Shown piece by piece: positions 1 through 64,000 of a DNA stretch of 64,000 nt. The notes below the pieces were generated by a model. It was not told the origin of the DNA, did not search any database, and was given only the letters and a program-made list of their open reading frames with translations. The first letter of the stretch is position 1, and the number at the start of each line of letters is the position of its first letter. The stretch lies in NCBI GenBank assembly GCA_965223565.1, contig CBDCWV010000018.1, positions 1,094,214 through 1,158,213 of the forward strand, given 5' to 3'. Both the position numbers and the translations under genes were made by a program. The stretch comes from Myxococcota bacterium (GTDB lineage: Bacteria > Myxococcota_A > UBA9160 > UBA4427).

Positions 1-555
1 GGCCGACTCCAGTGTCGGGCCCGTGACGATCACGCCGTGATTGGCGAGCACGGAGACCGGATGGTGTCCGATCGCAGATGCCAGCGTCGCTCCGGTCGCA
101 GCGTCTTCGATCGATCCGTCGTACTCGTCGATGAAGATCATCTCTTCGTGATAGAGGCAGCCGGTCTGATGGAAGATCTCCGGTAGCTCGCCGATCGAAG
201 CCAGAACGGTCACCCAATACGGATGGTTGTGGACGACCACGCGCGCGTCGGGATTGGCTCGATGGATCTCCGTGTGGATGTGAATCGCCGGGGTGACGTC
301 CCAGCGTCCCTCGATCACGCTTCCATCCCCCGAAATGCGACAGATATCCGAGGCAGTGATCTCGTTCCACCAGAGCCCCCATGGATTGACCAACATCGAG
401 TCGTCTGCGCGATCGGCCCAGGTGATGTGGCCCGCGAGGTTCTCGCAGAAGCCGATGGCGTCGAGCACGCGGAAGCTGCATGCGAGCGCTTGCTCGTGGG
501 AAAGCGAGACGCCGATCGGTGGCACGATCGATGGTTCCCAGTCGAGCTTCGACAC
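1..555 (-). CDS. Class II aldolase/adducin-domain protein; the C-terminal part runs off the window edge
   Basis: Not in the ORF track because it is open at the edge. Minus-strand translation from GTG at 555, with GGAGG 7 nt upstream, gives VSKLDWEPSIVPP...NPWGLWWNEITASDICRISGDGSVIEG...AIHIHTEIHRANPDARVVVHNHPYW...ANHGVIVTG. The His-rich metal-site pattern is typical of this fold, and the frame is in phase with position 1. Confidence 0.8.
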   Translation of the reverse strand, partial: MSKLDWEPSIVPPIGVSLSHEQALACSFRVLDAIGFCENLAGHITWADRADDSMLVNPWGLWWNEITASDICRISGDGSVIEGRWDVTPAIHIHTEIHRANPDARVVVHNHPYWVTVLASIGELPEIFHQTGCLYHEEMIFIDEYDGSIEDAATGATLASAIGHHPVSVLANHGVIVTGPTLESA

Positions 556-639
556 GGGTTGACCTCCGTGACCAGACCAGCGCGCTCGCTCTCGGGTCGA
601 ACGGCGCGCGTGGCTGGAGGCGTTCGAGAGCCTATCTAT

Positions 640-659
640 CCTAACTTAGGTATGATGGA
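640..659 (+). promoter_or_regulatory. Copy A of the recurrent motif CCTAACTT-N3-TATGAT, upstream of the acyl-CoA synthetase gene
   Basis: cctaacttaggtatgatgga lies in an AT-rich patch of the 556..745 intergenic region. It matches copy B at 13418..13437 in 17 of 20 positions. TATGAT is -10-like. Confidence 0.35.
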
Positions 660-745
660 GCGACAAGAAATTCGATGGTGCTTCCATCCCGACGGTCGAG
701 GCGGGATGGGTTCGCCTCGGGGTTCTTCCGCGAGGGCAGAGCTGC

Positions 746-2326
746 ATGGTGGATGCGATCCAAGCGGATCGGGAGGCGTATCTGGCCGCTGGCTGGTGGG
801 GTCGCCGGAGTATCAGTGAGGTCGTGGCGGGATGGGCCGCGCGCACGCCGGATGAAATCGCCTTTCGTTGGGGCTCGGCCGAGATGTCGTGGCGGCAGTA
901 CGATGCGCTGGGCACGCGAATCGCTTCGCGTCTCGCGGGTCTCGGCGTCCGTCCCGGCGATTCGGTCCTGGTCTTCCTACCCGACGGCGGTGGCGTGCAT
1001 GCTGCCTTTCTCGGTACGGAGCGGGCCGGCGCCGTCGCGATCGGGGTCGGTTGGCGCGCGGGCCTTCGTGAGCTCACGAAGCTCACGAGACAGACGCGAC
1101 CCGTGGCCGCGATCTCGGCGAGCGAGACTCGGGTGGGCGACGCCGTGAATCTGTGTCGCGATCTGGGGATCGATCCCCTCGTCATCCTCGATGATCTCGA
1201 CGACAACCCGAGGATCGGGGACGGTCCGATGATGTGTCCCTGCGGTTCGCGTGGGCCCTCGGAGCTGTGGCTGATCAACTCGACCTCGGGGACGACGGGC
1301 TTGCCCAAGTGTGTCATGCAGAATCAGAATCGCTGGTTCTACTTCCATCGGTTGGCGATGGAGTACGGGAATCTCTCGGAGGGCGAGACCTGGATGAGCC
1401 TCGTCCCCGCGCCCTTCGGATTCGGTCTCTGGACGAGCCATGTCAGTCCGACGCTCTCGGGCTCGACGTGCGTCTTGCAGTCGCGTTTCGATGCACGGCA
1501 GGCCGCGGAGGAGATCGCGCGCCATCGCGTCACGGTCCTGTGTGCCGTGAGTTCGCAGTTCGTTATGCTCCTCGACGCCGCCGATGGCCTCGACCTGTCG
1601 AGTCTCGAGGTGATGTTCACGGGCGGAGAGCGTCTACCGCTCGAACGTTCTCGCGAGTTCGAGGAACGGACCGGTTGCGCCGTGCTCAACTTCTACGGCT
1701 CGAACGAGACGGGCGTCCTATCCGGGACACGCGTCAGTGACCCGCTCGAGCGCCGGATCTCCACGGGCGGCCGCTGCGTGGAGGAGATGCAGGTTCGTCT
1801 CTACGACGACGATCTCGCGCGATTACCCGGAGACGTTGGAATCGGTCGTCCGGCATGTCGGGGTCCGGCAACCAGCCCGGGCTACTTCGAGGATCCCGAG
1901 GCAAACGCGGAGCTCTTCACGCCGGATGGATGGATGCTGATGGGCGACTACGTCGAGATCGATGCCGACGGTTGGCTGACCGTGATCGGTCGCTCGGCCG
2001 ACTTCATCGTCCGCGGCGGCAAGAACATCAGCGCACCGGCCGTGGAAGAGGAGGTCTGCACCTGCCCCGGTGTGCTGCAGGCTGCGGCGATCGCGGTTCC
2101 GGACGAACGACTCGGGGAGATCGTCGGAATCTGCGTCGTGCCCCGGGCCGAAGCGAAGCTTCGTCTTGCCGACATCGCAGCGCATCTCGAGGCGCGCGGC
2201 GTCAGTCGCGAATGGTGGCCCGAGCGACTCGCGATCCTCGACGCGTTTCCGACCTCGTCGGGCGGAAAGATCGCGAAGGCCGCGCTCCGGGACCGCGTCG
2301 CCGAGCTCTTTCCAAGGGAAGCATGA
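746..2326 (+). CDS. AMP-dependent acyl-CoA synthetase/ligase
   Basis: 526-aa ORF with the AMP-binding signature NSTSGTTGLPKCV, YGSNETG, and a C-terminal GGKIAK lysine motif. Confidence 0.9.
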   Translation: MVDAIQADREAYLAAGWWGRRSISEVVAGWAARTPDEIAFRWGSAEMSWRQYDALGTRIASRLAGLGVRPGDSVLVFLPDGGGVHAAFLGTERAGAVAIGVGWRAGLRELTKLTRQTRPVAAISASETRVGDAVNLCRDLGIDPLVILDDLDDNPRIGDGPMMCPCGSRGPSELWLINSTSGTTGLPKCVMQNQNRWFYFHRLAMEYGNLSEGETWMSLVPAPFGFGLWTSHVSPTLSGSTCVLQSRFDARQAAEEIARHRVTVLCAVSSQFVMLLDAADGLDLSSLEVMFTGGERLPLERSREFEERTGCAVLNFYGSNETGVLSGTRVSDPLERRISTGGRCVEEMQVRLYDDDLARLPGDVGIGRPACRGPATSPGYFEDPEANAELFTPDGWMLMGDYVEIDADGWLTVIGRSADFIVRGGKNISAPAVEEEVCTCPGVLQAAAIAVPDERLGEIVGICVVPRAEAKLRLADIAAHLEARGVSREWWPERLAILDAFPTSSGGKIAKAALRDRVAELFPREA

Positions 2327-3096
2327 TGTCACGAACCCCGCGTCCGGCCCGCATGGCATCGCTCGTGGCGGACACGCTGCGTCGTCAGATCTTCGATCAT
2401 CAACACGACGACGGACTGCCCAAAGAAGAGGAGCTCCGGGAGCGTTTCGGTGTCGCGAAGAGCTCGATGCGGGAGGCTTTGCTCATCCTCGAGACCGAGG
2501 GATTGATCACCGTACGACGCGGCAATGTCGGTGGTGCCTCGGTCCATCTGCCGACGGCGGAGTCGGCCGGGTACTCACTCGCTCTGAGCATGACGGCTGC
2601 GGGAACGACGATTGGAGACGTCGCCGAGGCATTGCTCGTGCTGGAGCCGATGTGCGCGGTGGCTTGCGCGCAACGCGAGGACCGGGCCGAGCAGCTCGTC
2701 CCGAGGCTGGACGCGCTGAACAAGGAGTACGAGACGGCAATCGAAGACGGAATCGCCGCGATCGCACTCTCGAGGGATTTCCACGAGGCGATCGTCGACG
2801 GCTGCGGCAACCCCGCGATCTCCGTCGTGACCAGCGCACTCGCCCGGATCTGGTCGGCGCACGAGAAGGAATGGGCGACCGAAGCCTCGCTGAGCGGGAC
2901 GTTCCCCAGCATCGAAGACCGGCGAATCGCCCTCGCGTGGCATATTCGAGTAGCTGACCATGTTCGTAATGGAGACGTCGCCGTCGCCGATGTCGTCACG
3001 GCGCACCTGCGCGAGGCGCAATCTCATACCCTCGCGAACCGAGCCGATCACCCGGTCGATGTCGCTCAGCTGCGTCGCCGCGGGGAGAGCGTCTAG
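2323..3096 (+). CDS. GntR/FadR-family transcriptional regulator
   Basis: The ATG at 2323 overlaps the synthetase stop (ATGA). The N-terminal winged helix reads LPKEEELRERFGVAKSSMREALLILETEGLITVRRGNVGG, followed by an all-helical FCD-like C-terminal domain. The upstream part of the track ORF 1855..3096 is a frame shadow. Confidence 0.85.
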   Translation: MMSRTPRPARMASLVADTLRRQIFDHQHDDGLPKEEELRERFGVAKSSMREALLILETEGLITVRRGNVGGASVHLPTAESAGYSLALSMTAAGTTIGDVAEALLVLEPMCAVACAQREDRAEQLVPRLDALNKEYETAIEDGIAAIALSRDFHEAIVDGCGNPAISVVTSALARIWSAHEKEWATEASLSGTFPSIEDRRIALAWHIRVADHVRNGDVAVADVVTAHLREAQSHTLANRADHPVDVAQLRRRGESV

Positions 3097-4463
3097 GCGC
3101 TCTGTCGAGGTGCCGACACATCGCGCGCGGCCCGAACCGGCGTCCTGGGGAGCGAAATCGATACGACCAGGAAGTGGGCCGCGATCACGAAGACGATGAA
3201 CGTACCGAAGCCCAGGTCGTAGGCCCCCGTTCGATCGCGGACCTCACCGATGAACCGAATCGCGATCACCGAGATGGGCTGCATCACGACCGCCATGACG
3301 CCCATGATCGTTCCGTAGCTTCGCGCACCGAAGACTCTCGCCGTCAGGCTGAGCCAGACGGGATAGACGCCACCCACGGCGACACCGAGCGTCGACGCGA
3401 TCAAGAGCAGGATCCAGTAGCTCGGTCCGATGATCAGCGCGGACAAGAGCGTGACGTGACATGCGACGATCACGCCGAAGAGCAGTCGGATGTCGATTCG
3501 ATCCGACAGGAATCCGACGAGGAGCTTGCCCGCGATCGCGGAGAGCGTCAGGAGCGATACGAACGTGGCAGCCGCAGTGAGGCTCACACCCGCATCCTGA
3601 AGGTACGGTACCTGGGAAGCGAGAATCGCCTGGTCGCTCGCCAGCAGGAAACCGGCTCCGAGCGTCAAGTGCCAGAAATTCCGATCGACCGCGAGTGACT
3701 TGAAATTCCAATCGATGCCGTCCGCGACGGGGTCCGGCATTTCGCCCGACCCGTCTCGTGTGGCGGCGTCTCCGACTGTCGAAGGCTCGTCGTCGAACTC
3801 GTCGTAGGGGGCTACGTCCTCGGAGCGGGGTTCGTCACGAACGAGAAAGAGAGCAGCAGCAATGATCGTCGTGGCGACGCCCACGCCCGTCAGGGTGAGC
3901 GCGGATCGCCATCCGAACTCTTCGATCAAGTGTGCGACGAGTGGTGCCATCACGAAGCCGCCGGCGGATGTCGAAACCGCGAGCACGCCGATCGCCCGGC
4001 CTCTCCTTCGCCTGAACCATCGGGACGCGACGGTATTCGCGGCGATCGTTCCACCCGCAGTCACCCCCATCGACACGGGTCCGAGGATCGCGAGAGAAGT
4101 CAGCCAGAGCGACGACGTCGCAGATATCGCCCAGAAGCCGGCACCGTAGAGCAGGGCGCCGACCATCATCACCCTTCGCGCCGAGAGGCGGTCGATGAGC
4201 CGACCGATGAACGGAGCCCAGATCGCCGTGCCGACGAGCTTCAGGATCAGTCCATTGTTCACGTCCGCTCGAGAGAGGCCGTAGGCCTCCGAAACGGGTA
4301 GAACGAAGAGTCCGAAGATGTAGACGCTGCCGCCGACCGCGAGCGCCGCACAGATGAATCCGCCCGCGACCACGGTCCAACCCCGGTAGAACCATCTCGA
4401 TTCGACTGGAAGGGCGGCTGCGCTCGTCGTCGCTGGGGCTGTGCCGACCTCGGCTTCACGCAT
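3093..4463 (-). CDS. MFS transporter
   Basis: 456 aa with about 12 hydrophobic segments and a charged central loop. Its start overlaps the stop of the upstream TPR gene by 8 nt. Confidence 0.85.
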   Translation of the reverse strand: MREAEVGTAPATTSAAALPVESRWFYRGWTVVAGGFICAALAVGGSVYIFGLFVLPVSEAYGLSRADVNNGLILKLVGTAIWAPFIGRLIDRLSARRVMMVGALLYGAGFWAISATSSLWLTSLAILGPVSMGVTAGGTIAANTVASRWFRRRRGRAIGVLAVSTSAGGFVMAPLVAHLIEEFGWRSALTLTGVGVATTIIAAALFLVRDEPRSEDVAPYDEFDDEPSTVGDAATRDGSGEMPDPVADGIDWNFKSLAVDRNFWHLTLGAGFLLASDQAILASQVPYLQDAGVSLTAAATFVSLLTLSAIAGKLLVGFLSDRIDIRLLFGVIVACHVTLLSALIIGPSYWILLLIASTLGVAVGGVYPVWLSLTARVFGARSYGTIMGVMAVVMQPISVIAIRFIGEVRDRTGAYDLGFGTFIVFVIAAHFLVVSISLPRTPVRAARDVSAPRQSA

Positions 4464-6738
4464 GATGGAACCTATCCGATTTCAAGGAGTGGATTCGTGT
4501 CGCCGGGCGCCGAGCCGCAGCGCGCGTTCGGCTGCGCTCCGCAGCCCGGTCCTCGCCCACGCTGCCCTCCGTGCGCAGGCGAGACAATGCGTCGGCGGCG
4601 GCGGCATCGAATGGATGCTCGCGGAGCAGTGCCTCGAGGCGATGCTTCGCTTCGGTCGTCCTGCCGGCGTCGCGTAAGAGCAGAGCGGCTTCGCGTGCCG
4701 GGTCGGGGACGTTCGGCGCCAGCTGTGACGCGCGGTCGAAGTGGAGAATGGCGCGATCGATCTCGCCCTCGGACGCTTCGAGGCGAGCCAACCGATCGAG
4801 CGCGAATACGTAGTCGGGATCGGCTGCGAGTGCAGCCTGGTAGGCGGCGCGGGCCTCTCCTTCCGGGGATCCGCGAACCTCGAGCAGAAATCCACGTGTT
4901 GCGAGCACGGCTGCTGATTCCGCGTGATCAGAGCCGCCTCGATCGAGTATCGCCTCGGCCTCGGGCAATCGTCCGAGCTCGGCCATGACGGGAATCAATG
5001 CCTGGAGGAGCGGGGCGTTTCGAGGATGAGCGATGCTCGGGCCCACCTCGGCGAGCACCCGGTCCACGGCGTACTCGGGTCCTCGATCGCGTGCCAGCGA
5101 CTTCAGCCAGATGGCGAGTGCGCGAGGTCTCGCTTCCGGACTCGCCTTCGCGAGCTCGAGGAATCCCGCTGCCTGTTCGGGATCCCTCAGCTCGTCGGCC
5201 AGCTCGAGAGCGAAGAGGAGCGCATACGGGTCGTCGGGTCGATTTTTCAGCCGGTAGCCGATGGCCGTCACGGCGGCTCTCTTCTGGCCGGTTGCTGCGA
5301 GTAGTCTGGCGAGCCGCACCGGAGCATCCGTCTGATCCGCGCCGCTCCGGATCGACTGCCGGTACTCTTCCGCGGCGCGGTCGTAGCGACCGAGCTGCTC
5401 GGCCGCGCGCGCCGCGTAGTAGCGAGCGGCGGCGTTGTTCGGCCAGAGGCGGTTGGCGGCGTCCAGACGTTCGAGGGCCGATCGCGGCTGATCCCGCGCC
5501 AAGAGAACGCGCGCGTGAATTAGGTCGCGGTAGATCGACGATTCGAAGCCATCGGCTACCTCGAGCGCTTCTTCGTGGCGCCCGGCGAGCGCGAGCAGAT
5601 CCGCGTAGTCGAGTAGCCGCTGTTGGCTCGGCTCGGGATCGTTTTCGAGCGCCTTTTCGTAGGACCTGGCCGCCTCGGCGTATCGGGCCCGTTGAAGCTG
5701 GAACGTCGCCAGCGCGGCCCAGGCCTGGCTCGCTGCGGCCGGGTCCTCCAGAACGGTGCCTTGCCGCAGCAGCGATTCCGATCGCTCGAGCTCTCCTCGC
5801 AGACGCAAGCGGTCTGCGAGCATGCCTCTGACGGCAACCGAGCCGGGTCGTGCGCGCAAGGCCGTTCTCAGCAGATCCTCCACGCGCTCGGCATCTCCGC
5901 GTGCTTCGAAGAAGAGACTCGCTTCATGGACGACGGTCCAGTCCGACGGATGCTCTCGAAGGCAGGACTCGAAGAGCGCTCGCGCGTCCTCGAGCTCCCC
6001 ACGCTCCACGGCGAAGATCGCGCGCGCGGCGCAGAGCTGCGCAGACAGGTGATCGCCGATATTCGGGTCGCCTTCGATTCCAGCGAGGGACGACAATGCG
6101 TCTATCGCTCTTTCGGTCTCCTTCAGGAGTAGCAGCGCGGAGACCCGCTGAATCCTGGCCTCGCGGCTATCTGGGTCGAGCTCGAGCACGCGTTCGAAGT
6201 CGGCCAGCGCGAGCTCCGGGTGTGTTCGCTGGCCCAGGTGCGCGGCGCCACGCAGCAAGAGCGCCGTGACGTGATCGGGCTCGACCTCGAGAACCGACGA
6301 CGCGGCGCGGATCGCCAGGGGGAAGCTCTGGTTCCAGAGCGCCGCGCCCGCAAGCTCGATGCTGGCAGGCAGGTGCCAGTCGGCAGACTGGCTGGCGCGC
6401 TCGAGCGACCAGACGGCGATTCCGGGCTCGCCCGTACGTCGAAGGGCGATGCCGTAGAGATAGTGGAGCTCGGGATTCTCGGGCGTTTCGTCCATGAGCT
6501 TCCGGAGAGGCTCGAGAGAGGCCCGGAAGTCGCCTGCTTCGTGGAGCGAACGTACGCGCTCGATTGGATCGGCCGGCGAACACGCGATCGAAGCGAGAAG
6601 GATCGAGCCGACGCAGACGACTCGGGTGAGCAGAGAGATCGACACGGTGAACTGCGAGCGGAGTCGGCTCGACGCGTTCGCAGCACGCGCCACCCGCAGG
6701 CTCTTGCCGCGAGTACGACTGCTATGGTGGAACTTCAT
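4456..6738 (-). CDS. TPR-repeat lipoprotein
   Basis: 760-aa ORF. A lipoprotein-like signal (...VGSILLASIAC) is followed by many TPR-like helical pairs (AxxxYxxALxxxP patterns). GAGGAG lies 10 nt upstream of ATG 6738; an alternative GTG start is at 6645. Confidence 0.8.
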   Translation of the reverse strand: MKFHHSSRTRGKSLRVARAANASSRLRSQFTVSISLLTRVVCVGSILLASIACSPADPIERVRSLHEAGDFRASLEPLRKLMDETPENPELHYLYGIALRRTGEPGIAVWSLERASQSADWHLPASIELAGAALWNQSFPLAIRAASSVLEVEPDHVTALLLRGAAHLGQRTHPELALADFERVLELDPDSREARIQRVSALLLLKETERAIDALSSLAGIEGDPNIGDHLSAQLCAARAIFAVERGELEDARALFESCLREHPSDWTVVHEASLFFEARGDAERVEDLLRTALRARPGSVAVRGMLADRLRLRGELERSESLLRQGTVLEDPAAASQAWAALATFQLQRARYAEAARSYEKALENDPEPSQQRLLDYADLLALAGRHEEALEVADGFESSIYRDLIHARVLLARDQPRSALERLDAANRLWPNNAAARYYAARAAEQLGRYDRAAEEYRQSIRSGADQTDAPVRLARLLAATGQKRAAVTAIGYRLKNRPDDPYALLFALELADELRDPEQAAGFLELAKASPEARPRALAIWLKSLARDRGPEYAVDRVLAEVGPSIAHPRNAPLLQALIPVMAELGRLPEAEAILDRGGSDHAESAAVLATRGFLLEVRGSPEGEARAAYQAALAADPDYVFALDRLARLEASEGEIDRAILHFDRASQLAPNVPDPAREAALLLRDAGRTTEAKHRLEALLREHPFDAAAADALSRLRTEGSVGEDRAAERSRTRAAARRPATRIHSLKSDRFHHA

Positions 6739-8224
6739 GTGGAAGAGACTCCTCGCGTCGCGTTGGCCCTGGGCCGTAGCGGGTCTTCTGCTCCTGGCCG
6801 CCTATGCATCGACCTGGTTCGACGTTCGACGCGACCCGCGACCTCCGGGCTCGGCCGACGAGATCGCACGACTCTCAACGCGTTCGGATCTGAACGTCCT
6901 CTTTCTCCTGGTCGATACGCTGCGCGCTCATCATCTCGGCAGCTACGGCCATCCGCGGGAGACCAGTCCCACGATCGACTACCTGGCCTCGACCGGCGTT
7001 CGCTTTGCGACCCATCAGGCGCAATCGAGCTGGACCAAGTGCTCCATGGCCTCGCTCTGGACGGCTCGGAATCCGATGCGAACGGGCGTGTTGCGCTTCG
7101 ACGATGCGCTTCCGCCGGAAGCGACCCTGGTACCCGAGCGATTTCGGGAAGCGGGCTTCTTGACCGCGGGCATCTGGCGAAACGGTTGGGTCGCCCCCGT
7201 CTTCGGCTTCGATCAGGGCTTCGAGCTCTACGAGAGACCCCAGGCGAAGCTCCCTCCCGGTCCCGTACGCCGGGAGAATCCGAATATCGTGCTCGAGGGA
7301 ACGGACGCCGACGTGATCGACTCGGCGATCGAGTTCCTGCGCGTCCAAGGCGATCGGCGCTGGTTCCTGTATCTGCATCTGATGGACGTCCATCAGTACG
7401 TATACGACGAAGAGACCGCGCTCTTCGGAACGGCCTACGCGGATCTCTACGACAATTCCATTCGTCGGGAGGATCGGCTGCTCGGCAAGCTTCTCTGGTA
7501 CCTCGCGGACGAGGGGTTTCTCGAGAACACGCTGATCGTCCTCACTTCCGACCATGGCGAAGCGTTCCGCGACGAGCGGGGCTACGAGGGACACGCTCGC
7601 GAGGTCTATCGGGAGTCGACGGAGGTTCCCTTCGTCGTTGCGTTTCCGTTTCGACTCGAATCCGGTCTCGTGTTCGATTCGCCTACGCGAAACGTGGATG
7701 TCTGGCCGACCGTTCTGGATCTGCTGGGGATGGATGCGCTGGAAGACACGGACGGGCGTTCCCTCGTACCGGAGCTGATGAAGATCGCGCGGGGAAACGC
7801 GGATTCGGTCGCTACGGGGCCGGCCGGAGTCTCGCATCTGGATCGCACGTGGGGCCGGCCGGGCCATGCGCCGTCGCCCGTAGTTGCGATCGCCGAGGGC
7901 TCGTACCGGTATGTCTACGTGCCCGGCAGGCCCGTCGCGGAGCCTTCCGAGGGCGGGTCGGGCGAGAGCGATCGAGACGCCGACGGTGTCGCCTTCGGCG
8001 ACCAGGAAGCGGACGCGCAGGAAGAGCTCTTCGATCGCGCTCTGGACGCGTTCGAGATGCGGGACGTCAGCAAGGAGCAGGCTGTCGTAGCGAGTCGATT
8101 GCGAGCGGTGGCAGAAGCCTATCTCGCGCTGCCGGCGGATCCTTGGGGAGTGGGTACGCCCCAGATCGAGCTGGAAGAGATGCAGCTCAACCAACTCCGC
8201 GCGCTCGGGTACGAGATTCGTTGA
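6737..8224 (+). CDS. Sulfatase-like (alkaline-phosphatase superfamily) membrane-anchored hydrolase
   Basis: The internal ATG at 6737 gives MWKRLLASRWPWAVAGLLLLAAY (a TM anchor), then NVLFLLVDTLRAHHLGSYGH...SSWTKCSMASLWT...LHLMDVH...LTSDHGE. The first 81 codons of the track ORF are antisense shadow of the TPR gene. Confidence 0.8.
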   Translation: MWKRLLASRWPWAVAGLLLLAAYASTWFDVRRDPRPPGSADEIARLSTRSDLNVLFLLVDTLRAHHLGSYGHPRETSPTIDYLASTGVRFATHQAQSSWTKCSMASLWTARNPMRTGVLRFDDALPPEATLVPERFREAGFLTAGIWRNGWVAPVFGFDQGFELYERPQAKLPPGPVRRENPNIVLEGTDADVIDSAIEFLRVQGDRRWFLYLHLMDVHQYVYDEETALFGTAYADLYDNSIRREDRLLGKLLWYLADEGFLENTLIVLTSDHGEAFRDERGYEGHAREVYRESTEVPFVVAFPFRLESGLVFDSPTRNVDVWPTVLDLLGMDALEDTDGRSLVPELMKIARGNADSVATGPAGVSHLDRTWGRPGHAPSPVVAIAEGSYRYVYVPGRPVAEPSEGGSGESDRDADGVAFGDQEADAQEELFDRALDAFEMRDVSKEQAVVASRLRAVAEAYLALPADPWGVGTPQIELEEMQLNQLRALGYEIR

Positions 8225-8246
8225 CGAAGGGCCGGCGCGCACAGCC

Positions 8247-10955
8247 CTACCACTCGAGTGTCACGCTGAAGCCGTAGCTTCTGGGATCGCCCGGGAGCGC
8301 GCCGACGAGGCCAACCTGTGCAGCGTCGAACGCAAGTCGCTTGTAGATCGTGTTCGTGAGGTTGCGCACCCAGCCCGCGATTTCCACCTGGCCCTCCGAG
8401 GTGCGGTAGGCGAGACGGAAGTTGTGGATCCAGTAGGCCCGCTGCCCGATCGTGTGCTCCGGCAGAAAGATGAGATTCTGGGCATTCGGGGCACCCCTGC
8501 CATTCGACTGGTCGAATGTGATGTCGTCCGTCCACGCGAAGTCGTAGCGTGGAATGAACCGTCCTGTGGGGCCCAGATCCAGGGTGTATTGCACGCTGCC
8601 GCTCGCCGTGAATCGGGGCGTATTGGGTAGGCGATTGCCGGTGAACTCGAGATCGACGGGGGCAATGATCGGCGGTTCCTCGGGTGCGGTCGGAATCTGT
8701 CGGAACACACGCTGTGAGAATTCGAGGAACTCGCTCTCGAGCCACGCGAAGCGGCCGGTGATGTCGAAGCCGTCGAGCGGATGCAGGCGGGCTTCGAGCT
8801 CCGCGCCGTACAATTGTGCGTTGCTCGCGTTGATGACGATTCGTTGGGGCGGTGCCGACGGCTCGTTCTGCGAAGTGAATACCTGGTAGTCCTCGTAGAG
8901 GTAGTAGAACGCGGAGCCGCTGAGCTCGAGCCGTCCATCGAGCCATTGGCCTGCAAAGCCGGCCTCGAAGGCGTCGATCGATTCCGGGTCGGCGACGTTG
9001 TAGCCCTGGCCCGATGCGCCGCCGGCGTTGAGCTGCCCGCCCTTCCACCCGCGGCTGTATTTCCAATAGACGGAGGTCTCTTCGTTGAAGTGGTAGCGAA
9101 TGCTGACCGTTCCGGTCGGTGCCTGCCACACGAGTCGCTGCTTGCAGTCCTGTCCCGGCTGTGCGGAGGGAGAGCCCGGTGGGGCCGTCGGGAGCGGCGG
9201 ACCGCAGACATCTCGTCTACCCCCTCGAAACAGATGAACGTCGAACGCCTTGCTCTCCCAGTTGTAACGCGCACCGGCCTCGAGCGTGAAGTCATCGACG
9301 AAATCATATTCGAACCCGGCAAAGATCCCGAACGAGATCGTTTCCTGGGTATAGATACGGTTCAGAGCGACGATCGAGCTTCCGGCCGTGGTGTTTGATT
9401 CGAAGTCGAGATCCTCCCAGAGGAAATAGCCACCGGCCTCCCACGCGAAGGGATGCGCCTCGAGCTCGCCTTCGATTCGAAGATCCTGGGTGACCTGAAC
9501 GACGTCGTCCGTCGAGTTGGTCTCGAAGATCTGATCGGAAGTGAAGTCGCTGTCGGAGTCGATCTCGCGGTCGTAGCGTTCCGCGCCGGTAATCGTCGTG
9601 ATGGAAACCGAACCGAGATCGAAGGTTCCGCGCAAGAAGCCCCCGAAGCTCGTCATGCGTTCGCGTCCGCCGCGATTGAAATCGCCCTCGAATGGCGACT
9701 CGTCCAGGTTTCGTGCCAGCTCTTCGGCGAGGATTCCGCGCGCTCTGCCCTGGACCAGGGCCCGGTCGTCACCCGGGCGGAACAGGGAGGCGAAGATCCG
9801 GTTCTCCGCAGCTTCGATCTCGGGCTGCCGGTAACCCGAGGTCGTTCCGCCGAGTACGCCGACGATCGTGCCGTCCGGCGTCGGTTGGCTGCCATCCGTT
9901 CCGAGCGCGACACCGACGCGCGCGAGCTGGTCGAGCCGGCCACCGTGCAGGTTGAGGATCCAATCGATGCCTTCTGTCTGGGGCTGCAGTCGGAACTGGG
10001 CGCGCGCCGCCCAGGTGTCGATGTCGTTCATGTTCCGCGGTAGTCCCTCCTGGATGTCGCTTATGAAGTAGGCTGGGCGTGGAAAGCCAGGCGGCGCGGC
10101 GAAGCGCGTGGTCGACGTCTCGTTGCAGATCGAGCCGATACCGAGCTGACTCGGCCGGTTCGGATTGACGATCCGCTCCGTCCCGAACGGAGGGGCCCCC
10201 GCACATCGATTTCGCGTGATTCCGTCCCGCAGATTCACACGGAACGCAAAGCGCGAAGAGAGGAGGTCCGGGATGATCGGAACCTCGAGTGCGCCTTCGA
10301 AGTCGCGTGAGATGGCGTCGCTGCCATTGAAGAAACCGATCTCGGTGCGGAACATCGCGTCGAACGCGCCCGTGGGCTTGCGCGAATCGATACGCACGGC
10401 GCCGCCCGACGCGTTTCGCCCCGGGCCCGAGCCCTGTGGACCGCGCAGGACCTGGACGTTCTCCACGTCGAAGAGCTGTCCGAGCTGCAGGGCGGGCGAA
10501 TTGAGCGCGATGTCGTCCTGGTAGATCGCGATCGCGCCCGACGCATTCGCCGTGAAGTCGTTCAGTCCGACGCCGCGGATGAAGAAGGTCGCCGCAGTAC
10601 CGCCGGCGCTTCGGATTTCGAGATTCGGCGTGAAGGCCGCGAGATCCGAGAGCTCGGTCGCGCCGAGCGCGTCGAGATCTTCGGTATCGAACGCCGTGAC
10701 CGAGACGGCTGCGTCGAGGAGAAGGGATTTCGACGAGCTGCCGACGACCACGAATTCCTCGATCCCCGCGTAGGGATCGCCTCCGGACGGACGTCCCGTC
10801 TCCTCGACACCGCCTACTTGCGCGGAGGCGAGCGGCGAGACTGCGAAGGATGCAATCGAAGGAAGAAGGAGGAAGACGAATCGGATCGCGCCCGTCCCGC
10901 AACGACCGAGTCCTCCGAACGCGACAGGAGCAGCGCGCGTTGTCGACCTTCCCAT
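8247..10955 (-). CDS. TonB-dependent receptor
   Basis: Signal peptide (...FAVSPLASAQ). Plug region EEFVVVGS...VTAFDTEDLDALGATELSDLAAFTPNLEI...FFIRGVG. A long beta-barrel follows, ending ...SYGFSVTLEW. Start chosen at the internal Met (MGRSTT...). Confidence 0.9.
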   Translation of the reverse strand: MGRSTTRAAPVAFGGLGRCGTGAIRFVFLLLPSIASFAVSPLASAQVGGVEETGRPSGGDPYAGIEEFVVVGSSSKSLLLDAAVSVTAFDTEDLDALGATELSDLAAFTPNLEIRSAGGTAATFFIRGVGLNDFTANASGAIAIYQDDIALNSPALQLGQLFDVENVQVLRGPQGSGPGRNASGGAVRIDSRKPTGAFDAMFRTEIGFFNGSDAISRDFEGALEVPIIPDLLSSRFAFRVNLRDGITRNRCAGAPPFGTERIVNPNRPSQLGIGSICNETSTTRFAAPPGFPRPAYFISDIQEGLPRNMNDIDTWAARAQFRLQPQTEGIDWILNLHGGRLDQLARVGVALGTDGSQPTPDGTIVGVLGGTTSGYRQPEIEAAENRIFASLFRPGDDRALVQGRARGILAEELARNLDESPFEGDFNRGGRERMTSFGGFLRGTFDLGSVSITTITGAERYDREIDSDSDFTSDQIFETNSTDDVVQVTQDLRIEGELEAHPFAWEAGGYFLWEDLDFESNTTAGSSIVALNRIYTQETISFGIFAGFEYDFVDDFTLEAGARYNWESKAFDVHLFRGGRRDVCGPPLPTAPPGSPSAQPGQDCKQRLVWQAPTGTVSIRYHFNEETSVYWKYSRGWKGGQLNAGGASGQGYNVADPESIDAFEAGFAGQWLDGRLELSGSAFYYLYEDYQVFTSQNEPSAPPQRIVINASNAQLYGAELEARLHPLDGFDITGRFAWLESEFLEFSQRVFRQIPTAPEEPPIIAPVDLEFTGNRLPNTPRFTASGSVQYTLDLGPTGRFIPRYDFAWTDDITFDQSNGRGAPNAQNLIFLPEHTIGQRAYWIHNFRLAYRTSEGQVEIAGWVRNLTNTIYKRLAFDAAQVGLVGALPGDPRSYGFSVTLEW

Positions 10956-11036
10956 TCTTCGATCTCGAGCTCCCGGGGACGCCGTCGCGGTCGCGCGCGT
11001 TGCAAGCGGTGCTGGCGGTAGCCTATCGGATGGCGC

Positions 11037-11056
11037 TAATATAATAAAGTTAGTGG
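11037..11056 (-). promoter_or_regulatory. Copy C of the CTAACTT-N3-TATxxT motif, oriented toward the TonB-dependent receptor
   Basis: The minus strand reads ccaCTAACTTtatTATATTa, followed by TCCGA (11030..11026) exactly 16 nt after AACTT, as in copy B. This is the most AT-rich patch of the 10956..11085 divergent intergenic region. Confidence 0.35.
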
Positions 11057-11085
11057 TAATGCCGTTGATTGAACTGCCATAGGCG

Positions 11086-12063
11086 ATGATCCTGGCTGCC
11101 GACAATCCCTTCGCAGTGAGATTTCGCCTCACGCGCCTGATTGCGCGCCGATCGAGCTCGGCCCACGCGTGCCTCGTGATCTGGCTGGCCGTTTACGTCG
11201 CGGGTTCGTCGCTCTTCGCGATCGGGCTCGTCGCGGGTGCGGCGGTCGCTGATTCCGACGGACAGTGGATTCCGTCGTTCACGTTCCACACTGGTGTCAA
11301 CGGACTCAATTACAACGCGGGCGTGGACAGTCTCGAGCGTGGGCATGCCGAAGGGGACGGGCGTCTGGTGTTTCCATACATCGAGTTCGGCCTCGAGCTG
11401 ATGTCGCCCGTTCTGACGGACGGCTTCCTCGCGCCGCGCCTCTTCGTCCATGCCGGGCCGGAAATCGTCTTCGATCTGGAGCGCGCGGTCGCCAAGGAGG
11501 GGGATCCCGGTGGCATCACGATCTTCTCCGTCGATCCCGACGGGCCGGGAGGGCCGGCACCTCCGATCTTCCCGGGAGAAGATCGCGTCATCGGCGTCGG
11601 AAGCGAGGCGCTCGTCAAGGCGTTGCCCTTCGCCTGGTCGGCCGGCCTGGGGATTGCCTTCTCGTTCCCGGTACTCGAACGCACGCTCTTCTTGAAGCCG
11701 TCGATCGAGTACCGCTATGACCAGCTCGAGGTCACCGCGGCCTTGGCCAATGCGCGATCGATGGACGGCGATGGATTCTGTCCCTGTCGGACCGTCTCGA
11801 TCTCGGCCCGCGACAGCTGGGACTTTCATGCGGTCGGTCCGGCGATCGAGCTCGAGGTCGAAGCCGTTCGAGTGCGGTCGTTCCTGCTCACCGTCTTCGG
11901 ATCGGCCAGGGGCTACTACATCCTCGGCGATCGAAGCTTGAACGTGCGCGCTTCGGGTCGCTTCGACGATGGCGTGCCCGCCTCCGTCTCGGCCACCGTC
12001 AATCGGTCCCCCTGGAGCTTCCGGGGAGGTGTCGGCATCCGCGCGCGCTGGCAGCCGGAGTAG
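11086..12063 (+). CDS. Hypothetical protein, possibly an outer-membrane beta-barrel
   Basis: 325 aa with a hydrophobic N-terminus (LVIWLAVYVAGSSLFAIGLVAGAAVA). Alternating beta-strand-like segments with aromatic ends (GLGIAFSF, SIEYRY, GVGIRARW). No family recognised, and the start is uncertain. Confidence 0.5.
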   Translation: MILAADNPFAVRFRLTRLIARRSSSAHACLVIWLAVYVAGSSLFAIGLVAGAAVADSDGQWIPSFTFHTGVNGLNYNAGVDSLERGHAEGDGRLVFPYIEFGLELMSPVLTDGFLAPRLFVHAGPEIVFDLERAVAKEGDPGGITIFSVDPDGPGGPAPPIFPGEDRVIGVGSEALVKALPFAWSAGLGIAFSFPVLERTLFLKPSIEYRYDQLEVTAALANARSMDGDGFCPCRTVSISARDSWDFHAVGPAIELEVEAVRVRSFLLTVFGSARGYYILGDRSLNVRASGRFDDGVPASVSATVNRSPWSFRGGVGIRARWQPE

Positions 12064-12091
12064 CGAGTCCCGGCTGCGCAATGCGTCGCGA

Positions 12092-13279
12092 CTAGCGAGC
12101 GCGGGGCGGCAGGCGCCGCGACTTGCCTTCGGCCTCGATTCGCTCCCGCCACGACGCTGGCAAATCGGCCGATTCCAGCCAGGCGAGGGCCGCGTCCGGG
12201 TCCTTTGCCAGCCAGGTTCGCCCGATGGCGACAACGGCGCGCTCACGGAGGTCGAGGCTCTCAATGCGCTCGGCCCACTCGAGCCCGCGGATCGGATCCT
12301 CGAAGCCCGTCGCCGAAGCAAAGAGCTCCATTGCAGGCTCGAGCTCCGGCGGGCCGCCGGTCTCGCGGAGCCAGGCGAGCGCGTCGGCTCGCGCGTTCAT
12401 GAGCCATTTGCGGTAGGCCTCTCGCATGGCTGCATCGCGCGAAGTGCCCGCGGGCTGTTGGCGGAGCCAGGCCATCGTCTTCTCGGGCTCGGTTCGAATC
12501 CAGGTCGAGGCGACATGGAGCAGGATGGAGTCGCCTCCCTCACCTCCGGCATGCTCGAGCGCCCACTCGACACCGCGTTCCGGATCGACCTGGGTGATCG
12601 CCGTGGCGATCCGCCGGGCGAATTGGAGCTTCAAGCCTCCGGCACTCTGCTCGGGAATCGAGCGTGCGAAATCCATCGCCTGATCGATGCCGCGGCTCGC
12701 CACCATGGCGGCCGCGGCGACCTGAAGCGCGCGCTGGCGCCCGGCACCCTCCTGCTCGTTCTCGAGATACTGAATGAGCTCCCGCTCGTTGCCGCTGTCG
12801 GACCACCCGAGCGCGAGGGCGCGCATCGCGGACTGCCTTCTCTCCGGACTCACGATCGATTCGAGCTGCAGTCTCGCTCCGACCGGGTCGGTCCGTGCCC
12901 AGGCGCGCATCACCGCGGGAAAGCCGAGCTTCGGGTCGTTCAGGGGCCATCGTCGCGTCGCTTCGAAGGCCGCCTCGGGATCGAGTGCGGTCCACCACTC
13001 GGCGAGCAGGATCGTCGCGACGGGGTCGACGAAGGGCATCGCGCGTTCGTAGGCGAGCCTGACCCCCTCGACGTCGTCCGGGCCGAGCCCTTCGAAGACC
13101 TCGACGAGGCGGGTCGTGCGTCGAAAGGGATCCGACATCATCAGGACTTCGCTCAGTGCGGCTCCGACAGGCGGCGCTCCGCTCTTCTCGCGGTGGCCCT
13201 CGCTCGCCGATTCGCAGCCCGTCGCGAATGCGAGGAGCGCGCAGGCGAGCGAGAGAAATACGGTGGGGGTTCGGATCAT
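12092..13279 (-). CDS. Hypothetical lipoprotein with helical (HEAT/ARM-like) repeats
   Basis: MIRTPTVFLSLACALLAFATGC lipobox. Recurring W/L-rich helical units (ALAWLRE..., RTWLAKDPDAALAWLES). Confidence 0.65.
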   Translation of the reverse strand: MIRTPTVFLSLACALLAFATGCESASEGHREKSGAPPVGAALSEVLMMSDPFRRTTRLVEVFEGLGPDDVEGVRLAYERAMPFVDPVATILLAEWWTALDPEAAFEATRRWPLNDPKLGFPAVMRAWARTDPVGARLQLESIVSPERRQSAMRALALGWSDSGNERELIQYLENEQEGAGRQRALQVAAAAMVASRGIDQAMDFARSIPEQSAGGLKLQFARRIATAITQVDPERGVEWALEHAGGEGGDSILLHVASTWIRTEPEKTMAWLRQQPAGTSRDAAMREAYRKWLMNARADALAWLRETGGPPELEPAMELFASATGFEDPIRGLEWAERIESLDLRERAVVAIGRTWLAKDPDAALAWLESADLPASWRERIEAEGKSRRLPPRAR

Positions 13280-13417
13280 TCCTCAGTCTCGGCCCGGCGA
13301 TTCGAGGCTGTCGTGGGGCCTACAATTGCAGAAGCCCCGTGGGGGTTCGATGAGTCCGGAGTGCGAGAGAGCGCAGGCGGCGAAATTTTCGGCTCGGAGC
13401 GAAGATATCTCAATAAC

Positions 13418-13437
13418 CCTAACTTCGTTATGATAGA
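13418..13437 (+). promoter_or_regulatory. Copy B of the CCTAACTT-N3-TATGAT motif, upstream of a PEP-CTERM protein gene
   Basis: ccctaacttcgttatgatag in an AT-rich patch. TCCGA at 13442..13446 lies 16 nt after AACTT. Confidence 0.35.
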
Positions 13438-13567
13438 TTGCTCCGAGGGTGATCCGATCCAGGCCCGGACGGTGGTCGGATCCGGCGTTTCCAACCCGTG
13501 TGCCGCCGCCAGTGCAAAGTGAGTGCAAGGTGGGTGCAGAGTGAGTGCGAATCGAGGGAGTCTACGA

Positions 13568-14581
13568 ATGCAGCGATCGATGCGAATCCAGCGGATGCTC
13601 AGTTGTCTCGGAGCCACGTTGCTCCTCAGCCCGGCCCTCGTTCCGATCTCGGCGCAGGCCGATCCGATCTTGATGAGCGGCAACGTGCAGCTGACGACGA
13701 ATCCGTCGGTCCGGCGCAACTACAGCGACTACGGAATGGTCGAGGTAAATGGAAGCGCGCCGGCGACGATCTCCGTGCATGAGGCCTTCATGCAGAACGA
13801 CGGGACCGCCTTTCGCGTCTTTCCCGCCGTGCCGAACGTTGCGCAGGTCACGTCCTCCTTCACCTCTTTCAATCTCGCCGAGACGTTGATGGCGGGCGGC
13901 GGGCCGGGGTCGTTTACGTTCTGCCCCGGCGTCGGCAACCCGCTCAATCAGCTGAGCCCGCCGAATAACTGTCAGACGCCGAACCAGGCGACCGGCGGCC
14001 TGAACAATCGCATCGTCTATACGGCCGGTCCGAACCAGTACGGTGGGACCTTTCGTATTCTGCAAGAGCTGTTCAAATCGAGCGTGAGCCTGCGCATCGC
14101 AACGAATCCGTCGCAATTCAGCCATCAGGTCGGCGACACCGTGCCCCGGATCTGGCCGGGTGGCGCACCGATGAGCTCGACGCAGTTCATTACGCGCCCC
14201 GGCGGGCAGATCACCTCCGCACCCGTGCTCGGTCCGAGCGGCTCGATTCAGACGCCGGGAGCGGTCGTCGGTACGGGGGAGGCGCCCGATCCCTCGATCA
14301 ATACCGGATTCCCGGTGACCACCGGTATGGTGGTGCACAGCGATACGAATCCGAGCCCCTTCATGTTCACGCTGACGGGATCCGATTCCCGCACGGCGAT
14401 GGGCGCGGGCCAGATCGTGCTCGTCGGGTCGGGGGTCGCTCGAGCGGCCACGGGCACGGATTTCGGTCGGGAGATTCAGGTCACCCTCGTTCCCGAGCCC
14501 CACACGACGGCCATGTTCGTTGCGGGAATGCTGGTGCTGCTCGGCCTGTACTCACAGCGAAGACGATTGTTCTCCCGCTAG
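13568..14581 (+). CDS. PEP-CTERM sorting-domain secreted protein
   Basis: GAGGGAG lies 8 nt upstream of ATG 13568. Signal MQRSMRIQRMLSCLGATLLLSPALVPISAQA. The C-terminus VTLVPEPHTTAMFVAGMLVLLGLYSQRRR is a classic PEP motif plus TM plus Arg cluster. Confidence 0.8.
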   Translation: MQRSMRIQRMLSCLGATLLLSPALVPISAQADPILMSGNVQLTTNPSVRRNYSDYGMVEVNGSAPATISVHEAFMQNDGTAFRVFPAVPNVAQVTSSFTSFNLAETLMAGGGPGSFTFCPGVGNPLNQLSPPNNCQTPNQATGGLNNRIVYTAGPNQYGGTFRILQELFKSSVSLRIATNPSQFSHQVGDTVPRIWPGGAPMSSTQFITRPGGQITSAPVLGPSGSIQTPGAVVGTGEAPDPSINTGFPVTTGMVVHSDTNPSPFMFTLTGSDSRTAMGAGQIVLVGSGVARAATGTDFGREIQVTLVPEPHTTAMFVAGMLVLLGLYSQRRRLFSR

Positions 14582-14684
14582 TCGACGCGGTCGCAGTCGA
14601 TCTCGGTGGCGAGAACGGCGAGAACGTTGCTCGCGGGCCATGGCGTGGCGCTCACGTCATGCGTCCGCGAAGTGAGGTGTCATC

Positions 14685-15806
14685 ATGTCCGCCGCGGAAC
14701 GATTGATCTCATCGGATGACCACGTCGATTTGAGCCACGACCAGGTCAAGGGCTTTTTGGCGAGCAGATACCACGCGTCATACGACGACGCGATCGCGCG
14801 GTTCAGCGCAAGCATGGCGCGATCCCACGGAGCAGAGGCGAACGCGCGCTGGCGGGAGCAGGAGGGACTCGAGCTCGCTGGGCCCGATGCCCCGTCGATC
14901 GAGTCGAGTCGCACGCATCCGGCCGCGGGTAGGCCGGGCCATACGGATCCCCACGCGCGAATCGCCGATCTCGATACCGACGGTGTCGATGCGTCGATCA
15001 TGTACTGCGAAGTGAGTGCCTTTCGGTATCTCTATCTCCTGAAGGAAGGGGCTCGAGAGGCGACGCGTGCCTTCAACTCCGCGATGCACGAGTTCGCCAG
15101 TCCGAACCCGGAGCGACTCGTCTGCTCCTACCAGATTCCGATCAACGACATCGATGCCGCCGTCGAAGAGGTGCGTTGGGTCGCGTCCCAGGGCGGCAAG
15201 TCGCTGCAGCTGCCGCTCTTCCCTCCCGAGCTCGGATTGCCGGACTATTGGGAGAGGCGCTACGACCCGCTCTGGGCGACGATCGAGGAGACGGGCCTTC
15301 CCGTCTGCTGCCATATCGGCCTCAATCTCCAGCTCGAGGATCTCGCCCAGCGCGATCCCACCCCGCAAAAGGGAATCTTCGTCGGCTCGGTCGCCCTCTC
15401 GACCGCCGAGGCGATGGGTATGTTCATCATGGGCGGCGTCTTCGAGCGATTCCCGAAGCTGAAGGTGGTGTTCGTCGAGCCCGGACTCGGTTGGGTGAGC
15501 TGGTGGCTCTATATCGTCGACGACCTCAAGCGACGTCAGGGATACGATTTCCCCGCGATCTCCGAGCTGCCGAGTCACTATTTCCATCGAAACGTCTCGC
15601 TGACCTTCATCGACGAGCCCGACGCATATCGCCAGGCAACCGAGCGTCTCGGAGTCGACAACATCATGTGGTCTTCGGACTATCCCCACCCGGTCTCGAG
15701 CTGGCCACGGTCGGTCCAGACGGTGAACAAGATGTTCGACGGGGTCCCCGCCGCCGACCGGGAGAAGATCGTCAGCGGGAACGCCGCGCGCGTCTGGAAT
15801 CTCTGA
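14685..15806 (+). CDS. Amidohydrolase-2 (ACMSD-like metal-dependent hydrolase) family protein
   Basis: 373 aa with SSDDHVDL near the N-terminus and WSSDYPHP near the C-terminus. It has paralogs at 38745 and 50536. Confidence 0.85.
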   Translation: MSAAERLISSDDHVDLSHDQVKGFLASRYHASYDDAIARFSASMARSHGAEANARWREQEGLELAGPDAPSIESSRTHPAAGRPGHTDPHARIADLDTDGVDASIMYCEVSAFRYLYLLKEGAREATRAFNSAMHEFASPNPERLVCSYQIPINDIDAAVEEVRWVASQGGKSLQLPLFPPELGLPDYWERRYDPLWATIEETGLPVCCHIGLNLQLEDLAQRDPTPQKGIFVGSVALSTAEAMGMFIMGGVFERFPKLKVVFVEPGLGWVSWWLYIVDDLKRRQGYDFPAISELPSHYFHRNVSLTFIDEPDAYRQATERLGVDNIMWSSDYPHPVSSWPRSVQTVNKMFDGVPAADREKIVSGNAARVWNL

Positions 15807-15847
15807 TCGAAGATGGTCGTCCTCGTTCTCGATTGCGTCCGTCGCGG

Positions 15848-17005
15848 GTGAGCGCTTCGTCGATTCGATTGAACGATCGGGCCGCGATCGTGGGAATCGG
15901 ACAGACGGAGTTCTCGAAGGAGTCCGGGCGGAGTGAGCTACAGCTCGCCGCCGAGGCTTCGCTCGCCGCCATCCAAGACGCGGGACTCTCGCCTTCCGAC
16001 GTCGACGGGATGGTCACCTTCACCCTCGATACGAGTGACGAGCTGCTCCTCATGCGCTCGCTCGGAATTCCCGAGGTGCGGTACTGGTCGCGTACGCCCT
16101 TTGGTGGTGCGGGCGCGAACACGACCGTGTTGAATGCAGCGGCTGCCGTGGCGAGTGGCGCCGCGAGCAACGTGTTGATCTGGCGTGCATTCAACGAGCG
16201 CTCCGGCAACCGTTTCGGCCAGCCCCATCAGGGACCTCCACCCACGGGTCGCAGCTGGTACATCCCGTTCGGCCTCGATACGCCGGCGAAGATCTACGCG
16301 CTCACCTTCCAACGCTACATGGACCGGTACGGTCTCACGAACGCCGACTTCGGTACCTATGGTGTGATCGCGCGTCGTCACGCCGCAACGAATCCGGCTG
16401 CCTGGTTCTTCGAGCGTCCGATCACGCTCGAAGATCACCAGCGGTCGCGCTGGATCGTCGAGCCGATCCTTCGGCTCCTGGATTGCTGCCAGGAGAGCGA
16501 TGGTGGTGTCGCGATGGTGATCACGACCGCGGAACGCGCTAAGGACCTGCGGCAGAAGCCTGCGAGAATCGCGGGTGTCGTCGACAGCCACCTGATGAAC
16601 GGCCACGTCCTGTTCAACTACTACCTGGCCGACCACTCGGAGTTTGTGGAGTGCGTCTCTGCCGCGAGGCGTCTGTGGGAGACGACGGGCCTGCGGCCGT
16701 CGGACATCGATGCGGCGATGATGTACGAGAATTTCAGCCCGATCGTGTTCATGCAGCTCGAAGGGTTCGGCTTCTGCGGGCCAGGCGAGGCGCGCGATTT
16801 CATCGCCGAGGGCAATATCGGATTGGGCGGGAGCCTGCCGGTCAATACACACGGCGGCCTGCTCGGTGAGGCCTATATCCACGGGGTCAACAACATTCTC
16901 GAGGCGGTGAGGCAGGTACGCGGAACCGCGGCCAATCAGGTCGCAGGCGCCGAGCACGTCCTGGTCGGCGGTGGGCGTGGGGGCATCGTCCTGGGGCGCG
17001 CGTGA
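15848..17005 (+). CDS. Thiolase-like (SCP-x/lipid-transfer-protein type) acetyl-CoA acetyltransferase family protein
   Basis: ...NDRAAIVGIGQTEFSKESGRSELQLAAEASLAAIQDAGL...CCQESDGG...VNTHGGLLGEAYIHG. The start is uncertain (GTG 15848 or TTG 15869). The upstream 224 codons of the track ORF are a shadow over the amidohydrolase gene. Confidence 0.85.
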   Translation: MSASSIRLNDRAAIVGIGQTEFSKESGRSELQLAAEASLAAIQDAGLSPSDVDGMVTFTLDTSDELLLMRSLGIPEVRYWSRTPFGGAGANTTVLNAAAAVASGAASNVLIWRAFNERSGNRFGQPHQGPPPTGRSWYIPFGLDTPAKIYALTFQRYMDRYGLTNADFGTYGVIARRHAATNPAAWFFERPITLEDHQRSRWIVEPILRLLDCCQESDGGVAMVITTAERAKDLRQKPARIAGVVDSHLMNGHVLFNYYLADHSEFVECVSAARRLWETTGLRPSDIDAAMMYENFSPIVFMQLEGFGFCGPGEARDFIAEGNIGLGGSLPVNTHGGLLGEAYIHGVNNILEAVRQVRGTAANQVAGAEHVLVGGGRGGIVLGRA

Positions 17006-17047
17006 CTGCAAGCTCGCCGCGACCAGGCCTTCTCTCGCGACCGACGA

Positions 17048-17449
17048 TCAGGTCGCCTTCCTGAATACAGGCAGAACGAGGTCTGCATCGATCCTCTCGA
17101 AATCCAGCACGACGGGCATGTCGAACGCGATGTCCTCGGGCGCGCAGCCGACGAGCTTCGAAACGAGGCGAACGCCTTCCTCGAGCTCGACGAGCACCAC
17201 GTTGTGTCCCGGTGTGAATGCGGGATGGACGACGCGCCGGGCAAAGAAGTAGCTGTGCACGGTTCCGCGCCCACACGCCTCGACGAAGGACCTCTCGAGC
17301 GATCGACAGGCCGGGCAGAGCGGGGTCGGTGGATGCTGGAGTCGATTGCACGACGCGCAGTATTGAAGCAGTAGCTTGTGCTCCAGACAGCCCTGCCAGT
17401 ACGTCCGATTCTCCGGATCGAGCGTGGGTCTCGGATGTGGAACCTCCAT
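17048..17449 (-). CDS. Zn-ribbon/OB-fold DUF35-family protein (thiolase partner)
   Basis: 133 aa with CASCNRLQHPPTPLCPAC, a four-Cys ribbon, followed by an OB-fold-like segment. It lies 5 nt downstream of a thiolase-like gene. Confidence 0.85.
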   Translation of the reverse strand: MEVPHPRPTLDPENRTYWQGCLEHKLLLQYCASCNRLQHPPTPLCPACRSLERSFVEACGRGTVHSYFFARRVVHPAFTPGHNVVLVELEEGVRLVSKLVGCAPEDIAFDMPVVLDFERIDADLVLPVFRKAT

Positions 17450-17454
17450 CGACG

Positions 17455-18606
17455 CTACCTCCCCAGGAGCAGCCCACTGTGGGGCACGCCCGCCGTTACG
17501 AGCGCGACTCGGGCGTCACGAACCGGATTGCTCGACGCACCGCGAATCTGCCGCACGGCCTCCAGGATGTGTCCCTGGCCATGCATGTAGGCCTCCGACA
17601 GATGTCCGCCGTGCGTGTTGACGGGGAGCTCCCCGTCGATCGAGATTCGACCATCGCGACAGAACTCCACGCCCTCTCCCTCGCCACAGAATCCATATGC
17701 CTCCAACTGCATCGCGACCTGTACCGAGAAGGCGTCGTAGAGGAGGGCGACGTCGACGTCCGAGGGAGCGAGGTCGGCGCTCGCGAAGAGCGCCGCGGCC
17801 GCAATCCGTGTCTCGTCGGCGTCGTAGATCCGCTCGCGCGCGAAGCCAGCGAAGAATCCCGCGTCCGGCCCGGTCGACATCGCCGCCGAGAGAATTCGCA
17901 CGGGCGTCTGTCGAAGGTCCCGCGCGCGCTCGCTCGACGTCACGACGAACGCGACCGCGCCGTCGCTCTCCATGCAGCAGTCGAAGAGTCGCAGCACGGG
18001 CTCGACGATCCATCGCGAGGCCTGGTAGTCGTCCAGCGACATCGGGGTGCGAAAGCGTGCGTGAGGATTCCGGCTCGCGTGCGCTCGCGAGGTCGTCGCG
18101 ATATGTCCCAGCGCCTCTCGCTCGATTCCGTAGTCGTGGAGGTAGCGATGGATCTGCAAGGAGCAGAACTGCGCGGGCACCATCATGCCGTAGGGCATCA
18201 CGTACCCGAGTGCCGCATCGTAGGTCCCGCCCAGATTCACGACATCCGTACCGAAGCGTGTTCCCGATCGCTCGTTGAGCGCGCGAAAGACGAGCACGTG
18301 CTTCGCCATGCCTGTCGCGACCGCCATCGCAGCGGTTTGAATGACCGCGCAGGCAGCTCCACCGCCATACCCCTGCTGCGCATAGAAGCTGAGGTTGGGG
18401 ATTCCGAGCATTCGAGCCAGCGCGACCTCCTCGGTCGAGTCGAGGTCGTATTTGACGATGCCGTCGATGTCTTCGACCGCGAGGCCCGTGTCCGCGATCG
18501 CGGTGAGTGACGCCTCGCACGCGAGCTGCTGCTCGGAGCGACCCGAGCTCGTGGAGAACTCCGTGTGGCCGATTCCGGCGATTGCGGCTCGAAGATCGAT
18601 TCCCAT
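17455..18606 (-). CDS. Thiolase-like (lipid-transfer-protein type) protein
   Basis: MGIDLRAAIAGIGHTEFSTSSGRSEQQLACEASLTAIADTGL...CCMESDGA...VNTHGGHLSEAYMHG. It is a paralog of 15848..17005. Confidence 0.9.
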   Translation of the reverse strand: MGIDLRAAIAGIGHTEFSTSSGRSEQQLACEASLTAIADTGLAVEDIDGIVKYDLDSTEEVALARMLGIPNLSFYAQQGYGGGAACAVIQTAAMAVATGMAKHVLVFRALNERSGTRFGTDVVNLGGTYDAALGYVMPYGMMVPAQFCSLQIHRYLHDYGIEREALGHIATTSRAHASRNPHARFRTPMSLDDYQASRWIVEPVLRLFDCCMESDGAVAFVVTSSERARDLRQTPVRILSAAMSTGPDAGFFAGFARERIYDADETRIAAAALFASADLAPSDVDVALLYDAFSVQVAMQLEAYGFCGEGEGVEFCRDGRISIDGELPVNTHGGHLSEAYMHGQGHILEAVRQIRGASSNPVRDARVALVTAGVPHSGLLLGR

Positions 18607-18617
18607 GTCGACGCCCT

Positions 18618-19280
18618 TCAGGATCGGCGATCCGGGATGCCCCGCGCCAGGACCGAGACCAGGTAATCGGTCAGCTTCTTGCGAGGCAGCACCTTCGATT
18701 GCGTCATCATCATGAGCGCTCCCAGGGTGAGCTGAAGTGCCGGCTCGGCGTTCGCCTCGGCCGGGAGATCACCGCGTTCGATCGCTCGCGCGAAGACCGA
18801 CCGCCAGCGTCTCGTCATCGGGTCGCCGTAGTTGGCCCTCACCTCCGTCTTGAGATCCGGGTTCGCCTGGAGCTCCGCCGAGAGCGCGGGGAATGCGCGC
18901 GCGACGTGGGGGCGGGTCATCTCCAGGACGAGCTCCTCCACGAGCTCGGCCAGATCGTCCTCGAACCGGCCCGTATCGGGGATGGGCCATTCGCCATAGT
19001 CGGAGAAGATCGCCTCTTCGACCAGCGGCGCACGATGGCCCCACCATTGGTAGATCGTCGTGCGGGAAGCGCCCGATCGTTTCGCGACGGCGTCGATGGT
19101 CACCCGGGTGTAGCCCACCTCGAGGATCAGCTCGCGTGTCGCCGCCAGGATGGCGGCATGTCGCTCGGCATTTCGAGGTCGCCCGCGGCGTCTGGCGGGC
19201 GCTTCTTGCGGCTGAGCCAGAGCCCGGGCCTCGCGGGTCTCGGCCAGACCGGATTTCGGCGGGGAGGTTGGCGTGGCCAT
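18618..19280 (-). CDS. TetR/AcrR-family transcriptional regulator
   Basis: HTH region RRRGRPRNAERHAAILAATRELILEVGYTRVTIDAVAKRSGASRTTIYQWW. It lies 11 nt upstream of the thiolase gene on the same strand. Confidence 0.9.
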   Translation of the reverse strand: MATPTSPPKSGLAETREARALAQPQEAPARRRGRPRNAERHAAILAATRELILEVGYTRVTIDAVAKRSGASRTTIYQWWGHRAPLVEEAIFSDYGEWPIPDTGRFEDDLAELVEELVLEMTRPHVARAFPALSAELQANPDLKTEVRANYGDPMTRRWRSVFARAIERGDLPAEANAEPALQLTLGALMMMTQSKVLPRKKLTDYLVSVLARGIPDRRS

Positions 19281-19281
19281 G

Positions 19282-19312
19282 CTATTTACTGTACAGTATG
19301 TACATTAAATAG
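19282..19312. promoter_or_regulatory. Composite palindromic operator candidate between tetR and the TauD-family gene
   Basis: CTATTTA-CTGTACAG-T-ATGTACAT-TAAATAG. The outer 7-nt arms are perfect inverted repeats. They enclose two perfect 8-bp palindromes that share a TGTACA core. This is the only strongly AT-rich patch in the 53-nt divergent intergenic region. Confidence 0.55.
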
Positions 19313-19333
19313 CAAGCCGGGGAGACGCCGTCC

Positions 19334-20299
19334 ATGCCACTCGAAGTCAAGCCTCTGGATCGAGTCGGGGTCGAGGTGGTCGGGTTCGACATCGGTGCGC
19401 CGATCGATGACGAGACGAAGGACGAGCTGAAGTCGCTCTGGTACGAGCACGCGATCCTGCTCTTTCGCGACCAGCAGATCGACCCGCCCCGGCAGATCGC
19501 GTTCAGCCGGATCTTCGGCTCCCTCGAGAAACATCCCCTCGAAGTGACGCGTTCCGTCGAGTACCCCGAGCTCTTCGTGCTCGAGAACGGTGGCGAGAGC
19601 GATGCCTTCCAGACGGCCTACTACGGCGGAGAGGCCATCGTCGGCCGCCTGGACTGGCACAGGGACCTGAACTACACGAGCCGCCCGAACCACGGCGCGG
19701 TTCTACGGGCCGTGCGGATCGCCGACGGGGGCGGGCTCACGGGCTTCGGCGACCTGGCGCTCGCCTACGAAGCCCTCGACGAAGCGACCAGGGAACAGAT
19801 CTCCAGGCTCGAGGTCGCCTATCGATTCAACATGGAGAGGCGGAAGATGCGGTTCGTCGATACGACGGACTACGAGCCGGGCCCGGGTAGCCCGCTCGAG
19901 CCCGCCGATATCGGCTTCCCCGACTTTCCCGATGCGATCTATCCCGCGGTGCTCGTGCATCCCGTCTCCGGTCGCAAGTCACTCGGGGTCGTGGAGCAGT
20001 TTCTCGACCGTGTGGTCGAGCCGGAGAAGGCGGCGTTGACCGCGGGCGAAGCGGACGCGCTCTTGCGTCGTCTGATCTCGCACACGCGAAGGCCCGAGTT
20101 CCACTACTTCCACGAGTGGAGGCCAGGCGACGTGATCCTCTGGGACAACTGGCGCGCCATGCATTGCGCGACCGGTACGAAGCCCGGTGTCCGACGAACG
20201 ATCAACCGCACGACGATCGAGGCAGACAGGCCGCTCGGACGGCCCCTCGAACCGTCGGTCGAGGACGGAGCTCGTGTTCGGCGCCAGGCCGCGGGGTAG
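19334..20299 (+). CDS. TauD/TfdA-family Fe(II)/2-oxoglutarate-dependent dioxygenase
   Basis: 321 aa with LDWHRDLNY (HxD), ...WDNWRAMHCATG, and R near the C-terminus. GGGGAG Shine-Dalgarno. Confidence 0.9.
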   Translation: MPLEVKPLDRVGVEVVGFDIGAPIDDETKDELKSLWYEHAILLFRDQQIDPPRQIAFSRIFGSLEKHPLEVTRSVEYPELFVLENGGESDAFQTAYYGGEAIVGRLDWHRDLNYTSRPNHGAVLRAVRIADGGGLTGFGDLALAYEALDEATREQISRLEVAYRFNMERRKMRFVDTTDYEPGPGSPLEPADIGFPDFPDAIYPAVLVHPVSGRKSLGVVEQFLDRVVEPEKAALTAGEADALLRRLISHTRRPEFHYFHEWRPGDVILWDNWRAMHCATGTKPGVRRTINRTTIEADRPLGRPLEPSVEDGARVRRQAAG

Positions 20300-20303
20300 A
20301 GCC

Positions 20304-21179
20304 ATGGTAGACGAGAAGAAGTCACGAAAGTTCACGGACGAAGAGCTCGATGCCGTGATCGAGAAATGTCGAGCCGTCGATTCGATCGGCGCCCTGGGCT
20401 CCGAACGCGTGTATCGCTTCCTCACGCAGTACTTCTCGACGACGGTCGTGGGTCTCGAGAACCTGCCGAAGGAGCCGACCCTCTTCGTCGGCAACCACTC
20501 GCTCTTCGGTCTCGACGGATGGATTCTGATGCCCACCCTCTATCACGAAACCGGACGATTCGTTCGCGCGATGGGAGACAATGCGTGGCTCGCGTTCGCC
20601 GGCGTCGGCGACACGCTGATTCGAAACGGGATGATCCTCGCGCATCCACGAGCCTGCGCTGCGATGATGGAGGACGGCCACGACCTGCTCGTCTTTCCGG
20701 GCGGAGCGGCAGAGTCCAACAAATCGGCCGCGGAGAAATATTCGCTGCAGTGGCGCGAGCGATACGGCTTCGTTCGGCTGGCTGCCGAGCATGGCTACGA
20801 CATCACCCCGTTCGGGCTCGTGGGACCCGATGACTTCTACGATCATCTCGTCGAGGGGGATGAGCTGATGCAGACTCCTTTCGGGAGCCTCCTCCGCTGG
20901 CTCGGAGTGGATACGGAGAGCCTGCGAGAGGACATCATTCCGCCCGTGCCACGAGGCGTGTTTTCGAGCCTGCTCCCGAAGCCTCAACATTGCTACCTCG
21001 CGTTCGGGGCGCCGGTCGAGATGCCCGACTATCGAGGTAGGAATCTGCCCGAGAAGCTGCAGCGGTCTCTCCGCGGCGAAGTGGCCGGCCGGGTCGAGGC
21101 GCTGATTCGCGACATGTTGTTGCTGCGCACGCAAGAGCGGCAGGACGAGGGATGGCTGAGGCGCATGCTGACCCGCTGA
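20304..21179 (+). CDS. Lysophospholipid/glycerolipid acyltransferase-family protein
   Basis: The internal ATG at 20304 gives MVDEKKSRKF... Contains FVGNHSLFGLDG (acyltransferase His/Asp block) and VFPGGAAE. Confidence 0.75.
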   Translation: MVDEKKSRKFTDEELDAVIEKCRAVDSIGALGSERVYRFLTQYFSTTVVGLENLPKEPTLFVGNHSLFGLDGWILMPTLYHETGRFVRAMGDNAWLAFAGVGDTLIRNGMILAHPRACAAMMEDGHDLLVFPGGAAESNKSAAEKYSLQWRERYGFVRLAAEHGYDITPFGLVGPDDFYDHLVEGDELMQTPFGSLLRWLGVDTESLREDIIPPVPRGVFSSLLPKPQHCYLAFGAPVEMPDYRGRNLPEKLQRSLRGEVAGRVEALIRDMLLLRTQERQDEGWLRRMLTR

Positions 21180-21206
21180 GCTGGATCGGATTCGGCTCGC
21201 TCCGGC

Positions 21207-23378
21207 TCAGTCGCGCTCCAGACGTGCCTCGGCTTTGCGCTCGTCGTAGAGCCGATTCGCCTCGGCGAGAACGTATTGCCTGATCGCTTCCGCCTGGGCG
21301 GGCGTCACGTACTTCTCGAAGCCGACCATGCCGTTCTGCGCGAGGACGCCGTCGACCACGATCTGTTGCCAGATGGCGTGGATCTCGGGCGGCGAGTAGC
21401 GCAGGTCGGGCGTGAGTCCGCCCGTGCGTAGTCCGTCGCCATGGCAGTAGGCGCATTGGCGCTGGTAGATCTCTCGGCCCTCGGCCACGACCTCGGCACT
21501 CCCCTCCGCGGGCGCGGGGCGGGGGAGGGGGCGCGGTGCCGTCACGACTTCGGGGAGCGTCGCGTCGCCGCCGAGCGCGAACACGAGCACCCGCGGAATC
21601 GACTCGATCTTCCATCCGTGTGCGACCACGCCGCCCTCCGCGGCGAAGCCCCCGCCGAATCCGACGGCGATCGCGACGTATTGGCGACCGGCCACGGAAT
21701 ACGTGATCGGCGCCGCCATCGCGGCCGTCTGGGTCTCGTGCGACCAGAGATCCTCACCGGTCGCCGCGTCATAGGCGTGGAGTCGACCGTCGTGGCCGCC
21801 CTGGAAGACGAGGCCGCCCGCCGTCGAGAGCGTGCCGCCGCCCGTCGGCCGACCGACGGGGCCCTTCCAACGCGCTGCCTGGGCGATGGGGTCCCAGGCG
21901 ATGAGCCGACCACTGAAGGACTCCTCGAGGATCCGGTCGACCTCCACTTCGGGCAGTGGTGGCGGCGCGGATCCCATCCGGTCGAAGCCCGTATTCCAAT
22001 AGCCACCGTCGGGCAGGCGATCCCGCGCTCGTGTCGGCTCCTTGAACGTCGCGGGAAAGACCATCGTCGGTATGAAGACGAGCCCCGTTTCCGGATCGAA
22101 GGACATCGGCGGCCAGTTGTGTCCGCCCCCATTGCTCGGGACGACGACGCGTTTGCCGTCGAAGCGGCGCGCATCGGGCGCTTCGGTCGGACGTCCCGTG
22201 ACGGGGTCGATTCCGGTCGCCCAGTTGACCACGGTGTAGGGCGCGGCCGAGATCAGCTCGCCGGTCGCGCGATCGAGCACGTAGAAGAAGCCGTTCTTCG
22301 GCGCCTGCATCAAGACCTTGCGCTGGGCGCCGTCGATCACGAGATCTGCCAGCATCATGTGCTGCGTCGCCGTGAAATCCCAGGTCTCTCCCGGCGTCGT
22401 CTGGTAGTGCCAGACGTATTCGCCCGTCTGCGCACGCAGCGCGACGATCGAGGCGAGGAAGAGGTTGTCACCGCCCCCGGGACTGCGCAGCTTCTGGTTC
22501 CAGGGCGATCCGTTCCCGACGCCGATATATAGAAGGTCGAGCTCCGGGTCGTAGGTGATCGCGTCCCAGACGGTTCCGCCTCCACCCCATTTCCACCACT
22601 CCCCGCTCCACGTCCTGGCTGCACGCTCCATCGCGGCGTTCTCGAAGCCACGTGCGGGATCGCCGGGGACGGTGTGGAAGCGCCAGGCTCGTTCTCCGGT
22701 CGTTGCATCGTAGGCCGTGACGTATCCGCGTACGCCGAGCTCGGCGCCGCCATTGCCGATCACGATCAGGTTTCCCGCCACCCGTGGTGCGCCCGTGATC
22801 GTATAGGGTTGGTCGCGGTCCGTCGTCTGGACGTCCCAGAGAACCGAGCCCGAGTCAGCATCGAGCGCGACCAGACGCCCGTCGTAGGTGCCGACGAAGA
22901 TCCGGCCTGCGTGGTGAGCCACGCCCCGATTCACGGCGTCGCAACACCCCTTCGCCAGGAAGGACCGTGGCACTTCCGGATCGTATTTCCATCGCAGCGC
23001 GCCGGAGGCCGCATCCAGTGCGTAGACGACGGACCACGAGCTCGTCACATAGAGCACACCGTCGACGACGAGCGGTGTCGCCTCGACACCGCGGGATGTA
23101 TGGAGGTCGAACGACCAGACGAGTCCCAGGTCAGCGACGTTCGTCTCGTCGATCTGAGCGAGCCGGGCGTGACGCTGCTCGGCCCGATCGAGGCCGTGGT
23201 GCGGCCAGTCGACGTCTCTCGTCGACGCGGCCCGTCCGATCTGACGTGTAGCCTCGGCGCGATCGCCATCGGTCCCGGCACAGGCGATCGAAGAGGCAGC
23301 GGCGGAGATGAAGAGCAATCGAATGAGTCGCTGCACGCCGGACGCTCCTGGTAAACGAGAAGTGCGAACGGCGCGCAT
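21207..23378 (-). CDS. PQQ-dependent quinohemoprotein (type II) alcohol/aldehyde dehydrogenase
   Basis: Signal peptide. Repeated W-containing propeller blades (WSFDL, LRWKYD, VLWDV, RAWRFH, YVWHYQ...). C-terminal cytochrome c domain with CAYCHG. Confidence 0.9.
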   Translation of the reverse strand: MRAVRTSRLPGASGVQRLIRLLFISAAASSIACAGTDGDRAEATRQIGRAASTRDVDWPHHGLDRAEQRHARLAQIDETNVADLGLVWSFDLHTSRGVEATPLVVDGVLYVTSSWSVVYALDAASGALRWKYDPEVPRSFLAKGCCDAVNRGVAHHAGRIFVGTYDGRLVALDADSGSVLWDVQTTDRDQPYTITGAPRVAGNLIVIGNGGAELGVRGYVTAYDATTGERAWRFHTVPGDPARGFENAAMERAARTWSGEWWKWGGGGTVWDAITYDPELDLLYIGVGNGSPWNQKLRSPGGGDNLFLASIVALRAQTGEYVWHYQTTPGETWDFTATQHMMLADLVIDGAQRKVLMQAPKNGFFYVLDRATGELISAAPYTVVNWATGIDPVTGRPTEAPDARRFDGKRVVVPSNGGGHNWPPMSFDPETGLVFIPTMVFPATFKEPTRARDRLPDGGYWNTGFDRMGSAPPPLPEVEVDRILEESFSGRLIAWDPIAQAARWKGPVGRPTGGGTLSTAGGLVFQGGHDGRLHAYDAATGEDLWSHETQTAAMAAPITYSVAGRQYVAIAVGFGGGFAAEGGVVAHGWKIESIPRVLVFALGGDATLPEVVTAPRPLPRPAPAEGSAEVVAEGREIYQRQCAYCHGDGLRTGGLTPDLRYSPPEIHAIWQQIVVDGVLAQNGMVGFEKYVTPAQAEAIRQYVLAEANRLYDERKAEARLERD

Positions 23379-23382
23379 TGTA

Positions 23383-24195
23383 TCATCGCCCTGCATCCTC
23401 GATCGGATGGAAGATCGACTGATCGCGATTCGCATACCACGCCTGGATGTACTCCCAGGCTTCGTGCGCCGTCTCCGCGAAGGCGAAGAGCGAGCGGTCC
23501 GTGGCGTCGATCATCCCTTCTTCGACCAGAAAATCGAAGTCGATGGCGCGTCGCCAGAACGACTCGCCCACCAGAACGACGGGGATCGGTGCGAGCTTGC
23601 CGGTCTGGATCAGGCAGAGCGTCTCGAACAACTCATCGAGGGTGCCGTAGCCACCCGGAAGCGCGACGAGTGCGCGGGCGCGCAGCATGAAGTGCAGCTT
23701 TCGGAGACCGAAGTAGCGGAACTGGAAGCTCAGATCGGGCGTGATGTAGGGGTTGGGTAGCTGCTCGTGTGGCAGCATGATGTTCAGTCCGACCGATGCG
23801 GCACCGACCTCGGAGGCGCCGCGGTTGGCGGCCTCCATTCCGCCCGGTCCACCGCCGGTGACGACCACGAGACGGTTGTCGCCGGCGCCGTCTCCGAAGC
23901 GGCCGATGATGCGTCCGAGCTCACGACCGACCTCGTAGTAGCGACTGCGTGCGAGGGCGGCGCGGGCACGCGCGCGGGCTACGTCGTCTCGTGTATCCAG
24001 CTGCTCGAGCCGTTTGCGAGCGGTGTCGGGGTCGAGCAGCTGCGTGCTGCCGAAGACGACGATCGTGTGGACGATGCCATGATCGACGAAGGCGAGCTCG
24101 GGCTTCAAATACTCGAGCTGTAGCCGGATCGGCCTGAGCTCGGGCCGCGCGAGCAGCGAGAGATCGAGGTCCGCGCGCAGATGGGATCGCGGCAT
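23383..24195 (-). CDS. LOG/TIGR00730-family Rossmann-fold nucleotide-binding protein
   Basis: VVTGGGPGGMEAANRGA and PGGYGTLDELFE motifs. The stop lies 4 nt from the PQQ dehydrogenase start. Confidence 0.85.
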   Translation of the reverse strand: MPRSHLRADLDLSLLARPELRPIRLQLEYLKPELAFVDHGIVHTIVVFGSTQLLDPDTARKRLEQLDTRDDVARARARAALARSRYYEVGRELGRIIGRFGDGAGDNRLVVVTGGGPGGMEAANRGASEVGAASVGLNIMLPHEQLPNPYITPDLSFQFRYFGLRKLHFMLRARALVALPGGYGTLDELFETLCLIQTGKLAPIPVVLVGESFWRRAIDFDFLVEEGMIDATDRSLFAFAETAHEAWEYIQAWYANRDQSIFHPIEDAGR

Positions 24196-24209
24196 CCGGA
24201 TCGGGCGTG

Positions 24210-24578
24210 TCAGGATGCGCCAGCGCCAGCACCAGCGCACTGCGCGCAGCGCACCGCAGTCGGTTGCGCGCGAAGGCGCGCGATCGAGATCGACTCGCCA
24301 CAGCCCGCACAGCTTCCGTACGAGCCGACCTTCATTCGATCGAGCGCGTGGTCGATCGCAACGAGCTCTCGGCGGCCGCGTTCATCGAGCGCATCCAGTG
24401 CCTCGTCGTTCTCCCGCTGGACCGCTTGATCGGCGAAGTCCGGCGACAGCGGTGCATTCTGTCGCCGCCGATCGGTGCGGATCGCGTCCAGTCGGCGCTG
24501 CCATTGGCCGCGCGTCTCCTCGAGCGCTGCACGGGCTTCTTGCAGGAATTCCTGATCGAGGGACTCGGACTGCGTCAC
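24210..24578 (-). CDS. TraR/DksA-family C4 zinc-finger protein
   Basis: 122 aa with the C-terminal CAGCGESISIARLRAQPTAVRCAQC. The GTG start overlaps the Usp stop (GTGA). Confidence 0.85.
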   Translation of the reverse strand: MTQSESLDQEFLQEARAALEETRGQWQRRLDAIRTDRRRQNAPLSPDFADQAVQRENDEALDALDERGRRELVAIDHALDRMKVGSYGSCAGCGESISIARLRAQPTAVRCAQCAGAGAGAS

Positions 24579-25471
24579 AGCACATCTCCTTGCTTGGTCG
24601 TCAAGACGGGGCAGGGTGCGACGCGGAGTGTGCGCTCCGCGACACTTCCGAGAAAGACGTGCTTGAGGCCGGTGTTGCCACGTGTGCCCATGACGATCAA
24701 GTCCGCACCGATTCGTTCTGCTTCGCGGCTGACGACCTCGGATGCAAATCCCTCTTCCAGGTGGGACTCGACGTCGATGTCCGCCTCGCTGAAAGACTTC
24801 ACTGCCTCGTCGAGCCGGCTCCGAGCGTCGTCGCGAAGCGGTCCGACGAGGTCGACCGTCGGCGCAATTTCATAGGGACCGAACAGCTGTGCCGGAACCG
24901 AGAAGGCATGGACGATGTCGACTCCGGCCCCGAACCGACTCGCGAGACCCAGTGCGACGAGTGCCGCCTGGGCCGAGTGGACAGAAAAATCCGTGGCGAA
25001 CAAGATGCGACGAGGCGGAGCGCTCGTATCGGCTTCGCTCTCCTTGACGACCATGATCGGGCAATCGATCGCTCGCAAGGTGCGTGCGGCCACGCTCCCG
25101 AGGAGCGCGTCCAGGCGACCGCGGTCGCCATGCGTACCCATCACGACGAGGTTCGCGGAGAGGCGCTCCACGACGGCCTCGATGGCAGGCAGCGGATCGG
25201 AGTCCGCCAGCTCGCTCGAGAGCGAGCGGCCGGGGCCAGCCAGCTCGCCTTCGAGCGCTTCCAGCCGAGCGCGAGCCTGGTTGTGAACCGTGGCCCAGGC
25301 CCCGCGCGGAAGGCTCGATTCCGAGTAGGTTCCGACGATCGGAAAGCGAAGGGCATGGAGCAGATGGACCGGCGCCTCGAAGGCCTCGCCCAGACAGACG
25401 GCCTGGTCTGCGGCGGCGCGAGACGAGTCAGAGAAATCGACGGGGACCACGATCTGTCTGGGTGTGTACAC
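24575..25471 (-). CDS. Tandem-domain universal stress protein (UspA family)
   Basis: 298 aa with two Usp halves (IVVPVDFSDSS... and ILFATDFSVHS...), each ending with a G-x2-G-x9-GSV-like ATP motif (MGTHGDRG...LLGSVA; MGTRGNTG...FLGSVA). Confidence 0.9.
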   Translation of the reverse strand: MYTPRQIVVPVDFSDSSRAAADQAVCLGEAFEAPVHLLHALRFPIVGTYSESSLPRGAWATVHNQARARLEALEGELAGPGRSLSSELADSDPLPAIEAVVERLSANLVVMGTHGDRGRLDALLGSVAARTLRAIDCPIMVVKESEADTSAPPRRILFATDFSVHSAQAALVALGLASRFGAGVDIVHAFSVPAQLFGPYEIAPTVDLVGPLRDDARSRLDEAVKSFSEADIDVESHLEEGFASEVVSREAERIGADLIVMGTRGNTGLKHVFLGSVAERTLRVAPCPVLTTKQGDVL

Positions 25472-25608
25472 GACCGACTCTCCTACGGGACCGATCTGTC
25501 TTCAGCAACTCGCATGCCAAACTCGTACCCGCGTGGCGCTCTAACGTACCCCTTCTCGAGGTCTTGGGCCCCTGATCGAGACGGGATGTCTCACTTCGAG
25601 GTTTCAAG

Positions 25609-26163
25609 TCAATCAGATTGCCGACTCGTGTCGCTCAGCTTCTCGATCACCTCGTCGACCAGGGGCGCGAGCTTCTCCTCGACTGCTGCGTCCGATCGAT
25701 CGAGATAGTTGGATGGAACCACGATGAGCGGCAGGTCCGGCAGGCCGTGCAGGCGCGCGTGGGTACGCGCGGCCTGCTCGAAGGGCTCGGTCACGAAGGT
25801 CAAACTCGGTGTTCCCTGCCGCTCGAGCTGGATCGCGTCGAGCAAACTGCCCGACGTGCAGGAGCCTCATTTGGCGAGTCCGTTGATGACGCCGTGGTAG
25901 CCGACGAAGCGGGCGATCGTGTCGCTCTCCGCGGGGCGCGAGAGCACGGGCTTGATCTCGCGATGGAAATCCGTGACGCCGAGGCGATCGCGCAAGGCGC
26001 GTTCGAGGACGCGGGTATAGCCCGGAAAGTGCGGCCCGGTCATGTGCTCGGGCTCGTTGCTGAGAAAGCCGATACGACGGAGCTCACTCGGCTCCGAAAC
26101 GCGGCGGGCAAGTCGAATCGCTGCCGCTTCGTCACGGCCTCGCGGATCGATCAGCTCGATCAT
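25609..26163 (-). CDS. Candidate selenoprotein (UGSC-type): one gene read through an in-frame TGA at 25867..25869
   Basis: Track ORFs 25867..26163 and 25609..25845 are in the same frame and separated only by TGA plus 7 sense codons. The junction reads ...YHGVINGLAK-U-GSCTSGSLLDAIQLE... (a UxxC redox-type motif). GC-rich third positions continue across the TGA. The downstream piece has no ATG or Shine-Dalgarno of its own. The start overlaps the upstream gene stop (ATGA). Confidence 0.65.
25821..25866 (-). promoter_or_regulatory. Candidate SECIS region immediately 3' of the in-frame UGA
   Basis: The mRNA after the UGA contains CUGC-ACGUCGG-GCAG (25861..25847) and GCUCGA-CGCGAUCCAGC-UCGAGC (25843..25821). 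These hairpins were identified by eye only and were not folded computationally. Confidence 0.3.
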
Positions 26164-27308
26164 GGTCTCTTCCTCTTCGTTTCGGCGGTCTGAGTCCTCG
26201 CCGGGTTCTCCGTCGCGACGGCGCGGGTCGTGGCGAATCCGCCGAGGTGCCCCCAGCCCGGGCAGACCGCTGCGCAGGGAATGCTGTCGGCACCACTCAC
26301 GATGACGTGGATCTTATCCGCAGACGCGGCGACGGGGACCCGCGTCTCGGGGTCGGTCTGGTCGATCCAATCGGGCCACCAAGCGTAGTGTGCGCTCCGA
26401 TCGATGGCCGGGCGACCGTCGGCCTCGACGCGAATATCACCGAGGCGGCGCCGTGCGGTCTGCCAGAGGAATTGCTGGACGCGCCCTCTCGTGAAGCCCT
26501 CGCCGGCGAGCGTGCGGGCCATCGAAGGGCTCACGACGACGAGACTCTCGCCCATCGTATGCGTGTTCGAGTTCCCGCGTGCGCACATCTGGTCCGCGAC
26601 GAGCTCGAGCCAGCGTTCGCCCACCGCGGCGCCGTCGGGCGTCGCGACGCCCCAGAGATTCGCGATCTGCGGTGCCTCGCAAGCGAATACGGTCACGGCG
26701 CTCTCGGCGTCGGGGAGTCCGCGCGCTTCGTGGAAACGCGGCCAGGGCGTATTCGTAGGCTCTTCCGCGATGCAGTAGGCGATGCGTCCGGGATGACCCA
26801 TGATCTCCTGAACCGGCTCGCGCGGATATGCGCCGCCCAGATTCCACAGGACGAGTCGGAGGGCGCGACCGATCGCGAGATTCGCTCGCGCGCCGCCTCC
26901 ACTGAAGAGCGACTCACCCGTCGCCATGTCGAGCTCGTCCACGGCGCTTCCGGACACGATCACGAGTGGCCAACAGGGATGGGTCGTCGTCACGACACCC
27001 GCCAGGTTGAAGCGCAGCTCGAGCATCGCGTCGAGGGCGGCCACCACGACCGGCATGTGTTCCGGTCGACAGCCGGCCATGGCGGCGTTGGCCGCGACGG
27101 CTTCGATCGTGGCGACCCGTCGACTCGGCGGAATCGCCCCGATCTCATGCTCGGGGGCGAGCCCCGAGCCTTCGATCAACGTCTCGACGACGGTGCGGTC
27201 GGGCGGAAACGTGGGTAGGCCGTCGCTGAGATCGAGTCGAAAGCTGAGCTCGGGCCAGTCGGAGGGATCGATGCGCGGAGGCAGTGGCGCCGTCGAAGCT
27301 CTAGTCAT
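26160..27308 (-). CDS. Conserved-looking hypothetical protein (382 aa), translationally coupled to the UGSC gene
   Basis: GGAGG lies 11 nt upstream of ATG 27308. GC-rich third positions throughout. No family recognised. Motifs noted: GVVTTTHPCWPLVIVSG and FSGGGARANLAIGRALRLVLWNLGG. Confidence 0.7.
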   Translation of the reverse strand: MTRASTAPLPPRIDPSDWPELSFRLDLSDGLPTFPPDRTVVETLIEGSGLAPEHEIGAIPPSRRVATIEAVAANAAMAGCRPEHMPVVVAALDAMLELRFNLAGVVTTTHPCWPLVIVSGSAVDELDMATGESLFSGGGARANLAIGRALRLVLWNLGGAYPREPVQEIMGHPGRIAYCIAEEPTNTPWPRFHEARGLPDAESAVTVFACEAPQIANLWGVATPDGAAVGERWLELVADQMCARGNSNTHTMGESLVVVSPSMARTLAGEGFTRGRVQQFLWQTARRRLGDIRVEADGRPAIDRSAHYAWWPDWIDQTDPETRVPVAASADKIHVIVSGADSIPCAAVCPGWGHLGGFATTRAVATENPARTQTAETKRKRP

Positions 27309-27505
27309 GGTGGGGCTCGCCTCCGCGATCGAAATCGGGTTTGCAGCGCGACCGCGCCTCGTGGGAAGAGTCTCAGTCTCCGTTCGCCCGGCGTCGAGCC
27401 CGGCGCTCGGGCGATGGTAGGTCACCCGGTTGCGAGCTCGCTTCGACGGCGTCGGCGGCATGCAAGGGCCCCGGTTTCCGATCGCGCGGCCCCGCATGAG
27501 ATCTC

Positions 27506-28357
27506 CTACTCGTCGTCACTTTCGAGTCGGGGCGGCTCTCCGACGCGCCAGTCCGGCCGCCGCTTCTCACGGAAAGCAGCGACACCCTCCGCATAGGCGG
27601 GTGTCTGCATCATCTCCCGAATCAGTGACTCCGAGTGCTCGACGGAGCCCGCGATGTCGCGATGCAGGTCGCGATAGACCTGCCAGCGGGTCTGCTTGAG
27701 CGACGCTGGCGAGACGCTCTCGATCAGACGGCCTGCGTAGTCGTAGGTTTCGTCGAGGAGATCGGGCTCGGCGTGGACCGAGTTCACCAGACCCATCGCG
27801 GCCGCTTCGTCGGAGCTGAAGACCCGACTGCTCAGGAGCAGGTCGTTCGCGCGGGTCAATCCGATCATTCTCGGCAGGAGCCACGACAGTCCGAACTCGG
27901 CCGGCAGACTGAGCTTGCCATGCGCGGTCGTGAGCTTCACGCCCCGGCGGGCGAAACGGAGATCGGCGAAGCATGCCAGTGCCAATCCGACGCCCGCCGC
28001 GGGCCCGTTGATCGCCGCGATGACGGGCTTCGCCAGGCCGAAATGGTATGCGAACGCCGCATCGAACTCGGGCGCGGTTCCGAAGCCCGGCCGCGCCAGG
28101 TCTCGTGGCGTGCCCGGGTCGTAGCCTCCCTTTCGCACGTGGCCTTCGAGCGCTTCGGCGTCACCGCCGACACAGAACGCGCGGCCGCGCCCCGTCACGA
28201 CGATCACGCCGACGCCTGCATCCGCGTTCGCGCGCGCGAGATTGAAGCGATATTCGGCGTGCATACGCCCGGTCCAGGCGTTCATCCGCCGAGGTCGATT
28301 CAGCCAGATCGTGGCGATGCGATCGCGCACCTCGTATTCGGTCGCTTTCAGCTCCAT
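27506..28357 (-). CDS. Enoyl-CoA hydratase/isomerase (crotonase) family protein
   Basis: MELKATEYEVRDRIATIWLNRPRRMNAW...GRGRAFCVGGD...AAINGPAAGVG. Confidence 0.9.
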   Translation of the reverse strand: MELKATEYEVRDRIATIWLNRPRRMNAWTGRMHAEYRFNLARANADAGVGVIVVTGRGRAFCVGGDAEALEGHVRKGGYDPGTPRDLARPGFGTAPEFDAAFAYHFGLAKPVIAAINGPAAGVGLALACFADLRFARRGVKLTTAHGKLSLPAEFGLSWLLPRMIGLTRANDLLLSSRVFSSDEAAAMGLVNSVHAEPDLLDETYDYAGRLIESVSPASLKQTRWQVYRDLHRDIAGSVEHSESLIREMMQTPAYAEGVAAFREKRRPDWRVGEPPRLESDDE

Positions 28358-28469
28358 GGTCGACCCGGTTCACGACCATCGCGTCCGGTTGCGCGCTCGT
28401 GACTGCCCGAGGCCGGCGACGATCTGGACCGGAGGCGAGCGGAACGCGATGCGCCGCGAAACGGCACCC

Positions 28470-29645
28470 TCAGCTCCGGCGGCGACGATGTAGACCCGCG
28501 AGCGCAAGTGCTGCCAGTCCGGTCGAGAGGCCACCCACGGGCTCGGGAAGCACGAAGACCGTCAGTGAGCGGAAGACGCTGCCGCCCGCGAGATTCGGTC
28601 CGACGCCGACGATGAGATTCCCGCTCGGGCTCATCTTGGCATGTGCGAACGTGTCGGAGTCGATCACCGGGTAGTCGATGCTGCCTGCGACCACGCCACT
28701 CCCATCGATCGAAAGCGCACCGCCGGCCGCCGGCGATACGCCGCCGGTCGGAAACGCCTTCGCACCGCTCAAGACGTCACCGCTGGCAGCGAGGGAAACG
28801 AACCCGCGCGTCCAGAAGGGTGAGTTCGAGACCGAGACGTCGACGAGCGAGTAGGAACGCCAGGTACCTGCGAGATCACTGGTCGCGAAGCCGTTCCCGC
28901 CACGTACGAGCAAGGCGAGCTGCCGGCTCGTACCGTCGCTCAGGACACCCACGATCACTTCCTTGTCGGGGCTCATCTGGAACCGGGAGCCGAAGGCGTT
29001 GCTCTGCACGTTTCCGTCTGGAGCGATCGTCAGGACGAGGCCGGTCAGGACGAGCCCGCCGCCATCGCTCTCCGCGCTCGCGACGACGCTCACCTGTCCG
29101 CTTCCGTCGATCGTGATCTCACCCCAGGCCCAACCCGGCTCGTTCGGGTCGGGCTCCGCAGAGTCTTCGAGCACGTACAGGTACCAGGTGTCGACGAGAT
29201 CGGCGCTGCTGAAGCTGCCGTCGACGCGAACGGCAACGTCGATCTCGACCGCGTCGTCGACATCCTCACTGTCGACGCCGACGATGAGATTTCCGCTCGG
29301 ATCCATCTGGAAGCCCTCGAACTCCTCCGCGAATCCCGACCGGACGAGCGTGCCGCCGACGCGCCCACTCGATTCGAGTACGAAGCTTCCACCCGTCACG
29401 CTGGCCGTCGTCCCCTCGCTATCGATCAGTGACCCGCCGAGAAAATCACCGTCCGTCGCGATTTCGAGATCCGACGTGTGAGTCCATCCGGGATCGTTGT
29501 TGCTCTCGACGTCCCAGCGCGAGAAGGCCTCGAAGGTTCCGGCGAGGTCGCTCTGCTGGAACTGAGCAGAGACTTCATGGGGAGCTGTGAGAAGCAGCGG
29601 GATCGAGCAGACCGAGCAGAGGAGCTTTGGCGAGATGCGACTCAT
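28470..29645 (-). CDS. PEP-CTERM secreted protein with three tandem repeats of about 100 aa
   Basis: Signal ...LLLTAPHEVSAQ. Three modules each begin DLAGT(F/W) or DLVDTW and end (FQ/AK)M(D/S)P(SGNL/DKEV)IVGV. C-terminus VLPEPVGGLSTGLAALALAGLHRRRR. Confidence 0.8.
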   Translation of the reverse strand: MSRISPKLLCSVCSIPLLLTAPHEVSAQFQQSDLAGTFEAFSRWDVESNNDPGWTHTSDLEIATDGDFLGGSLIDSEGTTASVTGGSFVLESSGRVGGTLVRSGFAEEFEGFQMDPSGNLIVGVDSEDVDDAVEIDVAVRVDGSFSSADLVDTWYLYVLEDSAEPDPNEPGWAWGEITIDGSGQVSVVASAESDGGGLVLTGLVLTIAPDGNVQSNAFGSRFQMSPDKEVIVGVLSDGTSRQLALLVRGGNGFATSDLAGTWRSYSLVDVSVSNSPFWTRGFVSLAASGDVLSGAKAFPTGGVSPAAGGALSIDGSGVVAGSIDYPVIDSDTFAHAKMSPSGNLIVGVGPNLAGGSVFRSLTVFVLPEPVGGLSTGLAALALAGLHRRRRS

Positions 29646-29707
29646 GAGCGATGACTCCAGCTTTCGAGTCCCTCCAGCATAACACGCCTGAAAAACTCGG
29701 AGATCGT

Positions 29708-30382
29708 CTAGAGGGCGCCACCGAACAGGGACGGATGTGCGATCCGGATGAGGATCGTGAGGCCGATCGCGATCATCACGGCCCAGCGTGCTTCGAGCAG
29801 TCCACGAAGACCGCCGCGAGCGAAGGGCAGAAACGACGTCTCGGCATGAAAGCGTCGGAACGAGTCACCGTCGGTCGCGAGGTGCCGCCTGTCCTGATGC
29901 CAACAGCCGATCAGGCCGACGACGGGCAGCCCGCCTAGAAAGACGAGATCGCTCATGTGTACGCGTGCGACGGCGAGATGGAGCAATCCGATCAATCCGA
30001 CGCCCATGAAGAGGGGATGCCGCGTGATTCGCAGGACCCCGCGAATCTTCCCCGCACCCGGAGCGAGCGAGGCGGGGTTGGGGTCCAGGAACGCCCCGAC
30101 GACCAGCGTGAGGGCGAAGGCCATGCCGACGTACATGATCGGGCGTGCGCTCGGGAAGGGACTCCCGTACCAGAGATAGGCGCCGACATGCTTGTTCGTG
30201 GCGTAGAGCCAGACCAGGGGTATGAAGATCGCGAGCGCCACGATCGAATAGGCCGCCAGGAACGTGCGTGTCCCGAACGCTGCGACGATTCGCGGGCGAA
30301 TGACCTGGCTCGAGAGGCCGACGTGCGTAGCGAGAAAGAGGGCCCAGAGCGCCGCGATTTCCAGTGGAGGGTCGGTTTCCAA
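29708..30382 (-). CDS. NnrU-family integral membrane protein
   Basis: Multi-TM protein containing GVLRITRHPLFMG. The start is uncertain: TTG 30382 was chosen because the upstream part of the track ORF overlaps the OsmC gene in another frame. Confidence 0.65.
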   Translation of the reverse strand: METDPPLEIAALWALFLATHVGLSSQVIRPRIVAAFGTRTFLAAYSIVALAIFIPLVWLYATNKHVGAYLWYGSPFPSARPIMYVGMAFALTLVVGAFLDPNPASLAPGAGKIRGVLRITRHPLFMGVGLIGLLHLAVARVHMSDLVFLGGLPVVGLIGCWHQDRRHLATDGDSFRRFHAETSFLPFARGGLRGLLEARWAVMIAIGLTILIRIAHPSLFGGAL

Positions 30383-30533
30383 GCGTGCTCCGAGCGGGCG
30401 CGTCGGGTCGAAAGAAGCGAAGGCCGTATTCAGGTTCGCACATTCGGGCCGTCGATGATGGGTTTCGTCACAGCGGTTCGAACGGATTCGCGTGCCACCG
30501 CAGACGCCCGATCTCGACCGACCGATTCCGACG

Positions 30534-30986
30534 TCACCCGACCCGAGCGTCCAGCACGACGTCGCAGGCGAGCGAGCGGCTGACCAGACAGGCCGTTTCG
30601 GCCTTCTCGAGCAGCCGCCGACCGCGCGCGATCCTCGATTCGGCGGGTGCCTCTTCGCCCGGCTCGGGATCGATCTCGAGCACCGCCTCGAGATCGATCC
30701 GGGTAAAACGCGTGATCCGCTCGTGGCGGTCGAGTGTCCCATTGGCGCTACAGCGCAGCCTCCGCCACTCGAATCCGGACGCGCGTGCCACGGCGCGGAA
30801 GCTCAAGACGAAGCAATCGGCGACGGCGCCGACGAGCAGCGTCTCCGGCGACCAACGATCGCCTGGACCGCCGAACTCCGCCGGCGGTGCCGTGTCGAGA
30901 GAATCGAGTCCTTCGGAGGACAATGCGACCGAGCCTTCGGGGCCGGCTGTCGCGCTCGTCGAATACCGATGTGGAAAGGGATCCAT
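30534..30986 (-). CDS. OsmC/Ohr-family peroxiredoxin-like protein
   Basis: 150 aa. SPETLLVGAVADCFVLSF and ...KAETACLVSRSL carry the two conserved Cys. GGAAGGA Shine-Dalgarno. Confidence 0.85.
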   Translation of the reverse strand: MDPFPHRYSTSATAGPEGSVALSSEGLDSLDTAPPAEFGGPGDRWSPETLLVGAVADCFVLSFRAVARASGFEWRRLRCSANGTLDRHERITRFTRIDLEAVLEIDPEPGEEAPAESRIARGRRLLEKAETACLVSRSLACDVVLDARVG

Positions 30987-31039
30987 GGCTCTTCCTTCCG
31001 GATCGATTGGGAGTCCGCGATTCGTTCCCGTTCTCCGAG

Positions 31040-32440
31040 CTATTCCGCTCCGTCGTCTGGGATCGGAGCCCCGGCGTCTGTTCCGAGGCGGGCTTCCGCC
31101 TCTGTGCGACTGCCCGAGAAGCGTTGGATGACGGTGCAGGCCGTCAGGTCACCCGTCACGTTCACGGCGGTACGACTCATGTCGAGGATGCGGTCGACGC
31201 CCAGGATCAACGCGATGCCCGCGGTCGGGACGCCGACGCCCTCGAGCACCATCGCGAGAATCACGATGCCAGCGCCCGGCGTCGCCGGTGAACCGATCGA
31301 GGCCGAGACCGCCGTCACGACGACCAGGGCGAGGCCGCCGGTCGTGAGCTCGACGGAGAAGACTTGAGCGAGAAAGACGGTCGCGACGCCCTGGTAGAGT
31401 GCCGTCCCGTTCATGTTGATCGTCGCGCCGAGCGGGATCAGGAAGCGGGCGATCGAGGGCTCGACGCCGAGCCGATCCTCGGCGGTCTCGATCGAGAGCG
31501 GCATCACGGCCGCCGAACTCGACGTCGAGAAGGCGAGCAGGAAGACGTCGCGAATCGCCGCCATGAATTGGCGAGGACCGATCCTGGCGAGTCCGGCGGC
31601 GAGTGCCACGAAGAGCCCCATCATCACGGCGAGTCCCGCCAACACGGTCAGCATGTAGACCGACATGCCCGCGAGCACGTCGATTCCGACGGTCGATGTG
31701 AGGCGCGTCATCAGGCCGAAGACCGCGAAGGGTGCCAGCCGCATCGCCCATGAGACGACCGTCATGGACACCTCCTGCAGCGACCCGAGCAGGTCGAAGA
31801 GCGGTGCGGACTTCTCGGGCGCGAGGTTCACGAGGGCGATGCCGACGATGAAGGCGAAGAGGATGACCTGCAGCATCTCGCCTCCGACCATCGACGCGAG
31901 CGGATTCTTCGGCAGCAGGTCGATCAGGAGCTCCGGCCCCCGCTCGTGCGTGGGTGCCGCGAGGGAATCCGGTGTCGCGGCTGCCGCGGGCGGTGGCGAC
32001 AGGCTGCCCTGGATCGCGCTCGAGTCGACGAAGCGTCCGGGCTGGACCCAGCTTGCGATCCCGAGGCCGACGATCGTCGCGATCGCAGTCGTGAGTACGA
32101 AGAACGCAGCGCCGCGCAGACCGAGATCGCGCAGCTGGGCCACGTTCTCGCCCGCGGCGAGCCCGCGTACGACCGAGGCGAAGACGAGTGGGACGACGAT
32201 CATCTGCACCAGGGCCAGGAAGAGGAGTCCCGGTAGCGCGAGCCAGCTCGCGATCGGCGTGGCATAACGCGGATCGACGAGGCCGGCGTCGGGCCCGAGC
32301 GCGATGCCGACGAGGATGCCCGCGAGCAAGCCCAACAGGACGCGCGCCCAGAGATTCGTCTCGACGAGTCGCTCGAGGCGGCTGACGAGCAGCCTGAGTG
32401 GCGCGAGCTCGAGGCGCTCGATCGGGTCCGGGCCGCTCAT
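31040..32440 (-). CDS. Dicarboxylate/amino acid:cation symporter (DAACS/GltP family)
   Basis: GAGGGAG Shine-Dalgarno before ATG 32440. Motifs FSTSSSAAVMP and NMNGTALYQG. About 8 TMs plus re-entrant loops. Confidence 0.9.
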   Translation of the reverse strand: MSGPDPIERLELAPLRLLVSRLERLVETNLWARVLLGLLAGILVGIALGPDAGLVDPRYATPIASWLALPGLLFLALVQMIVVPLVFASVVRGLAAGENVAQLRDLGLRGAAFFVLTTAIATIVGLGIASWVQPGRFVDSSAIQGSLSPPPAAAATPDSLAAPTHERGPELLIDLLPKNPLASMVGGEMLQVILFAFIVGIALVNLAPEKSAPLFDLLGSLQEVSMTVVSWAMRLAPFAVFGLMTRLTSTVGIDVLAGMSVYMLTVLAGLAVMMGLFVALAAGLARIGPRQFMAAIRDVFLLAFSTSSSAAVMPLSIETAEDRLGVEPSIARFLIPLGATINMNGTALYQGVATVFLAQVFSVELTTGGLALVVVTAVSASIGSPATPGAGIVILAMVLEGVGVPTAGIALILGVDRILDMSRTAVNVTGDLTACTVIQRFSGSRTEAEARLGTDAGAPIPDDGAE

Positions 32441-32618
32441 GGGACGCTCCCTCGAGTCGAGAGTCGATGCGGGACGATCACGCGGATGAATCGATCCCCG
32501 AGACACGTAGTCAATAGAGTGAAAGGGCCCCGGCGATCGGTGAAGGTGACTCCGGGGCGAGTCGATTGCTGGTCTCGAGCCCCGACCTGCCGCTCGCGAG
32601 GGCTCGCTCTTCCGCCGA

Positions 32619-33389
32619 TCAAGCGTGGCTCACATAGCCGCCGTCGACGTTGATTGTCTGACCCGTGATGTAGCTCGCGTCCGGTCCCACCAGAAACACG
32701 ATCGTGCGCCCGGCGTCCGCCTCGGGATCTCCCTCGCGTCCCATCGGCGTCCTGGCCAGGTAGGCTGCGCGCTGCTCGGGATATATCTCCCAGTATTCGG
32801 CGAGGCCTTCCGTCGCGGCATTCGGGCAGACGCAGTTGACGGTGATGCCGTGCGCGCCCCACTCCTTCGCGACCGAGCCCGTGAGGGCGCGAAGTGCCTC
32901 CTTCGCCGTGGTATAGGCGGCCATATAGGGCGCGAACTCCGAGCCGTCGCACGACGAGATGTTCACGACCCGGCCGGCGTCGCTCTCGAGCAGGTGTGGG
33001 TACGCGGCACGCATCATGAAGAAGGCACCCTTGACGTCGGTGTCGAGCAGGCGATCGAACTGCTCGTCACTCTGGTCGACGGCCGGTCCATAGAGGTCGT
33101 CCTTCGACGCGCCGGTCGCATTGTTGATGAGGATGTCGAGTCGGCCGAATCTCGCCGCGGTCTCCGAGACCGCCGCCTCGACCTGCGAACGGCGACGCAC
33201 GTCGCACTCGAGGGCGATCGCCGACGTGCCGAGCGTGCGCAGCTCCTCGGCCGCATCCGGACCGGTCCTCGGGTCGATCTCCGCGATCGCGAGGCGGGCA
33301 CCCTCCCTGGCGAGGGCCCGCGCGATCCCGCGACCGATCCCGCGTCCGGCCCCGCTGATCAGCACGACGCGTCCTTCGAGTACACCCAT
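32619..33389 (-). CDS. SDR-family oxidoreductase
   Basis: AGGAGG lies 9 nt upstream of ATG 33389. Contains GRVVLISGAGRGIGRGIA, NNATG and YxxxK (YTTAK). Confidence 0.9.
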   Translation of the reverse strand: MGVLEGRVVLISGAGRGIGRGIARALAREGARLAIAEIDPRTGPDAAEELRTLGTSAIALECDVRRRSQVEAAVSETAARFGRLDILINNATGASKDDLYGPAVDQSDEQFDRLLDTDVKGAFFMMRAAYPHLLESDAGRVVNISSCDGSEFAPYMAAYTTAKEALRALTGSVAKEWGAHGITVNCVCPNAATEGLAEYWEIYPEQRAAYLARTPMGREGDPEADAGRTIVFLVGPDASYITGQTINVDGGYVSHA

Positions 33390-33471
33390 CGAAAGGGCCT
33401 CCTGCAGCAATGATCCCGGCTAGACTATCGGCGCTTCACCCGCTGCTCGCACGGATTCGGGAGGCTGGCCC

Positions 33472-34257
33472 ATGGCCGATTCGATGCCCGCCGACGCGCC
33501 GCCGCCCGCGGAGCCGGGCCCGCTCCTGGATCGCTTCGCACGCTTTCGAGAGATGGCGCGTCTGTTCGTCGTCGTGATGCTCGGCCGGAGCCAGGATCCG
33601 ATCGAGGGGACGCGCGTCTACGACGTGTTGGCACGCTGGCTGGGTCGTGGTGATCGGCCGATGCTGGAGCGGATGTGCGCGAGTGAGCAGGGGCGACGGC
33701 TGCTGGCCGAGCGACAGGACGTATTGAAACCGCTCACGGATCGAGCGGCATTGCGCGCGATGCCTGTCGGTTCGGTCGGGCGCATGCTCGTCGAGTTCCT
33801 CGAGACGCGAGAGATTCGTCCGGAAGAGCTTGCGCGCAAGGTGCGCGAAGCCCGCGCGGCGACGGGCGGATTCGCTCCGGGTGCCGACCCCGATGTCGCC
33901 TATCTCCACGATCGCTTTCGTGATCTCCACGATCTCTGGCACGTCGTCGTCGGCTACGACAATGATTGGGCGGGCGAGTACGGGATCGTCGGCTTTTCGG
34001 CACAGCAGGTCGGCTACCGCTCGCAGACGATCGCGACGTTCGTGAGCGCATTCCTCGCCGCTCTGGGCGGGCGGCCCGACGTACTCTCGACCTGGCGCGA
34101 CGCGCGCCGGCGTGCCCGCCGCGCGCCCTTCCTGCTTGCGGAGGACTGGCCGGCGATGCTCGAGCTTCCGCTCGAGCAGGTTCGTGCGCGGCTCGGATTG
34201 AATCCCCCACCCGACTATCGGCCGCTTGCAAACGACGGCTATCGGCGTAGGCCGTAG
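33472..34257 (+). CDS. Coq4-family protein (bacterial homolog)
   Basis: 261 aa. HDLWHVVVGYDNDWAGE fits the Coq4 HDxxH-x10-E metal motif. GGGAGG Shine-Dalgarno. Confidence 0.7.
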   Translation: MADSMPADAPPPAEPGPLLDRFARFREMARLFVVVMLGRSQDPIEGTRVYDVLARWLGRGDRPMLERMCASEQGRRLLAERQDVLKPLTDRAALRAMPVGSVGRMLVEFLETREIRPEELARKVREARAATGGFAPGADPDVAYLHDRFRDLHDLWHVVVGYDNDWAGEYGIVGFSAQQVGYRSQTIATFVSAFLAALGGRPDVLSTWRDARRRARRAPFLLAEDWPAMLELPLEQVRARLGLNPPPDYRPLANDGYRRRP

Positions 34258-34451
34258 CAGACCGGCTCGGCACGGAACGCCTATCTGGCCAGAACCAAAT
34301 GGGAATTCCGTTAACGGTCCGGTAATCCCGCCAGCCGATTCTGTCCGGGTAGGGCAGCGGGTGGCCCGGGTCCGACCGCCCTCGACTCCGTTCGCGTTCG
34401 AATCTGGAGTCGGCGGAGGGCAATCGCAAAGCGCATAGGAGGTAGCGGAAG

Positions 34452-35165
34452 GTGAAGAATCGGAGCATGAAACGATGGGGTGGGGCTGCCTGGCTGGGGA
34501 TCGCGGCGATGGTGCTAGGTGCGGGAGATTCGGCGCTCGCGATCGAAGGAACGAATGTCTGCTCCGGCTCGCCCACGTCGTGTACGCAGCGCTCCAATGG
34601 CGAAGGAATCGACTCGGGCGCACTCCCCGGTGGCTTGACCTCGAATCGCCTTGCCATCGCCGTCTCGAACGGCACCATTCGCGGCGTCGGCGGGCATGGT
34701 CTCCGGCTCAATGGCGGCACCGTCTCCGTCGATCGCGTCCTCGTCGTCCATTCGGGCCGCTCGGGTATCAAGACCGCGAATTCAGGATCGATCACGAACT
34801 GTGGCGTCTTCCAGACCGGGGAGCACGGCATCGAGACCACCGGCGTCTCGACCATCACCGGTAATCGGCTATGGCAGAATCGGGACTCGGGAATCGAGAC
34901 CGCGCTGAGCTTCGGCGCGGGGTTGATTCAGGGGAACGTGTCTCACTTCAACGGCGACCACGGCATACACGTTCGCGGGTTCTCCGGGCTCGTCCTCGGA
35001 AATACCATCACGTCGAATCGCGGGATCGGGCTCCGCATGGACTCGGCTACGACGGCCTACCGCGACAATATCATGACGTCGAACGATTCCTTGGGCTCGA
35101 GCGTCCAGGTCCAGGGTGGTACGAGCCTCGGCACGAATCTCTGTAGCGACGCGATCTGTCCATGA
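34452..35165 (+). CDS. Secreted right-handed parallel beta-helix repeat protein
   Basis: GTG start with AGGAGG 9 nt upstream. Signal ...MVLGAGDSALA. Repeated units of about 22 aa (GHGLRL.G, RSGIKT, EHGIETT, DSGIET, DHGIHV, NRGIGLRM). Confidence 0.7.
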   Translation: MKNRSMKRWGGAAWLGIAAMVLGAGDSALAIEGTNVCSGSPTSCTQRSNGEGIDSGALPGGLTSNRLAIAVSNGTIRGVGGHGLRLNGGTVSVDRVLVVHSGRSGIKTANSGSITNCGVFQTGEHGIETTGVSTITGNRLWQNRDSGIETALSFGAGLIQGNVSHFNGDHGIHVRGFSGLVLGNTITSNRGIGLRMDSATTAYRDNIMTSNDSLGSSVQVQGGTSLGTNLCSDAICP

Positions 35166-35197
35166 TCCAGTGAGCGCAGGTGCGGCGCGTCGGCCGG

Positions 35198-36649
35198 TCA
35201 CTCACGCCGATTGCCGCACCGACCGCATGACATCAGTCGCATCCGTTCGGAGCCGACGCCTGCCAACACGAGCAGCCCCGTCGCAAGCATCGTGGCGAGG
35301 CCCGGCTCTGGAACGGCCGAGCAGACGCCGGCCGAACAAAAAGCCACGCTCGCACCGTCGCCGTCGTCACAGGGTGTCGCGTCCGGAAGGCCGACGCAGG
35401 AGCTCGGATGCGCCGTGGTGAGTGGATCCGCGCGGATCACGTAGGCCTGGTCCGCACCGGTCGAAGGAACGATGCTCCCCGTTCGGGCGCGAAACGCGAT
35501 CTGACCGTCGTTGTTGATGGCGCGCGAAGAGAGGTTGATTTCACGTACGAACCAACCGGGGATCGACGCGCTATTCGCACAGCGCACGCGATGGGCCGTC
35601 TCGCCGTCGGTCACGACGAGCGGCTCGCCGAATCGTCGGCTCGCCAGAGCGACCTCGGCATGACCGTTCAGAGAGGTCTGATTCGGGACGTAGTCGAATC
35701 CGGTCGTATCGAGTCCGTCGTCGAGACGAACCTCGCCCGCCAGGCGATCTTCGACGCGGAGTCGCCACGATGTACCGGGCACGTCGTAGATCTCTTCGAT
35801 GAAGGAGACGGCGGGTAGGATGATTCCGTTGAGCGACAGGCCTCGAAGGTACCGGTCGACCCCGTTCACGCTGACGAGCGGTACGCCGTCGTCGACCCAG
35901 ATGTGATATCGCGAATCCTCCCAGCCGATGGAGCCGAACCAGGGCTGCACACCGGGATGCATCACCCATTCCATCGGGTAGCCGCCGACCTCCACCGCGC
36001 TCTCGTCGCGACCGAAGAAGAGACCGGACTGGATCGATTGGCCGATCCGACTGCCACGGAACAGGATGTAGCCCGTGCTATTCGCGGTCGGTCCTTCCTC
36101 GACGTCGATCGATCCAGGGGGTCGGGTCGACTCGCTGACGGCGACGGGCTCCGCAGCGATCGCCAGCGACCGATCGAATCGCTTCCGGTAGAGACCGATG
36201 CCCCCACCGGCACCTCCGCCCTGGCTCAGCTGCGGATAGCCATGCCAGTAGATCCGGTCGTCGTCGCCGATGACCGGCGTCGTCAGCGCAGAGAACTGGG
36301 CTTCGGGATCCTCGGGCGCGCCGGAGCGCGCGACCGCGGACGAGATCGGGATGCCGGTACCGTCGACCGATCCGTCGCCGCTACGAATTTCGTTGATCGG
36401 CCATGCGCGGCGCGCCATGAATGCGACTCGCCCCCGGGAGTTGATCGTGGGCAGGCCATGGAGCCCCTCCGGAAACTGATCCGTACTCGCGATGACGGTG
36501 CAGTGATAGTCGACATCCTGGGCGACGATCTGGGCCGCCGCGGGAAGATTCACGAGCAGCACGAGAATCGCGAGAAGGGAGCCCTGTGCGACCCATGCCA
36601 GCCCGGTGCCTACCCCCTGCGCGACCTGGATCCGATGTATCTCGACCAT
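35198..36649 (-). CDS. PEP-CTERM protein with NxxGxxAF-type repeats
   Basis: AAGGAG Shine-Dalgarno. Signal/TM ...LLAILVLLVNLPAAAQ. Contains INSRGRVAF and INNDGQIAF (NxxGxxAF). C-terminus SAVPEPGLATMLATGLLVLAGVGSERMR plus a 12-aa tail containing a CxxC. Confidence 0.75.
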   Translation of the reverse strand: MVEIHRIQVAQGVGTGLAWVAQGSLLAILVLLVNLPAAAQIVAQDVDYHCTVIASTDQFPEGLHGLPTINSRGRVAFMARRAWPINEIRSGDGSVDGTGIPISSAVARSGAPEDPEAQFSALTTPVIGDDDRIYWHGYPQLSQGGGAGGGIGLYRKRFDRSLAIAAEPVAVSESTRPPGSIDVEEGPTANSTGYILFRGSRIGQSIQSGLFFGRDESAVEVGGYPMEWVMHPGVQPWFGSIGWEDSRYHIWVDDGVPLVSVNGVDRYLRGLSLNGIILPAVSFIEEIYDVPGTSWRLRVEDRLAGEVRLDDGLDTTGFDYVPNQTSLNGHAEVALASRRFGEPLVVTDGETAHRVRCANSASIPGWFVREINLSSRAINNDGQIAFRARTGSIVPSTGADQAYVIRADPLTTAHPSSCVGLPDATPCDDGDGASVAFCSAGVCSAVPEPGLATMLATGLLVLAGVGSERMRLMSCGRCGNRRE

Positions 36650-36795
36650 GACGTCTCCTTACGGTGTCTTCCAGTTCATGGGTAGTCGGACGACGAGATG
36701 GCTCGTGTGAGCTACTCCACAGAGAGAGAACGGTCAGTGGATGGTCAGGTAGACGGTCGTCGGGATGGCTTCGTGGACACCGGATCGATCTCTGC

Positions 36796-36824
36796 TTGAC
36801 GCCCCCTGCTTTCCGCTTCATAAA
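36796..36824 (+). promoter_or_regulatory. Sigma70-like promoter candidate for the 36862 gene
   Basis: TTGACG (36796..36801), 17 nt, CATAAA (36819..36824), lying 38 nt upstream of the ATG. Confidence 0.4.
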
Positions 36825-36861
36825 GAGGTTTGGAGCATCCGGATCCTCGAGGAGGGAAGCC

Positions 36862-38574
36862 ATGCGCGTCATGGGCATATTCGATCGTCGAACTCCGATC
36901 GGCCTCGCGTTCGCGACGGCCCTCGTCTCTGCCGCAATCACGAATACGGCGCAGGCCTTTCCACAGGGGCTGAACGACTGGGAGCAGCGCTATGGCGCGA
37001 TCTCGGCATCGGCCCAGAACGCGAGCTGTCAGCTCTGTCATGCGAACGCGAACGGTGGCTCGCCGTGGAACGCCTACGGTTGGGACATTCTGGAGGCGCT
37101 CGACGATCCCGCCGCTTGTGACCTCGACGGCGATGCTGCGGTTTCGAACGAAGAGGCCTTCTACTGCGTCGAGTCCGAGAATGCGGACGGCGATTCGGGC
37201 GACAACTCGAATCTCGACGAGACCCGCGTCGGTACCCAGCCAGGCTGGACGCAGGGTGAGAACAACACGCTCTATTCGCGATCCGGCACGATCCCGAGCC
37301 AGCCCGCACCGACGGAGATCGGCCCGCTCGATCCGGACGGGACGGAGCCGATTCCACCGGACGTCCCCGACCCGCCGGGTGAGGAGCCGCCGGTCGGTCC
37401 GCAGCGCTTCCTGCAGTTCGTTCGCCCGGGCCAATCGATCCAGGCGGCAATCGATCGCGCGAAGACCGGTGGCTGGATCCTGGTCGCGCCCGGGACCTAC
37501 CGCGAGCTCGGCGACCCGACCAATGGCCTGAACATCACACGCAGCGTGAACCTGATCGGTCTCTCGCGTCGCAATCGACGCGTCGTCTTCGAGAACGCTG
37601 GCAACCAGCGAAACGGAATCGTCGCCGTCCCCGAAGATCGCGTGGACTGCATGCAATGCCACACCAGCATGGGGCCACCCTTTCCGACACACGAGGGCGT
37701 CGAAGGGGGGCTCAAGATGCGGGAGCCGATGATCCGTGGCCTGCGGATCGCCGGCATCACGATCAAGGGCTTCCGAAACAACGGGCTCTTTACCGAAAAC
37801 GTCGACGGCTTTCGGATCTTCGACGTCCACTCGGTCGACAACCGCAACTACGGGATCTTCCCCACGCTCTCGAAGAACGGAATCATCGCGGCAAGTCGCG
37901 CCAGCGGATCGGATCTCGACAGCGGCATCTGGGTCGAAACCTCGGAGAACGTGCTCGTCGTCGGCAATATCGCCGAGGGCAACGTCAATGGCTTCGAGGT
38001 CTCGAACAGCGACGACATCGTTCTGAGACACAACCTCGCGCGGAACAATACGGTCGGCGCCGCGATCCTACTGCTGCCGGACATCTTCGACGATCGGCCC
38101 GGCGCCAAACGGATCGACCTCGTGGGCAACTGGTTCATCGACAACAACAAACCGAATACGGCACGTCCAGGATCGATCCTGTCGTTCATTCCGGCTGGGA
38201 TCGGCGTTCTCTCTACGGGCGTCGACGATTCACTGATCCAGCGCAACGTGGTCATGGGCAACGACTTCACCGGTATCGCGATCGCGGACTACTGTGCGAC
38301 CGTCGCGGGGACGCCCTTCGACTGTGCGCTCGATCCTTCCGTTGCGCCCGAGTTCCTCGCCGATCAGCACTCCGCGAACAACACCGTGCGGAGAAACATC
38401 CTGATCGACAACGGGACTGCTCCCGGTGAAGACAACCCGTTTGGCTTCGCGGCCGCCGATCTGACGATGCTGACGGTCGCGCCACCCGATCAGGGCGATC
38501 ACGGCAACTGTTACGAAGACAATCTCTTCGAGACGTTCTTCTCGCTGATCGGGGCTCTGCCGGCCTGCGAGTAG
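36862..38574 (+). CDS. Secreted parallel beta-helix (NosD-like) protein with two CxxCH motifs
   Basis: GGAGGG Shine-Dalgarno. Signal ...SAAITNTAQA. CQLCH (37027..37041) and CMQCH (37648..37662). EF-hand/dockerin-like loop DLDGDAAVSNEE. The C-terminal two-thirds consists of beta-helix repeats (NYGIFP, DSGIWV, VNGFEV, TVGAAI, FTGIAI). Confidence 0.8.
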   Translation: MRVMGIFDRRTPIGLAFATALVSAAITNTAQAFPQGLNDWEQRYGAISASAQNASCQLCHANANGGSPWNAYGWDILEALDDPAACDLDGDAAVSNEEAFYCVESENADGDSGDNSNLDETRVGTQPGWTQGENNTLYSRSGTIPSQPAPTEIGPLDPDGTEPIPPDVPDPPGEEPPVGPQRFLQFVRPGQSIQAAIDRAKTGGWILVAPGTYRELGDPTNGLNITRSVNLIGLSRRNRRVVFENAGNQRNGIVAVPEDRVDCMQCHTSMGPPFPTHEGVEGGLKMREPMIRGLRIAGITIKGFRNNGLFTENVDGFRIFDVHSVDNRNYGIFPTLSKNGIIAASRASGSDLDSGIWVETSENVLVVGNIAEGNVNGFEVSNSDDIVLRHNLARNNTVGAAILLLPDIFDDRPGAKRIDLVGNWFIDNNKPNTARPGSILSFIPAGIGVLSTGVDDSLIQRNVVMGNDFTGIAIADYCATVAGTPFDCALDPSVAPEFLADQHSANNTVRRNILIDNGTAPGEDNPFGFAAADLTMLTVAPPDQGDHGNCYEDNLFETFFSLIGALPACE

Positions 38575-38744
38575 GCTGGGTCGGGCGACAGGCGTTCCCG
38601 CCGCACGTGTTCCCGAGTGCGTCGACGCCCGAGCTGACGGGTCCACACATCCGAGTCGACTGATCGTGAAGTCGTCGACAACGCCTCTGCACAGGGTGAT
38701 ACTCGCGCGCCGCTGAGTGATTGGTGTCTCGAGGAGCTTCGGCC

Positions 38745-39914
38745 ATGATCATCGACGTCGATTCTCATTTCGAACCGGGCAACGACTGGCTGACCCCCTA
38801 TCCCGATCTCGCGCGTAAGCTGCCCGAGCTCGACCCTCGGCTGCTCGCGATCGATGCGATCGCAGGCGACTTGCTTCGCGGGGTGCCCGAGGCGGATCGC
38901 CCGTCGACCGAGGATCTGGCTCCGCCCGGTCTGTTCGAGCTCTATGACGAGGAGAAGGCGTCCGAGCGTGAGCGGCGCGAGGAGTTCGAAGGGAAGGACC
39001 AGTTCCAGATCGCGAACGCGGCCGCGCGTGTGAAGTGGCTGGACGCCCAGGGTATCGATCGCCAACACGTGATCTGTCTGTCGGGCATCGCCTATGGGAT
39101 CCAGGTCGACGATCCGTCGCTCCGCCGCGAGGTGATTCGTGCTTGTAATACCTGGCTCGCGGATACCTGCGACGAAGGTGGCGAGCGGCTCGTGCCCGTT
39201 ACGGCGCTCGAATACGGGGATCTCGACTTCGTCGTCGACGAGCTCACGCGAATGCGCGCGCGGGGTAGCCGGATCTTCCTCGTACCGGCCTATCCCGTGA
39301 ATGGCGTGCCGCCGAGCCACCCGAGCTGGGATCGGGTGTGGGCGGCCGCGTGCGACCTGGCGATGGTGCCGATGCTCCATACGGGCTTCGAGCGGATGTG
39401 GTTCGATCCGGGCTGGGCGAATCAGAATGGAGACGTCACGCTCTTGCGCATGCTCTGCGGAGCCCATCGCCACGTCGCGCCCACGACTCTGATCAACGCG
39501 CTCATCTACTCGGGCGTCTTCGAACGATTTCCGAAGCTGACGCTGCTGCTCGCCGAGGTCGGTACGGGATGGCTGCCCTTCCTGTATCGCGAGATCGACG
39601 ACCGTGTCTCGCCCGTGGCCGAGCTCTTCGTCGGCAAGTCGAGCCTTCCGCTCAAGCCGAGCGAGTACCTCGCGCGAAACGTCAAAGCGACGCCGCTGGA
39701 CGGCGGCAACGACTCGCCGCTGACCCAGATCATGAGCGAGCTACCCGACGAGATGCTCGTCTTCTCCTCCGACTTTCCGCATTTCGAGGGCTTCACGGAT
39801 CCGATGGGCCACTACGCGGAGACGCTCGCAGTGCTCGATTCCGTCCAGCGCGAGCGTTTCATGGGCGGCACGATCGCCGACGTGTTCGCGCGGGTCGGTG
39901 ATCCGGTCGTGTAG
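38745..39914 (+). CDS. Amidohydrolase-2 family protein
   Basis: GAGGAG lies 8 nt upstream. Contains MIIDVDSHFEP... and ...VFSSDFPHFEG. Confidence 0.85.
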   Translation: MIIDVDSHFEPGNDWLTPYPDLARKLPELDPRLLAIDAIAGDLLRGVPEADRPSTEDLAPPGLFELYDEEKASERERREEFEGKDQFQIANAAARVKWLDAQGIDRQHVICLSGIAYGIQVDDPSLRREVIRACNTWLADTCDEGGERLVPVTALEYGDLDFVVDELTRMRARGSRIFLVPAYPVNGVPPSHPSWDRVWAAACDLAMVPMLHTGFERMWFDPGWANQNGDVTLLRMLCGAHRHVAPTTLINALIYSGVFERFPKLTLLLAEVGTGWLPFLYREIDDRVSPVAELFVGKSSLPLKPSEYLARNVKATPLDGGNDSPLTQIMSELPDEMLVFSSDFPHFEGFTDPMGHYAETLAVLDSVQRERFMGGTIADVFARVGDPVV

Positions 39915-39931
39915 GGGGAGGGCGCCTCGGC

Positions 39932-40462
39932 ATGAACGCCGTCGTTCGCCAGATCGTCTCGAAGTCGATGAAGCAGGTGGCGGGCCACGGTGTGGGTCTC
40001 GACGAGTCGAACCGCCTCTGCTTCCCCGACGGCCTCGATCCCGATCGGGTCCATCGCTTCATCGATCTCGTGATGGACGAGCGCCACCCGACGCCGCTCG
40101 CCGCGCTACGGGCACTCTTCGAGCAGGTCGGAGTCCCGGCGGCGGCGATCGAAGCGCTCGGCGAGGTCCTGACGGACGACGGTGCGCTCGACCTGAACGG
40201 AATCGGGCGCCGCCCCGTACACCTTGCGGCCTCGTTGCCGAGCGTCCGCCAGATTCCTGAGGCCTTCAGGCGCTTTCTGGTCGATGGACTCGGTTTGGCG
40301 AAAGCAGACGACGAGACACTCGAGGAGGCCGTCGTTTCGACGCGCGAGCAGGCAGCGGCCTCGATCGGATGCGCGCCCGACTGGGATGCGATCCTCGGAC
40401 ACGAAACGGCCGTACGCGCGTTGTCCGCGCAGTGGCGCGAGCGCGCGTTGGCGAGCCGCTAG
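39932..40462 (+). CDS. Hypothetical protein (176 aa)
   Basis: GGGGGAGGG Shine-Dalgarno and GC-rich third positions. No recognisable family. It lies 17 nt after the amidohydrolase gene. Confidence 0.5.
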   Translation: MNAVVRQIVSKSMKQVAGHGVGLDESNRLCFPDGLDPDRVHRFIDLVMDERHPTPLAALRALFEQVGVPAAAIEALGEVLTDDGALDLNGIGRRPVHLAASLPSVRQIPEAFRRFLVDGLGLAKADDETLEEAVVSTREQAAASIGCAPDWDAILGHETAVRALSAQWRERALASR

Positions 40463-40499
40463 CTCGACGGGACGCGACTTCTTGCGCGAGAGGCACGCC

Positions 40500-41411
40500 T
40501 CAGCAGTCATCGTTCGAGTTGAGAAGGATCGAGACGCGCTCGGTCTCGGGCAGGACGGAGCGGACTCGAAGCTCGACGTCGTCGAGGACCGACTCGATCT
40601 CCGCGGTATCGAGATTCTCTGCGAGATCCAGGTCGGCATCGACCAGGACCGTCGAGGCGCCCGCGAAGACGGCGGCCAGCCGATTGATGGCCTCCACGCT
40701 CGGCGTTTCACGCACGACCCGGTGAAGCCGCGCGAGGTCTTCCTCCGCGAGCGCCTGGCCGACGATGAGCGCCCTGGCTTGGCCGATCAGGACGAGCGAT
40801 GCCAGACACATCAGCAGCGCTGCACCGAGCGCACCGACGGCGTCGAATGCCACGAGTCCGAGGGCCTGGTAGAGGAGAAGCGCGATGAGGCCGAGGACGC
40901 TCGTCGTCGTGCCGATGGTGTCGCGTAGCAACGCGCTCTTGACGAGTGGCCGGTCGAAGCCGCGCAGGGCCCGTCGCAGACTGCCGTCTTCGGCTGCGAG
41001 CTTTCGAGCGCTCAGCTTTACAGCGTAACCGTTGGTCATGATGGAAACGACCAGAACGGCCAGGGCGAGAGAAGGACTCTCGATCGGCTCGGGCTCGACG
41101 AGCTGGCGATAACCGCGCCAGGCCGAGAGGCCGACCCCGACGACCAGCATCACGACGGCCGACAGCAGGCCCCAGAAGAAGGCCTCCCGCGCGTAGCCGA
41201 ATGGGTGCGCCGTGTCGCGCGGCCGTGAGGCGCGGCGCTCTCCGACCACGAGGAGCAGCGAGCCGACGCTATCGGCGAGTCCCTGCGCCATCTCCGCGAA
41301 GATGACGGCGCTCCCGGTCAGGAGCGCCACCGTCAGATTCGTCGCGATGTCGAGAAGATCGACGAAGAGCGAGAAGGCGAGAACGCGCCGCGACGAAATG
41401 GGAGCTGCCAT
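40500..41411 (-). CDS. Cation diffusion facilitator (CDF) family metal efflux transporter
   Basis: FSLFVDLLDIATNLTVALLTGSAVIFAEMAQGLADS...HPFGYAREAFFWGL, six TMs and a C-terminal cytoplasmic domain. Confidence 0.85.
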   Translation of the reverse strand: MAAPISSRRVLAFSLFVDLLDIATNLTVALLTGSAVIFAEMAQGLADSVGSLLLVVGERRASRPRDTAHPFGYAREAFFWGLLSAVVMLVVGVGLSAWRGYRQLVEPEPIESPSLALAVLVVSIMTNGYAVKLSARKLAAEDGSLRRALRGFDRPLVKSALLRDTIGTTTSVLGLIALLLYQALGLVAFDAVGALGAALLMCLASLVLIGQARALIVGQALAEEDLARLHRVVRETPSVEAINRLAAVFAGASTVLVDADLDLAENLDTAEIESVLDDVELRVRSVLPETERVSILLNSNDDC

Positions 41412-41435
41412 CGGAATGGCCGCGGCGCGCTCGAC

Positions 41436-42947
41436 TCAACGCTCCGAGACCGGCGGCGCAGCCACCTGGGGAAGCGGCGACTCGGCACCGTAGTAGGTCG
41501 CTGAAATCGTGACGTCGATTCGGCGATTCTGTGCTCTTCCCTCGGGCGTGCGATTCGAGGCGAGTGGCTCGCCGAAGCCGCGACCGACCGCCGCGATCTG
41601 ATCGGGGTCGATGGTCTCGTTCGCGACCAGATAGTCCCGAACGGCGTCGGCGCGAAGCTCGGACAAGTGATCGTTGAACTCCGCCGAGCCCGTTGCATCG
41701 GTGTGCCCCTCGATGACGACTCTCGGATCGCCGAACGCGCGAATCGCCCGTTGTACCTTGCTCAGGAGCTGATAGGAATCGGGCTGGAGGACGTGCTCGC
41801 CGACCGGGAACTGCACCTGACGGAGGCGAATCACGAGCTGCTGTCCCTGCTTGTAGACCTCGGCCTCGCCCGGCTCGAAGTAGGCACTCACCTCGTCGTA
41901 GAGCTCGTTGAATCGACGCTCGGCTTCGAGGCGGGCGACCTCCTGTTGCTCCGCAGCCGTCTCGCCCTCGAGCTGTGCGATTCTCTGCTGGGTCTCGTCG
42001 ACTTCAGACCGCAGCTCCCGGTTTCGCTCCACGAGATAGTTGCGATCGTTGCGGAGCTCGGTCGTGCCCCTCAGCAGGGCCTCACGGCGGGTTTCGGGAG
42101 ATTGATTCCGCAGGTCGGGCAGCCCGAGGGACTGCGCCAGCTCGTGCAGCCGATGCTCTTCCTCGAGATACAGCGCTTCGGCCGAGGTCGACCGAATCCG
42201 CTTGGCCTCCGCGGTCGAGTGCGACAATCTCTGCGCCTCGAAGAGGGCACTCTGGGCCAGCTCGTTCGCCCGCGAGCGCGCGTAGCGATTCTGCGTGATG
42301 AACTGATCGGCCTCGGCGAGACGAGTCTCCGCCTGGGCGAGGATCGTGGGAGCCAGGCGCTCCGCGTCGTCCGCGCGCGCCTTCGCGATCAGGTCGCGAA
42401 CTTCCTTGAGGGTCGTCTCTTTGATGGCCTGGAGCTCGACGTCGCGAAACGTGCTCGCGACCGCGTCCTGCTTGCTCTTCGCCCAGCTCGTGTCGTCGTT
42501 TTCGACCGCTCGCGTGAGCTCGAGGAATCGCTGCTCGACCCGGGTATAGGGAGCGCCCAGAGCGGGTGCGCCTGCGGCGCGCGCATCCTCTCGCGCCTCG
42601 ATCGCACGAGGCAGGGTGACCCGCGTGATCTCGGCGAACTCTTCTGCCCGCTCGAGCTGCGCCAGACCCTCGGCCACGTTGCCCAGGATCGACTCGACGG
42701 ACTCACCTTCGGAGAGGAGCCGCCTCGCTTCGTCCAGAGAGGCCTCTGCGTTCGCAAACCAGGTCGGCGCGAGTGATTGTGTGTCCAGCTGGCGAGCTGC
42801 CTCGAGCTTCTCTTCCAGTCGGCCGACCTCTTCGCTGGGGGCGGCACTGAGCGGGATATCCTCCACCTGCAGCGGCAGCCCCGCACACGCGAGAACGAAC
42901 GTGCTCGCTACGATCGAGATCAGTCGTTTCGAAATGGGCGATGTCAT
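41436..42947 (-). CDS. OmpA-family lipoprotein with a long coiled-coil N-terminal region
   Basis: AGGAGGG Shine-Dalgarno before ATG 42947. Lipobox ...ASTFVLACAG. About 330 aa rich in E/A/R/L heptad-like sequence. C-terminal OmpA domain VVIEGHTDATGSAEFNDHLSELRADAVRDYL...NRRIDV. Confidence 0.85.
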   Translation of the reverse strand: MTSPISKRLISIVASTFVLACAGLPLQVEDIPLSAAPSEEVGRLEEKLEAARQLDTQSLAPTWFANAEASLDEARRLLSEGESVESILGNVAEGLAQLERAEEFAEITRVTLPRAIEAREDARAAGAPALGAPYTRVEQRFLELTRAVENDDTSWAKSKQDAVASTFRDVELQAIKETTLKEVRDLIAKARADDAERLAPTILAQAETRLAEADQFITQNRYARSRANELAQSALFEAQRLSHSTAEAKRIRSTSAEALYLEEEHRLHELAQSLGLPDLRNQSPETRREALLRGTTELRNDRNYLVERNRELRSEVDETQQRIAQLEGETAAEQQEVARLEAERRFNELYDEVSAYFEPGEAEVYKQGQQLVIRLRQVQFPVGEHVLQPDSYQLLSKVQRAIRAFGDPRVVIEGHTDATGSAEFNDHLSELRADAVRDYLVANETIDPDQIAAVGRGFGEPLASNRTPEGRAQNRRIDVTISATYYGAESPLPQVAAPPVSER

Positions 42948-43603
42948 GGTCGAGACCCTCCTGGGCTCTCGAGATGCACAGGCTGTGCCAAACACTCGGA
43001 TGACTCGGATTTCGACGTCAGGCGGCCGATTTTGATCGCGTTTCGAACGAGCGGCGACGAGAGATGCCGCGTCGGGCACGATGCCGCCGAGCTTTGCGAG
43101 GCGTGGCGTTTTGCGCCTCGACTGTGGCGTTCGACCTCGGGTCGCCTGCTGGATGCGCGAGTGGTGGCGGCGCGGTGCAGCGTCTCTGACAGAGTTCGGT
43201 GTAATGACGTCCCGAGTGCGCACCGATAGAGCATCGTCGCGCCTAGCACGAGCAGCACGCCCAGCCGTACGAGCAGCCAGCCGTCCTCGATCGTCGGTAC
43301 CGCATTGCTGGTCGCGGTGGTGAACACCCGGAAGCCGTCGAGGTTGCCACCCGCGCCACCAGAGATCTCGAGTGAGTCGATCGTCAGGACGAAGGCGCCG
43401 AGGTCGACGACGAGCTCGACATGGGGGAGCGGCTCGATCTGGACGGTCCCGCTGGTCGACACGACAGCGGCGTTCGTCGGGAGCGGTGGAACGGTTCCGA
43501 GCCCGAGCCCGTAGACGAGGGACGGTGGAGGATACGAGGCAGCAGCATGAGGATCTCCGAAGGCCGCGCGTCCCACTGTCCCATCCCCCTCTCGTGATGT
43601 CAT
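42944..43603 (-). CDS. Hypothetical protein (219 aa) with one C-proximal TM segment; its stop overlaps the OmpA start (ATGA)
   Basis: It is the 3' part of the otherwise spurious 770-aa track ORF. GGGAGG lies 11 nt upstream of ATG 43603. Third positions are GC-rich in the first ~130 codons and weaker in the basic tail. ...AVPTIEDGWLLVRLGVLLVLGATMLYR resembles a degenerate PEP-CTERM-like anchor. Confidence 0.4.
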   Translation of the reverse strand: MTSREGDGTVGRAAFGDPHAAASYPPPSLVYGLGLGTVPPLPTNAAVVSTSGTVQIEPLPHVELVVDLGAFVLTIDSLEISGGAGGNLDGFRVFTTATSNAVPTIEDGWLLVRLGVLLVLGATMLYRCALGTSLHRTLSETLHRAATTRASSRRPEVERHSRGAKRHASQSSAASCPTRHLSSPLVRNAIKIGRLTSKSESSECLAQPVHLESPGGSRP

Positions 43604-43783
43604 CGTGCCAGCCCCCTCCCGGCGTCGGCCCGCTGTCGCCGAGAGTTCATGGCGCCGTAACTTGTTCACTCCTTCGTCACTTATTTGACACATTCCGCTG
43701 GCACGATGCGCACCGCGTCTGGCCTTGAAGCGCACCGCCCCGGGTCGACGGACGCACCGAAATCCGCCAAAGGAGGTGTCTAC

Positions 43784-45289
43784 GTGAGTTTCGGGTCGCC
43801 GCGTGAGATCGCGGTTCTCGTCGTCTCCCTCTCGCTCTTCACGATTCCGTCGGCTGCTGCCGAGCGCGACCAGGATCTGCTCGAGGTCCTCCGTGCGAAC
43901 GGGTCGATCACCCAGGACCAGTACGAATCGCTCTCGGACCCGGACGAGCCCTCTGCGGGGGGCGGATCGAACGAGGTCGAGGCCCCGTCCCTCCCGTCCG
44001 TCTCGTCGTCTCACGGTGGGTCCAGCGTCGGCGAAGAGGCCGAGGCACTCGACGAACGTGTCACCGATCGGATCGCCAATGCGATCGCCAAGAAGGTCGA
44101 GGAAGAGTTCCCGATCAAGGCGAGCTATGGCAGCAAGGGCTTCCGCCTCGAGACGCGCGACGGCAACTGGCAGACGAATCTCCAGTGGCGCTTTCAATTC
44201 CGGCTCACCTGGCCCACGCGTGGCGACCCCCGCCAGGTCGACAATTTCTCGGCACGTGAGAAGGTCAGCTTCGAGGCGCGGCGCCTTCGGATGAAGATCG
44301 GTGGCCACGGCTACCGGCCGTGGCTCAAGTACTACTTCGAGGTCGACCTCCAGCCGACGCGCGATACCGACGACTCGAGCTCGAACGCGAGTGCCCGCGT
44401 GATCGACTGGCGGGTCGACGTTGCCAAGTGGAAGCAATTCGGCATCCGGGCCGGCCAATGGAAGATCGATTACAACCGCGAGCGCGTCGATTCTTCGGGT
44501 CGCCAGCAATTCGTCGAACGCTCGATCGTGAACGGCATCTTCACGATCGATCGCCAGGTGGGTGTGAGCTTTCGTGGACATCTCTTCGAGGGCACGCCCG
44601 CGGACATGCGTTACTACCTCGGCGTCTTTACCGGTGAGGGACGCGGTGTCGCGAACGACGACAACAACTTGATGTACGTGGGTCGGATCCAGTGGAATTT
44701 TCTCGGACGCGACCTCGGGCTTCGCCAGACCGACGTCGAACGAACGGAGAAGCCCACGGGCAGCCTCGCCTTCGGTGCCGCCAAGCACACCGGAGTCTGC
44801 ACCCGATGGTCCTCGAGCGGTTGTGGCAACCTGGATGGCTTCGAGAGTCCGGCTGACGCGAGGCAGGGCCAGTACAGGGTCTACCAGGCAGTGCAGGAGC
44901 TCGCCTTCAAATGGCAGGGCTTCTCGCTCCAGCAGGAGTTCCACTGGAAGCGCGTGACCGATCGAACCTTCGACACCAACGACCCCAACCACGAGAGCGA
45001 TCTCTACGGGCTCTACGCGCAGACGGGCTACTTCTTCAACGAGCTCTTCGATTGTTTCCCGGAGCCACTCGAGCTTGCCTTCCGCTACGCCTGGGTACGT
45101 GAACCCAATGAGGTCGATCGGCTGGTGGAGAACCACCGCCAGGAATTCACGGCCGGCGCCAACTGGTTCTTTGCCGGTCACAACAACAAGCTCACGCTCG
45201 ACTACTCGTTTCTGACGCTCGACGACGACGTCCTGTCGAGGGACGTCTCGGACCATCGCGTTCGATTCCAGTGGGACATCTCGTTCTGA
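43784..45289 (+). CDS. Phosphate-selective porin O/P (OprO/OprP-like) family porin
   Basis: GTG start with AGGAGG 7 nt upstream. Signal ...LFTIPSAAA. Contains GFRLETRDGNWQTNLQWRFQFR and ...NKLTLDYSFLT, and ends ...RFQWDISF. Confidence 0.8.
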   Translation: MSFGSPREIAVLVVSLSLFTIPSAAAERDQDLLEVLRANGSITQDQYESLSDPDEPSAGGGSNEVEAPSLPSVSSSHGGSSVGEEAEALDERVTDRIANAIAKKVEEEFPIKASYGSKGFRLETRDGNWQTNLQWRFQFRLTWPTRGDPRQVDNFSAREKVSFEARRLRMKIGGHGYRPWLKYYFEVDLQPTRDTDDSSSNASARVIDWRVDVAKWKQFGIRAGQWKIDYNRERVDSSGRQQFVERSIVNGIFTIDRQVGVSFRGHLFEGTPADMRYYLGVFTGEGRGVANDDNNLMYVGRIQWNFLGRDLGLRQTDVERTEKPTGSLAFGAAKHTGVCTRWSSSGCGNLDGFESPADARQGQYRVYQAVQELAFKWQGFSLQQEFHWKRVTDRTFDTNDPNHESDLYGLYAQTGYFFNELFDCFPEPLELAFRYAWVREPNEVDRLVENHRQEFTAGANWFFAGHNNKLTLDYSFLTLDDDVLSRDVSDHRVRFQWDISF

Positions 45290-45326
45290 TCCACCTACCT
45301 TCGACGCTCGGTAGGGGAGGACTGGG

Positions 45327-46058
45327 ATGGAGATCGAGATCGATTCGCAGGGGACGAAGATCCCCGCCGAGCGTGTCGTCCCTCCAGTGGGAACCCACCC
45401 GGGGGTCGTCGTCGTCCACGACGGCAGGGGCTTCGGTTCCCATGCGATCGGGGTCGCGAACGAGCTCGCGAATGCGGGCTACGCGGCACTCGCGGTCGAT
45501 CTCTTTGGTCGGGGAGCACCCCCGCCCGGACTCTCTAACGAGGAGCTGCTCGCATTCCTGCGCGGCGTCCCCGACGCCCAGATCATCAGCGACCTACAGG
45601 CGGCGATCGACTCGCTCTCCGAGGATCCCGCCGTGCAGGGCAAGCCGATCGGAATCGTCGGCTATTGCTGGGGCGGCGCGTGCACCTTTCTGGCCTCCGC
45701 CCATTGCACGGGCTTGTCGGTCGCGGTGAGCTGGTATGGGGAGCTGCGAACCGAGGAGCTGAACGACAAACATCCGGAGCATCCCCTCGACGCGGTCGAT
45801 GCCCGTCGGTGTCCCGTACTCGCGCTCTTCGCCGAGTGCGATCCGTATGTTCCGATCGCGTTCGTCGACGAGCTTCGTGCGCGCGCGTCGCGAAATCCGA
45901 TCGAGCTGGAGGTCGTCGTCTACCCCGAGCTCGACCACGGCTTCGCGCATCGCGGTCGGGATCACTTCGACCAAGCCGGTCACGACGATGGTTGGGCGCG
46001 AATCCGCAAGCTCTTCGGCCGCACGCTCGGAACGGAAGGATCTTCGCCTTCGGAATAG
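45327..46058 (+). CDS. Dienelactone hydrolase family protein
   Basis: GVVVVHDGRGF..., nucleophile elbow GIVGYCWGG, and LDHGFAH. Confidence 0.85.
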   Translation: MEIEIDSQGTKIPAERVVPPVGTHPGVVVVHDGRGFGSHAIGVANELANAGYAALAVDLFGRGAPPPGLSNEELLAFLRGVPDAQIISDLQAAIDSLSEDPAVQGKPIGIVGYCWGGACTFLASAHCTGLSVAVSWYGELRTEELNDKHPEHPLDAVDARRCPVLALFAECDPYVPIAFVDELRARASRNPIELEVVVYPELDHGFAHRGRDHFDQAGHDDGWARIRKLFGRTLGTEGSSPSE

Positions 46059-46115
46059 CCGACGCGTCCGGGCTGATCGCGGAAGGCCCCGCCAGAGCCA
46101 GGAAACGCACGGTCC

Positions 46116-47414
46116 TCATTGCAATCGGCGCATCGGTCCGAACGAGACCGTGAACCATGCGCTCATGACGAGCAGCGCTGCGCCCATTCCGGCGAACGCG
46201 ATCCGTGCGCCGAGCGTCTCGGACGCGACTCCGAACGCGAAGGTGCCGAGCTGTGCCGCGTTCATCTGCATCGCGACCAGGCTCATGACCCTCCCGCGGA
46301 ACGCGTCGTCGACGTAGGTCTGCGAGAGGACGTTCGAGAGCGAGTTGCGCAGCGATTGACCCGCGCCGATGCAGAGCAGCAACGGGAAGCTCGACCATAC
46401 GGACTCGGAGAACGCGAAGGCGACGACGGCCAGGCCCAGCGCGGCGTTGCCGAGCAGGACCGTGCGACCCCGGCTGCGCGCGCGCATGGATGCGATGAAG
46501 AGCGTGCAGCCGAGGGCACCCAGGCTGACGATGCTCATCATCGAGCCGAGTACTTCGGGGCCGCCACCGAGGACCTGTTTCACGAATCCCGGGAGCAGGT
46601 GCATGAAGGGCATGGAGAGGAACGTGAAGACGACATTGCTGACGAGCAGCATCCAGACGGCGGGTCGTCGAACGACGTAGCGCCATCCCTCGCGCATCGA
46701 CGCGATCGGGCTCTGGGAGGCGGGTGGCGGGGGGCCATCGACCGGGGAGCGCGTCCCTGCTGAGTCCGTGGCCTGTCGTTCGGTCACGCGATGAGCCCGC
46801 GCGAGTGCCAGCACGGCTGCCGCGAACATCGCTCCGATCGCGAAGTAGACGTGCTCGGTATCCGTCACACCGAGCGCAAAGCCGCAGGCCGCGGGCATCA
46901 CGAGGCGCACGACGTTCATTCCACCCATGTTGAGGGCGGCTGCATTCATCAGGCGTTGTGGTCCGACGATCTCGGGGATGATCGATTGCCAGGACGGAGC
47001 AAGCATTCCGAAGATGCCGCCCTGGGCGAAGGTCGAAACGAGCAGGTGCCAGAACTCGAGCCGGTCGAGATAGAGCAGAGTGCCGACTCCGAAAGCGAAG
47101 CCCGCCATCAGGCTCTGACCGATCTGGACGACGCGGAACTTCGGCCAACGATCGGCGATCACGCCCCCGTAGAGCGTCGCCAGGATTCCGGGGACGACGG
47201 CCGCCAATCCGAGCCCGCCGAGCGCGGTGTAGGAGCCGGTCAGCTCGAAGACGAGATAGCCACGGACGAGGATCAGACTGTTCGTGGCACCGAAAACGCC
47301 GAGCGAGGCGATGAAGAACCAGCGAAAGCCCTCGTCCGAGAGCGAGTCGAAGGTTCGGCGACGGCCGTCCATCTCGGGCGCGGTCGGCGGACAGGGGGGC
47401 GCGGGCTGCTTCAT
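46116..47414 (-). CDS. MFS transporter
   Basis: 432 aa with 12 predicted TM segments and an MFS-like GGVIADRWPKFRV loop. Confidence 0.85.
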   Translation of the reverse strand: MKQPAPPCPPTAPEMDGRRRTFDSLSDEGFRWFFIASLGVFGATNSLILVRGYLVFELTGSYTALGGLGLAAVVPGILATLYGGVIADRWPKFRVVQIGQSLMAGFAFGVGTLLYLDRLEFWHLLVSTFAQGGIFGMLAPSWQSIIPEIVGPQRLMNAAALNMGGMNVVRLVMPAACGFALGVTDTEHVYFAIGAMFAAAVLALARAHRVTERQATDSAGTRSPVDGPPPPASQSPIASMREGWRYVVRRPAVWMLLVSNVVFTFLSMPFMHLLPGFVKQVLGGGPEVLGSMMSIVSLGALGCTLFIASMRARSRGRTVLLGNAALGLAVVAFAFSESVWSSFPLLLCIGAGQSLRNSLSNVLSQTYVDDAFRGRVMSLVAMQMNAAQLGTFAFGVASETLGARIAFAGMGAALLVMSAWFTVSFGPMRRLQ

Positions 47415-47506
47415 TCGACGTCAGCGGGCCCGGCCCAGCGTTCGTGTGCGATCGCTCCGACGCGCCGCGGTCGTCGGGGACCCGTCACGGGGCGTGGCGT
47501 GGGCGT

Positions 47507-47953
47507 TCATCTCGCGCCGCCTTGCGACGGAACGCTCGCCTCGGGCTCGGGTAGGATCGTGATGCCGCGCGCCTCGATCAAGCGACGAAATCCCTCGACG
47601 TCTTCCGAGACGTGTCCCGTCTCGCCGTCGAAGACCTCGAAGAGGACCGTTCCTTCGGGACCCGCGACGAGGGGCCCGAAGGGGGTTCCCCGCTCGAGGA
47701 CGATCGTCGTGCCGGCGGGGCAGATCCGGTCGTCCACTCTCAGCTCGCCCTCGATCACGAAGACGACCTCGTTCGAGAGGTGGCTGTGCCTCTCGATGAC
47801 GAGTCCGGGGTCGTAGCGGGTGTAGACGACGACCCGCTCGGGCGACTCTTCGATGATTCTCAGATGGCCTGCGACGCGGCGGTCGCCATGCAGCTGGGGT
47901 CGGACCTCGATCCGTCGCCCTCCGTCCTCGGGTGTGATGCGCAATCCAGCCAT
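47507..47953 (-). CDS. Cupin-domain protein
   Basis: 148 aa. ...IERHSHLSNEVVFVIEGEL... fits the cupin motif-1 pattern. Confidence 0.7.
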   Translation of the reverse strand: MAGLRITPEDGGRRIEVRPQLHGDRRVAGHLRIIEESPERVVVYTRYDPGLVIERHSHLSNEVVFVIEGELRVDDRICPAGTTIVLERGTPFGPLVAGPEGTVLFEVFDGETGHVSEDVEGFRRLIEARGITILPEPEASVPSQGGAR

Positions 47954-48122
47954 CTTAACCTTCCTCGCCCGCCGAGAGAGCGACGCCCTCGATCCGTGTG
48001 TCCCGTCGAGTGGAGGATAGGCTCGTCAGGCTGCGAGTCGATCGGGCCGATTCACGGCGCGTCGATCTGCTCTAGCCTTGCGCGGCAGCCACCTTGCCGC
48101 TCTCCGTCCATGGAGGACCGTG

Positions 48123-48833
48123 ATGAACGACCCGCCCGTCTACGATCACGATCCGATCGAGGAGATCCAGCCGGATGTCTTCATGGTTCGCGGCTCGATC
48201 AAGCTGAACGCGCTGATGACGATCACGCGTAACATGGCCATCGTCCGACACGCGGGAGAGCTCACGCTCGTCGACCCGATTCGTCTGTCGGCTGCCGAAG
48301 AAGAGCGGCTCGACGCGCTGGGTGTGGTCAAGCGCGTACTCCGACTCGGCTCGATGCATGGGGTCGACGATCCCTACTACGTCGGACGCTACGGCGCGGA
48401 GCTCTGGGCGCCGGGGCCCTCCGACATGTACCCCGCACCGGAGCCGACGGTCGTCTTCGACGAAGCGACTGCACTTCCGTTTCCCGACGCGGAGATCTTT
48501 CGCTTCGAGGGGGTCGCGCAGCCTGAGGCGGCGCTCTTGCTGCGGCGCGGAAGAGGCCTCCTCATCACCTGCGATGCGATCCAGAACTACGGTGACTACC
48601 GATTCAACAATCTGCCCGCGCGTCTGCTCATGCCTTTCATCGGGTTTCCCAAGACTACGCTCATCGGGCCCATGTGGATCAAGCTGATGACACCCGAAGG
48701 CGAGACTCTCGAGAGCGAGTTTCGTCGCTTGCTCGCGCTCGAATTCGATCAGCTGCTCTCGGCACACGGGAGCCTGCTCGAGACGAATGCTCACGAGGCC
48801 TGTGAGCGGGCGGTTCAGAAGATCTTCTCCTGA
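48123..48833 (+). CDS. Hypothetical protein, possibly MBL-fold-like (DUF4336-like)
   Basis: GGAGGA Shine-Dalgarno before ATG 48123. 236 aa. The fold assignment is only my recollection of a similar family and was not verified. Confidence 0.55.
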   Translation: MNDPPVYDHDPIEEIQPDVFMVRGSIKLNALMTITRNMAIVRHAGELTLVDPIRLSAAEEERLDALGVVKRVLRLGSMHGVDDPYYVGRYGAELWAPGPSDMYPAPEPTVVFDEATALPFPDAEIFRFEGVAQPEAALLLRRGRGLLITCDAIQNYGDYRFNNLPARLLMPFIGFPKTTLIGPMWIKLMTPEGETLESEFRRLLALEFDQLLSAHGSLLETNAHEACERAVQKIFS

Positions 48834-48849
48834 TTCCGCTTGCAGCCGA

Positions 48850-49635
48850 TCAAGCCCGCTGATCACTCACCGAGACCGATTCTCCCGTCATGTAGCTCGC
48901 GAGATCCGACGCGAGAAAGACGATCGCGTTGGCGACCTCCCATGCCTCGGCGGATCGCTTCATGGCCTCCTTCTCGACGAGCGATTCGAGGAATTCCGGG
49001 CTGCTGACCCTCGCCAGGTTGGGGTGGAGAACGAGGCTCGGAACGACCGTGTTCACGCGGACGCCAGCGGGTGCGGCTTCCATCGCACATGCTCGCGTGA
49101 GCGCATGGACGCCTGCCTTCGCCGCCGCGTAATGGGCCTGGCCCGCCTGCGCACGCCAGCCCACGGCGCTCCCCAGATTCACGATCGAGCCCCGGCGCCG
49201 CGGAATCATGTGGCGCAGTGCGGCGCGTACACATCGAAACGTACCTGTGAGCGTCACGTCGAGAACGGTATCCCATTGCGCGTCCGTCATGTCCGTGACG
49301 CGTTGTGTTCCGCCGAGCCCCGCATTGTTGACGAGCACGTCGACATGGCCCAGCTCGGAGATGGCCCTCTCGAACATGCTGCTCACATGATCTTCGTTGC
49401 GAACGTCACACACGATCGATGGGACGCGCTGGCCCGTTTCCCGTTCGAGGGCTGCTGCATATTCGGATAGGCGCGCCTCGTGTTTGTCGGAGAGCATCAC
49501 GACAGCACCCTCTTCGGCACAGCGCCGCGCGGTCGCGAAGCCGATTCCGGTACCGGCAGCGGCTGTCACGAGAACCGTCTTTCCCTGGAGCAGAGCGTGT
49601 CCGAGCGGGTAGGGCGGAGCGGCGCCTCCGCGCAT
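48850..49635 (-). CDS. SDR-family oxidoreductase (3-oxoacyl reductase-like)
   Basis: GKTVLVTAAAGTGIG, NNAG and YAAAK motifs. The start overlaps the stop of the upstream crotonase gene. Confidence 0.9.
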   Translation of the reverse strand: MRGGAAPPYPLGHALLQGKTVLVTAAAGTGIGFATARRCAEEGAVVMLSDKHEARLSEYAAALERETGQRVPSIVCDVRNEDHVSSMFERAISELGHVDVLVNNAGLGGTQRVTDMTDAQWDTVLDVTLTGTFRCVRAALRHMIPRRRGSIVNLGSAVGWRAQAGQAHYAAAKAGVHALTRACAMEAAPAGVRVNTVVPSLVLHPNLARVSSPEFLESLVEKEAMKRSAEAWEVANAIVFLASDLASYMTGESVSVSDQRA

Positions 49636-50471
49636 CAGCGGCTCTCGGCCGATCGATTCTGCCAGGCCAGAGCGGCCTTCAGCCCATCGCGCTCAGCGAT
49701 CCGAGCAAATTCCTGGGCGGCGGGGGATCGGTGTGCGATCGCATCGGACTCACGCGCGAGCTCCTGCAGCATCGTTCGCCCCATGAGGTCGATCGCCTTG
49801 TTGCAGATCGACTTGTTCTGGGCCACCAGGTCGTAGGGAACCTGCGCGATGTCCGTCGCGAGGGCGTGCACGGTTTCGTCCAGCTCTCGCGGCGCGACCG
49901 CTTGCATCACGAGTCCGATACGTTCCGCCGTTCGGCCGTCGATCATCCCGCCCGTCAGCAGGAGCCGCTTCGCCCACTGCGGCCCGACCATGTAGGTCCA
50001 CATGTGTGTCGAGGGCGAGCCCATCGATCTCACCGCCGGGAACCCGAGCTGGGCGTCCTCACTCGCGACGATCATGTCGCAATTGAGCGCCATATCGGTT
50101 CCACCGGCCAGGCAATAGCCGTGGACCTTGACGATGATCGGTTTCGTCAGGCTCCACAGATTCGACCAGCGACCGGATCGTGCGGTCAGGTCGTTGATGT
50201 CCTGCCGGATCGTGAGCTCCGACGGCGCGCGGGCTCCGTGGTCGACGACGTCGGTGTCGCTCTTGGGTGTGAGGTCCCATCCCGAGCAGAACGCGCGTCC
50301 GGCTCCCTGGAGCACCAGGCAGCCGACCTCCTCGTCCGCTTCGGCCGCCTTCGTGGCGTCGAGAAGCTCCTGCATCAGATCGGTCGTGAGGGCGTTCAGC
50401 TTCTCCGGCCGGTTCAGTGTGAGATACGCGACGCGGTCTCGCGTCTCGGTCAGGACGTTCTCGGATCGCAT
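49635..50471 (-). CDS. Enoyl-CoA hydratase/isomerase family protein
   Basis: The internal ATG 50471 gives MRSENVLTETRDRVAYLTLNRPEKLNAL...GAGRAFCSGWD...VHGYCLAGG. Confidence 0.85.
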   Translation of the reverse strand: MRSENVLTETRDRVAYLTLNRPEKLNALTTDLMQELLDATKAAEADEEVGCLVLQGAGRAFCSGWDLTPKSDTDVVDHGARAPSELTIRQDINDLTARSGRWSNLWSLTKPIIVKVHGYCLAGGTDMALNCDMIVASEDAQLGFPAVRSMGSPSTHMWTYMVGPQWAKRLLLTGGMIDGRTAERIGLVMQAVAPRELDETVHALATDIAQVPYDLVAQNKSICNKAIDLMGRTMLQELARESDAIAHRSPAAQEFARIAERDGLKAALAWQNRSAESR

Positions 50472-50535
50472 CTCGAATTCTCCCCGCGCCAGATCCCGGA
50501 GTGATGATACCCTCGAAAGGTACCAGGAGAGTGCC

Positions 50536-51840
50536 ATGCACGAGCCGCTCCCGTTCCAGATCAATGACGCCGACAATCATTTCGTCGAGCCGGAGGACAT
50601 GTACGAGCGGTACATCGACCCGCGATTTCGAGACAAGGCGGTCCGCTTCGTTCGGGGATCCGACGGCCGACGCGTCCAGCTCTTTGGAGATCGACCTTCG
50701 AAGCTCGCCTTCACCCGCGAATCGGCTCCGCAGACCGAGCAGGAGCTCGAGACCCTTGCGACGACGGCGGCGGCCGACGCGCGGGCCGACGCACCGAGGC
50801 CGGGAGACGGGGGCGCGCGCTCTCCCGGAATGTTCCTCAATCGCCTGAATCCCTACAAAGGCCTCGATGAAGCCGAACGCAAGGCGCTGATTCGCGATTT
50901 CAAGGAGCAGGAGGCGGCGTGGGGCGATCGTGATCGCCGCCTCGCTCTGATGGACGAGCAGGGGATCGATGCCGCTTTGATGTTTCCGGGCCACGTGCTC
51001 AGCCTCGAGTACGAGTTCCAGGACGACGTCGACGCTATCCACGCCAATGCGCGGGCATATAATCGCTGGATCTTCGATGAGGTCGGCTATTCCCATCAGG
51101 ATCGCATGTTCCTGCCGCCTTATGTTCCGCTGGCGGACATCGACCTCGCGGTCGAAGAAGTCGAACGCGTGATCGCCGAGGGGGCGCGCGTCGTCGGCTT
51201 CATCTCGGGCCACGTCCATGGCGGACGGAAGAATCCACGCGGCGGACGCTCGATCGCGGATCCCGTCTTCGACCCCGTTTGGTCGCGAATCGACGAGGCG
51301 AACGTCCGCGTTGCCACGCATGTCGGTCCGACCGACTATCAGAAATACGGGGCCGACTTGAGCGAGGACCCGGAGGCGGTGCTCGGAAGCTTCGATGGAC
51401 TGCAATGGGCGCTCTACTGGTGCGACCGACCGGCCATGGAGACCGTGACCAGCATGATCATGCACGGGCTCTTCGATCGCTTTCCGAATATCCATGTCTG
51501 TCTGGCAGAGCAGGGCACGCCGTGGCTTCCCTACCTGCTCCGCAAGCTCGATCATGCGTTCCTGATGGGACGCAAGGCGCGTTGGGGCTCGCTCGATCGA
51601 CGGCCGAGCGAGCTCTTCCGAGAACATTTCGTCGTCGCACCGTTTCCGGAGGAGAACGTCGAGCGAGTTGTGGCGGAGGTCGGTATCGAGCCGATCGTGT
51701 TCGGGTCGGATTTTCCGCACGGGGAGGGGCTCGCCTTTCCGAGCCAATACGTCTCCGCCCAGCTCGGAGGCTTCTCGCAAGAGCAGATCGAGGCGATCAT
51801 GCGCGACAATTTGGCGCGATTCCTGATGCTCGATCGATGA
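50536..51840 (+). CDS. Amidohydrolase-2 family protein
   Basis: AGGAGA Shine-Dalgarno. Contains MHEPLPFQINDADNHFVEPEDMY... and ...VFGSDFPHGEG. Upstream track-ORF codons are a shadow of the crotonase gene. Confidence 0.85.
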   Translation: MHEPLPFQINDADNHFVEPEDMYERYIDPRFRDKAVRFVRGSDGRRVQLFGDRPSKLAFTRESAPQTEQELETLATTAAADARADAPRPGDGGARSPGMFLNRLNPYKGLDEAERKALIRDFKEQEAAWGDRDRRLALMDEQGIDAALMFPGHVLSLEYEFQDDVDAIHANARAYNRWIFDEVGYSHQDRMFLPPYVPLADIDLAVEEVERVIAEGARVVGFISGHVHGGRKNPRGGRSIADPVFDPVWSRIDEANVRVATHVGPTDYQKYGADLSEDPEAVLGSFDGLQWALYWCDRPAMETVTSMIMHGLFDRFPNIHVCLAEQGTPWLPYLLRKLDHAFLMGRKARWGSLDRRPSELFREHFVVAPFPEENVERVVAEVGIEPIVFGSDFPHGEGLAFPSQYVSAQLGGFSQEQIEAIMRDNLARFLMLDR

Positions 51841-53941
51841 TGCTCGTGGGTGTCGGTACGAGCCCCTTCGCGTCGAGCTCGATCACGCGATCGGCACTCG
51901 CGTAGGTCTCCGGCCGATGGGCCACGATCAGGCGGGTGAGCGCGAGCTGACTCACGGCCTGATTCACGCGCTGCTCCCGCGCGGTGTCGAGATGGCTCGT
52001 CGCTTCGTCGAGAACCAGAATCGCTGGCGCTTTGTAGAGCGCGCGCGCCAGCAAAACGCGTTGCTTCTGGCCTCCGGAGAGGACGGTCCCCATGTCGCCG
52101 ATCAGCGTGTTGTAGGCCATCGGCATGGCAGAGACGTCTTCGTGGACGGCGGCGCGTTCGGCGCACGTCTCGATCCGTGCGTGATCGGGTGTCGGGTCGA
52201 AGAAGCTGATGTTGTCGGCGATCGATCCGGCGAAGAGCTGATCCTCCTGCATGACGGTTCCGATCATGTCGCGATATCCGGGTCCCAGCGCGGAGATGTC
52301 TACGCCGCCGACGCGAATCTCGCCCTCGACGGGCGTGAGCAGGCCGAGAATCAGCTTCAGGAGTGTCGTCTTGCCGCAGCCGGACGGGCCGATGATCGCG
52401 ACCGATTTCCCCGCGTCGATCTCGAAGCTCACGTTCTCTAGGACGAGCGGCTCGGACTCCGAATAGCGAAAGCTGACGCCCCGTACCTCGATTCCCGCCG
52501 CGGCTTCCGTCTCGCGACGCGAGCTCATTGAGGACTCGGCTTCGGGCGCGGTGAGTGCGATGTCGGCGACTCGCTCCGTATGGAGGCCGAGCATCTTCAG
52601 CTCGATCGCGTTCTCGATCAGACTCGACACGCGTTCCGAGAACTGCTGCTTGTAGGCCATGAACGCGAAGAGCATGCCGACCGAGAAGCCGCCGTTCAGC
52701 ACGGCCAGCGCGCCGAGCCAGACGACCGCGACGTTCTCGATGCTGAACAGACCCCCGTTCGCCCCTTCGTACAGGATCTCGAGCTTCTGCGTGCGGATGT
52801 CGGCATTGATGTTGTCCACCAGCAGGTTCTGATGCGCGACGGAGCGCTGTGTCTCGCGGCGGAAGAGCTTGACGCTCTGCATGCCGCGTAGGGTCTCGAG
52901 GAAGTAGGTCTGCTGACGCGCGGCATGGGCGATCTGCTCCTCCTGCGCCTGGCGTAGCGGCCTGAACAGGGCCCATCGAAGTGCCGCGTAGAGAACGACC
53001 GCGGCGCAGACCACCGCGGTCAGTCGCCAGCTGTAGACGAGCATCATTCCCAACGTGATGACCGCCATCAGACCGTCGACGATCGCCTCGATCAGATTCG
53101 AGGTCAGGCCGGACTGAATCGCCTGGAGAGACTCGAAGCGCGACGCGATGTCGCCGAGATGGCGCTTCTCGAAGAAGCGCATTGGCAGCTTCAACAGGTG
53201 ACGAAACAGCCGATCGGCCATTCGCAGGCTCAGGCCCGTGCTGAGGGTCATCACGACCCAGGCGCGCAATGCGCTGACGCCAGTGTGGACGATGGCGAGC
53301 AGGAGAAATCCCATGCCCAATACGACGAGGAAATGTCGGTCTCCACCGACGAGTGCATCGTCGACGACCAGCTGCATGAAGAGGGGGCTCGCGATCGCGA
53401 AGACCTCGAGCGCCGCTGCGAGGACGAGAATCTGGGCCATCGCGCCGCGCGCGCCGGGCAGCCGGCCGACCAGATCTCGCAGGGCCACGTTCCGGCGTTC
53501 GACTCTGGGTTCGAATGCTTCGGTCGGAGCGAGCTCCAGGGCGACGCCGGTGAAATGTTTCGAGGCCTCGGCCAGGCTGAGTCTTCGCGTGCCGCGGGCA
53601 GGGTCGTGGATGAAGACGTGGCCACGGTGCACGCGTTCGACGACCACGAAGTGGTTGAAATCCCAATGCAGGATGGCCGGTAGGTCGAGCCGTTTCAATT
53701 CGTCGAGATCGACTCTGACGGCACGCGGGGCGAGCTGCATTCGAAGCGCGATCTCCATCAGCTGCGCGAGTGTCGATCCCTTGAGCGAGAGTGGATGGTG
53801 ACCGCGCAGACTGGTGAGATCCGTGCGGTATCCGTGGTATCCGGCAACCATCGCGAGACAGGCCAGACCGCATTCTGCGGCCTCGGCCTGCAGGACGAGG
53901 GGAAGGCTCCTGCGACTGGAGAATTTCAACGAGCTGCGCAT
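51797..53941 (-). CDS. Peptidase C39 domain-containing ABC exporter (bacteriocin/microcin-type, CvaB/LagD-like)
   Basis: N-terminal LQAEAAECGLACLAMVAGYHG (Cys), HWDFNHFVVV (His) and FIHDP (Asp). Six-TM domain. Walker A GPSGCGKTT, signature LSGGQKQR, Walker B ILVLDEATS. Confidence 0.92.
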   Translation of the reverse strand: MRSSLKFSSRRSLPLVLQAEAAECGLACLAMVAGYHGYRTDLTSLRGHHPLSLKGSTLAQLMEIALRMQLAPRAVRVDLDELKRLDLPAILHWDFNHFVVVERVHRGHVFIHDPARGTRRLSLAEASKHFTGVALELAPTEAFEPRVERRNVALRDLVGRLPGARGAMAQILVLAAALEVFAIASPLFMQLVVDDALVGGDRHFLVVLGMGFLLLAIVHTGVSALRAWVVMTLSTGLSLRMADRLFRHLLKLPMRFFEKRHLGDIASRFESLQAIQSGLTSNLIEAIVDGLMAVITLGMMLVYSWRLTAVVCAAVVLYAALRWALFRPLRQAQEEQIAHAARQQTYFLETLRGMQSVKLFRRETQRSVAHQNLLVDNINADIRTQKLEILYEGANGGLFSIENVAVVWLGALAVLNGGFSVGMLFAFMAYKQQFSERVSSLIENAIELKMLGLHTERVADIALTAPEAESSMSSRRETEAAAGIEVRGVSFRYSESEPLVLENVSFEIDAGKSVAIIGPSGCGKTTLLKLILGLLTPVEGEIRVGGVDISALGPGYRDMIGTVMQEDQLFAGSIADNISFFDPTPDHARIETCAERAAVHEDVSAMPMAYNTLIGDMGTVLSGGQKQRVLLARALYKAPAILVLDEATSHLDTAREQRVNQAVSQLALTRLIVAHRPETYASADRVIELDAKGLVPTPTSIIDRASGIAPNCRA

Positions 53942-53942
53942 C

Positions 53943-55199
53943 TCAAGCCCGCTTGGCGATGCCGAGGAGTGGCTCGAAGAGCCATTCGACGAGTCGCCGT
54001 CGGTCGAGCCACACGTCGGCTTCGAGCAGCATTCCAGCCTGGAGGGGGAGCGCGTTCGCGTAGGCCATGACCGTCTGACGGTCGAGCGCGACGGTGACTC
54101 GGTACGCCGGCTCGTCCCCCGCGATCGGCAGGCTGGCTTCGTCTGGCGCGATCAACGTTCTGGAGATTTCGGTGACGCGTCCGTGGTGGAGGCCGAAACG
54201 CTGATAGGGAAAGGCTTGGTAGCGCAGAGAAACTCTCTGTTCGGGCTCGATGAAGCCGATCGAGCGACTCGGCACGAGCAGCTGTGCCTCGAGAATCGCG
54301 CCCTGCGGGAGGATCGAAAGCAGGAGCGTATTCGGCTGCGCGGTCTGGCCACGGTCCACGAGAATCGCAGTCGCGGTCCCATCGGCCGGTGCAGCGATCT
54401 CGATCGTGCGTCGAGACTGACGTTCCATGCGCTCCTGTTCGAGCGCTGCGATCTCGCGGCTGATCGAGGAACGTCGATTCTGGGCCTCGAGCTCCTGGGT
54501 GGCCGATCGTCGCTCGAGTGCCCCGAGCTCGGTCTCCAGTGAGACACGAGCGCGGCGCAGACTCTTCTCTCTCGCCCGCTGCGCAAGCCATAGCTCGCGG
54601 TGCTCCTCTGTTCGCGCCTTCGAGACGAGGTCCTGCGCGAGCAGCCTCCGGTAGCGTCGAAGCGTTCGCGCGGCGTTCGCGGTGCGCTGCTCCTGGATGC
54701 GAATCTCTGCGTCGAGCTGCGTCAGCTCCGCTCGAAAACCGTTCGCGCGTTCTCGCGCGGTGCCCAGAGCGATGGCGTCGATCGCGTCTTGCTTGTCACG
54801 CTCGTGTGACAGGCGTTCGCGCCGCTCTTCGATCATCTCGATCGCAGCGGCCTGCGTCTTGGCCGTCTCGCGCGACCCGCGTTCCGTGGACAGCAGGAAG
54901 AGTCGCTCACCGCGTCTGACCCGTTGGCCCTCGACGACGTGGCTCTCGACCAGCGTGCCCGCCTGTTGCGCATACACCTTGATCAAGCCGTGATCGGGTG
55001 TGAGATAGCCAGGAACCTGCGCCTTTCGCGTGTACTGCCCCAGGAAGACGAAGGCGACGAGCGACGCCGCAACTGCCGCTGACAGAAACGTGAGCAGTCC
55101 GCGCGAAGGGGATCGCGCGATGACGGCCTCACCGAGCGACTTCTCTCGATTGAAATCGAGCGCTTCGTGGCGAAAGAGTGATTCGTGGGATTCCGTCAT
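53943..55199 (-). CDS. HlyD-family membrane fusion (type I secretion adaptor, CvaA-like) protein
   Basis: MTESHESLFRHEALDF... followed by a single TM, a long coiled-coil, a barrel-sandwich region, and ...RRLVEWLFEPL. The stop is 1 nt from the ABC gene start. Confidence 0.9.
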   Translation of the reverse strand: MTESHESLFRHEALDFNREKSLGEAVIARSPSRGLLTFLSAAVAASLVAFVFLGQYTRKAQVPGYLTPDHGLIKVYAQQAGTLVESHVVEGQRVRRGERLFLLSTERGSRETAKTQAAAIEMIEERRERLSHERDKQDAIDAIALGTARERANGFRAELTQLDAEIRIQEQRTANAARTLRRYRRLLAQDLVSKARTEEHRELWLAQRAREKSLRRARVSLETELGALERRSATQELEAQNRRSSISREIAALEQERMERQSRRTIEIAAPADGTATAILVDRGQTAQPNTLLLSILPQGAILEAQLLVPSRSIGFIEPEQRVSLRYQAFPYQRFGLHHGRVTEISRTLIAPDEASLPIAGDEPAYRVTVALDRQTVMAYANALPLQAGMLLEADVWLDRRRLVEWLFEPLLGIAKRA

Positions 55200-55290
55200 G
55201 ACGATCCAGCCTGAGGATGAGGTGATCTGCGGACCGGATCGTCGGCGCCCGACCGCGACCGTCGCCGATTGTGCGGCGCCGAAACGAGCC

Positions 55291-55311
55291 GAGGACGCTT
55301 TGCGCGTCCCC
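55291..55311 (-). terminator. Hairpin between the precursor peptide gene and the HlyD gene (attenuator/partial terminator candidate)
   Basis: The minus strand reads GGGGACGC-GCAAA-GCGUCCUC, an 8-bp stem with one G-U pair, followed by GGCUCGUUUCGG. It lies 21 nt after the peptide stop. Confidence 0.4.
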
Positions 55312-55331
55312 GGCTGACAGCTCGGTCGACC

Positions 55332-55538
55332 TCAGCGACGAGCGACCTCTCGAACGCGACCGCGAAGGCTTCGCTTGGCGCGTCGAACGGCCTCTCTGAC
55401 CCGCGACTTGAAGGAACGTCCGCCCCTCCGGCGCGAGATCTTCTTGATGAGGGCGGCCTGGCCCCTCACGGCTTCGGCGATCGATCCGAAGATTCCGCCC
55501 GAAACCAGATCGAGCTCTCGAGTATCGAGTGTCCGCAT
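55332..55538 (-). CDS. Double-glycine-leader peptide precursor (68 aa): 15-aa leader plus a 53-aa Arg-rich core
   Basis: MRTLDTRELDLVSGG | IFGSIAEAVRGQAALIKKISRRRGGRSFKSRVREAVRRAKRSLRGRVREVARR. GGAG Shine-Dalgarno 5 nt upstream, preceded by an unusually AT-rich leader (AAACCAACAAAATGGAG). It lies directly upstream of, and on the same strand as, the HlyD and C39-ABC genes. Confidence 0.75.
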   Translation of the reverse strand: MRTLDTRELDLVSGGIFGSIAEAVRGQAALIKKISRRRGGRSFKSRVREAVRRAKRSLRGRVREVARR

Positions 55539-55690
55539 GTCGTCTCCATTTTGTTGGTTTCCACTTCGCGACCAGGCGGAGAGCCCGCGCCGGTCATTCG
55601 ATTACCGGCAGCACCGCCTGCCAGGGTCGCGTGTGTACTTCCATCGAAGTGGAGCCGAGGTTCACGGAGAATCACCGTGTCCGTCGTGTC

Positions 55691-55714
55691 GGAGGAACGA
55701 GGTGTCGTTCCCCC
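55691..55714 (-). terminator. Strong hairpin downstream of the choice-of-anchor gene
   Basis: The minus strand reads GGGGGAACGA-CACC-UCGUUCCUCC, about 10 bp including a G-U pair with a tetraloop, roughly 40 nt after the stop at 55753. There is no U-tract. Confidence 0.4.
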
Positions 55715-55752
55715 AAAGGGCCGATCGTCCCCGTGGAGGACCGAAGCTTTCG

Positions 55753-57672
55753 TCAGGGGACGCGCGAGGCCGAGCAATCGCAGCTTGAGCGTGTCCGGGA
55801 ACGCCACCCTGCGAGACTCGCGACCGCACACGCGAGTGCCATCCCAAAGCCCGGCTCCGGCAGGTATTCGTAGGCGCCCATGTCGCATTCGCGATCACCG
55901 TCGAAGTTTCCGTCGACCGGCCTGAATGCGCCCCGCTGGTCGTATTCGGCGGGACCGGCGCCGGGCGCGGGGCAGCGGCCCGCGTCGATCGCGGGACTCG
56001 TTCCGGCGAGGGGTTGGACCGAGGACCAGCCGTCTTCGAAGAAGGGCAGAAAATTCGGATTGGCGAAGTAGATCATCCCGGTATGCAAGCCACCGATGCC
56101 GCAAGGGGTTCCCGTAAAGATTGGGCCCGGGACCTCGATCAGGCTGTTTGCGCCGTTCGAGAACTGACCGATACAATCCGGATAGTCGCCTCCGACCACC
56201 TCGTTGTCTGCGACGATCGAGTTGACGAGCGCCGTAGTCCAATTCGTGTTCGAGCCCAGGTAGATCCCGCCCCCGTCGCCGTAGATGTTCCCGGTCCATC
56301 CGTCGGCGTTGGCGATGTTTTCTGTGACTGTCACGTGATCGAGTCGCAGATCGGATCCCGGCGAATAGATGCCACCGCCGTGGGCGTCAGCGGCGTTCCC
56401 CACGATCGAGACGTTCTCCAAATCCACGTCGTTTCCTGCGCCATAGAGATAGATCCCGCCGCCGAGACCGTGGGACGTGTTGTCGTAGATTGCGGAATTG
56501 CGCATCTCCAGTTCCGCATTGCTGAGGAAGATTCCGCCTCCGGTGTCCGCGGCCAGGTTGTTTCGCACGGCGACGCGCTCGAGCAGGATCGGTTCGATCC
56601 CTCCATTGATTGCGAGTCCACCCCCGTCGCCTCCTGTGTACGGTGAACTGCTATAGGCACTATTCGATGCGATCTCACTGCGGCTGATCTCGAGGATGGC
56701 GCCGTACGAGTACACGCCTCCCCCCCGTGCATCCCTTGTCGCGGAGAGGTTCTGTGCGAGGTTGCCCTCGATCAAGGTATCCGAGATGCGCAGCTCCCCG
56801 TCGCCGCGGTTGGCGACGCCGCCTCCGTACACGAAGCTGATGTCATTGAGGCCCCTCGCGCTGTTCGACGTGATCTGCGTCCCGCCGTCGAGTGTGACCA
56901 GGCCGTCCAGGTTGTAGATGCCTCCGCCGACCCCGGTCGCGAGATTGGAATGGACGACTGCGCCGCTCAATCGCATCTCGGGCGTCTCCGTCCAGTAGCT
57001 CGAACTCGAGCTCTGCGTGAGACCGCCTCCGATCGGTGCCTCGTTGTCGCTCACGATCAATCCGCCCGGACTCACGAGGCGCGCATGGTTCTTGATGCCG
57101 CCCCCGGCAAAGTCAGCTTCGTTGTCTCGGATCGTGACATCCTGGAGCACTACGGTTGCGCTGAAGTTGCTGAGCCCGCCCCCGCCGCCGCCTCGATTCG
57201 ACTCGAGCGTGACGCGGTCGAAGCGGACCGTGATCAGCTCAGAGGTTGGACCGACCACGACGCCCCCACCGTCGGAGACCGTATCCCCATGGCGAATCGT
57301 CAGATCGCGAAACTGCACATCATCGTCGGTGTCGACGCGAAAGACCCGTCCCGCGCTCATCCCGGGTGCCGCCGCGGCCTGCACGATCGTCTGGCTCTGG
57401 GAGGTGCCCGCGATCGTGACCGATCTCAGGACGACAATGTTGGCTTCGGTGTGGGGCGAGGTCATCTGCAGCTGGATCGTGTCACCCGCCGAAGCCCCAA
57501 TGATGGCGGACTGGATCGTCGTGTAGTCGCACGTCGCGGGGCAGACGGTCCAGGTTGCGGCGTTGGCGTTCTTCGCCGAAAGACCGCCTACGGCGATCGT
57601 GAGCAATCCGAAGAGCAAGCCAGCGTTCATTCCTGCTGTTGCTCGCATTGCGATCCAGTTCCCTACGATCAT
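55753..57672 (-). CDS. Choice-of-anchor-Q-like beta-helix protein with a PEP-CTERM tail
   Basis: GGGAG Shine-Dalgarno before ATG 57672. Signal ...TIAVGGLSAKNANA. Many GGG(I/V)(Y/F) turns typical of Pmp-like beta-helices. Contains YDQRGAFRPVDGNFDGDRECDMGAYEY. C-terminus LPEPGFGMALACAVASLAGWRSRTR plus a 12-aa tail. Confidence 0.8.
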   Translation of the reverse strand: MIVGNWIAMRATAGMNAGLLFGLLTIAVGGLSAKNANAATWTVCPATCDYTTIQSAIIGASAGDTIQLQMTSPHTEANIVVLRSVTIAGTSQSQTIVQAAAAPGMSAGRVFRVDTDDDVQFRDLTIRHGDTVSDGGGVVVGPTSELITVRFDRVTLESNRGGGGGGLSNFSATVVLQDVTIRDNEADFAGGGIKNHARLVSPGGLIVSDNEAPIGGGLTQSSSSSYWTETPEMRLSGAVVHSNLATGVGGGIYNLDGLVTLDGGTQITSNSARGLNDISFVYGGGVANRGDGELRISDTLIEGNLAQNLSATRDARGGGVYSYGAILEISRSEIASNSAYSSSPYTGGDGGGLAINGGIEPILLERVAVRNNLAADTGGGIFLSNAELEMRNSAIYDNTSHGLGGGIYLYGAGNDVDLENVSIVGNAADAHGGGIYSPGSDLRLDHVTVTENIANADGWTGNIYGDGGGIYLGSNTNWTTALVNSIVADNEVVGGDYPDCIGQFSNGANSLIEVPGPIFTGTPCGIGGLHTGMIYFANPNFLPFFEDGWSSVQPLAGTSPAIDAGRCPAPGAGPAEYDQRGAFRPVDGNFDGDRECDMGAYEYLPEPGFGMALACAVASLAGWRSRTRSSCDCSASRVP

Positions 57673-57909
57673 CTCGATCTCCCGATCCGGAACGCGCTCG
57701 CGCTCGCGTTTCCGATCGGAGCAATACGCTACGCACGCGCCGCCATGCCCACCGTGAAGGGCTTCACACATCGCGCGGTGCTTCCTGAGGGGAATCGTCT
57801 CGCTTCATTCGATTGGCGCACGCTCCCGACGGCGTACCCTTTCGCCGTAGGACGACGACTGACGACGAGGACGTGCGGAGAATCCGACGTGGGTCCCGGG
57901 AGGCCGATC

Positions 57910-59160
57910 ATGAGTCGAAGGATGGAAGCGCGCTCTGGGGCTTGTGTCGAACGCCTGTCGTCAGGCGCGCCCTCCGTCGAGCGAAATCGGTGCGATCTGG
58001 GCGCCAGCTGGACCTTTCGTCTGCTGCTCGCGGTCGTGGCGTTCGCGCCTGCCGCACACGGACAGATCGAGAACATGATCGAGATCCAGACGCTCTCGGC
58101 GGCCGATGCAGGCGGTTGTTATGTCGGAGCCTCCGGCTCGGACGCCACGATGTTCATCCGGGCGGCGCCCGGTGGCACGACTTGTGATTTCGGCGACCTG
58201 AATCCGAACTTCTGTCTCCACCGTCGGGAATTTCCCGCCGATGGGGCGGATGGAGCAGCCGTCAGCTTCAGCGACATGGCCTTGCTGCGTCCGACGCTTC
58301 AGGGCGACGGCGAAGTCGTCTGGTTCGTGAACAATCTCGACCTCTGCGTGATGTTCAGCAACCAGGTGCAGCAGGACGCGTGCTACATGCTGCCGCCGAC
58401 GTTCTTCGTGAACTCGGTTGCCGTCCAGCCTCAGGGCGCCCTGCTCGGGATGGTTCCGCGTGACCTGTTCAACATCAACGTGCCGGCCAATGCGATCCAG
58501 GTCTTCGGTATCGGGAGCTTTCCGAGCCTGACGCTCCTGGCCACTCTCCAGTTCACGAACCCGCTCGTCTATCCGGAGACGCTCGACTTCATGACCCGTG
58601 GGTCTTGGATCGTCTTCGACGCGTCGACGACGCCGACGGCGGGAGGTGCGTGGGGATTGTACCTGGTGAATCGCGTCACGGGTGCCTTCCGCACGCTGGC
58701 TGCCCCCGTCGCCGGCTACGAGCTGCGCAATCCGGTCTTCGGCCAAACGAGCGACGACGTGATCGCCTTCGATGCGATCGATACCAGCACGGGTCAGGCA
58801 ACCGTGCTGACCGCAGACATCGTCAGCGGCGCCGTGCGCAAGGTCGCCGAGCTGGCGACGCCGATGGGCGTTCCGACCTTCAATGGCGACGATTCTGCGC
58901 TCGTCTTCAACCGGGAGGATGCGAGCGTTTTCTCGACCGTCTCGCTGCGCGAACGACCGCTATCGGCCGATCGGATCACCCCGACCGGCAGCGAGACGGC
59001 CCATGTCGCGAACGGAGGCTACGCGACGATCTACCGTCGCGGCGCGTTCGACGACTCGGCGGTGGCATGCCCAGAACCCGGCATGGTCACTGGGCTCGCG
59101 ATTTCGTTGCTCTGGATGCGTCTCGCCCCGCGTCGAAGCGGGCGACGAGGGCTTCTCTGA
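57910..59160 (+). CDS. PEP-CTERM secreted hypothetical protein (beta-rich, possibly propeller-like)
   Basis: GGGAGG Shine-Dalgarno. Signal ...FRLLLAVVAFAPAAHGQ. C-terminus ACPEPGMVTGLAISLLWMRLAPRRSGRR. The first 320 codons of the track ORF are antisense shadow of the previous gene. Confidence 0.7.
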   Translation: MSRRMEARSGACVERLSSGAPSVERNRCDLGASWTFRLLLAVVAFAPAAHGQIENMIEIQTLSAADAGGCYVGASGSDATMFIRAAPGGTTCDFGDLNPNFCLHRREFPADGADGAAVSFSDMALLRPTLQGDGEVVWFVNNLDLCVMFSNQVQQDACYMLPPTFFVNSVAVQPQGALLGMVPRDLFNINVPANAIQVFGIGSFPSLTLLATLQFTNPLVYPETLDFMTRGSWIVFDASTTPTAGGAWGLYLVNRVTGAFRTLAAPVAGYELRNPVFGQTSDDVIAFDAIDTSTGQATVLTADIVSGAVRKVAELATPMGVPTFNGDDSALVFNREDASVFSTVSLRERPLSADRITPTGSETAHVANGGYATIYRRGAFDDSAVACPEPGMVTGLAISLLWMRLAPRRSGRRGLL

Positions 59161-59378
59161 TCGGAGCGTCGACGGAATCGGTGGAGCTCGATCGCGGCGG
59201 GTGTCGATCGATGATCTTCTTCGCTCATAGGTGCGGCTTCGATCGTCGTCTCTGTATCCAAGACATAACGCATGCCAGGTGCCGATTGGATGCCATCGTG
59301 CCGCGCGGGCGTTCGCGTTTCATCTTCATCGAAGCGCCGGCCCGGTCTGTCGGGTCAAGCCGACCGCACCTCGCGCCG

Positions 59379-60008
59379 ATGTCGACCATCATGCGTTCTC
59401 AGCACTCGAACCTACGCAAATCGATCTGCTTCCTGACGACCGTCGTATCGATCGGCCTGGTATCGACGCCCGCGATCGCAATCGACGGGCGCGATATGAC
59501 GGTGCGACGCCGAAATACATTCGATCAGCACGTCCGTGATCGCGAGGCGAGGGAGCGGCGCGAGAGATACGCTGCCGAGCAGGCGGCCTACGAGGCGGAG
59601 CTCGCGAAGGATCGAGAGGAGCGCAGACAGCGACGCCGAAACGGCGGCAAGACCGACGAAGAGATCGAGCTCGAGAATTTCGGTACGCGAACGCTCGGGG
59701 GAGCCTGCATGTACGGAACCAAGGGTGAGGTGATCTACCGCCCACGCGGTGCGACCTGCAAGGGCGACGCCCCACGGCCTCTCGCCGACGAACAGCTTCC
59801 AGCGTCGGAGGCGCCAGCCCCTCGGAGCGCTGCACCGACACGCAAGAGCCGCCCTGACGCAAGGAGGGTCGAGGCGTCGCCTGGGAGCCGGAGCGGCAGC
59901 TCGCTGACGGAAGGGCCGCGACGCGGGACTCGCCGGAAGCCGCGCTGCGTTTGGGTCGATGGCCGTATCGCGTTCCAGCCCGAGGGCGTCGACTGCTACG
60001 CGAATTGA
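59379..60008 (+). CDS. Secreted hypothetical protein with a charged low-complexity centre and four Cys
   Basis: Signal ...ICFLTTVVSIGLVSTPAIA. RE-rich segment (RDREARERRERYAAEQAAYEAELAKDREERRQRRR). Two Cys pairs. The start could be 59379 or 59391, and there is no clear Shine-Dalgarno. Confidence 0.5.
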   Translation: MSTIMRSQHSNLRKSICFLTTVVSIGLVSTPAIAIDGRDMTVRRRNTFDQHVRDREARERRERYAAEQAAYEAELAKDREERRQRRRNGGKTDEEIELENFGTRTLGGACMYGTKGEVIYRPRGATCKGDAPRPLADEQLPASEAPAPRSAAPTRKSRPDARRVEASPGSRSGSSLTEGPRRGTRRKPRCVWVDGRIAFQPEGVDCYAN

Positions 60009-60313
60009 GCGCGCCCGCGACCTGGAGCTCGCCGATCTCGATACGCAGTGATCGGCGCATCGTGAGCCCGGAGACTCGCCTAGCAACGAGCGCAACCCGG
60101 TGGGTCGCCACTCCGATCCACATGTGGAAGCCAGCGAGCCGCCGAATCGGCGTCGGCGAGGCGGCTGCCTCGAGCACGCCCGATTGATCGCACGCGACGC
60201 GCACGGCGGATGCGCGCTTTGCGCAAGTTGGAGGGCTGCGCGCGCACTGGCGAATCGTCTATCTTGTCTGCGCTCGTCAGACTCGCCTCACCAAGCGTCG
60301 ACAGGAGAAGGAC

Positions 60314-62077
60314 ATGTTCGATCTCAAGATCAGCGGTGGCACCATCATCGACGGAACGGGCCAGCCCGGCTTCACGGGCGACGTCGCGATCGAGGGTGGC
60401 ACGATCGCCGCCGTCGGCCCTCGGGTCGAAGGTGAGGCGCGCGAGACCGTGGACGCGACGGGGCTCCTCGTCACGCCAGGCTTCGTCGACATCCACACCC
60501 ACTACGATGGTCAGGCGACCTGGGACTCCCTGCTCGATCCTTCGGCGAGTCATGGTGTGACGACCGTCGTCGCGGGAAATTGCGGTGTCGGCTTCGCGCC
60601 CGTCCGACCGGGTGACGAGAAGCGATTGATCGAGATGATGGAGGGTGTCGAGGACATTCCGGGTACGGCCCTGTACGAGGGCATCCAGTGGAGTTGGGAG
60701 AGATTTCCCGAGTATCTGGATGCACTCGATCGGCGCGAGTACGCGATGGACATCGCTGCCTTCATGCCCCACGCACCCCTTCGTCTCTACGTGATGGGTG
60801 ATCGTGGCGAGCGCAACGAAGCAGCGACGGAAGAAGATATCGCAGCGATGGCGCAGCACGTACGCGAGGCGATCGCCGCCGGGGCTGTCGGTTTCTCGAC
60901 GTCCCGATCACTCAACCACAAGACGCTCGAGGGTGATCTCGTCGCCGGCACCTTCGCGGGCCAGGACGAGCTGGAAGGACTCGCCAAGGCACTGCTCGAG
61001 GCCGGCGGGGGCCTCTTCGAGGTCGTGCCGCAGGGCGAGACGGGAGACGACGAGGCGTTGATCCTCGGAGAAATCGAGCTGCTCGCAAGGGTCTCGAGGC
61101 AGACGGGCGTCGAGATCTCTTTCTTGATGGTGCAGGCGGGAGGCGCTCCCGATCTCTGGCGCAAGCAGCTCGAGGCCACGGCGCGCGCCAATGCGAAGGG
61201 GGCGCGACTCGTGCCCCAGGTCGGGGGCCGCCCGGGTGGCATGTTGATCGGAATCCCGAGCTACCACGGCTTCATGCGACGGCCGACGTTTCGTCGTCTC
61301 GAATCCGAGCTCTCCGGCGAGGCACTCCTCGAAGCGCTTCGACGGTCGGAGAACCGAGCCGCGATTCTCGCGGAGGAAGACCTTCCGGCGACTTCGTCGG
61401 AGCAATTCGCAGCGATGACCGAGAACATGGATTTTCTGTTCTCGCAGATGTACCCGCTCGGGGATCCACCGGACTACGAGCAGACGCCGGATTGTTCGAT
61501 CGCGGGTGTTGCGAAGGCGACGGGGAGAGACCCCTGGGAGGTCCATTACGATCTCCTCGTCTCGGGAAAATGGACGCTCGGAGCCTTCACCAACTACGCG
61601 CAGGCGAGCCAGGAACCGCTTCGGGCGATGATCACCGATCCGTCGACGGTGCTCGGCCTGTCGGATGGCGGAGCGCACGTACGCATGATCTGTGATGCTT
61701 CACTCCCGACCTATCTCCTGACCCATTGGGCGCGGGATCGCAAGCGCGGCGAACGGATTCCACTCGAGACACTGATCCACAAGCAATGTGCTGCGACTGC
61801 GAAGGCGGTCGGTCTGCACGATCGTGGGACGATCGAAGTGGGTCGCAAGGCAGATCTCAACGTCATCGATTTCGAGAAGCTCTCGCTCGACGTGCCCCGC
61901 TCGGTCGACGATCTGCCGGCGGGCGGCCGCCGCATCCTCCAGGACGCGAGTGGCTACGTCGCGACGATCGTGAGCGGCGTCATCACGCGGCGGGGCGATC
62001 GGGATACCGGGGCGCGACCCGGTCGTCTGGTTCGCGTCGACCATGGCTCGAGCGATTCGTCGTCGATCGCGACCTGA
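60314..62077 (+). CDS. N-acyl-D-amino-acid deacylase (D-aminoacylase) / amidohydrolase-3 family protein
   Basis: MFDLKISGGTIIDGTGQPGFTGDVAIEGGTIAAVG...GLLVTPGFVDIHTHYDGQ. 587 aa. AGGAGAAGG Shine-Dalgarno. Confidence 0.9.
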   Translation: MFDLKISGGTIIDGTGQPGFTGDVAIEGGTIAAVGPRVEGEARETVDATGLLVTPGFVDIHTHYDGQATWDSLLDPSASHGVTTVVAGNCGVGFAPVRPGDEKRLIEMMEGVEDIPGTALYEGIQWSWERFPEYLDALDRREYAMDIAAFMPHAPLRLYVMGDRGERNEAATEEDIAAMAQHVREAIAAGAVGFSTSRSLNHKTLEGDLVAGTFAGQDELEGLAKALLEAGGGLFEVVPQGETGDDEALILGEIELLARVSRQTGVEISFLMVQAGGAPDLWRKQLEATARANAKGARLVPQVGGRPGGMLIGIPSYHGFMRRPTFRRLESELSGEALLEALRRSENRAAILAEEDLPATSSEQFAAMTENMDFLFSQMYPLGDPPDYEQTPDCSIAGVAKATGRDPWEVHYDLLVSGKWTLGAFTNYAQASQEPLRAMITDPSTVLGLSDGGAHVRMICDASLPTYLLTHWARDRKRGERIPLETLIHKQCAATAKAVGLHDRGTIEVGRKADLNVIDFEKLSLDVPRSVDDLPAGGRRILQDASGYVATIVSGVITRRGDRDTGARPGRLVRVDHGSSDSSSIAT

Positions 62078-62127
62078 GCTATCGGCACCATTCGAGCTGT
62101 TGGCACCATCTGAGCCGTTGGCATCGC

Positions 62128-62571
62128 CTACACGAAGTAGATGTCGTCCAGCTCGGGTGAGATCTCGACCGTGCGACGATGGAAACGCCAGCCCTTCGCC
62201 GTGCGACGGATCTCGTCCTCGTAGATGCCCGTTCCCAGGAGCTGCGCGTTGCTTCCGCCGGCGCTCGCTTGCTTCGTGTAGAGGAGCGTGCTGCGAGATC
62301 GAACCAGATCGGGCTCGATCGAAGCCAGCAGAACGTTCAGCATGTAGTGGCGGACCTGCATGCCCTCCTGGCGGAGGGCGAGGCGGCCGTCGATCCATGC
62401 GCGAATCGCCTCCTCGCCTTCCGCGTTTCCGACCGCGGTGTCGAGTCGGGCGTCGTGGGTGAAGAGTTCGGCGCAGAGGTCACCTCGGGCTGCATCGATG
62501 CTGTGGCAATAGCGCGCGAGCAAGTCATGAATGGCGAGCCGGTCTTCGATTGCGATCGCCGTGGACCCCAT
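62128..62571 (-). CDS. NTF2-like (SnoaL_4-type) family protein
   Basis: 147 aa. IEDRLAIHDLLARYCHSIDAARGDLCAELFTHDARL...GWRFHRR is typical of the fold. Confidence 0.8.
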   Translation of the reverse strand: MGSTAIAIEDRLAIHDLLARYCHSIDAARGDLCAELFTHDARLDTAVGNAEGEEAIRAWIDGRLALRQEGMQVRHYMLNVLLASIEPDLVRSRSTLLYTKQASAGGSNAQLLGTGIYEDEIRRTAKGWRFHRRTVEISPELDDIYFV

Positions 62572-62679
62572 GTCGATTCACTCCCCGCGCCGGTCGGGTA
62601 ACCGATCCGGCCTGACGTGTGTCGTACCTTTCACGCGACGATACCCTTTCTCCGGAAAGCGCAAGGGAGTCGCTGCAGA

Positions 62680-63732
62680 ATGACGACCACAGACGGACGC
62701 TTCGTGATCGGAACCGGCCGATGTGGCTCGACGATCCTCTCGAAGATGTTGGATCTGCACCCGGATTTCTCGGTGCTGTCGGAATTCCTGGTGTCGCTGG
62801 ACTTCGATCGAAAATACGGCGAACGCCCGGTCGCTGGAGCCGAGCTGGCGGAGATCTTCGATTGTGGGCTGGGCTCGAACGGCGAGTTCAAGAAGATCGC
62901 CGCCCATCTCGCCACGCCGGAGATCACGTTCGACGCAGCCGCCGCGCCGTCGACCGTCGTACCGGAGCGCTATCGAGACGGCGTGCTACCGGATCTGATT
63001 CTCCTGCCGCTTCCTACCCTGTTCGAAGATCCGATGAGGGCCTTCGATGAGCTCGTCGATTTCGTGCGGGCGCAGCCATTGCGACCGCTCAGCGAGCAAT
63101 ACCGTCTGATCTTCGAGTGGCTGACCCGGAAGGCCGGAAAGTCGGCCTGGATCGAGCGAAGTGGAGGAACGATCGCTCATCTTCCGGAGCTGGTCGAGCT
63201 GTTTCCACACGCGAAGTTCCTCCATCTACATCGCAATCCGCTCGACGTCGCGCTCTCGATGCGCGCGCACCACCATTTCCGTCTGCTGGTCTTCAAACGA
63301 TTTCGACTCGTCACGAAAGATGGCGTCGCGTGGGCCGATCTCGACGAGAGAGATCTCGAGAGCGACGCGCCGATGTCGCCGAGACTGCGGAGCATCTTCG
63401 ATCACGAGGTACCGATCGAGCTCTTCCTGCGCGACTGGAACGACTCGATCCTGCGCGGATTCGTAGCCGTCAAGGCGCTCGCCCCGAGCCAATACGCCGA
63501 GATGCGATTCGAAGACCTGATGGCCGAGCCGCGCGACTCGATGCGTCAGGTCGCCGAGTTCTTCGAGATGGCGCCCCACGCAGACTGGCTCGAGGAGGCG
63601 TGCTCGCTACTCGAGACCGGTGGGGCCAGACACCAGGAGCCGACGACTGCAGATCGCTTGGCGATCGAGCGGTGTTGCAGGTCGGGAAACGCGTTGCTGG
63701 GACGCATCTCTCTTCCGATTCCCGAAAACTGA
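62680..63732 (+). CDS. Sulfotransferase-family protein
   Basis: AAGGGAG Shine-Dalgarno. MTTTDGRFVIGTGRCGSTILSKML is a PAPS 5'-phosphosulfate-binding loop-like motif. Also contains HLHRNPLDVALS. Confidence 0.8.
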   Translation: MTTTDGRFVIGTGRCGSTILSKMLDLHPDFSVLSEFLVSLDFDRKYGERPVAGAELAEIFDCGLGSNGEFKKIAAHLATPEITFDAAAAPSTVVPERYRDGVLPDLILLPLPTLFEDPMRAFDELVDFVRAQPLRPLSEQYRLIFEWLTRKAGKSAWIERSGGTIAHLPELVELFPHAKFLHLHRNPLDVALSMRAHHHFRLLVFKRFRLVTKDGVAWADLDERDLESDAPMSPRLRSIFDHEVPIELFLRDWNDSILRGFVAVKALAPSQYAEMRFEDLMAEPRDSMRQVAEFFEMAPHADWLEEACSLLETGGARHQEPTTADRLAIERCCRSGNALLGRISLPIPEN

Positions 63733-63747
63733 ATGACCTGGGAAGTG

Positions 63748-64000
63748 CTACCTAACGTCGTGCCAAACGGGAGACGTCCAGGCCATTTCGCGAATGATCT
63801 GCGGATACGATCCGTCGCTGCACACTGCCGGGCGCTCGCCTTCGGATAGTCGTTTGCAGTCGAAGACGCTCCAACGCGCGGACGGATTCTCGACCGCGCG
63901 CACGTAGTAGTAGGTCGGGAGCGCTGGGTCGAACGCCTCGTCGCGATAGACGGCGCAGAGGCTGTCGTGCCCTTCGCCGAATCGCTGACCGGTATCGAGG
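63748..64000 (-). CDS. DUF3604-like protein, C-terminal fragment; the 5' end lies beyond the window
   Basis: Minus-strand translation gives ...FDPALPTYYYVRAVENPSARWSVFDCKRL...IIREMAWTSPVWHDVR*. The family assignment comes from the remembered C-terminal signature (YYxRV.E.P..RW; ..AWTSP.W). Confidence 0.6.
   Translation of the reverse strand, partial: LDTGQRFGEGHDSLCAVYRDEAFDPALPTYYYVRAVENPSARWSVFDCKRLSEGERPAVCSDGSYPQIIREMAWTSPVWHDVR

Follow-up and report, generated by a model that had tools for sequence, protein, structure and literature searches.

Judging from its sequence, a 68-aa peptide of a Gram-negative bacterium is most likely freed of its leader and exported by the three-gene cassette in which it is encoded. 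The export system is of a known type, the cargo represents a new family, and its candidate function is antibacterial or polyanion-binding. We consider it probable that the cassette performs class II microcin-type export, a kind of type I secretion that comprises a precursor, a membrane fusion protein (MFP) and a peptidase-bearing exporter (PCAT), and that the peptide is cleaved, exported and antibacterial.

Layout of the cassette

Within the window, i.e. the whole 64-kb stretch of DNA that was analyzed, the minus strand carries three co-directional genes, whose products are a 68-aa peptide bearing a double-glycine (GG) leader, an adaptor of the HlyD family and a C39-ABC exporter, the PCAT (Table 1). 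The peptide ORF (55538..55332) is followed by a 132-nt spacer, and a gap of only 1 nt between the HlyD and ABC genes suggests translational coupling. Genes, coordinates and both spacings were recovered as in a preliminary description of this DNA, which had also proposed a dedicated cleavage-and-export cassette for the peptide; the gene set, the domains, the C39 residues and the leader match all back this prediction.

Table 1. Features of the predicted export cassette and its upstream region (positions in the window)
Feature	Position	Strand	Basis or remark
Conserved 19-nt upstream box ATGGAAGTACACACGCGAC	55626..55644	-	18/19 nt identical in L161
Shine-Dalgarno GGAG, 5 nt before ATG	55544..55547	-	GGAGACGACATGCG identical in window and L161
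Double-glycine leader, codons 1-15 (MRTLDTRELDLVSGG)	55494..55538	-	leader consensus of orthologous cassettes; predicted cut after Gly15
Core (mature) peptide, predicted, 53 aa	55335..55493	-	homolog P0001, frame conservation, AF2
GC-rich hairpin right after peptide stop, then TCGTTTCGG	55279..55331	-	12-bp core stem ~55288-55315
HlyD-family periplasmic adaptor (membrane fusion protein), 418 aa	53943..55199	-	Pfam HlyD_3 1.9e-12, HlyD_D23 1.5e-11
PCAT, 714 aa	51797..53941	-	Pfam domains; full-length alignment to PCAT1 4RY2 and ComA 8HF4
PCAT domains	C39 ~53519-53902; transmembrane ~52634-53431; ATPase ~51995-52441	-	Pfam

Exporter and adaptor

The HMM searches that had been proposed all gave matches: the ABC protein matched Peptidase_C39 (6.8e-36, aa 14-141), ABC_membrane (2.1e-44) and ABC_tran (1.2e-31), and the adaptor matched HlyD_3. 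As expected of a PCAT, a catalytic C39 domain at the N-terminus is followed by a type I ABC-exporter transmembrane domain and then a nucleotide-binding domain. Gln18, Cys24, His97 and Asp113 fall into the conserved Gln/Cys/His/Asp columns when aligned to LahT150, ComA and PCAT1, and by this alignment the full catalytic set of the C39 domain is present. Since the ATPase motifs are likewise intact in the translation (Walker A GPSGCGKT, signature LSGGQKQR, Walker B ILVLDEAT), the earlier view of a competent-looking exporter was borne out. The full-length protein aligned to PCAT1 (4RY2) at 1.1e-85, with E ~1e-85 to 1e-79 for solved PCATs overall, and the best solved match of its peptidase domain was LahT150 (6MPZ; E = 1.5e-22). 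Domain order and the active-site Gln, Cys, His and Asp are shared with PCAT1, ComA (8HF4, 3K8U) and LahT150, while similarity of the N-terminal domain is moderate and strongest to LahT150. However, these proteins stem from Gram-positive hosts or from RiPP/pheromone systems and lack a HlyD/TolC partner.

Assignments to other export families were rejected. TIGR01193 (bacteriocin_ABC, Gram-positive peptide cleavage/export transporters) reached 326 bits against a 524-bit cutoff, and the adaptor scored 125 bits with TIGR01843 (type_I_hlyD), under the 209-bit cutoff. HlyB of the RTX type has a degenerate C39-like domain without the catalytic Cys. RTX-toxin HlyB/HlyD type I secretion does not fit, as Cys24 is present, TIGR01846 gave 406 bits against a cutoff of 726, and the GG leader of the candidate substrate is N-terminal, in contrast to the C-terminal signal of RTX substrates. 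For ComAB-type pheromone export a linked sensor/regulator is expected; the neighbours scanned include neither a histidine kinase nor a response regulator, and an EBP signature was not found in the 64-kb window. An NHLP/Nif11 exporter would require higher scores of both the ABC protein (TIGR03796, NHLM_micro_ABC1: 496 bits, cutoff 853) and the adaptor (TIGR03794: 54, cutoff 156); in addition, the peptide has no NCBIfam match, its GG leader of 15 aa is short, and it contains no NHLP or Nif11 domain.

The precursor peptide

The precursor is small (68 aa, <10 kDa), has an N-terminal GG signal and is linked to PCAT and MFP genes on the same strand, as in class II microcin systems. Its leader fits the consensus of the orthologous cassettes at L-12, E-8, L-7, V-4, S-3, G-2 and G-1. 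When a PSSM made from leaders adjoining orthologous transporters was run on the six-frame translation of the whole window, this leader scored best of 108,310 12-mers (12.5 vs. 8.6 for the next). Consensus fit and top score together uphold the classical double-glycine spacing described before.

A search of 1.84 billion cluster representatives, which stand for about 15 billion proteins, returned a single match, the full-length homolog P0001, which is 55% identical (E = 6.6e-9), has the same start and near-equal length and carries the GG site at the same position. It is encoded on a 1.6-kb contig (locus L161) that ends 64 nt past the gene, so the linkage of peptide and transporter is seen only once. 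Besides this one homolog, no match of the peptide was found in Pfam, NCBIfam, the PDB or plasmids, in agreement with the earlier statement that the cargo is unlike described bacteriocin and microcin families.

The predicted core has a mass of 6.08 kDa (6,076 Da unmodified), a pI of 12 and a net charge of +16 (+16/+17 for the two homologs). It comprises 15 Arg (28% Arg), 4 Lys, no Cys, no Thr and only 5 Ser. After a conserved head (FGSIAEAxRGQxxLIxKI) come an RRGG hinge and a tail helix that is amphipathic and rich in Arg. The AF2 model, with helices at 16-38 and 41-67 and a mean pLDDT of 70, predicts a helix-hinge-helix fold. Helix 2 has a hydrophobic moment of 0.67 (P = 0.003 vs. shuffles), and in both homologs the amphipathicity of the tail is significant; each keeps a hydrophobic stripe with 3-4 spacing, while the polar residues change yet remain cationic.

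Elements around the peptide gene

The box upstream of the peptide gene is kept in L161 amid an otherwise diverged intergenic region and occurs only once in the window, where chance would give 0.01 matches. We infer a candidate role as promoter or operator, and a sigma-54 -24/-12 element would fit the GG-N10-GC spacing. The Shine-Dalgarno sequence previously ascribed to the ORF is present and the same in L161. The 5' leader, which had been called atypically AT-rich, indeed has a lower GC content than the window (about 48% by hand count in the ~30 nt before the ATG vs. 65%), but its AT-richness is only moderate.

The spacer hairpin of the preliminary description is real by folding energy (-36.6 kcal/mol, z = -3.6 vs. 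shuffles). L161 possesses a hairpin at the equivalent place (-33.7 kcal/mol, z = -3.7), in which one G-C pair is replaced by A-T through compensatory changes, and of 22 orthologous cassettes whose spacers are comparable, 15 have stable hairpins. A consensus terminator scan did not call the cargo hairpin, because its T-tract is weak. Located between cargo and transporter genes, it may represent a terminator- or attenuator-like element.

Gene neighborhood

The peptide gene is flanked by the HlyD gene and by a gene for a 672-aa secreted protein, and PEP-CTERM-type secreted proteins are encoded on either side of the cassette as a whole. A scan of 16 neighbouring genes revealed no modification enzyme; likewise, no regulator gene turned up near the cassette among the neighbours scanned, and no immunity-like gene, i.e. 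an ORF of >=30 aa with a predicted TM segment, in 55200-55760. A TolC-type duct was absent from the 26 genes scanned in the 64-kb window, TolC typically being unlinked. These scans match what had been reported from reading the sequence. In E. coli, CvaAB uses the chromosomal tolC, and such systems generally have their TolC encoded away from the cassette.

Orthologous cassettes

The preliminary description had proposed a new export system, whereas the HlyD-PCAT layout turned out to be common, with at least 570 relatives in each of two collections: transporter relatives were confirmed in at least 585 candidate stretches of a genome scan and at least 571 of a metagenome scan, at 55-66% identity among the matches listed. 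Nor is the high-GC host an unusual context, as had been thought, since the large clade to which this pair belongs, from environmental Gamma- and Betaproteobacteria, includes other genomes with 60-74% GC. Class II microcin-type systems have already been described as pervasive beyond Enterobacteriaceae (PMC12219008).

Among the 160 orthologous loci (L001-L160, from e.g. Methylomonas, Nitrosomonas, Burkholderiales, Usitatibacter and Steroidobacter), 143 have HlyD immediately before the ABC gene on its upstream side. A check suggested earlier, the search for small GG-leader ORFs upstream of orthologous transporters, gave same-strand ORFs at 63 of 125 loci, compared to 16/125, 10/103 and 8/103 in controls (8-13%). 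Orthologous loci usually carry diverse GG-leader peptide genes at the same position as here, and they share the HlyD-ABC order, the xxELxxVSGG leader consensus and, commonly, a hairpin after the cargo gene. In contrast, their cargos are unrelated to the window peptide (e.g. YLDWETDWCGT..., ...ALNPQPLPP..., or GGLLG-rich), even for the closest transporters among the matches listed (66% identity). The charge of 92 orthologous cargo cores ranges from -11 to +6 with a median of 0, all below the +16 found here. Many orthologous cassettes have two or three cargo genes, and some have multi-pass membrane proteins between cargo gene and HlyD.

Discussion

Export of GG-signal peptides through PCAT, MFP and TolC is the class II microcin mechanism (PMC12219008). 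Our cassette resembles such systems, for example microcin V (CvaC, the MFP CvaA, the PCAT CvaB, and TolC), in its GG signal of ~15 aa, adjacent genes for a HlyD-family MFP and a C39-ABC protein, the lack of modification enzymes, a presumably unlinked TolC and a diderm host. It differs in that no immunity gene is adjacent, whereas in verified class II microcin systems the gene for a small inner-membrane immunity protein directly adjoins that of the peptide (PMC12219008). Known microcins are hydrophobic and mostly neutral or anionic (PMC10233263), class II cargos being hydrophobic or Gly-rich, in contrast to the +16, Arg-rich and predicted fully helical peptide described here. Furthermore, the genes run in the order cargo, MFP, PCAT, a hairpin follows the first of them, and the host belongs to an environmental, high-GC and proteobacterium-like lineage rather than to the enterobacteria. 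Against the proposed microcin-type export stand the missing adjacent immunity gene, the cargo charge, the low codon-usage score, the single seen linkage and the absence of TolC from the window genes scanned.

The peptide might be exported by the cassette without being an antibiotic, namely as an extracellular polycation binding EPS, eDNA or LPS, perhaps to shape the matrix or flocs of a PEP-CTERM-rich organism, or as a signal, which we regard as unlikely. Its charge and 28% Arg lie far beyond microcin-type cargos (PMC10233263), its tail keeps composition and amphipathicity rather than sequence, and such a role would suit both the missing immunity gene and a location amid PEP-CTERM-type secreted-protein genes. 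However, no function of PCATs beyond exporting GG-signal small proteins has been reported, and most characterised cargos are antibacterial or act as pheromones (PMC12219008). In L161, moreover, the PEP-CTERM gene that neighbours the cassette is not conserved beside the homolog, and the lack of a nearby sensor kinase/response regulator argues against a signal. Cationic amphipathic helix-hinge-helix peptides (cecropin-like, leaderless bacteriocins) are classically membrane-active. Cecropin-like peptides and the leaderless or class IId bacteriocins of Gram-positives have ~40-55 aa, a high positive charge and amphipathic helices with a Gly-containing hinge, and the window peptide is alike in size, charge and predicted helices with a Gly hinge. 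Yet no sequence similarity was detected, the window peptide is Arg-dominated and more extreme in charge, and it has a GG leader and a predicted Gram-negative PCAT/MFP route.

It is improbable that the small ORF is a decaying remnant or chance ORF while the transporter serves GG peptides encoded elsewhere. The ORF scores weakly in codon usage (6th percentile of real-gene windows) and has a low GC3 (0.68 vs. 0.74-0.82 in neighbouring genes); DNA of 65% GC readily gives rise to Arg-rich ORFs, both homologs have an open antisense frame as well, only two family members are known, and the closest transporters listed carry unrelated cargos. Against this stands a full-length homolog with the same start, GG position and near-equal length, to which the annotated frame is clearly the best conserved of all six (alignment score 168; 26-124 for the other five). 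Codon positions differ at 27/19/36 sites, the third thus changing most, and pN/pS is 0.308/0.635. The ribosome-binding site is identical in both copies, upstream box and hairpin are shared, and the top PSSM match lies exactly where orthologous loci place cargo genes. By this comparison the small ORF, whose conservation had been made a test of the original proposal, is a genuine, conserved protein-coding gene and most plausibly the substrate of the transporter. A RiPP precursor modified by unlinked enzymes before PCAT cleavage (lanthipeptide or NHLP-type) is very improbable, for although TIGR03796, an NHLP bacteriocin exporter, is the best NCBIfam match of the ABC protein and LahT150 comes from a lanthipeptide system, that match is far under its cutoff, the neighbours scanned hold no modification enzyme, the core has no Cys or Thr and few Ser, and the leader is short and free of NHLP or Nif11 domains.

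For class II microcin-type export, the precursor would be transcribed from its own promoter, and the hairpin would terminate or attenuate most transcripts, or stabilise a short mRNA, leaving precursor mRNA in excess of transporter mRNA. The leader helix would dock on C39 with a hydrophobic face of Leu-12, Leu-7 and Val-4 and be cut after Gly15, and the core would be moved by ATP hydrolysis through the PCAT, then HlyD and then a TolC-like duct encoded elsewhere. Outside the cell, the polycationic amphipathic tail would act on anionic surfaces, the likeliest being envelopes of rival bacteria, which would make the peptide antibacterial. The strictly conserved N-terminal head may give target specificity, while export itself or an unlinked factor might protect the producer.

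One might speculate, with considerable reservation, that this protamine-like polycation is the first representative of a functionally new type of Gram-negative PCAT cargo: either a receptor-independent, membrane- or nucleic-acid-targeting antibacterial without a dedicated immunity protein, or a non-antibiotic cross-linker of anionic exopolymers, its expression perhaps driven by a sigma-54-type promoter.

Should the peptide prove to be secreted and active, the chemical range of the cargos handled by Gram-negative PCATs would extend from hydrophobic, receptor-dependent microcins to an extremely cationic helical peptide, and how the producer tolerates it without a linked immunity gene would become a question. 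As a 53-residue, Cys-free and presumably unmodified peptide, it is open to synthesis or to secretion from CvaAB chassis strains. Finally, about half of more than 120 orthologous cassettes, from methanotrophs, nitrifiers and soil Burkholderiales, carry unannotated and highly diverse GG peptides, which backs the recent view that such systems are pervasive and under-annotated in environmental bacteria.

Export cassette and transporter clade

The three minus-strand genes, which encode a 68-aa peptide with a double-glycine (GG) leader, an HlyD adaptor and an ABC exporter, probably represent a class II microcin-type system for production and export of a polycationic peptide that would act on competitors. 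The preliminary description had located all three ORFs to the exact nucleotide, and its reading of the ABC N-terminus as a C39 peptidase with intact key residues held as well. The Pfam searches it had proposed matched Peptidase_C39 (6.8e-36), ABC_membrane, ABC_tran and HlyD_3. In C39 domains, catalysis depends on a Gln/Cys/His/Asp set. Among solved structures, the full-length ABC protein aligns to PCAT1 (4RY2, 1.1e-85), ComA and HlyB, while the best match of its N-terminal 150 residues is the double-glycine protease LahT150 (6MPZ, 1.5e-22), with Gln18, Cys24, His97 and Asp113 falling in the conserved Gln/Cys/His/Asp columns. The curated cutoff was reached in no named NCBIfam subfamily (bits/cutoff: NHLP exporter 496/853, HlyB 406/726, bacteriocin_ABC 326/524). 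Consequently, the protein is, by architecture, a PCAT (peptidase-containing ABC transporter), outside any curated equivalog.

At least 585 candidate stretches from species-representative genomes and at least 571 from metagenome contigs were confirmed as transporter relatives. Among the matches listed, the best reach 66% identity (Methylomonas, Nitrosomonas, Burkholderiales, Usitatibacter, Steroidobacter and unclassified Pseudomonadota), and none exceeds 66% for the ABC protein or 56% for HlyD. In 143 of 160 fetched loci, the gene immediately upstream of the ABC gene encodes HlyD. The small GG-leader ORFs that the preliminary description proposed to look for upstream of orthologous transporters are present: 63 of the 125 loci with sufficient upstream sequence carry one in the same orientation and no more than 2 kb from HlyD, compared to 16/125 on the opposite strand and 10/103 and 8/103 downstream of the ABC gene. 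Their leader consensus is L(-12) S/T x E E(-8) L(-7) x x V(-4) S(-3) G G, and the window leader LDTRELDLVSGG agrees with it. If a PSSM built from these leaders is applied to all 108,310 12-mers of the six-frame translation of the window, LDTRELDLVSGG ranks first (12.5, runner-up 8.6). Thus, from consensus, rank and ORF positions, the peptide occupies the cargo site of this clade and bears its leader.

Two further features were observed among the orthologous cassettes. A C-terminal motif, (V/A)ALNPQPLPP, is common to GG-leader cargos with otherwise differing cores and recurs across orders in Methylococcales, Burkholderiales and unclassified Pseudomonadota cassettes; it matched no curated family. 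Among the GG-peptide genes that lie upstream of HlyD in Nitrosomonas cassettes, there is also a gene for a conserved protein of 144 aa that contains Cys (MKTEPETLCPSAQP…CAKGACAHFDE…).

Features of the cassette, its surroundings and related loci (L161, locus of the peptide homolog; other L numbers, loci of transporter relatives)
Feature	Position	Strand	Remarks
68-aa peptide ORF	55538..55332	-	position as in the preliminary description
Spacer, peptide ORF to HlyD			132 nt
HlyD adaptor	55199..53943	-	Pfam HlyD_3, HlyD_D23
714-aa ABC gene	53941..51797	-	1-nt gap after HlyD; Peptidase_C39 at aa 14-141, ABC_membrane, ABC_tran
19-nt box ATGGAAGTACACA(C/T)GCGAC	55626-55644; L161 about 1227-1245	- (window)	unique in window
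672-aa secreted protein	55753-57771	-	upstream, co-directional; choice-of-anchor Q domain; PEP-CTERM-like tail …LPEPGFGMALACAVASLAGWRSR…
Secreted protein	about 57991-59160	+	divergent from 672-aa gene; PEP-CTERM-like tail …CPEPGMVTGLAISLLWMRLAPRRSGRR…; no Pfam match; frame concealed within longer mechanical ORF 56950-59160
Secreted protein	35198-36649	-	PEP-CTERM-like tail …VPEPGLATMLATGLLVLAGVG…
Amidohydro_2 (amidohydrolase) gene	50128-51840	+	convergent, downstream; followed by enoyl-CoA hydratase and SDR genes
(V/A)ALNPQPLPP cargos	L001 3566-3784; L004 3295-3513; L005 2172-2390; L016 3352-3579; L017 3737-3937; L025 4096-4323
144-aa Cys-containing protein	L018 3806-4240; L021 3872-4306; L026 about 3840-4274		not a TM protein
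92-aa hydrophobic membrane protein	L161 847-1125	-	divergent, 230 nt upstream of the homolog's gene; no Pfam match

The cargo peptide and its proposed action

The core predicted after a cut behind Gly15 comprises 53 residues (6.08 kDa, pI 12, net charge +16), with 15 Arg and 4 Lys against 3 Glu. P0001, the one full-length homolog found (MRTLNVQEIEQVSGG|RFGSIAEAIRGQLGLIRKIKGRKRRGGSLARRLREISRRARRIVGGRREAFGRR), has a similar core of 6.23 kDa and +17. In contrast, 92 unique orthologous cargo cores range from -11 to +6 with a median of 0, and their Arg fraction is ≤0.16 throughout, while the window core reaches 0.28. AlphaFold2, run on the two-sequence alignment, placed a leader helix at 6-13, a helix at 16-38, an RRGG hinge and a helix at 41-67, at moderate confidence (mean pLDDT 70). 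In both peptides, amphipathicity of the tail helix reaches significance (hydrophobic moment 0.67, P = 0.003 in the window; 0.58, P = 0.03 in P0001), with a hydrophobic stripe of 3-4 spacing and a variable, yet Arg-rich polar face. Helix 1 was not significantly amphipathic. The head, xFGSIAEAxRGQxxLIxKI, is nearly invariant between both peptides.

Export of GG-signal proteins by PCAT, MFP and TolC constitutes the class II microcin mechanism; such systems are "almost pervasive" outside Enterobacteriaceae, and PCATs have no further reported function (PMC12219008). Observed directly are the order of the genes and their domains, the catalytic residues, the conservation of the coding sequence, the match of the leader and the elements conserved in the flanks, from which we infer the following course. 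The precursor would be transcribed from its own promoter, with the hairpin behind its gene restricting read-through; the C39 domain would bind the leader helix and cleave after Gly15; the core might then be carried out of the cell by the PCAT together with the HlyD adaptor and a TolC-like duct whose gene is unlinked, and as a polycationic amphipathic peptide could target the anionic envelopes of competitors. A review characterises microcins as strongly hydrophobic and for the most part neutral or anionic (PMC10233263). That the peptide is an exported polycation with a non-antibiotic role, such as polymer binding or signalling, is unlikely.

Coding status of the peptide gene

It is considerably less probable still that the ORF is non-functional and that the transporter's cargos are encoded elsewhere. 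Its GC3 is 0.68, compared to 0.74-0.82 in neighbouring genes, and its codon-usage log-odds fall in the 6th percentile of real-gene windows, while the score is +5.6 in the ORF frame against -15.6 and -20.4 in the two other same-strand frames. Composition by itself does not settle the coding status, whereas conservation does. When 1.84 billion representative proteins were searched exhaustively with HMMER, one full-length homolog was recovered, P0001 (69 aa, 55% identity, E = 6.6e-9), which coincides with the window peptide in start, GG position and length; a profile of both members recovered P0001 alone. Global alignment scores 168 in the annotated frame and 26-124 in the other five, differences per codon position are 27/19/36, and pN is 0.31 compared to a pS of 0.64. 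At the sequence level, such values are typical of a gene that is translated and subject to purifying selection. No match was obtained by word-indexed protein search, metagenome contig scan, Pfam, NCBIfam, or tblastn against plasmids and all 160 transporter loci, and a PDB profile search gave chance matches only (E >0.2).

The possibility that the ORF is a remnant of some other cargo family, altered by a frameshift, was rejected, since the other frames are less conserved and contain no recognisable cargo. The plus-strand ORF 55269-55925 shows flat GC across codon positions (0.64/0.67/0.64) and is not taken for a gene. The antisense frame (55335-55538) is stop-free in window and L161 (score 124 vs 168 for sense), probably as a by-product of Arg-codon-rich, GC-rich sequence.

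Conserved flanking DNA

The first two-thirds of the ORF are common to both loci at the DNA level, the ribosome-binding region GGAGACGACATGCG is identical, and a box about 90 nt upstream agrees at 18 of 19 nt. Since the genes further upstream differ wholly, the conserved unit begins at the promoter region. The GG-N10-GC spacing within the box (TGG...GC) corresponds to sigma-54 -24/-12 geometry, with flanking bases matching the consensus weakly, and a TGAACC motif lies about 20 nt further upstream in both loci. No GAFTGA-type enhancer-binding-protein motif of a sigma-54 activator was found in the window.

Directly 3' of the stop codon, both loci form a hairpin (window -36.6, L161 -33.7 kcal/mol; z about -3.7 each) whose stems differ by one compensatory change; L161, on contig ERR11809034_152603 of run ERR11809034, stops 64 nt past the P0001 stop codon. 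Folding alone revealed this hairpin, as sigma-70 promoter and intrinsic-terminator consensus scans of 55150-55800 and Rfam on 55100-55850 gave no match. Stable hairpins between cargo gene and HlyD occur in 15 of 22 orthologous loci with comparable spacers, which fits an attenuator that would set the precursor:transporter ratio.

Neighbourhood and immunity

In line with the preliminary description, a scan of neighbouring genes found no TolC/OEP or regulator near the cassette, nor any modification enzyme or small membrane protein of an immunity-like kind. That the peptide is a RiPP precursor with unlinked enzymes is highly improbable. The host encodes OmpA, a TonB-dependent receptor and porin O/P and is thus a diderm. 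Because the ABC and amidohydrolase 3' ends overlap by 44 nt (51797-51840), no room remains for a terminator between them.

In three Usitatibacter- and Burkholderiales-type cassettes (L076, L117, L138), membrane proteins of 272-284 aa (…GFQIAFLVVALL…) with 4-5 predicted TM segments lie between cargo gene(s) and HlyD and are candidates for immunity-like or CPBP-like proteins. The 92-aa membrane protein of L161 is another possible immunity candidate. Neither an equivalent of the former nor a homolog of the latter was detected in the window.

Novelty of the cargo

The export system itself is not new and its host context not unusual, contrary to what was proposed earlier; system and genomic layout are known and common. 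The claim that the cargo resembles no known bacteriocin or microcin family stands, as no curated-family, PDB or plasmid match was found; nine cargos from orthologous loci likewise stayed below every curated-family cutoff. The novelty is a two-member cargo family of extreme positive charge without a linked immunity gene. Tentatively, it may represent a functionally new type among PCAT cargos, possibly sigma-54-controlled, which would be either an antibacterial that acts independently of a receptor and requires no dedicated immunity protein, or a polycation of the matrix.

What the first reader, a model, noticed from the sequence alone, without database searches (positions are those of the whole stretch)
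55332..55493. The predicted mature peptide is extraordinarily cationic (15 Arg + 4 Lys in 53 aa, no Cys) and bipartite
Seen: the core after the GG cut is IFGSIAEAVRGQAALIKKISRRRGGRSFKSRVREAVRRAKRSLRGRVREVARR. I counted 15 Arg, 4 Lys, 3 Glu and no Asp, giving a net charge of about +16.

The first ~20 residues form a hydrophobic/amphipathic stretch. The last 33 are Arg-rich with an internal near-repeat (RVREAV ... RVREVA). A second GG (RRRGGRS) lies inside the core.

There is no Cys, and no Ser/Thr-Cys pattern, so a lanthipeptide- or sactipeptide-type maturation is unlikely.

Inference: the product is an unmodified, helical, membrane- or nucleic-acid-targeting polycation. Such a charge density is atypical for class II bacteriocins and microcins and is more reminiscent of Arg-rich antimicrobial or cell-penetrating peptides.

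Caveat: Arg-rich ORFs arise easily by chance in high-GC DNA. Here the leader, the Shine-Dalgarno, the GC-rich third positions and the genomic position argue for a real gene.
Basis: partly seen in the sequence, partly recalled or inferred. Interest (0 to 1): 0.7.

Follow-up and report, generated by a model that had tools for sequence, protein, structure and literature searches.

The report
Ultra-cationic secreted peptide with dedicated exporter
A small unannotated gene in a Gram-negative bacterium encodes a peptide with a classic export leader, next to its cleaving exporter; the released 53-residue peptide carries a conserved +16 charge, far above related exported peptides, and is most likely a new antimicrobial peptide.

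Summary
Window 55332-55538 (- strand) encodes a 68-aa precursor, MRTLDTRELDLVSGG|IFGS...ARR. Its 53-aa core has 15 Arg, 4 Lys, 3 Glu, no Asp and no Cys: net +16, 6.08 kDa, pI 12.

The gene is real. An exhaustive search of 1.84 billion representative proteins found one homologue (69 aa, 55% identical). It keeps the leader, the internal RRGG and the charge (+17), with dN/dS about 0.27.

The leader matches the recognition pattern of C39 peptidases exactly: Leu-12, Glu-8, Leu-7, Val-4, Gly-Gly. A conserved hairpin follows the gene. Next on the same strand come an HlyD-type adaptor and an ABC exporter whose C39 domain has its Cys, His and Asp motifs.

No modification enzyme, kinase/regulator pair or immunity-like small membrane ORF lies nearby. 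AlphaFold and hydrophobic moments give two amphipathic helices joined at the GG: a magainin-like N-terminal helix and a very basic C-terminal helix.

Related exporters carry unrelated cargoes of net charge -3 to +2, so this cargo is an outlier. The Arg preference itself only mirrors host usage.

Best reading: an unmodified, exported, leader-cleaved polycationic peptide, probably antimicrobial. It is a new variant of the class II microcin / double-glycine bacteriocin kind. Activity and target are untested.

The parts
55626..55643 (-). Conserved 18-nt upstream box TGGAAGTACACACGCGAC, about 90-105 nt upstream of the ATG. Candidate promoter or regulator site; the GG-N10-GC spacing resembles sigma-54 promoters. 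Function not established.
   Evidence: Identical apart from one C/T in the only homologous locus L001, inside otherwise diverged upstream DNA. It occurs once in the window; 0.03 matches expected by chance.
55544..55547 (-). Shine-Dalgarno GGAG, within GGAGACGAC directly before the ATG.
   Evidence: GGAGACGACATG is identical in the window and L001.
55494..55538 (-). Double-glycine leader MRTLDTRELDLVSGG (15 aa, pI 4.6).
   Evidence: Leu-12, Glu-8, Leu-7, Val-4 and Gly-2/Gly-1 match the ComA/LahT recognition pattern quoted in PMC6363468. The ending [E][LI]xxV[SA]GG is shared by the cargoes of related exporters. Predicted helix at residues 6-13.
55425..55493 (-). Core N-terminal amphipathic helix IFGSIAEAVRGQAALIKKISRRR (precursor residues 16-38).
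   Evidence: AF2 helix 16-38. For core residues 1-20, muH 0.535 against a shuffle mean of 0.21 (p 0.002); <H> 0.46 and net +2, magainin-like. FGSIAEA-RGQ is nearly invariant in the homologue.
55419..55424 (-). Internal Gly-Gly (precursor residues 39-40): conserved hinge, not a likely second cleavage site.
   Evidence: RRGG is conserved in P0001 and the helix breaks there in the AF2 model. Residues at -4, -8 and -12 are R, K and A, which do not fit the C39 recognition pattern (sequence compared).
55335..55418 (-). Core C-terminal polycationic amphipathic helix RSFKSRVREAVRRAKRSLRGRVREVARR (net +11 in 28 aa).
   Evidence: AF2 helix 41-67. muH 0.419 against a shuffle mean of 0.16 (p 0.003); charge per residue 0.39. 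Basic character is conserved in P0001 although the sequence drifts (pN 0.41).
55279..55315 (-). GC-rich hairpin plus U-containing tail after the stop codon: a probable partial terminator between the peptide gene and the exporter genes.
   Evidence: -37.1 kcal/mol, z -4.0. The L001 counterpart gives -33.4 kcal/mol, z -4.1, with a G-C to A-U compensatory change at the stem base.
53943..55199 (-). HlyD-family membrane-fusion / periplasmic adaptor protein (418 aa).
   Evidence: Pfam HlyD_3 and HlyD_D23; NCBIfam type_I_hlyD 3.4e-36. The nearest relatives (56% identity) all sit next to C39-ABC exporters and GG-leader peptides.
51797..53941 (-). Peptidase-containing ABC transporter (PCAT, 714 aa): C39 peptidase, ABC membrane domain and ATPase.
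   Evidence: Pfam Peptidase_C39 6.8e-36, ABC_membrane and ABC_tran. Full-length alignment to PCAT1 (4ry2) and ComA. The C39 domain best matches LahT150 (6mpz, 1.4e-22), with the ECG, NHFVV and HDP motifs aligned.

Best explanation
The locus is a three-gene peptide-export module in a diderm bacterium: precursor gene, hairpin, HlyD adaptor, then a C39-peptidase ABC transporter.

Proposed sequence of events:
1. The 68-aa precursor is recognised through its 15-aa amphipathic leader by the transporter's C39 domain.
2. It is cut after Gly15.
3. The unmodified 53-aa core (6.08 kDa, net +16) is exported, presumably through an unlinked TolC-like channel.

Outside the cell the peptide forms two amphipathic helices joined by a conserved Gly-Gly hinge. 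The very basic C-terminal helix would bind polyanionic surfaces such as LPS phosphates, teichoic acids or nucleic acids. The more hydrophobic, magainin-like N-terminal helix would insert into the membrane.

The most likely role is therefore a receptor-independent cationic antimicrobial peptide used in competition. It would be a microcin-like bacteriocin with the physical chemistry of eukaryotic helix-hinge-helix AMPs.

Shown here: the gene is real and under purifying selection; leader fit; exporter identity and intact catalytic motifs; helical amphipathic prediction; conserved charge. Inferred: cleavage, export, lack of modification, antimicrobial activity and the membrane mechanism.
For: Gene reality:
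- One homologue in 1.84e9 representative proteins (E 6.6e-9, 55% identity).
- pN 0.31 against pS 0.64, Fisher p 3e-5.
- Identity by codon position is 0.60/0.72/0.47, which fits this frame and not the antisense ORF.
- SD, upstream box and terminator hairpin are conserved in L001.

Cargo status:
- The leader has Leu-12, Glu-8, Leu-7, Val-4 and GG.
- It is the only strict GG-leader ORF in the window.
- It lies immediately upstream of the HlyD and PCAT genes.
- The C39 motifs are intact.
- Related exporters all carry [E][LI]xxV[SA]GG cargoes.

Unmodified product:
- No Cys in the core.
- The neighbouring genes are amidohydrolase, enoyl-CoA hydratase, SDR and a beta-helix surface protein.

Structure and physical chemistry:
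- AF2 gives helix 16-38, a break at GG, and helix 41-67, with pLDDT about 70-79.
- Hydrophobic moments are significant for both halves in both homologues.
- Net charge is conserved, +16 and +17.
- The N-terminal helix has parameters like magainin.

Host: diderm, with OmpA, porin O/P and a TonB-dependent receptor in the window.
Against: - No activity data exist.
- There is no adjacent immunity-type small membrane ORF, whereas class II microcins normally have one (PMC10233263).
- Only two family members are known. The second contig ends 64 nt after the stop codon, so linkage to an exporter is seen only once.
- The C-terminal helix is too polar to insert into membranes (<H> -0.19). Its charge density equals that of ribosomal protein L34, which fits nucleic-acid or polyanion binding as well as membrane attack.
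- GC3 is somewhat low (0.68).
- The AF2 model rests on two sequences and has moderate confidence.
- No curated leader or bacteriocin HMM matches the peptide.
Confidence: 0.5

Rival explanations
1. An exported polycation with a non-killing role. It could bind and organise extracellular polyanions (eDNA, acidic exopolysaccharide, polyphosphate), mediate adhesion or aggregation, or act against eukaryotic grazers rather than bacteria.
For: - No immunity gene.
- The C-terminal helix has a charge density like nucleic-acid-binding proteins and low hydrophobicity.
- The gene lies among genes for secreted or surface beta-helix proteins whose C-termini look like PEP-CTERM signals. That flank is not conserved in L001.
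Against: - GG-leader/PCAT cargoes described so far are bacteriocins, pheromones or differentiation signals (PMC6363468, PMC7018657, PMC10986499; abstracts).
- The conserved magainin-like N-terminal helix is not needed for simple polyanion binding.
- The PEP-CTERM assignment was not confirmed by NCBIfam.
Confidence: 0.22
2. An antimicrobial that kills from inside. The Arg-rich helix acts as a cell-penetrating module, and the lethal target is DNA, RNA or the ribosome, as proposed for buforin II.
For: - Charge per residue is 0.30, equal to buforin II (0.29) and ribosomal protein L34 (0.35) and well above lytic helical AMPs (0.13-0.19) (reference sequences recalled from memory).
- Mean hydrophobicity of the whole core is about 0.
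Against: - Nothing in the sequence identifies a target.
- The conserved amphipathic N-terminal helix suggests membrane interaction.
- The two modes cannot be told apart computationally.
Confidence: 0.15
3. A secreted peptide pheromone of the ComC/BlpC type, exported by a ComAB-like pair.
For: It has the same leader type and transporter family, and competence pheromones are also cationic.
Against: - No histidine kinase or response regulator was found in the neighbouring genes examined.
- At 53 aa and +16 it is far larger and more charged than known GG pheromones.
- I know of no precedent in Proteobacteria-like diderms.
Confidence: 0.05
4. A chance Arg-rich ORF in high-GC DNA, or an upstream regulatory (attenuator) ORF for the exporter genes, with no functional product.
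For: - Basic ORFs are common in this DNA: 7 of 505 reach net >= +16.
- The ORF was not called in the source annotation.
- GC3 is 0.68.
Against: - A homologue with purifying selection, and conserved leader, charge, SD and terminator.
- An exact fit to the C39 recognition pattern.
Confidence: 0.03

Closest known systems
Class IIa microcins (MccV/CvaC with CvaA-CvaB-TolC)
   Same: - Gram-negative host.
- Short GG leader.
- Unmodified core of 5-10 kDa (here 6.08 kDa).
- Adjacent MFP and C39-ABC exporter (PMC10233263).
   Different: - Microcins are hydrophobic (about 61% hydrophobic residues) and mostly neutral or anionic. They use specific outer-membrane receptors and have an adjacent immunity gene (PMC10233263).
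- This core is 38% hydrophobic and 36% basic, with net +16, and has no immunity-like ORF.
- There is no sequence similarity to any microcin.
Linear cationic helix-hinge-helix antimicrobial peptides (cecropins, magainins; buforin II for charge density)
   Same: - Cys-free.
- Two amphipathic helices separated by a Gly hinge.
- The N-terminal helix has parameters like magainin.
   Different: - Those are eukaryotic, Sec-secreted, Lys-rich and carry +3 to +7.
- Here the peptide is bacterial, exported by a PCAT, carries +16, and the most basic helix is C-terminal.
- No homology.
Bacteroidetocins (GG-leader peptide toxins of Bacteroidetes)
   Same: Gram-negative GG-leader peptides exported by a PCAT and lacking a dedicated immunity gene (PMC10233263; PMC6671954).
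   Different: [quoted passage not shown] The peptide here has no Cys and no sequence similarity to them.
Gram-positive unmodified class II bacteriocins and GG pheromones exported by ComA/LagD-type PCATs
   Same: Identical leader logic (Leu-12, Glu-8, Leu-7, Val-4, GG). The cores are cationic, and the transporter aligns full-length with ComA and PCAT1.
   Different: - As far as I know they have much lower charge (typically +2 to +8) and adjacent immunity genes or two-component systems.
- The host here is diderm, with an HlyD adaptor.
Cargoes of the nearest exporter relatives (HlyD 49-57% identical; loci L002-L018)
   Same: Same gene order (peptide(s), HlyD, PCAT) and the same leader ending [E][LI]xxV[SA]GG.
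   Different: - Their cores have net charge -3 to +2.
- They often occur in multiples and often carry Cys.
- They are accompanied by a conserved 144-aa Cys-rich protein, a LanM or a radical-SAM enzyme. None of these is present in the window.

Membership tests
Double-glycine-leader peptide cargo of PCAT/AMS transporters | N-terminal leader of about 15-30 aa ending in GG/GA/GS | tested here: met
   MRTLDTRELDLVSGG, 15 aa. Conserved in P0001.
Double-glycine-leader peptide cargo of PCAT/AMS transporters | Recognition helix with Leu-12-(X)3-Glu-8-Leu-7 and a hydrophobic residue at -4 | tested here: met
   L-12, E-8, L-7 and V-4 read directly from the sequence; criteria from PMC6363468. P0001 has L-12, E-8, I-7 and V-4.
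Double-glycine-leader peptide cargo of PCAT/AMS transporters | Adjacent ABC transporter with a catalytically competent C39 domain (Cys/His/Asp), not a degenerate C39-like domain | tested here: met
   Pfam Peptidase_C39 6.8e-36. Alignment to LahT150 and PCAT1 shows the ECG, NHFVV and HDP motifs.
Double-glycine-leader peptide cargo of PCAT/AMS transporters | Match to a curated leader or bacteriocin profile (Pfam, NCBIfam/TIGRFAM) | tested here: not met
   No family at E <= 0.01 in Pfam or E <= 1 in NCBIfam. Such short models are insensitive, so this is weak negative evidence.
Double-glycine-leader peptide cargo of PCAT/AMS transporters | Cleavage after GG and export demonstrated | not testable with these tools
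   Needs an in vitro protease assay and mass spectrometry of supernatant.
Class II microcin (five-part system, PMC10233263) | Pre-microcin, PCAT and MFP encoded together in a Gram-negative host | tested here: met
   Diderm markers in the window.
Class II microcin (five-part system, PMC10233263) | Adjacent small (51-216 aa) inner-membrane immunity protein | tested here: not met
   In 49-61 kb no ORF of 30-160 aa has a convincing TM segment. The best (KD 1.65) lies antisense inside the beta-helix protein gene. The 132-nt gap before the HlyD gene holds only the hairpin.
Class II microcin (five-part system, PMC10233263) | TolC-type outer-membrane factor available | tested here: inconclusive
   No OEP domain in the roughly 40 window ORFs scanned. 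TolC is normally unlinked, and the rest of the genome is not available.
Class II microcin (five-part system, PMC10233263) | Hydrophobic, neutral or anionic core that uses a specific receptor | tested here: not met
   Core is 38% hydrophobic, 36% basic, net +16, pI 12, against the description in PMC10233263. Receptor use is not testable.
Class II microcin (five-part system, PMC10233263) | Antibacterial activity | not testable with these tools
   Needs MIC or zone-of-inhibition assays.
Linear cationic amphipathic alpha-helical AMP | Net positive charge, no Cys, amphipathic helices | tested here: met
   Net +16 and 0 Cys. AF2 helices. muH 0.42-0.54, significant against shuffles in both homologues.
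Linear cationic amphipathic alpha-helical AMP | Membrane permeabilisation | not testable with these tools
   Needs liposome leakage or depolarisation assays.
RiPP (lanthipeptide, sactipeptide, NHLP/Nif11 type) | Cys/Ser/Thr pattern in the core plus a modification enzyme in the cluster; long NHLP/Nif11 leader | tested here: not met
   No Cys and no Thr in the core, and a 15-aa leader. No LanM, radical-SAM or cyclodehydratase among the neighbours. Relatives that do have them are L015 and L017.
GG-leader peptide pheromone (ComC/BlpC type) | Cognate histidine kinase and response regulator in the locus | tested here: not met
   None among the genes within about 10 kb.

The most novel reading that the evidence does not exclude
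This could be a previously unrecognised family of bacterial 'super-cationic' exported peptides: about +16 in 53 aa, helix-GG-helix. Gram-negative bacteria would release them through a PCAT type I system without any immunity protein. They would act independently of receptors, by self-promoted uptake across LPS followed by membrane or nucleic-acid attack, or alternatively as secreted polyanion-binding factors. The family may be nearly invisible in databases because gene callers skip it: the window's own copy is unannotated, and only one relative was found among the proteins searched.
Probability: 0.3. Interest if true: 0.6.

Novelty: new variant of a known kind. Interest (0 to 1): 0.45.

Why it matters
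Class II microcins and other GG-leader peptides of Gram-negative bacteria are now known to be widespread (PMC12219008). Those characterised are hydrophobic, neutral or anionic, receptor-dependent and paired with immunity proteins (PMC10233263).

A PCAT cargo with the charge density of a ribosomal protein, no immunity gene and AMP-like amphipathic helices would widen the chemical and mechanistic range of this secretion route. It would also raise two concrete questions. How does an ABC exporter move +16 charges out against the membrane potential? How does the producer tolerate a polycation in its cytoplasm and on its own outer membrane?

At 53 unmodified residues without Cys, the peptide could be made by chemical synthesis, so the hypothesis should be straightforward to test. 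The case also shows that such genes are missed by routine annotation.

Tried and rejected
Searches for more family members. All were empty apart from P0001:
- Word-index search of 5.8e9 clusters with the peptide and with the two-sequence profile.
- JGI metagenome contigs with protein patterns and with a degenerate DNA pattern.
- GTDB species genomes.
- IMG/VR.

The exhaustive phmmer run gave only P0001, plus two low-complexity hits in long repetitive proteins that I disregard.

Searches for a known family or structure:
- Pfam and NCBIfam found nothing for the peptide.
- The PDB sequence search gave only a designed coiled coil at E 1.1.
- Rfam found nothing in the window.

Source organism. The exact-sequence look-ups show that the HlyD and PCAT proteins are on a 1.5-Mb NCBI/ENA contig, but no name or record could be retrieved. 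The taxon remains unknown beyond 'diderm, 65% GC'. A close-relative search with the HlyD protein in GTDB genomes found nothing.

Cargo-exporter charge co-adaptation. The window PCAT's membrane domain is slightly more acidic than that of 7 relatives: 27 against 22-24 Asp/Glu, and 8 unique acidic against 4 unique basic substitutions. This is not significant, so I rejected it as evidence.

Second cleavage at RRRGG. Rejected because the -4, -8 and -12 positions are R, K and A.

Antisense ORF 55269-55925 (+) as the real gene. Rejected because its GC pattern by codon position is non-coding-like (0.64/0.67/0.64) and its first codon position is the least conserved.

Simple sigma-70 promoter and terminator scan. 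No promoter was found, and the conserved hairpin was missed because its U-tract is weak.

PEP-CTERM assignment of the flanking proteins. Not confirmed by NCBIfam.

Full report
**1. The observation**

The minus-strand ORF at window 55332-55538 encodes the 68-aa sequence MRTLDTRELDLVSGGIFGSIAEAVRGQAALIKKISRRRGGRSFKSRVREAVRRAKRSLRGRVREVARR.
- After the first Gly-Gly, the 53-residue core is encoded at 55335-55493, with the stop at 55332-55334.
- The core contains 15 Arg, 4 Lys, 3 Glu, no Asp and no Cys: net +16, 6,076 Da, pI 12.
- The inner RRRGG and the RVREAV/RVREVA near-repeat are present.

**2. Is it more than chance?**

Basic ORFs by themselves are cheap in this DNA.
- Among 505 ATG-initiated ORFs of 40-150 aa in the window, 7 reach net >= +16 over their last 53 residues.
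- Only one ORF in the window has a strict double-glycine leader, and it is this one.

An exhaustive phmmer scan of 1.84 billion representative proteins returned exactly one credible relative, P0001.
- It is 69 aa, 55% identical over the full length, E 6.6e-9.
- Its sequence is MRTLNVQEIEQVSGGRFGSIAEAIRGQLGLIRKIKGRKRRGGSLARRLREISRRARRIVGGRREAFGRR.
- It lies on a 1.6-kb Logan contig, L001.

Codon-wise comparison of the two genes points to a protein-coding gene under purifying selection.
- pN is 0.31 against pS 0.64 (dN/dS about 0.27; Fisher p 3e-5).
- Identity by codon position is 0.60/0.72/0.47. This is the signature of selection in this frame, and it is incompatible with the long antisense ORF, whose first position would be the least conserved.
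- The charge is conserved (+16 against +17, 36-37% basic residues), and all three Glu are retained or shifted by one position.

The two loci share nothing else. They have in common only the peptide gene, its Shine-Dalgarno (GGAGACGACATG), an 18-nt upstream box and a hairpin after the stop codon. What is conserved is therefore a small expression module.

- GC3 of the ORF is 0.68, below the 0.73-0.84 of neighbouring genes.
- The Arg:Lys ratio (0.79) is just the host's (0.84 over 22 genes). The unusual property is the basic fraction, not arginine as such.

**3. Surroundings**

A stable hairpin lies just downstream of the stop codon.
- Its stem-loop spans 55287-55315, with a short U-containing tail to 55279; the folded 65-nt stretch gives -37.1 kcal/mol, z -4.0.
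- It is conserved in L001 (-33.4 kcal/mol, z -4.1), with a compensatory G-C to A-U change at the stem base.

An HlyD-family adaptor follows on the same strand at 53943-55199. Immediately after it comes a 714-aa peptidase-containing ABC transporter at 51797-53941 (Pfam Peptidase_C39 6.8e-36, ABC_membrane, ABC_tran).
- The transporter aligns end to end with PCAT1 and ComA.
- Its N-terminal domain best matches the LahT150 double-glycine protease (6mpz, 1.4e-22).
- The catalytic Cys (ECG), His (NHFVV) and Asp (HDP) motifs are aligned. It is an active-type C39 domain, not an HlyB-like degenerate one.

The other neighbours give no hint of modification, signalling or immunity.
- They are an amidohydrolase, an enoyl-CoA hydratase, an SDR and a 672-aa beta-helix 'choice-of-anchor Q' surface protein.
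- There is no modification enzyme and no kinase/regulator pair.
- No ORF of 30-160 aa with a credible transmembrane segment occurs between 49 and 61 kb, so there is no immunity-gene candidate.

OmpA, porin O/P and a TonB-dependent receptor elsewhere in the window show that the host is diderm. The region is ordinary chromosomal metabolism with uniform composition.

**4. The leader**

- The leader here reads L(-12) D T R E(-8) L(-7) D L V(-4) S G G, a perfect fit.
- The homologue has L, E, I and V at the same positions.
- Around the inner Gly-Gly the corresponding residues are A(-12), K(-8), I(-7) and R(-4). A second C39 cut is therefore unlikely.

**5. Relatives of the exporter**

The nearest HlyD proteins (49-57% identical, 415-416 aa) are numerous in metagenomes and in Methylomonas and Burkholderiales-type genomes. 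I examined seventeen of their loci, L002-L018.
- All have the order peptide(s), HlyD, PCAT.
- All cargoes end their leaders in [E][LI]xxV[SA]GG, the same ending as here.
- The cores are unrelated to one another and to this peptide. They are accompanied variously by a conserved 144-aa Cys-rich protein, a LanM or a radical-SAM enzyme.
- Their net core charges are -3 to +2.

Within its own exporter clade the +16 cargo is an extreme outlier. The window locus is also the simplest: one cargo and no accessory gene.

**6. Structure and physical chemistry**

AlphaFold2 on the two-sequence alignment gives the following (mean pLDDT 70, and 74-79 in the core):
- a leader helix at residues 6-13;
- a break at the cleavage site;
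- a helix at 16-38;
- a break exactly at Gly39-Gly40;
- a helix at 41-67.

Both core halves are significantly amphipathic in both homologues. In the window peptide muH is 0.535 (p 0.002) for the N-terminal half and 0.419 (p 0.003) for the C-terminal half.
- The N-terminal helix (<H> 0.46, net +2) has parameters like magainin.
- The C-terminal helix (<H> -0.19, +11 in 28 aa) has a narrow hydrophobic stripe on an otherwise Arg-covered surface.
- Its charge density is like that of buforin II or ribosomal protein L34 (reference sequences recalled from memory).

**7. Most likely mechanism**

Proposed steps:
- The precursor is made from its own promoter.
- The conserved hairpin probably lets only part of transcription continue into the exporter genes, giving excess cargo over exporter.
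- The C39 domain binds the leader helix and cuts after Gly15.
- The ABC/HlyD pair, with an unlinked TolC-type channel, expels the unmodified core.
- Outside the cell, the basic helix docks on polyanionic envelopes and the N-terminal helix engages the bilayer.

I put the individual probabilities as follows:
- about 0.95 that the gene is real;
- about 0.85 that it is the exporter's cargo;
- about 0.55-0.6 that it is antimicrobial;
- about 0.4 that the primary lesion is membrane damage rather than an intracellular or extracellular polyanion target.

The rival readings are set out separately: a matrix or polyanion-binding factor, an intracellular-target toxin, a pheromone, and a chance ORF.

**8. 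Comparison with what is known**

It works like a class IIa microcin system or a Gram-positive unmodified GG bacteriocin system. It fails two defining microcin features that I could test:
- an adjacent immunity protein;
- a hydrophobic, neutral or anionic core (PMC10233263).

The lack of an immunity gene has a precedent in bacteroidetocins. The peptide's architecture resembles eukaryotic helix-hinge-helix AMPs, but there is no homology. No curated family, PDB entry or Rfam model matches.

I therefore class it as a new variant of a known kind. The secretion logic is known. The cargo class is new, with two members among the roughly 15 billion public proteins that the searched collections draw on. 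Small ORFs like this one are often not called, and the window's own copy is absent from the collection.

**9. Limits**

- There are only two sequences.
- The second contig ends 64 nt after the stop codon, so exporter linkage is seen once.
- The host taxon was not identified.
- All functional statements are inference.

**10. Verdict**

- Interest is moderate (0.45): an unusual and readily testable candidate, not a new principle.

Noticed in passing
window 55626-55643 (- strand); L001 about 1248-1265: An 18-nt box, TGGAAGTACACA(C/T)GCGAC, is almost identical in the two otherwise diverged upstream regions, about 90-105 nt before the ATG. Its GG-N10-GC spacing resembles sigma-54 promoters, but the match to TGGCACG-N4-TTGCW is only partial. 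No enhancer-binding protein gene was seen nearby.
   Followed up: partly
window 55473-55493 (- strand), codons for FGSIAEA: The DNA is 20/21 identical between the two homologues, including 6 of 7 third positions, against 47% third-position identity overall. It contains the palindrome GATCGATC flanked by TTCG/CCGAA. This may be an embedded RNA or DNA element, or chance (p about 0.05).
   Followed up: no
window 55753-57771 (-) and the C-terminal part of ORF 56950-59160 (+): Two secreted proteins flank the peptide's upstream side: one beta-helix 'choice-of-anchor Q' protein and one with no family match. Both end in ...PEPG + hydrophobic stretch + Arg-rich tail, which looks like a PEP-CTERM sorting signal. 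NCBIfam did not confirm it.
   Followed up: partly
L003 5326-5760, L002 5217-5768, L006 2515-2949, L009 2521-2955, L008 82-516: A conserved 144-aa Cys-rich protein with no Pfam or NCBIfam match lies between the GG-leader peptides and the HlyD gene in many related exporter loci. It is absent from the window. It may be an uncharacterised maturation or immunity factor for those cargoes.
   Followed up: partly
L015/L016 1-2924; L017 655-1698: The same HlyD/PCAT clade is also attached to a LanM-type lanthipeptide synthetase and to a radical-SAM enzyme with a 72-aa GG-leader peptide. This exporter clade therefore serves both modified and unmodified cargoes.
   Followed up: no
window 51797-53941 (PCAT residues 151-470): The membrane domain has slightly more acidic residues than 7 relatives (27 against 22-24). 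Window-specific residues are D195, D243, E363, D381, E388, E392 and E436. This might be adaptation to a polycationic cargo, but it is not statistically significant.
   Followed up: partly
window 55332-55538: The peptide sequence is absent from the protein collection, although the neighbouring HlyD and PCAT proteins of the same 1.5-Mb contig are present. The gene was therefore not called in the source annotation.
   Followed up: yes
L001 847-1125 (- strand): In the homologous contig a 92-aa predicted membrane protein is transcribed divergently about 230 nt upstream of the peptide gene. It has no counterpart in the window and no family match, so it is not a conserved immunity candidate.
   Followed up: partly
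window 14685-15806, 38721-39914, 50128-51840, 60314-62077: The window has unusually many amidohydrolase-family genes (three Amidohydro_2, one Amidohydro_3), together with enoyl-CoA hydratases, a thiolase-like protein, an acyl-CoA ligase, a sulfatase and a TonB-dependent receptor. This suggests a catabolic region of an environmental heterotroph.
   Followed up: no
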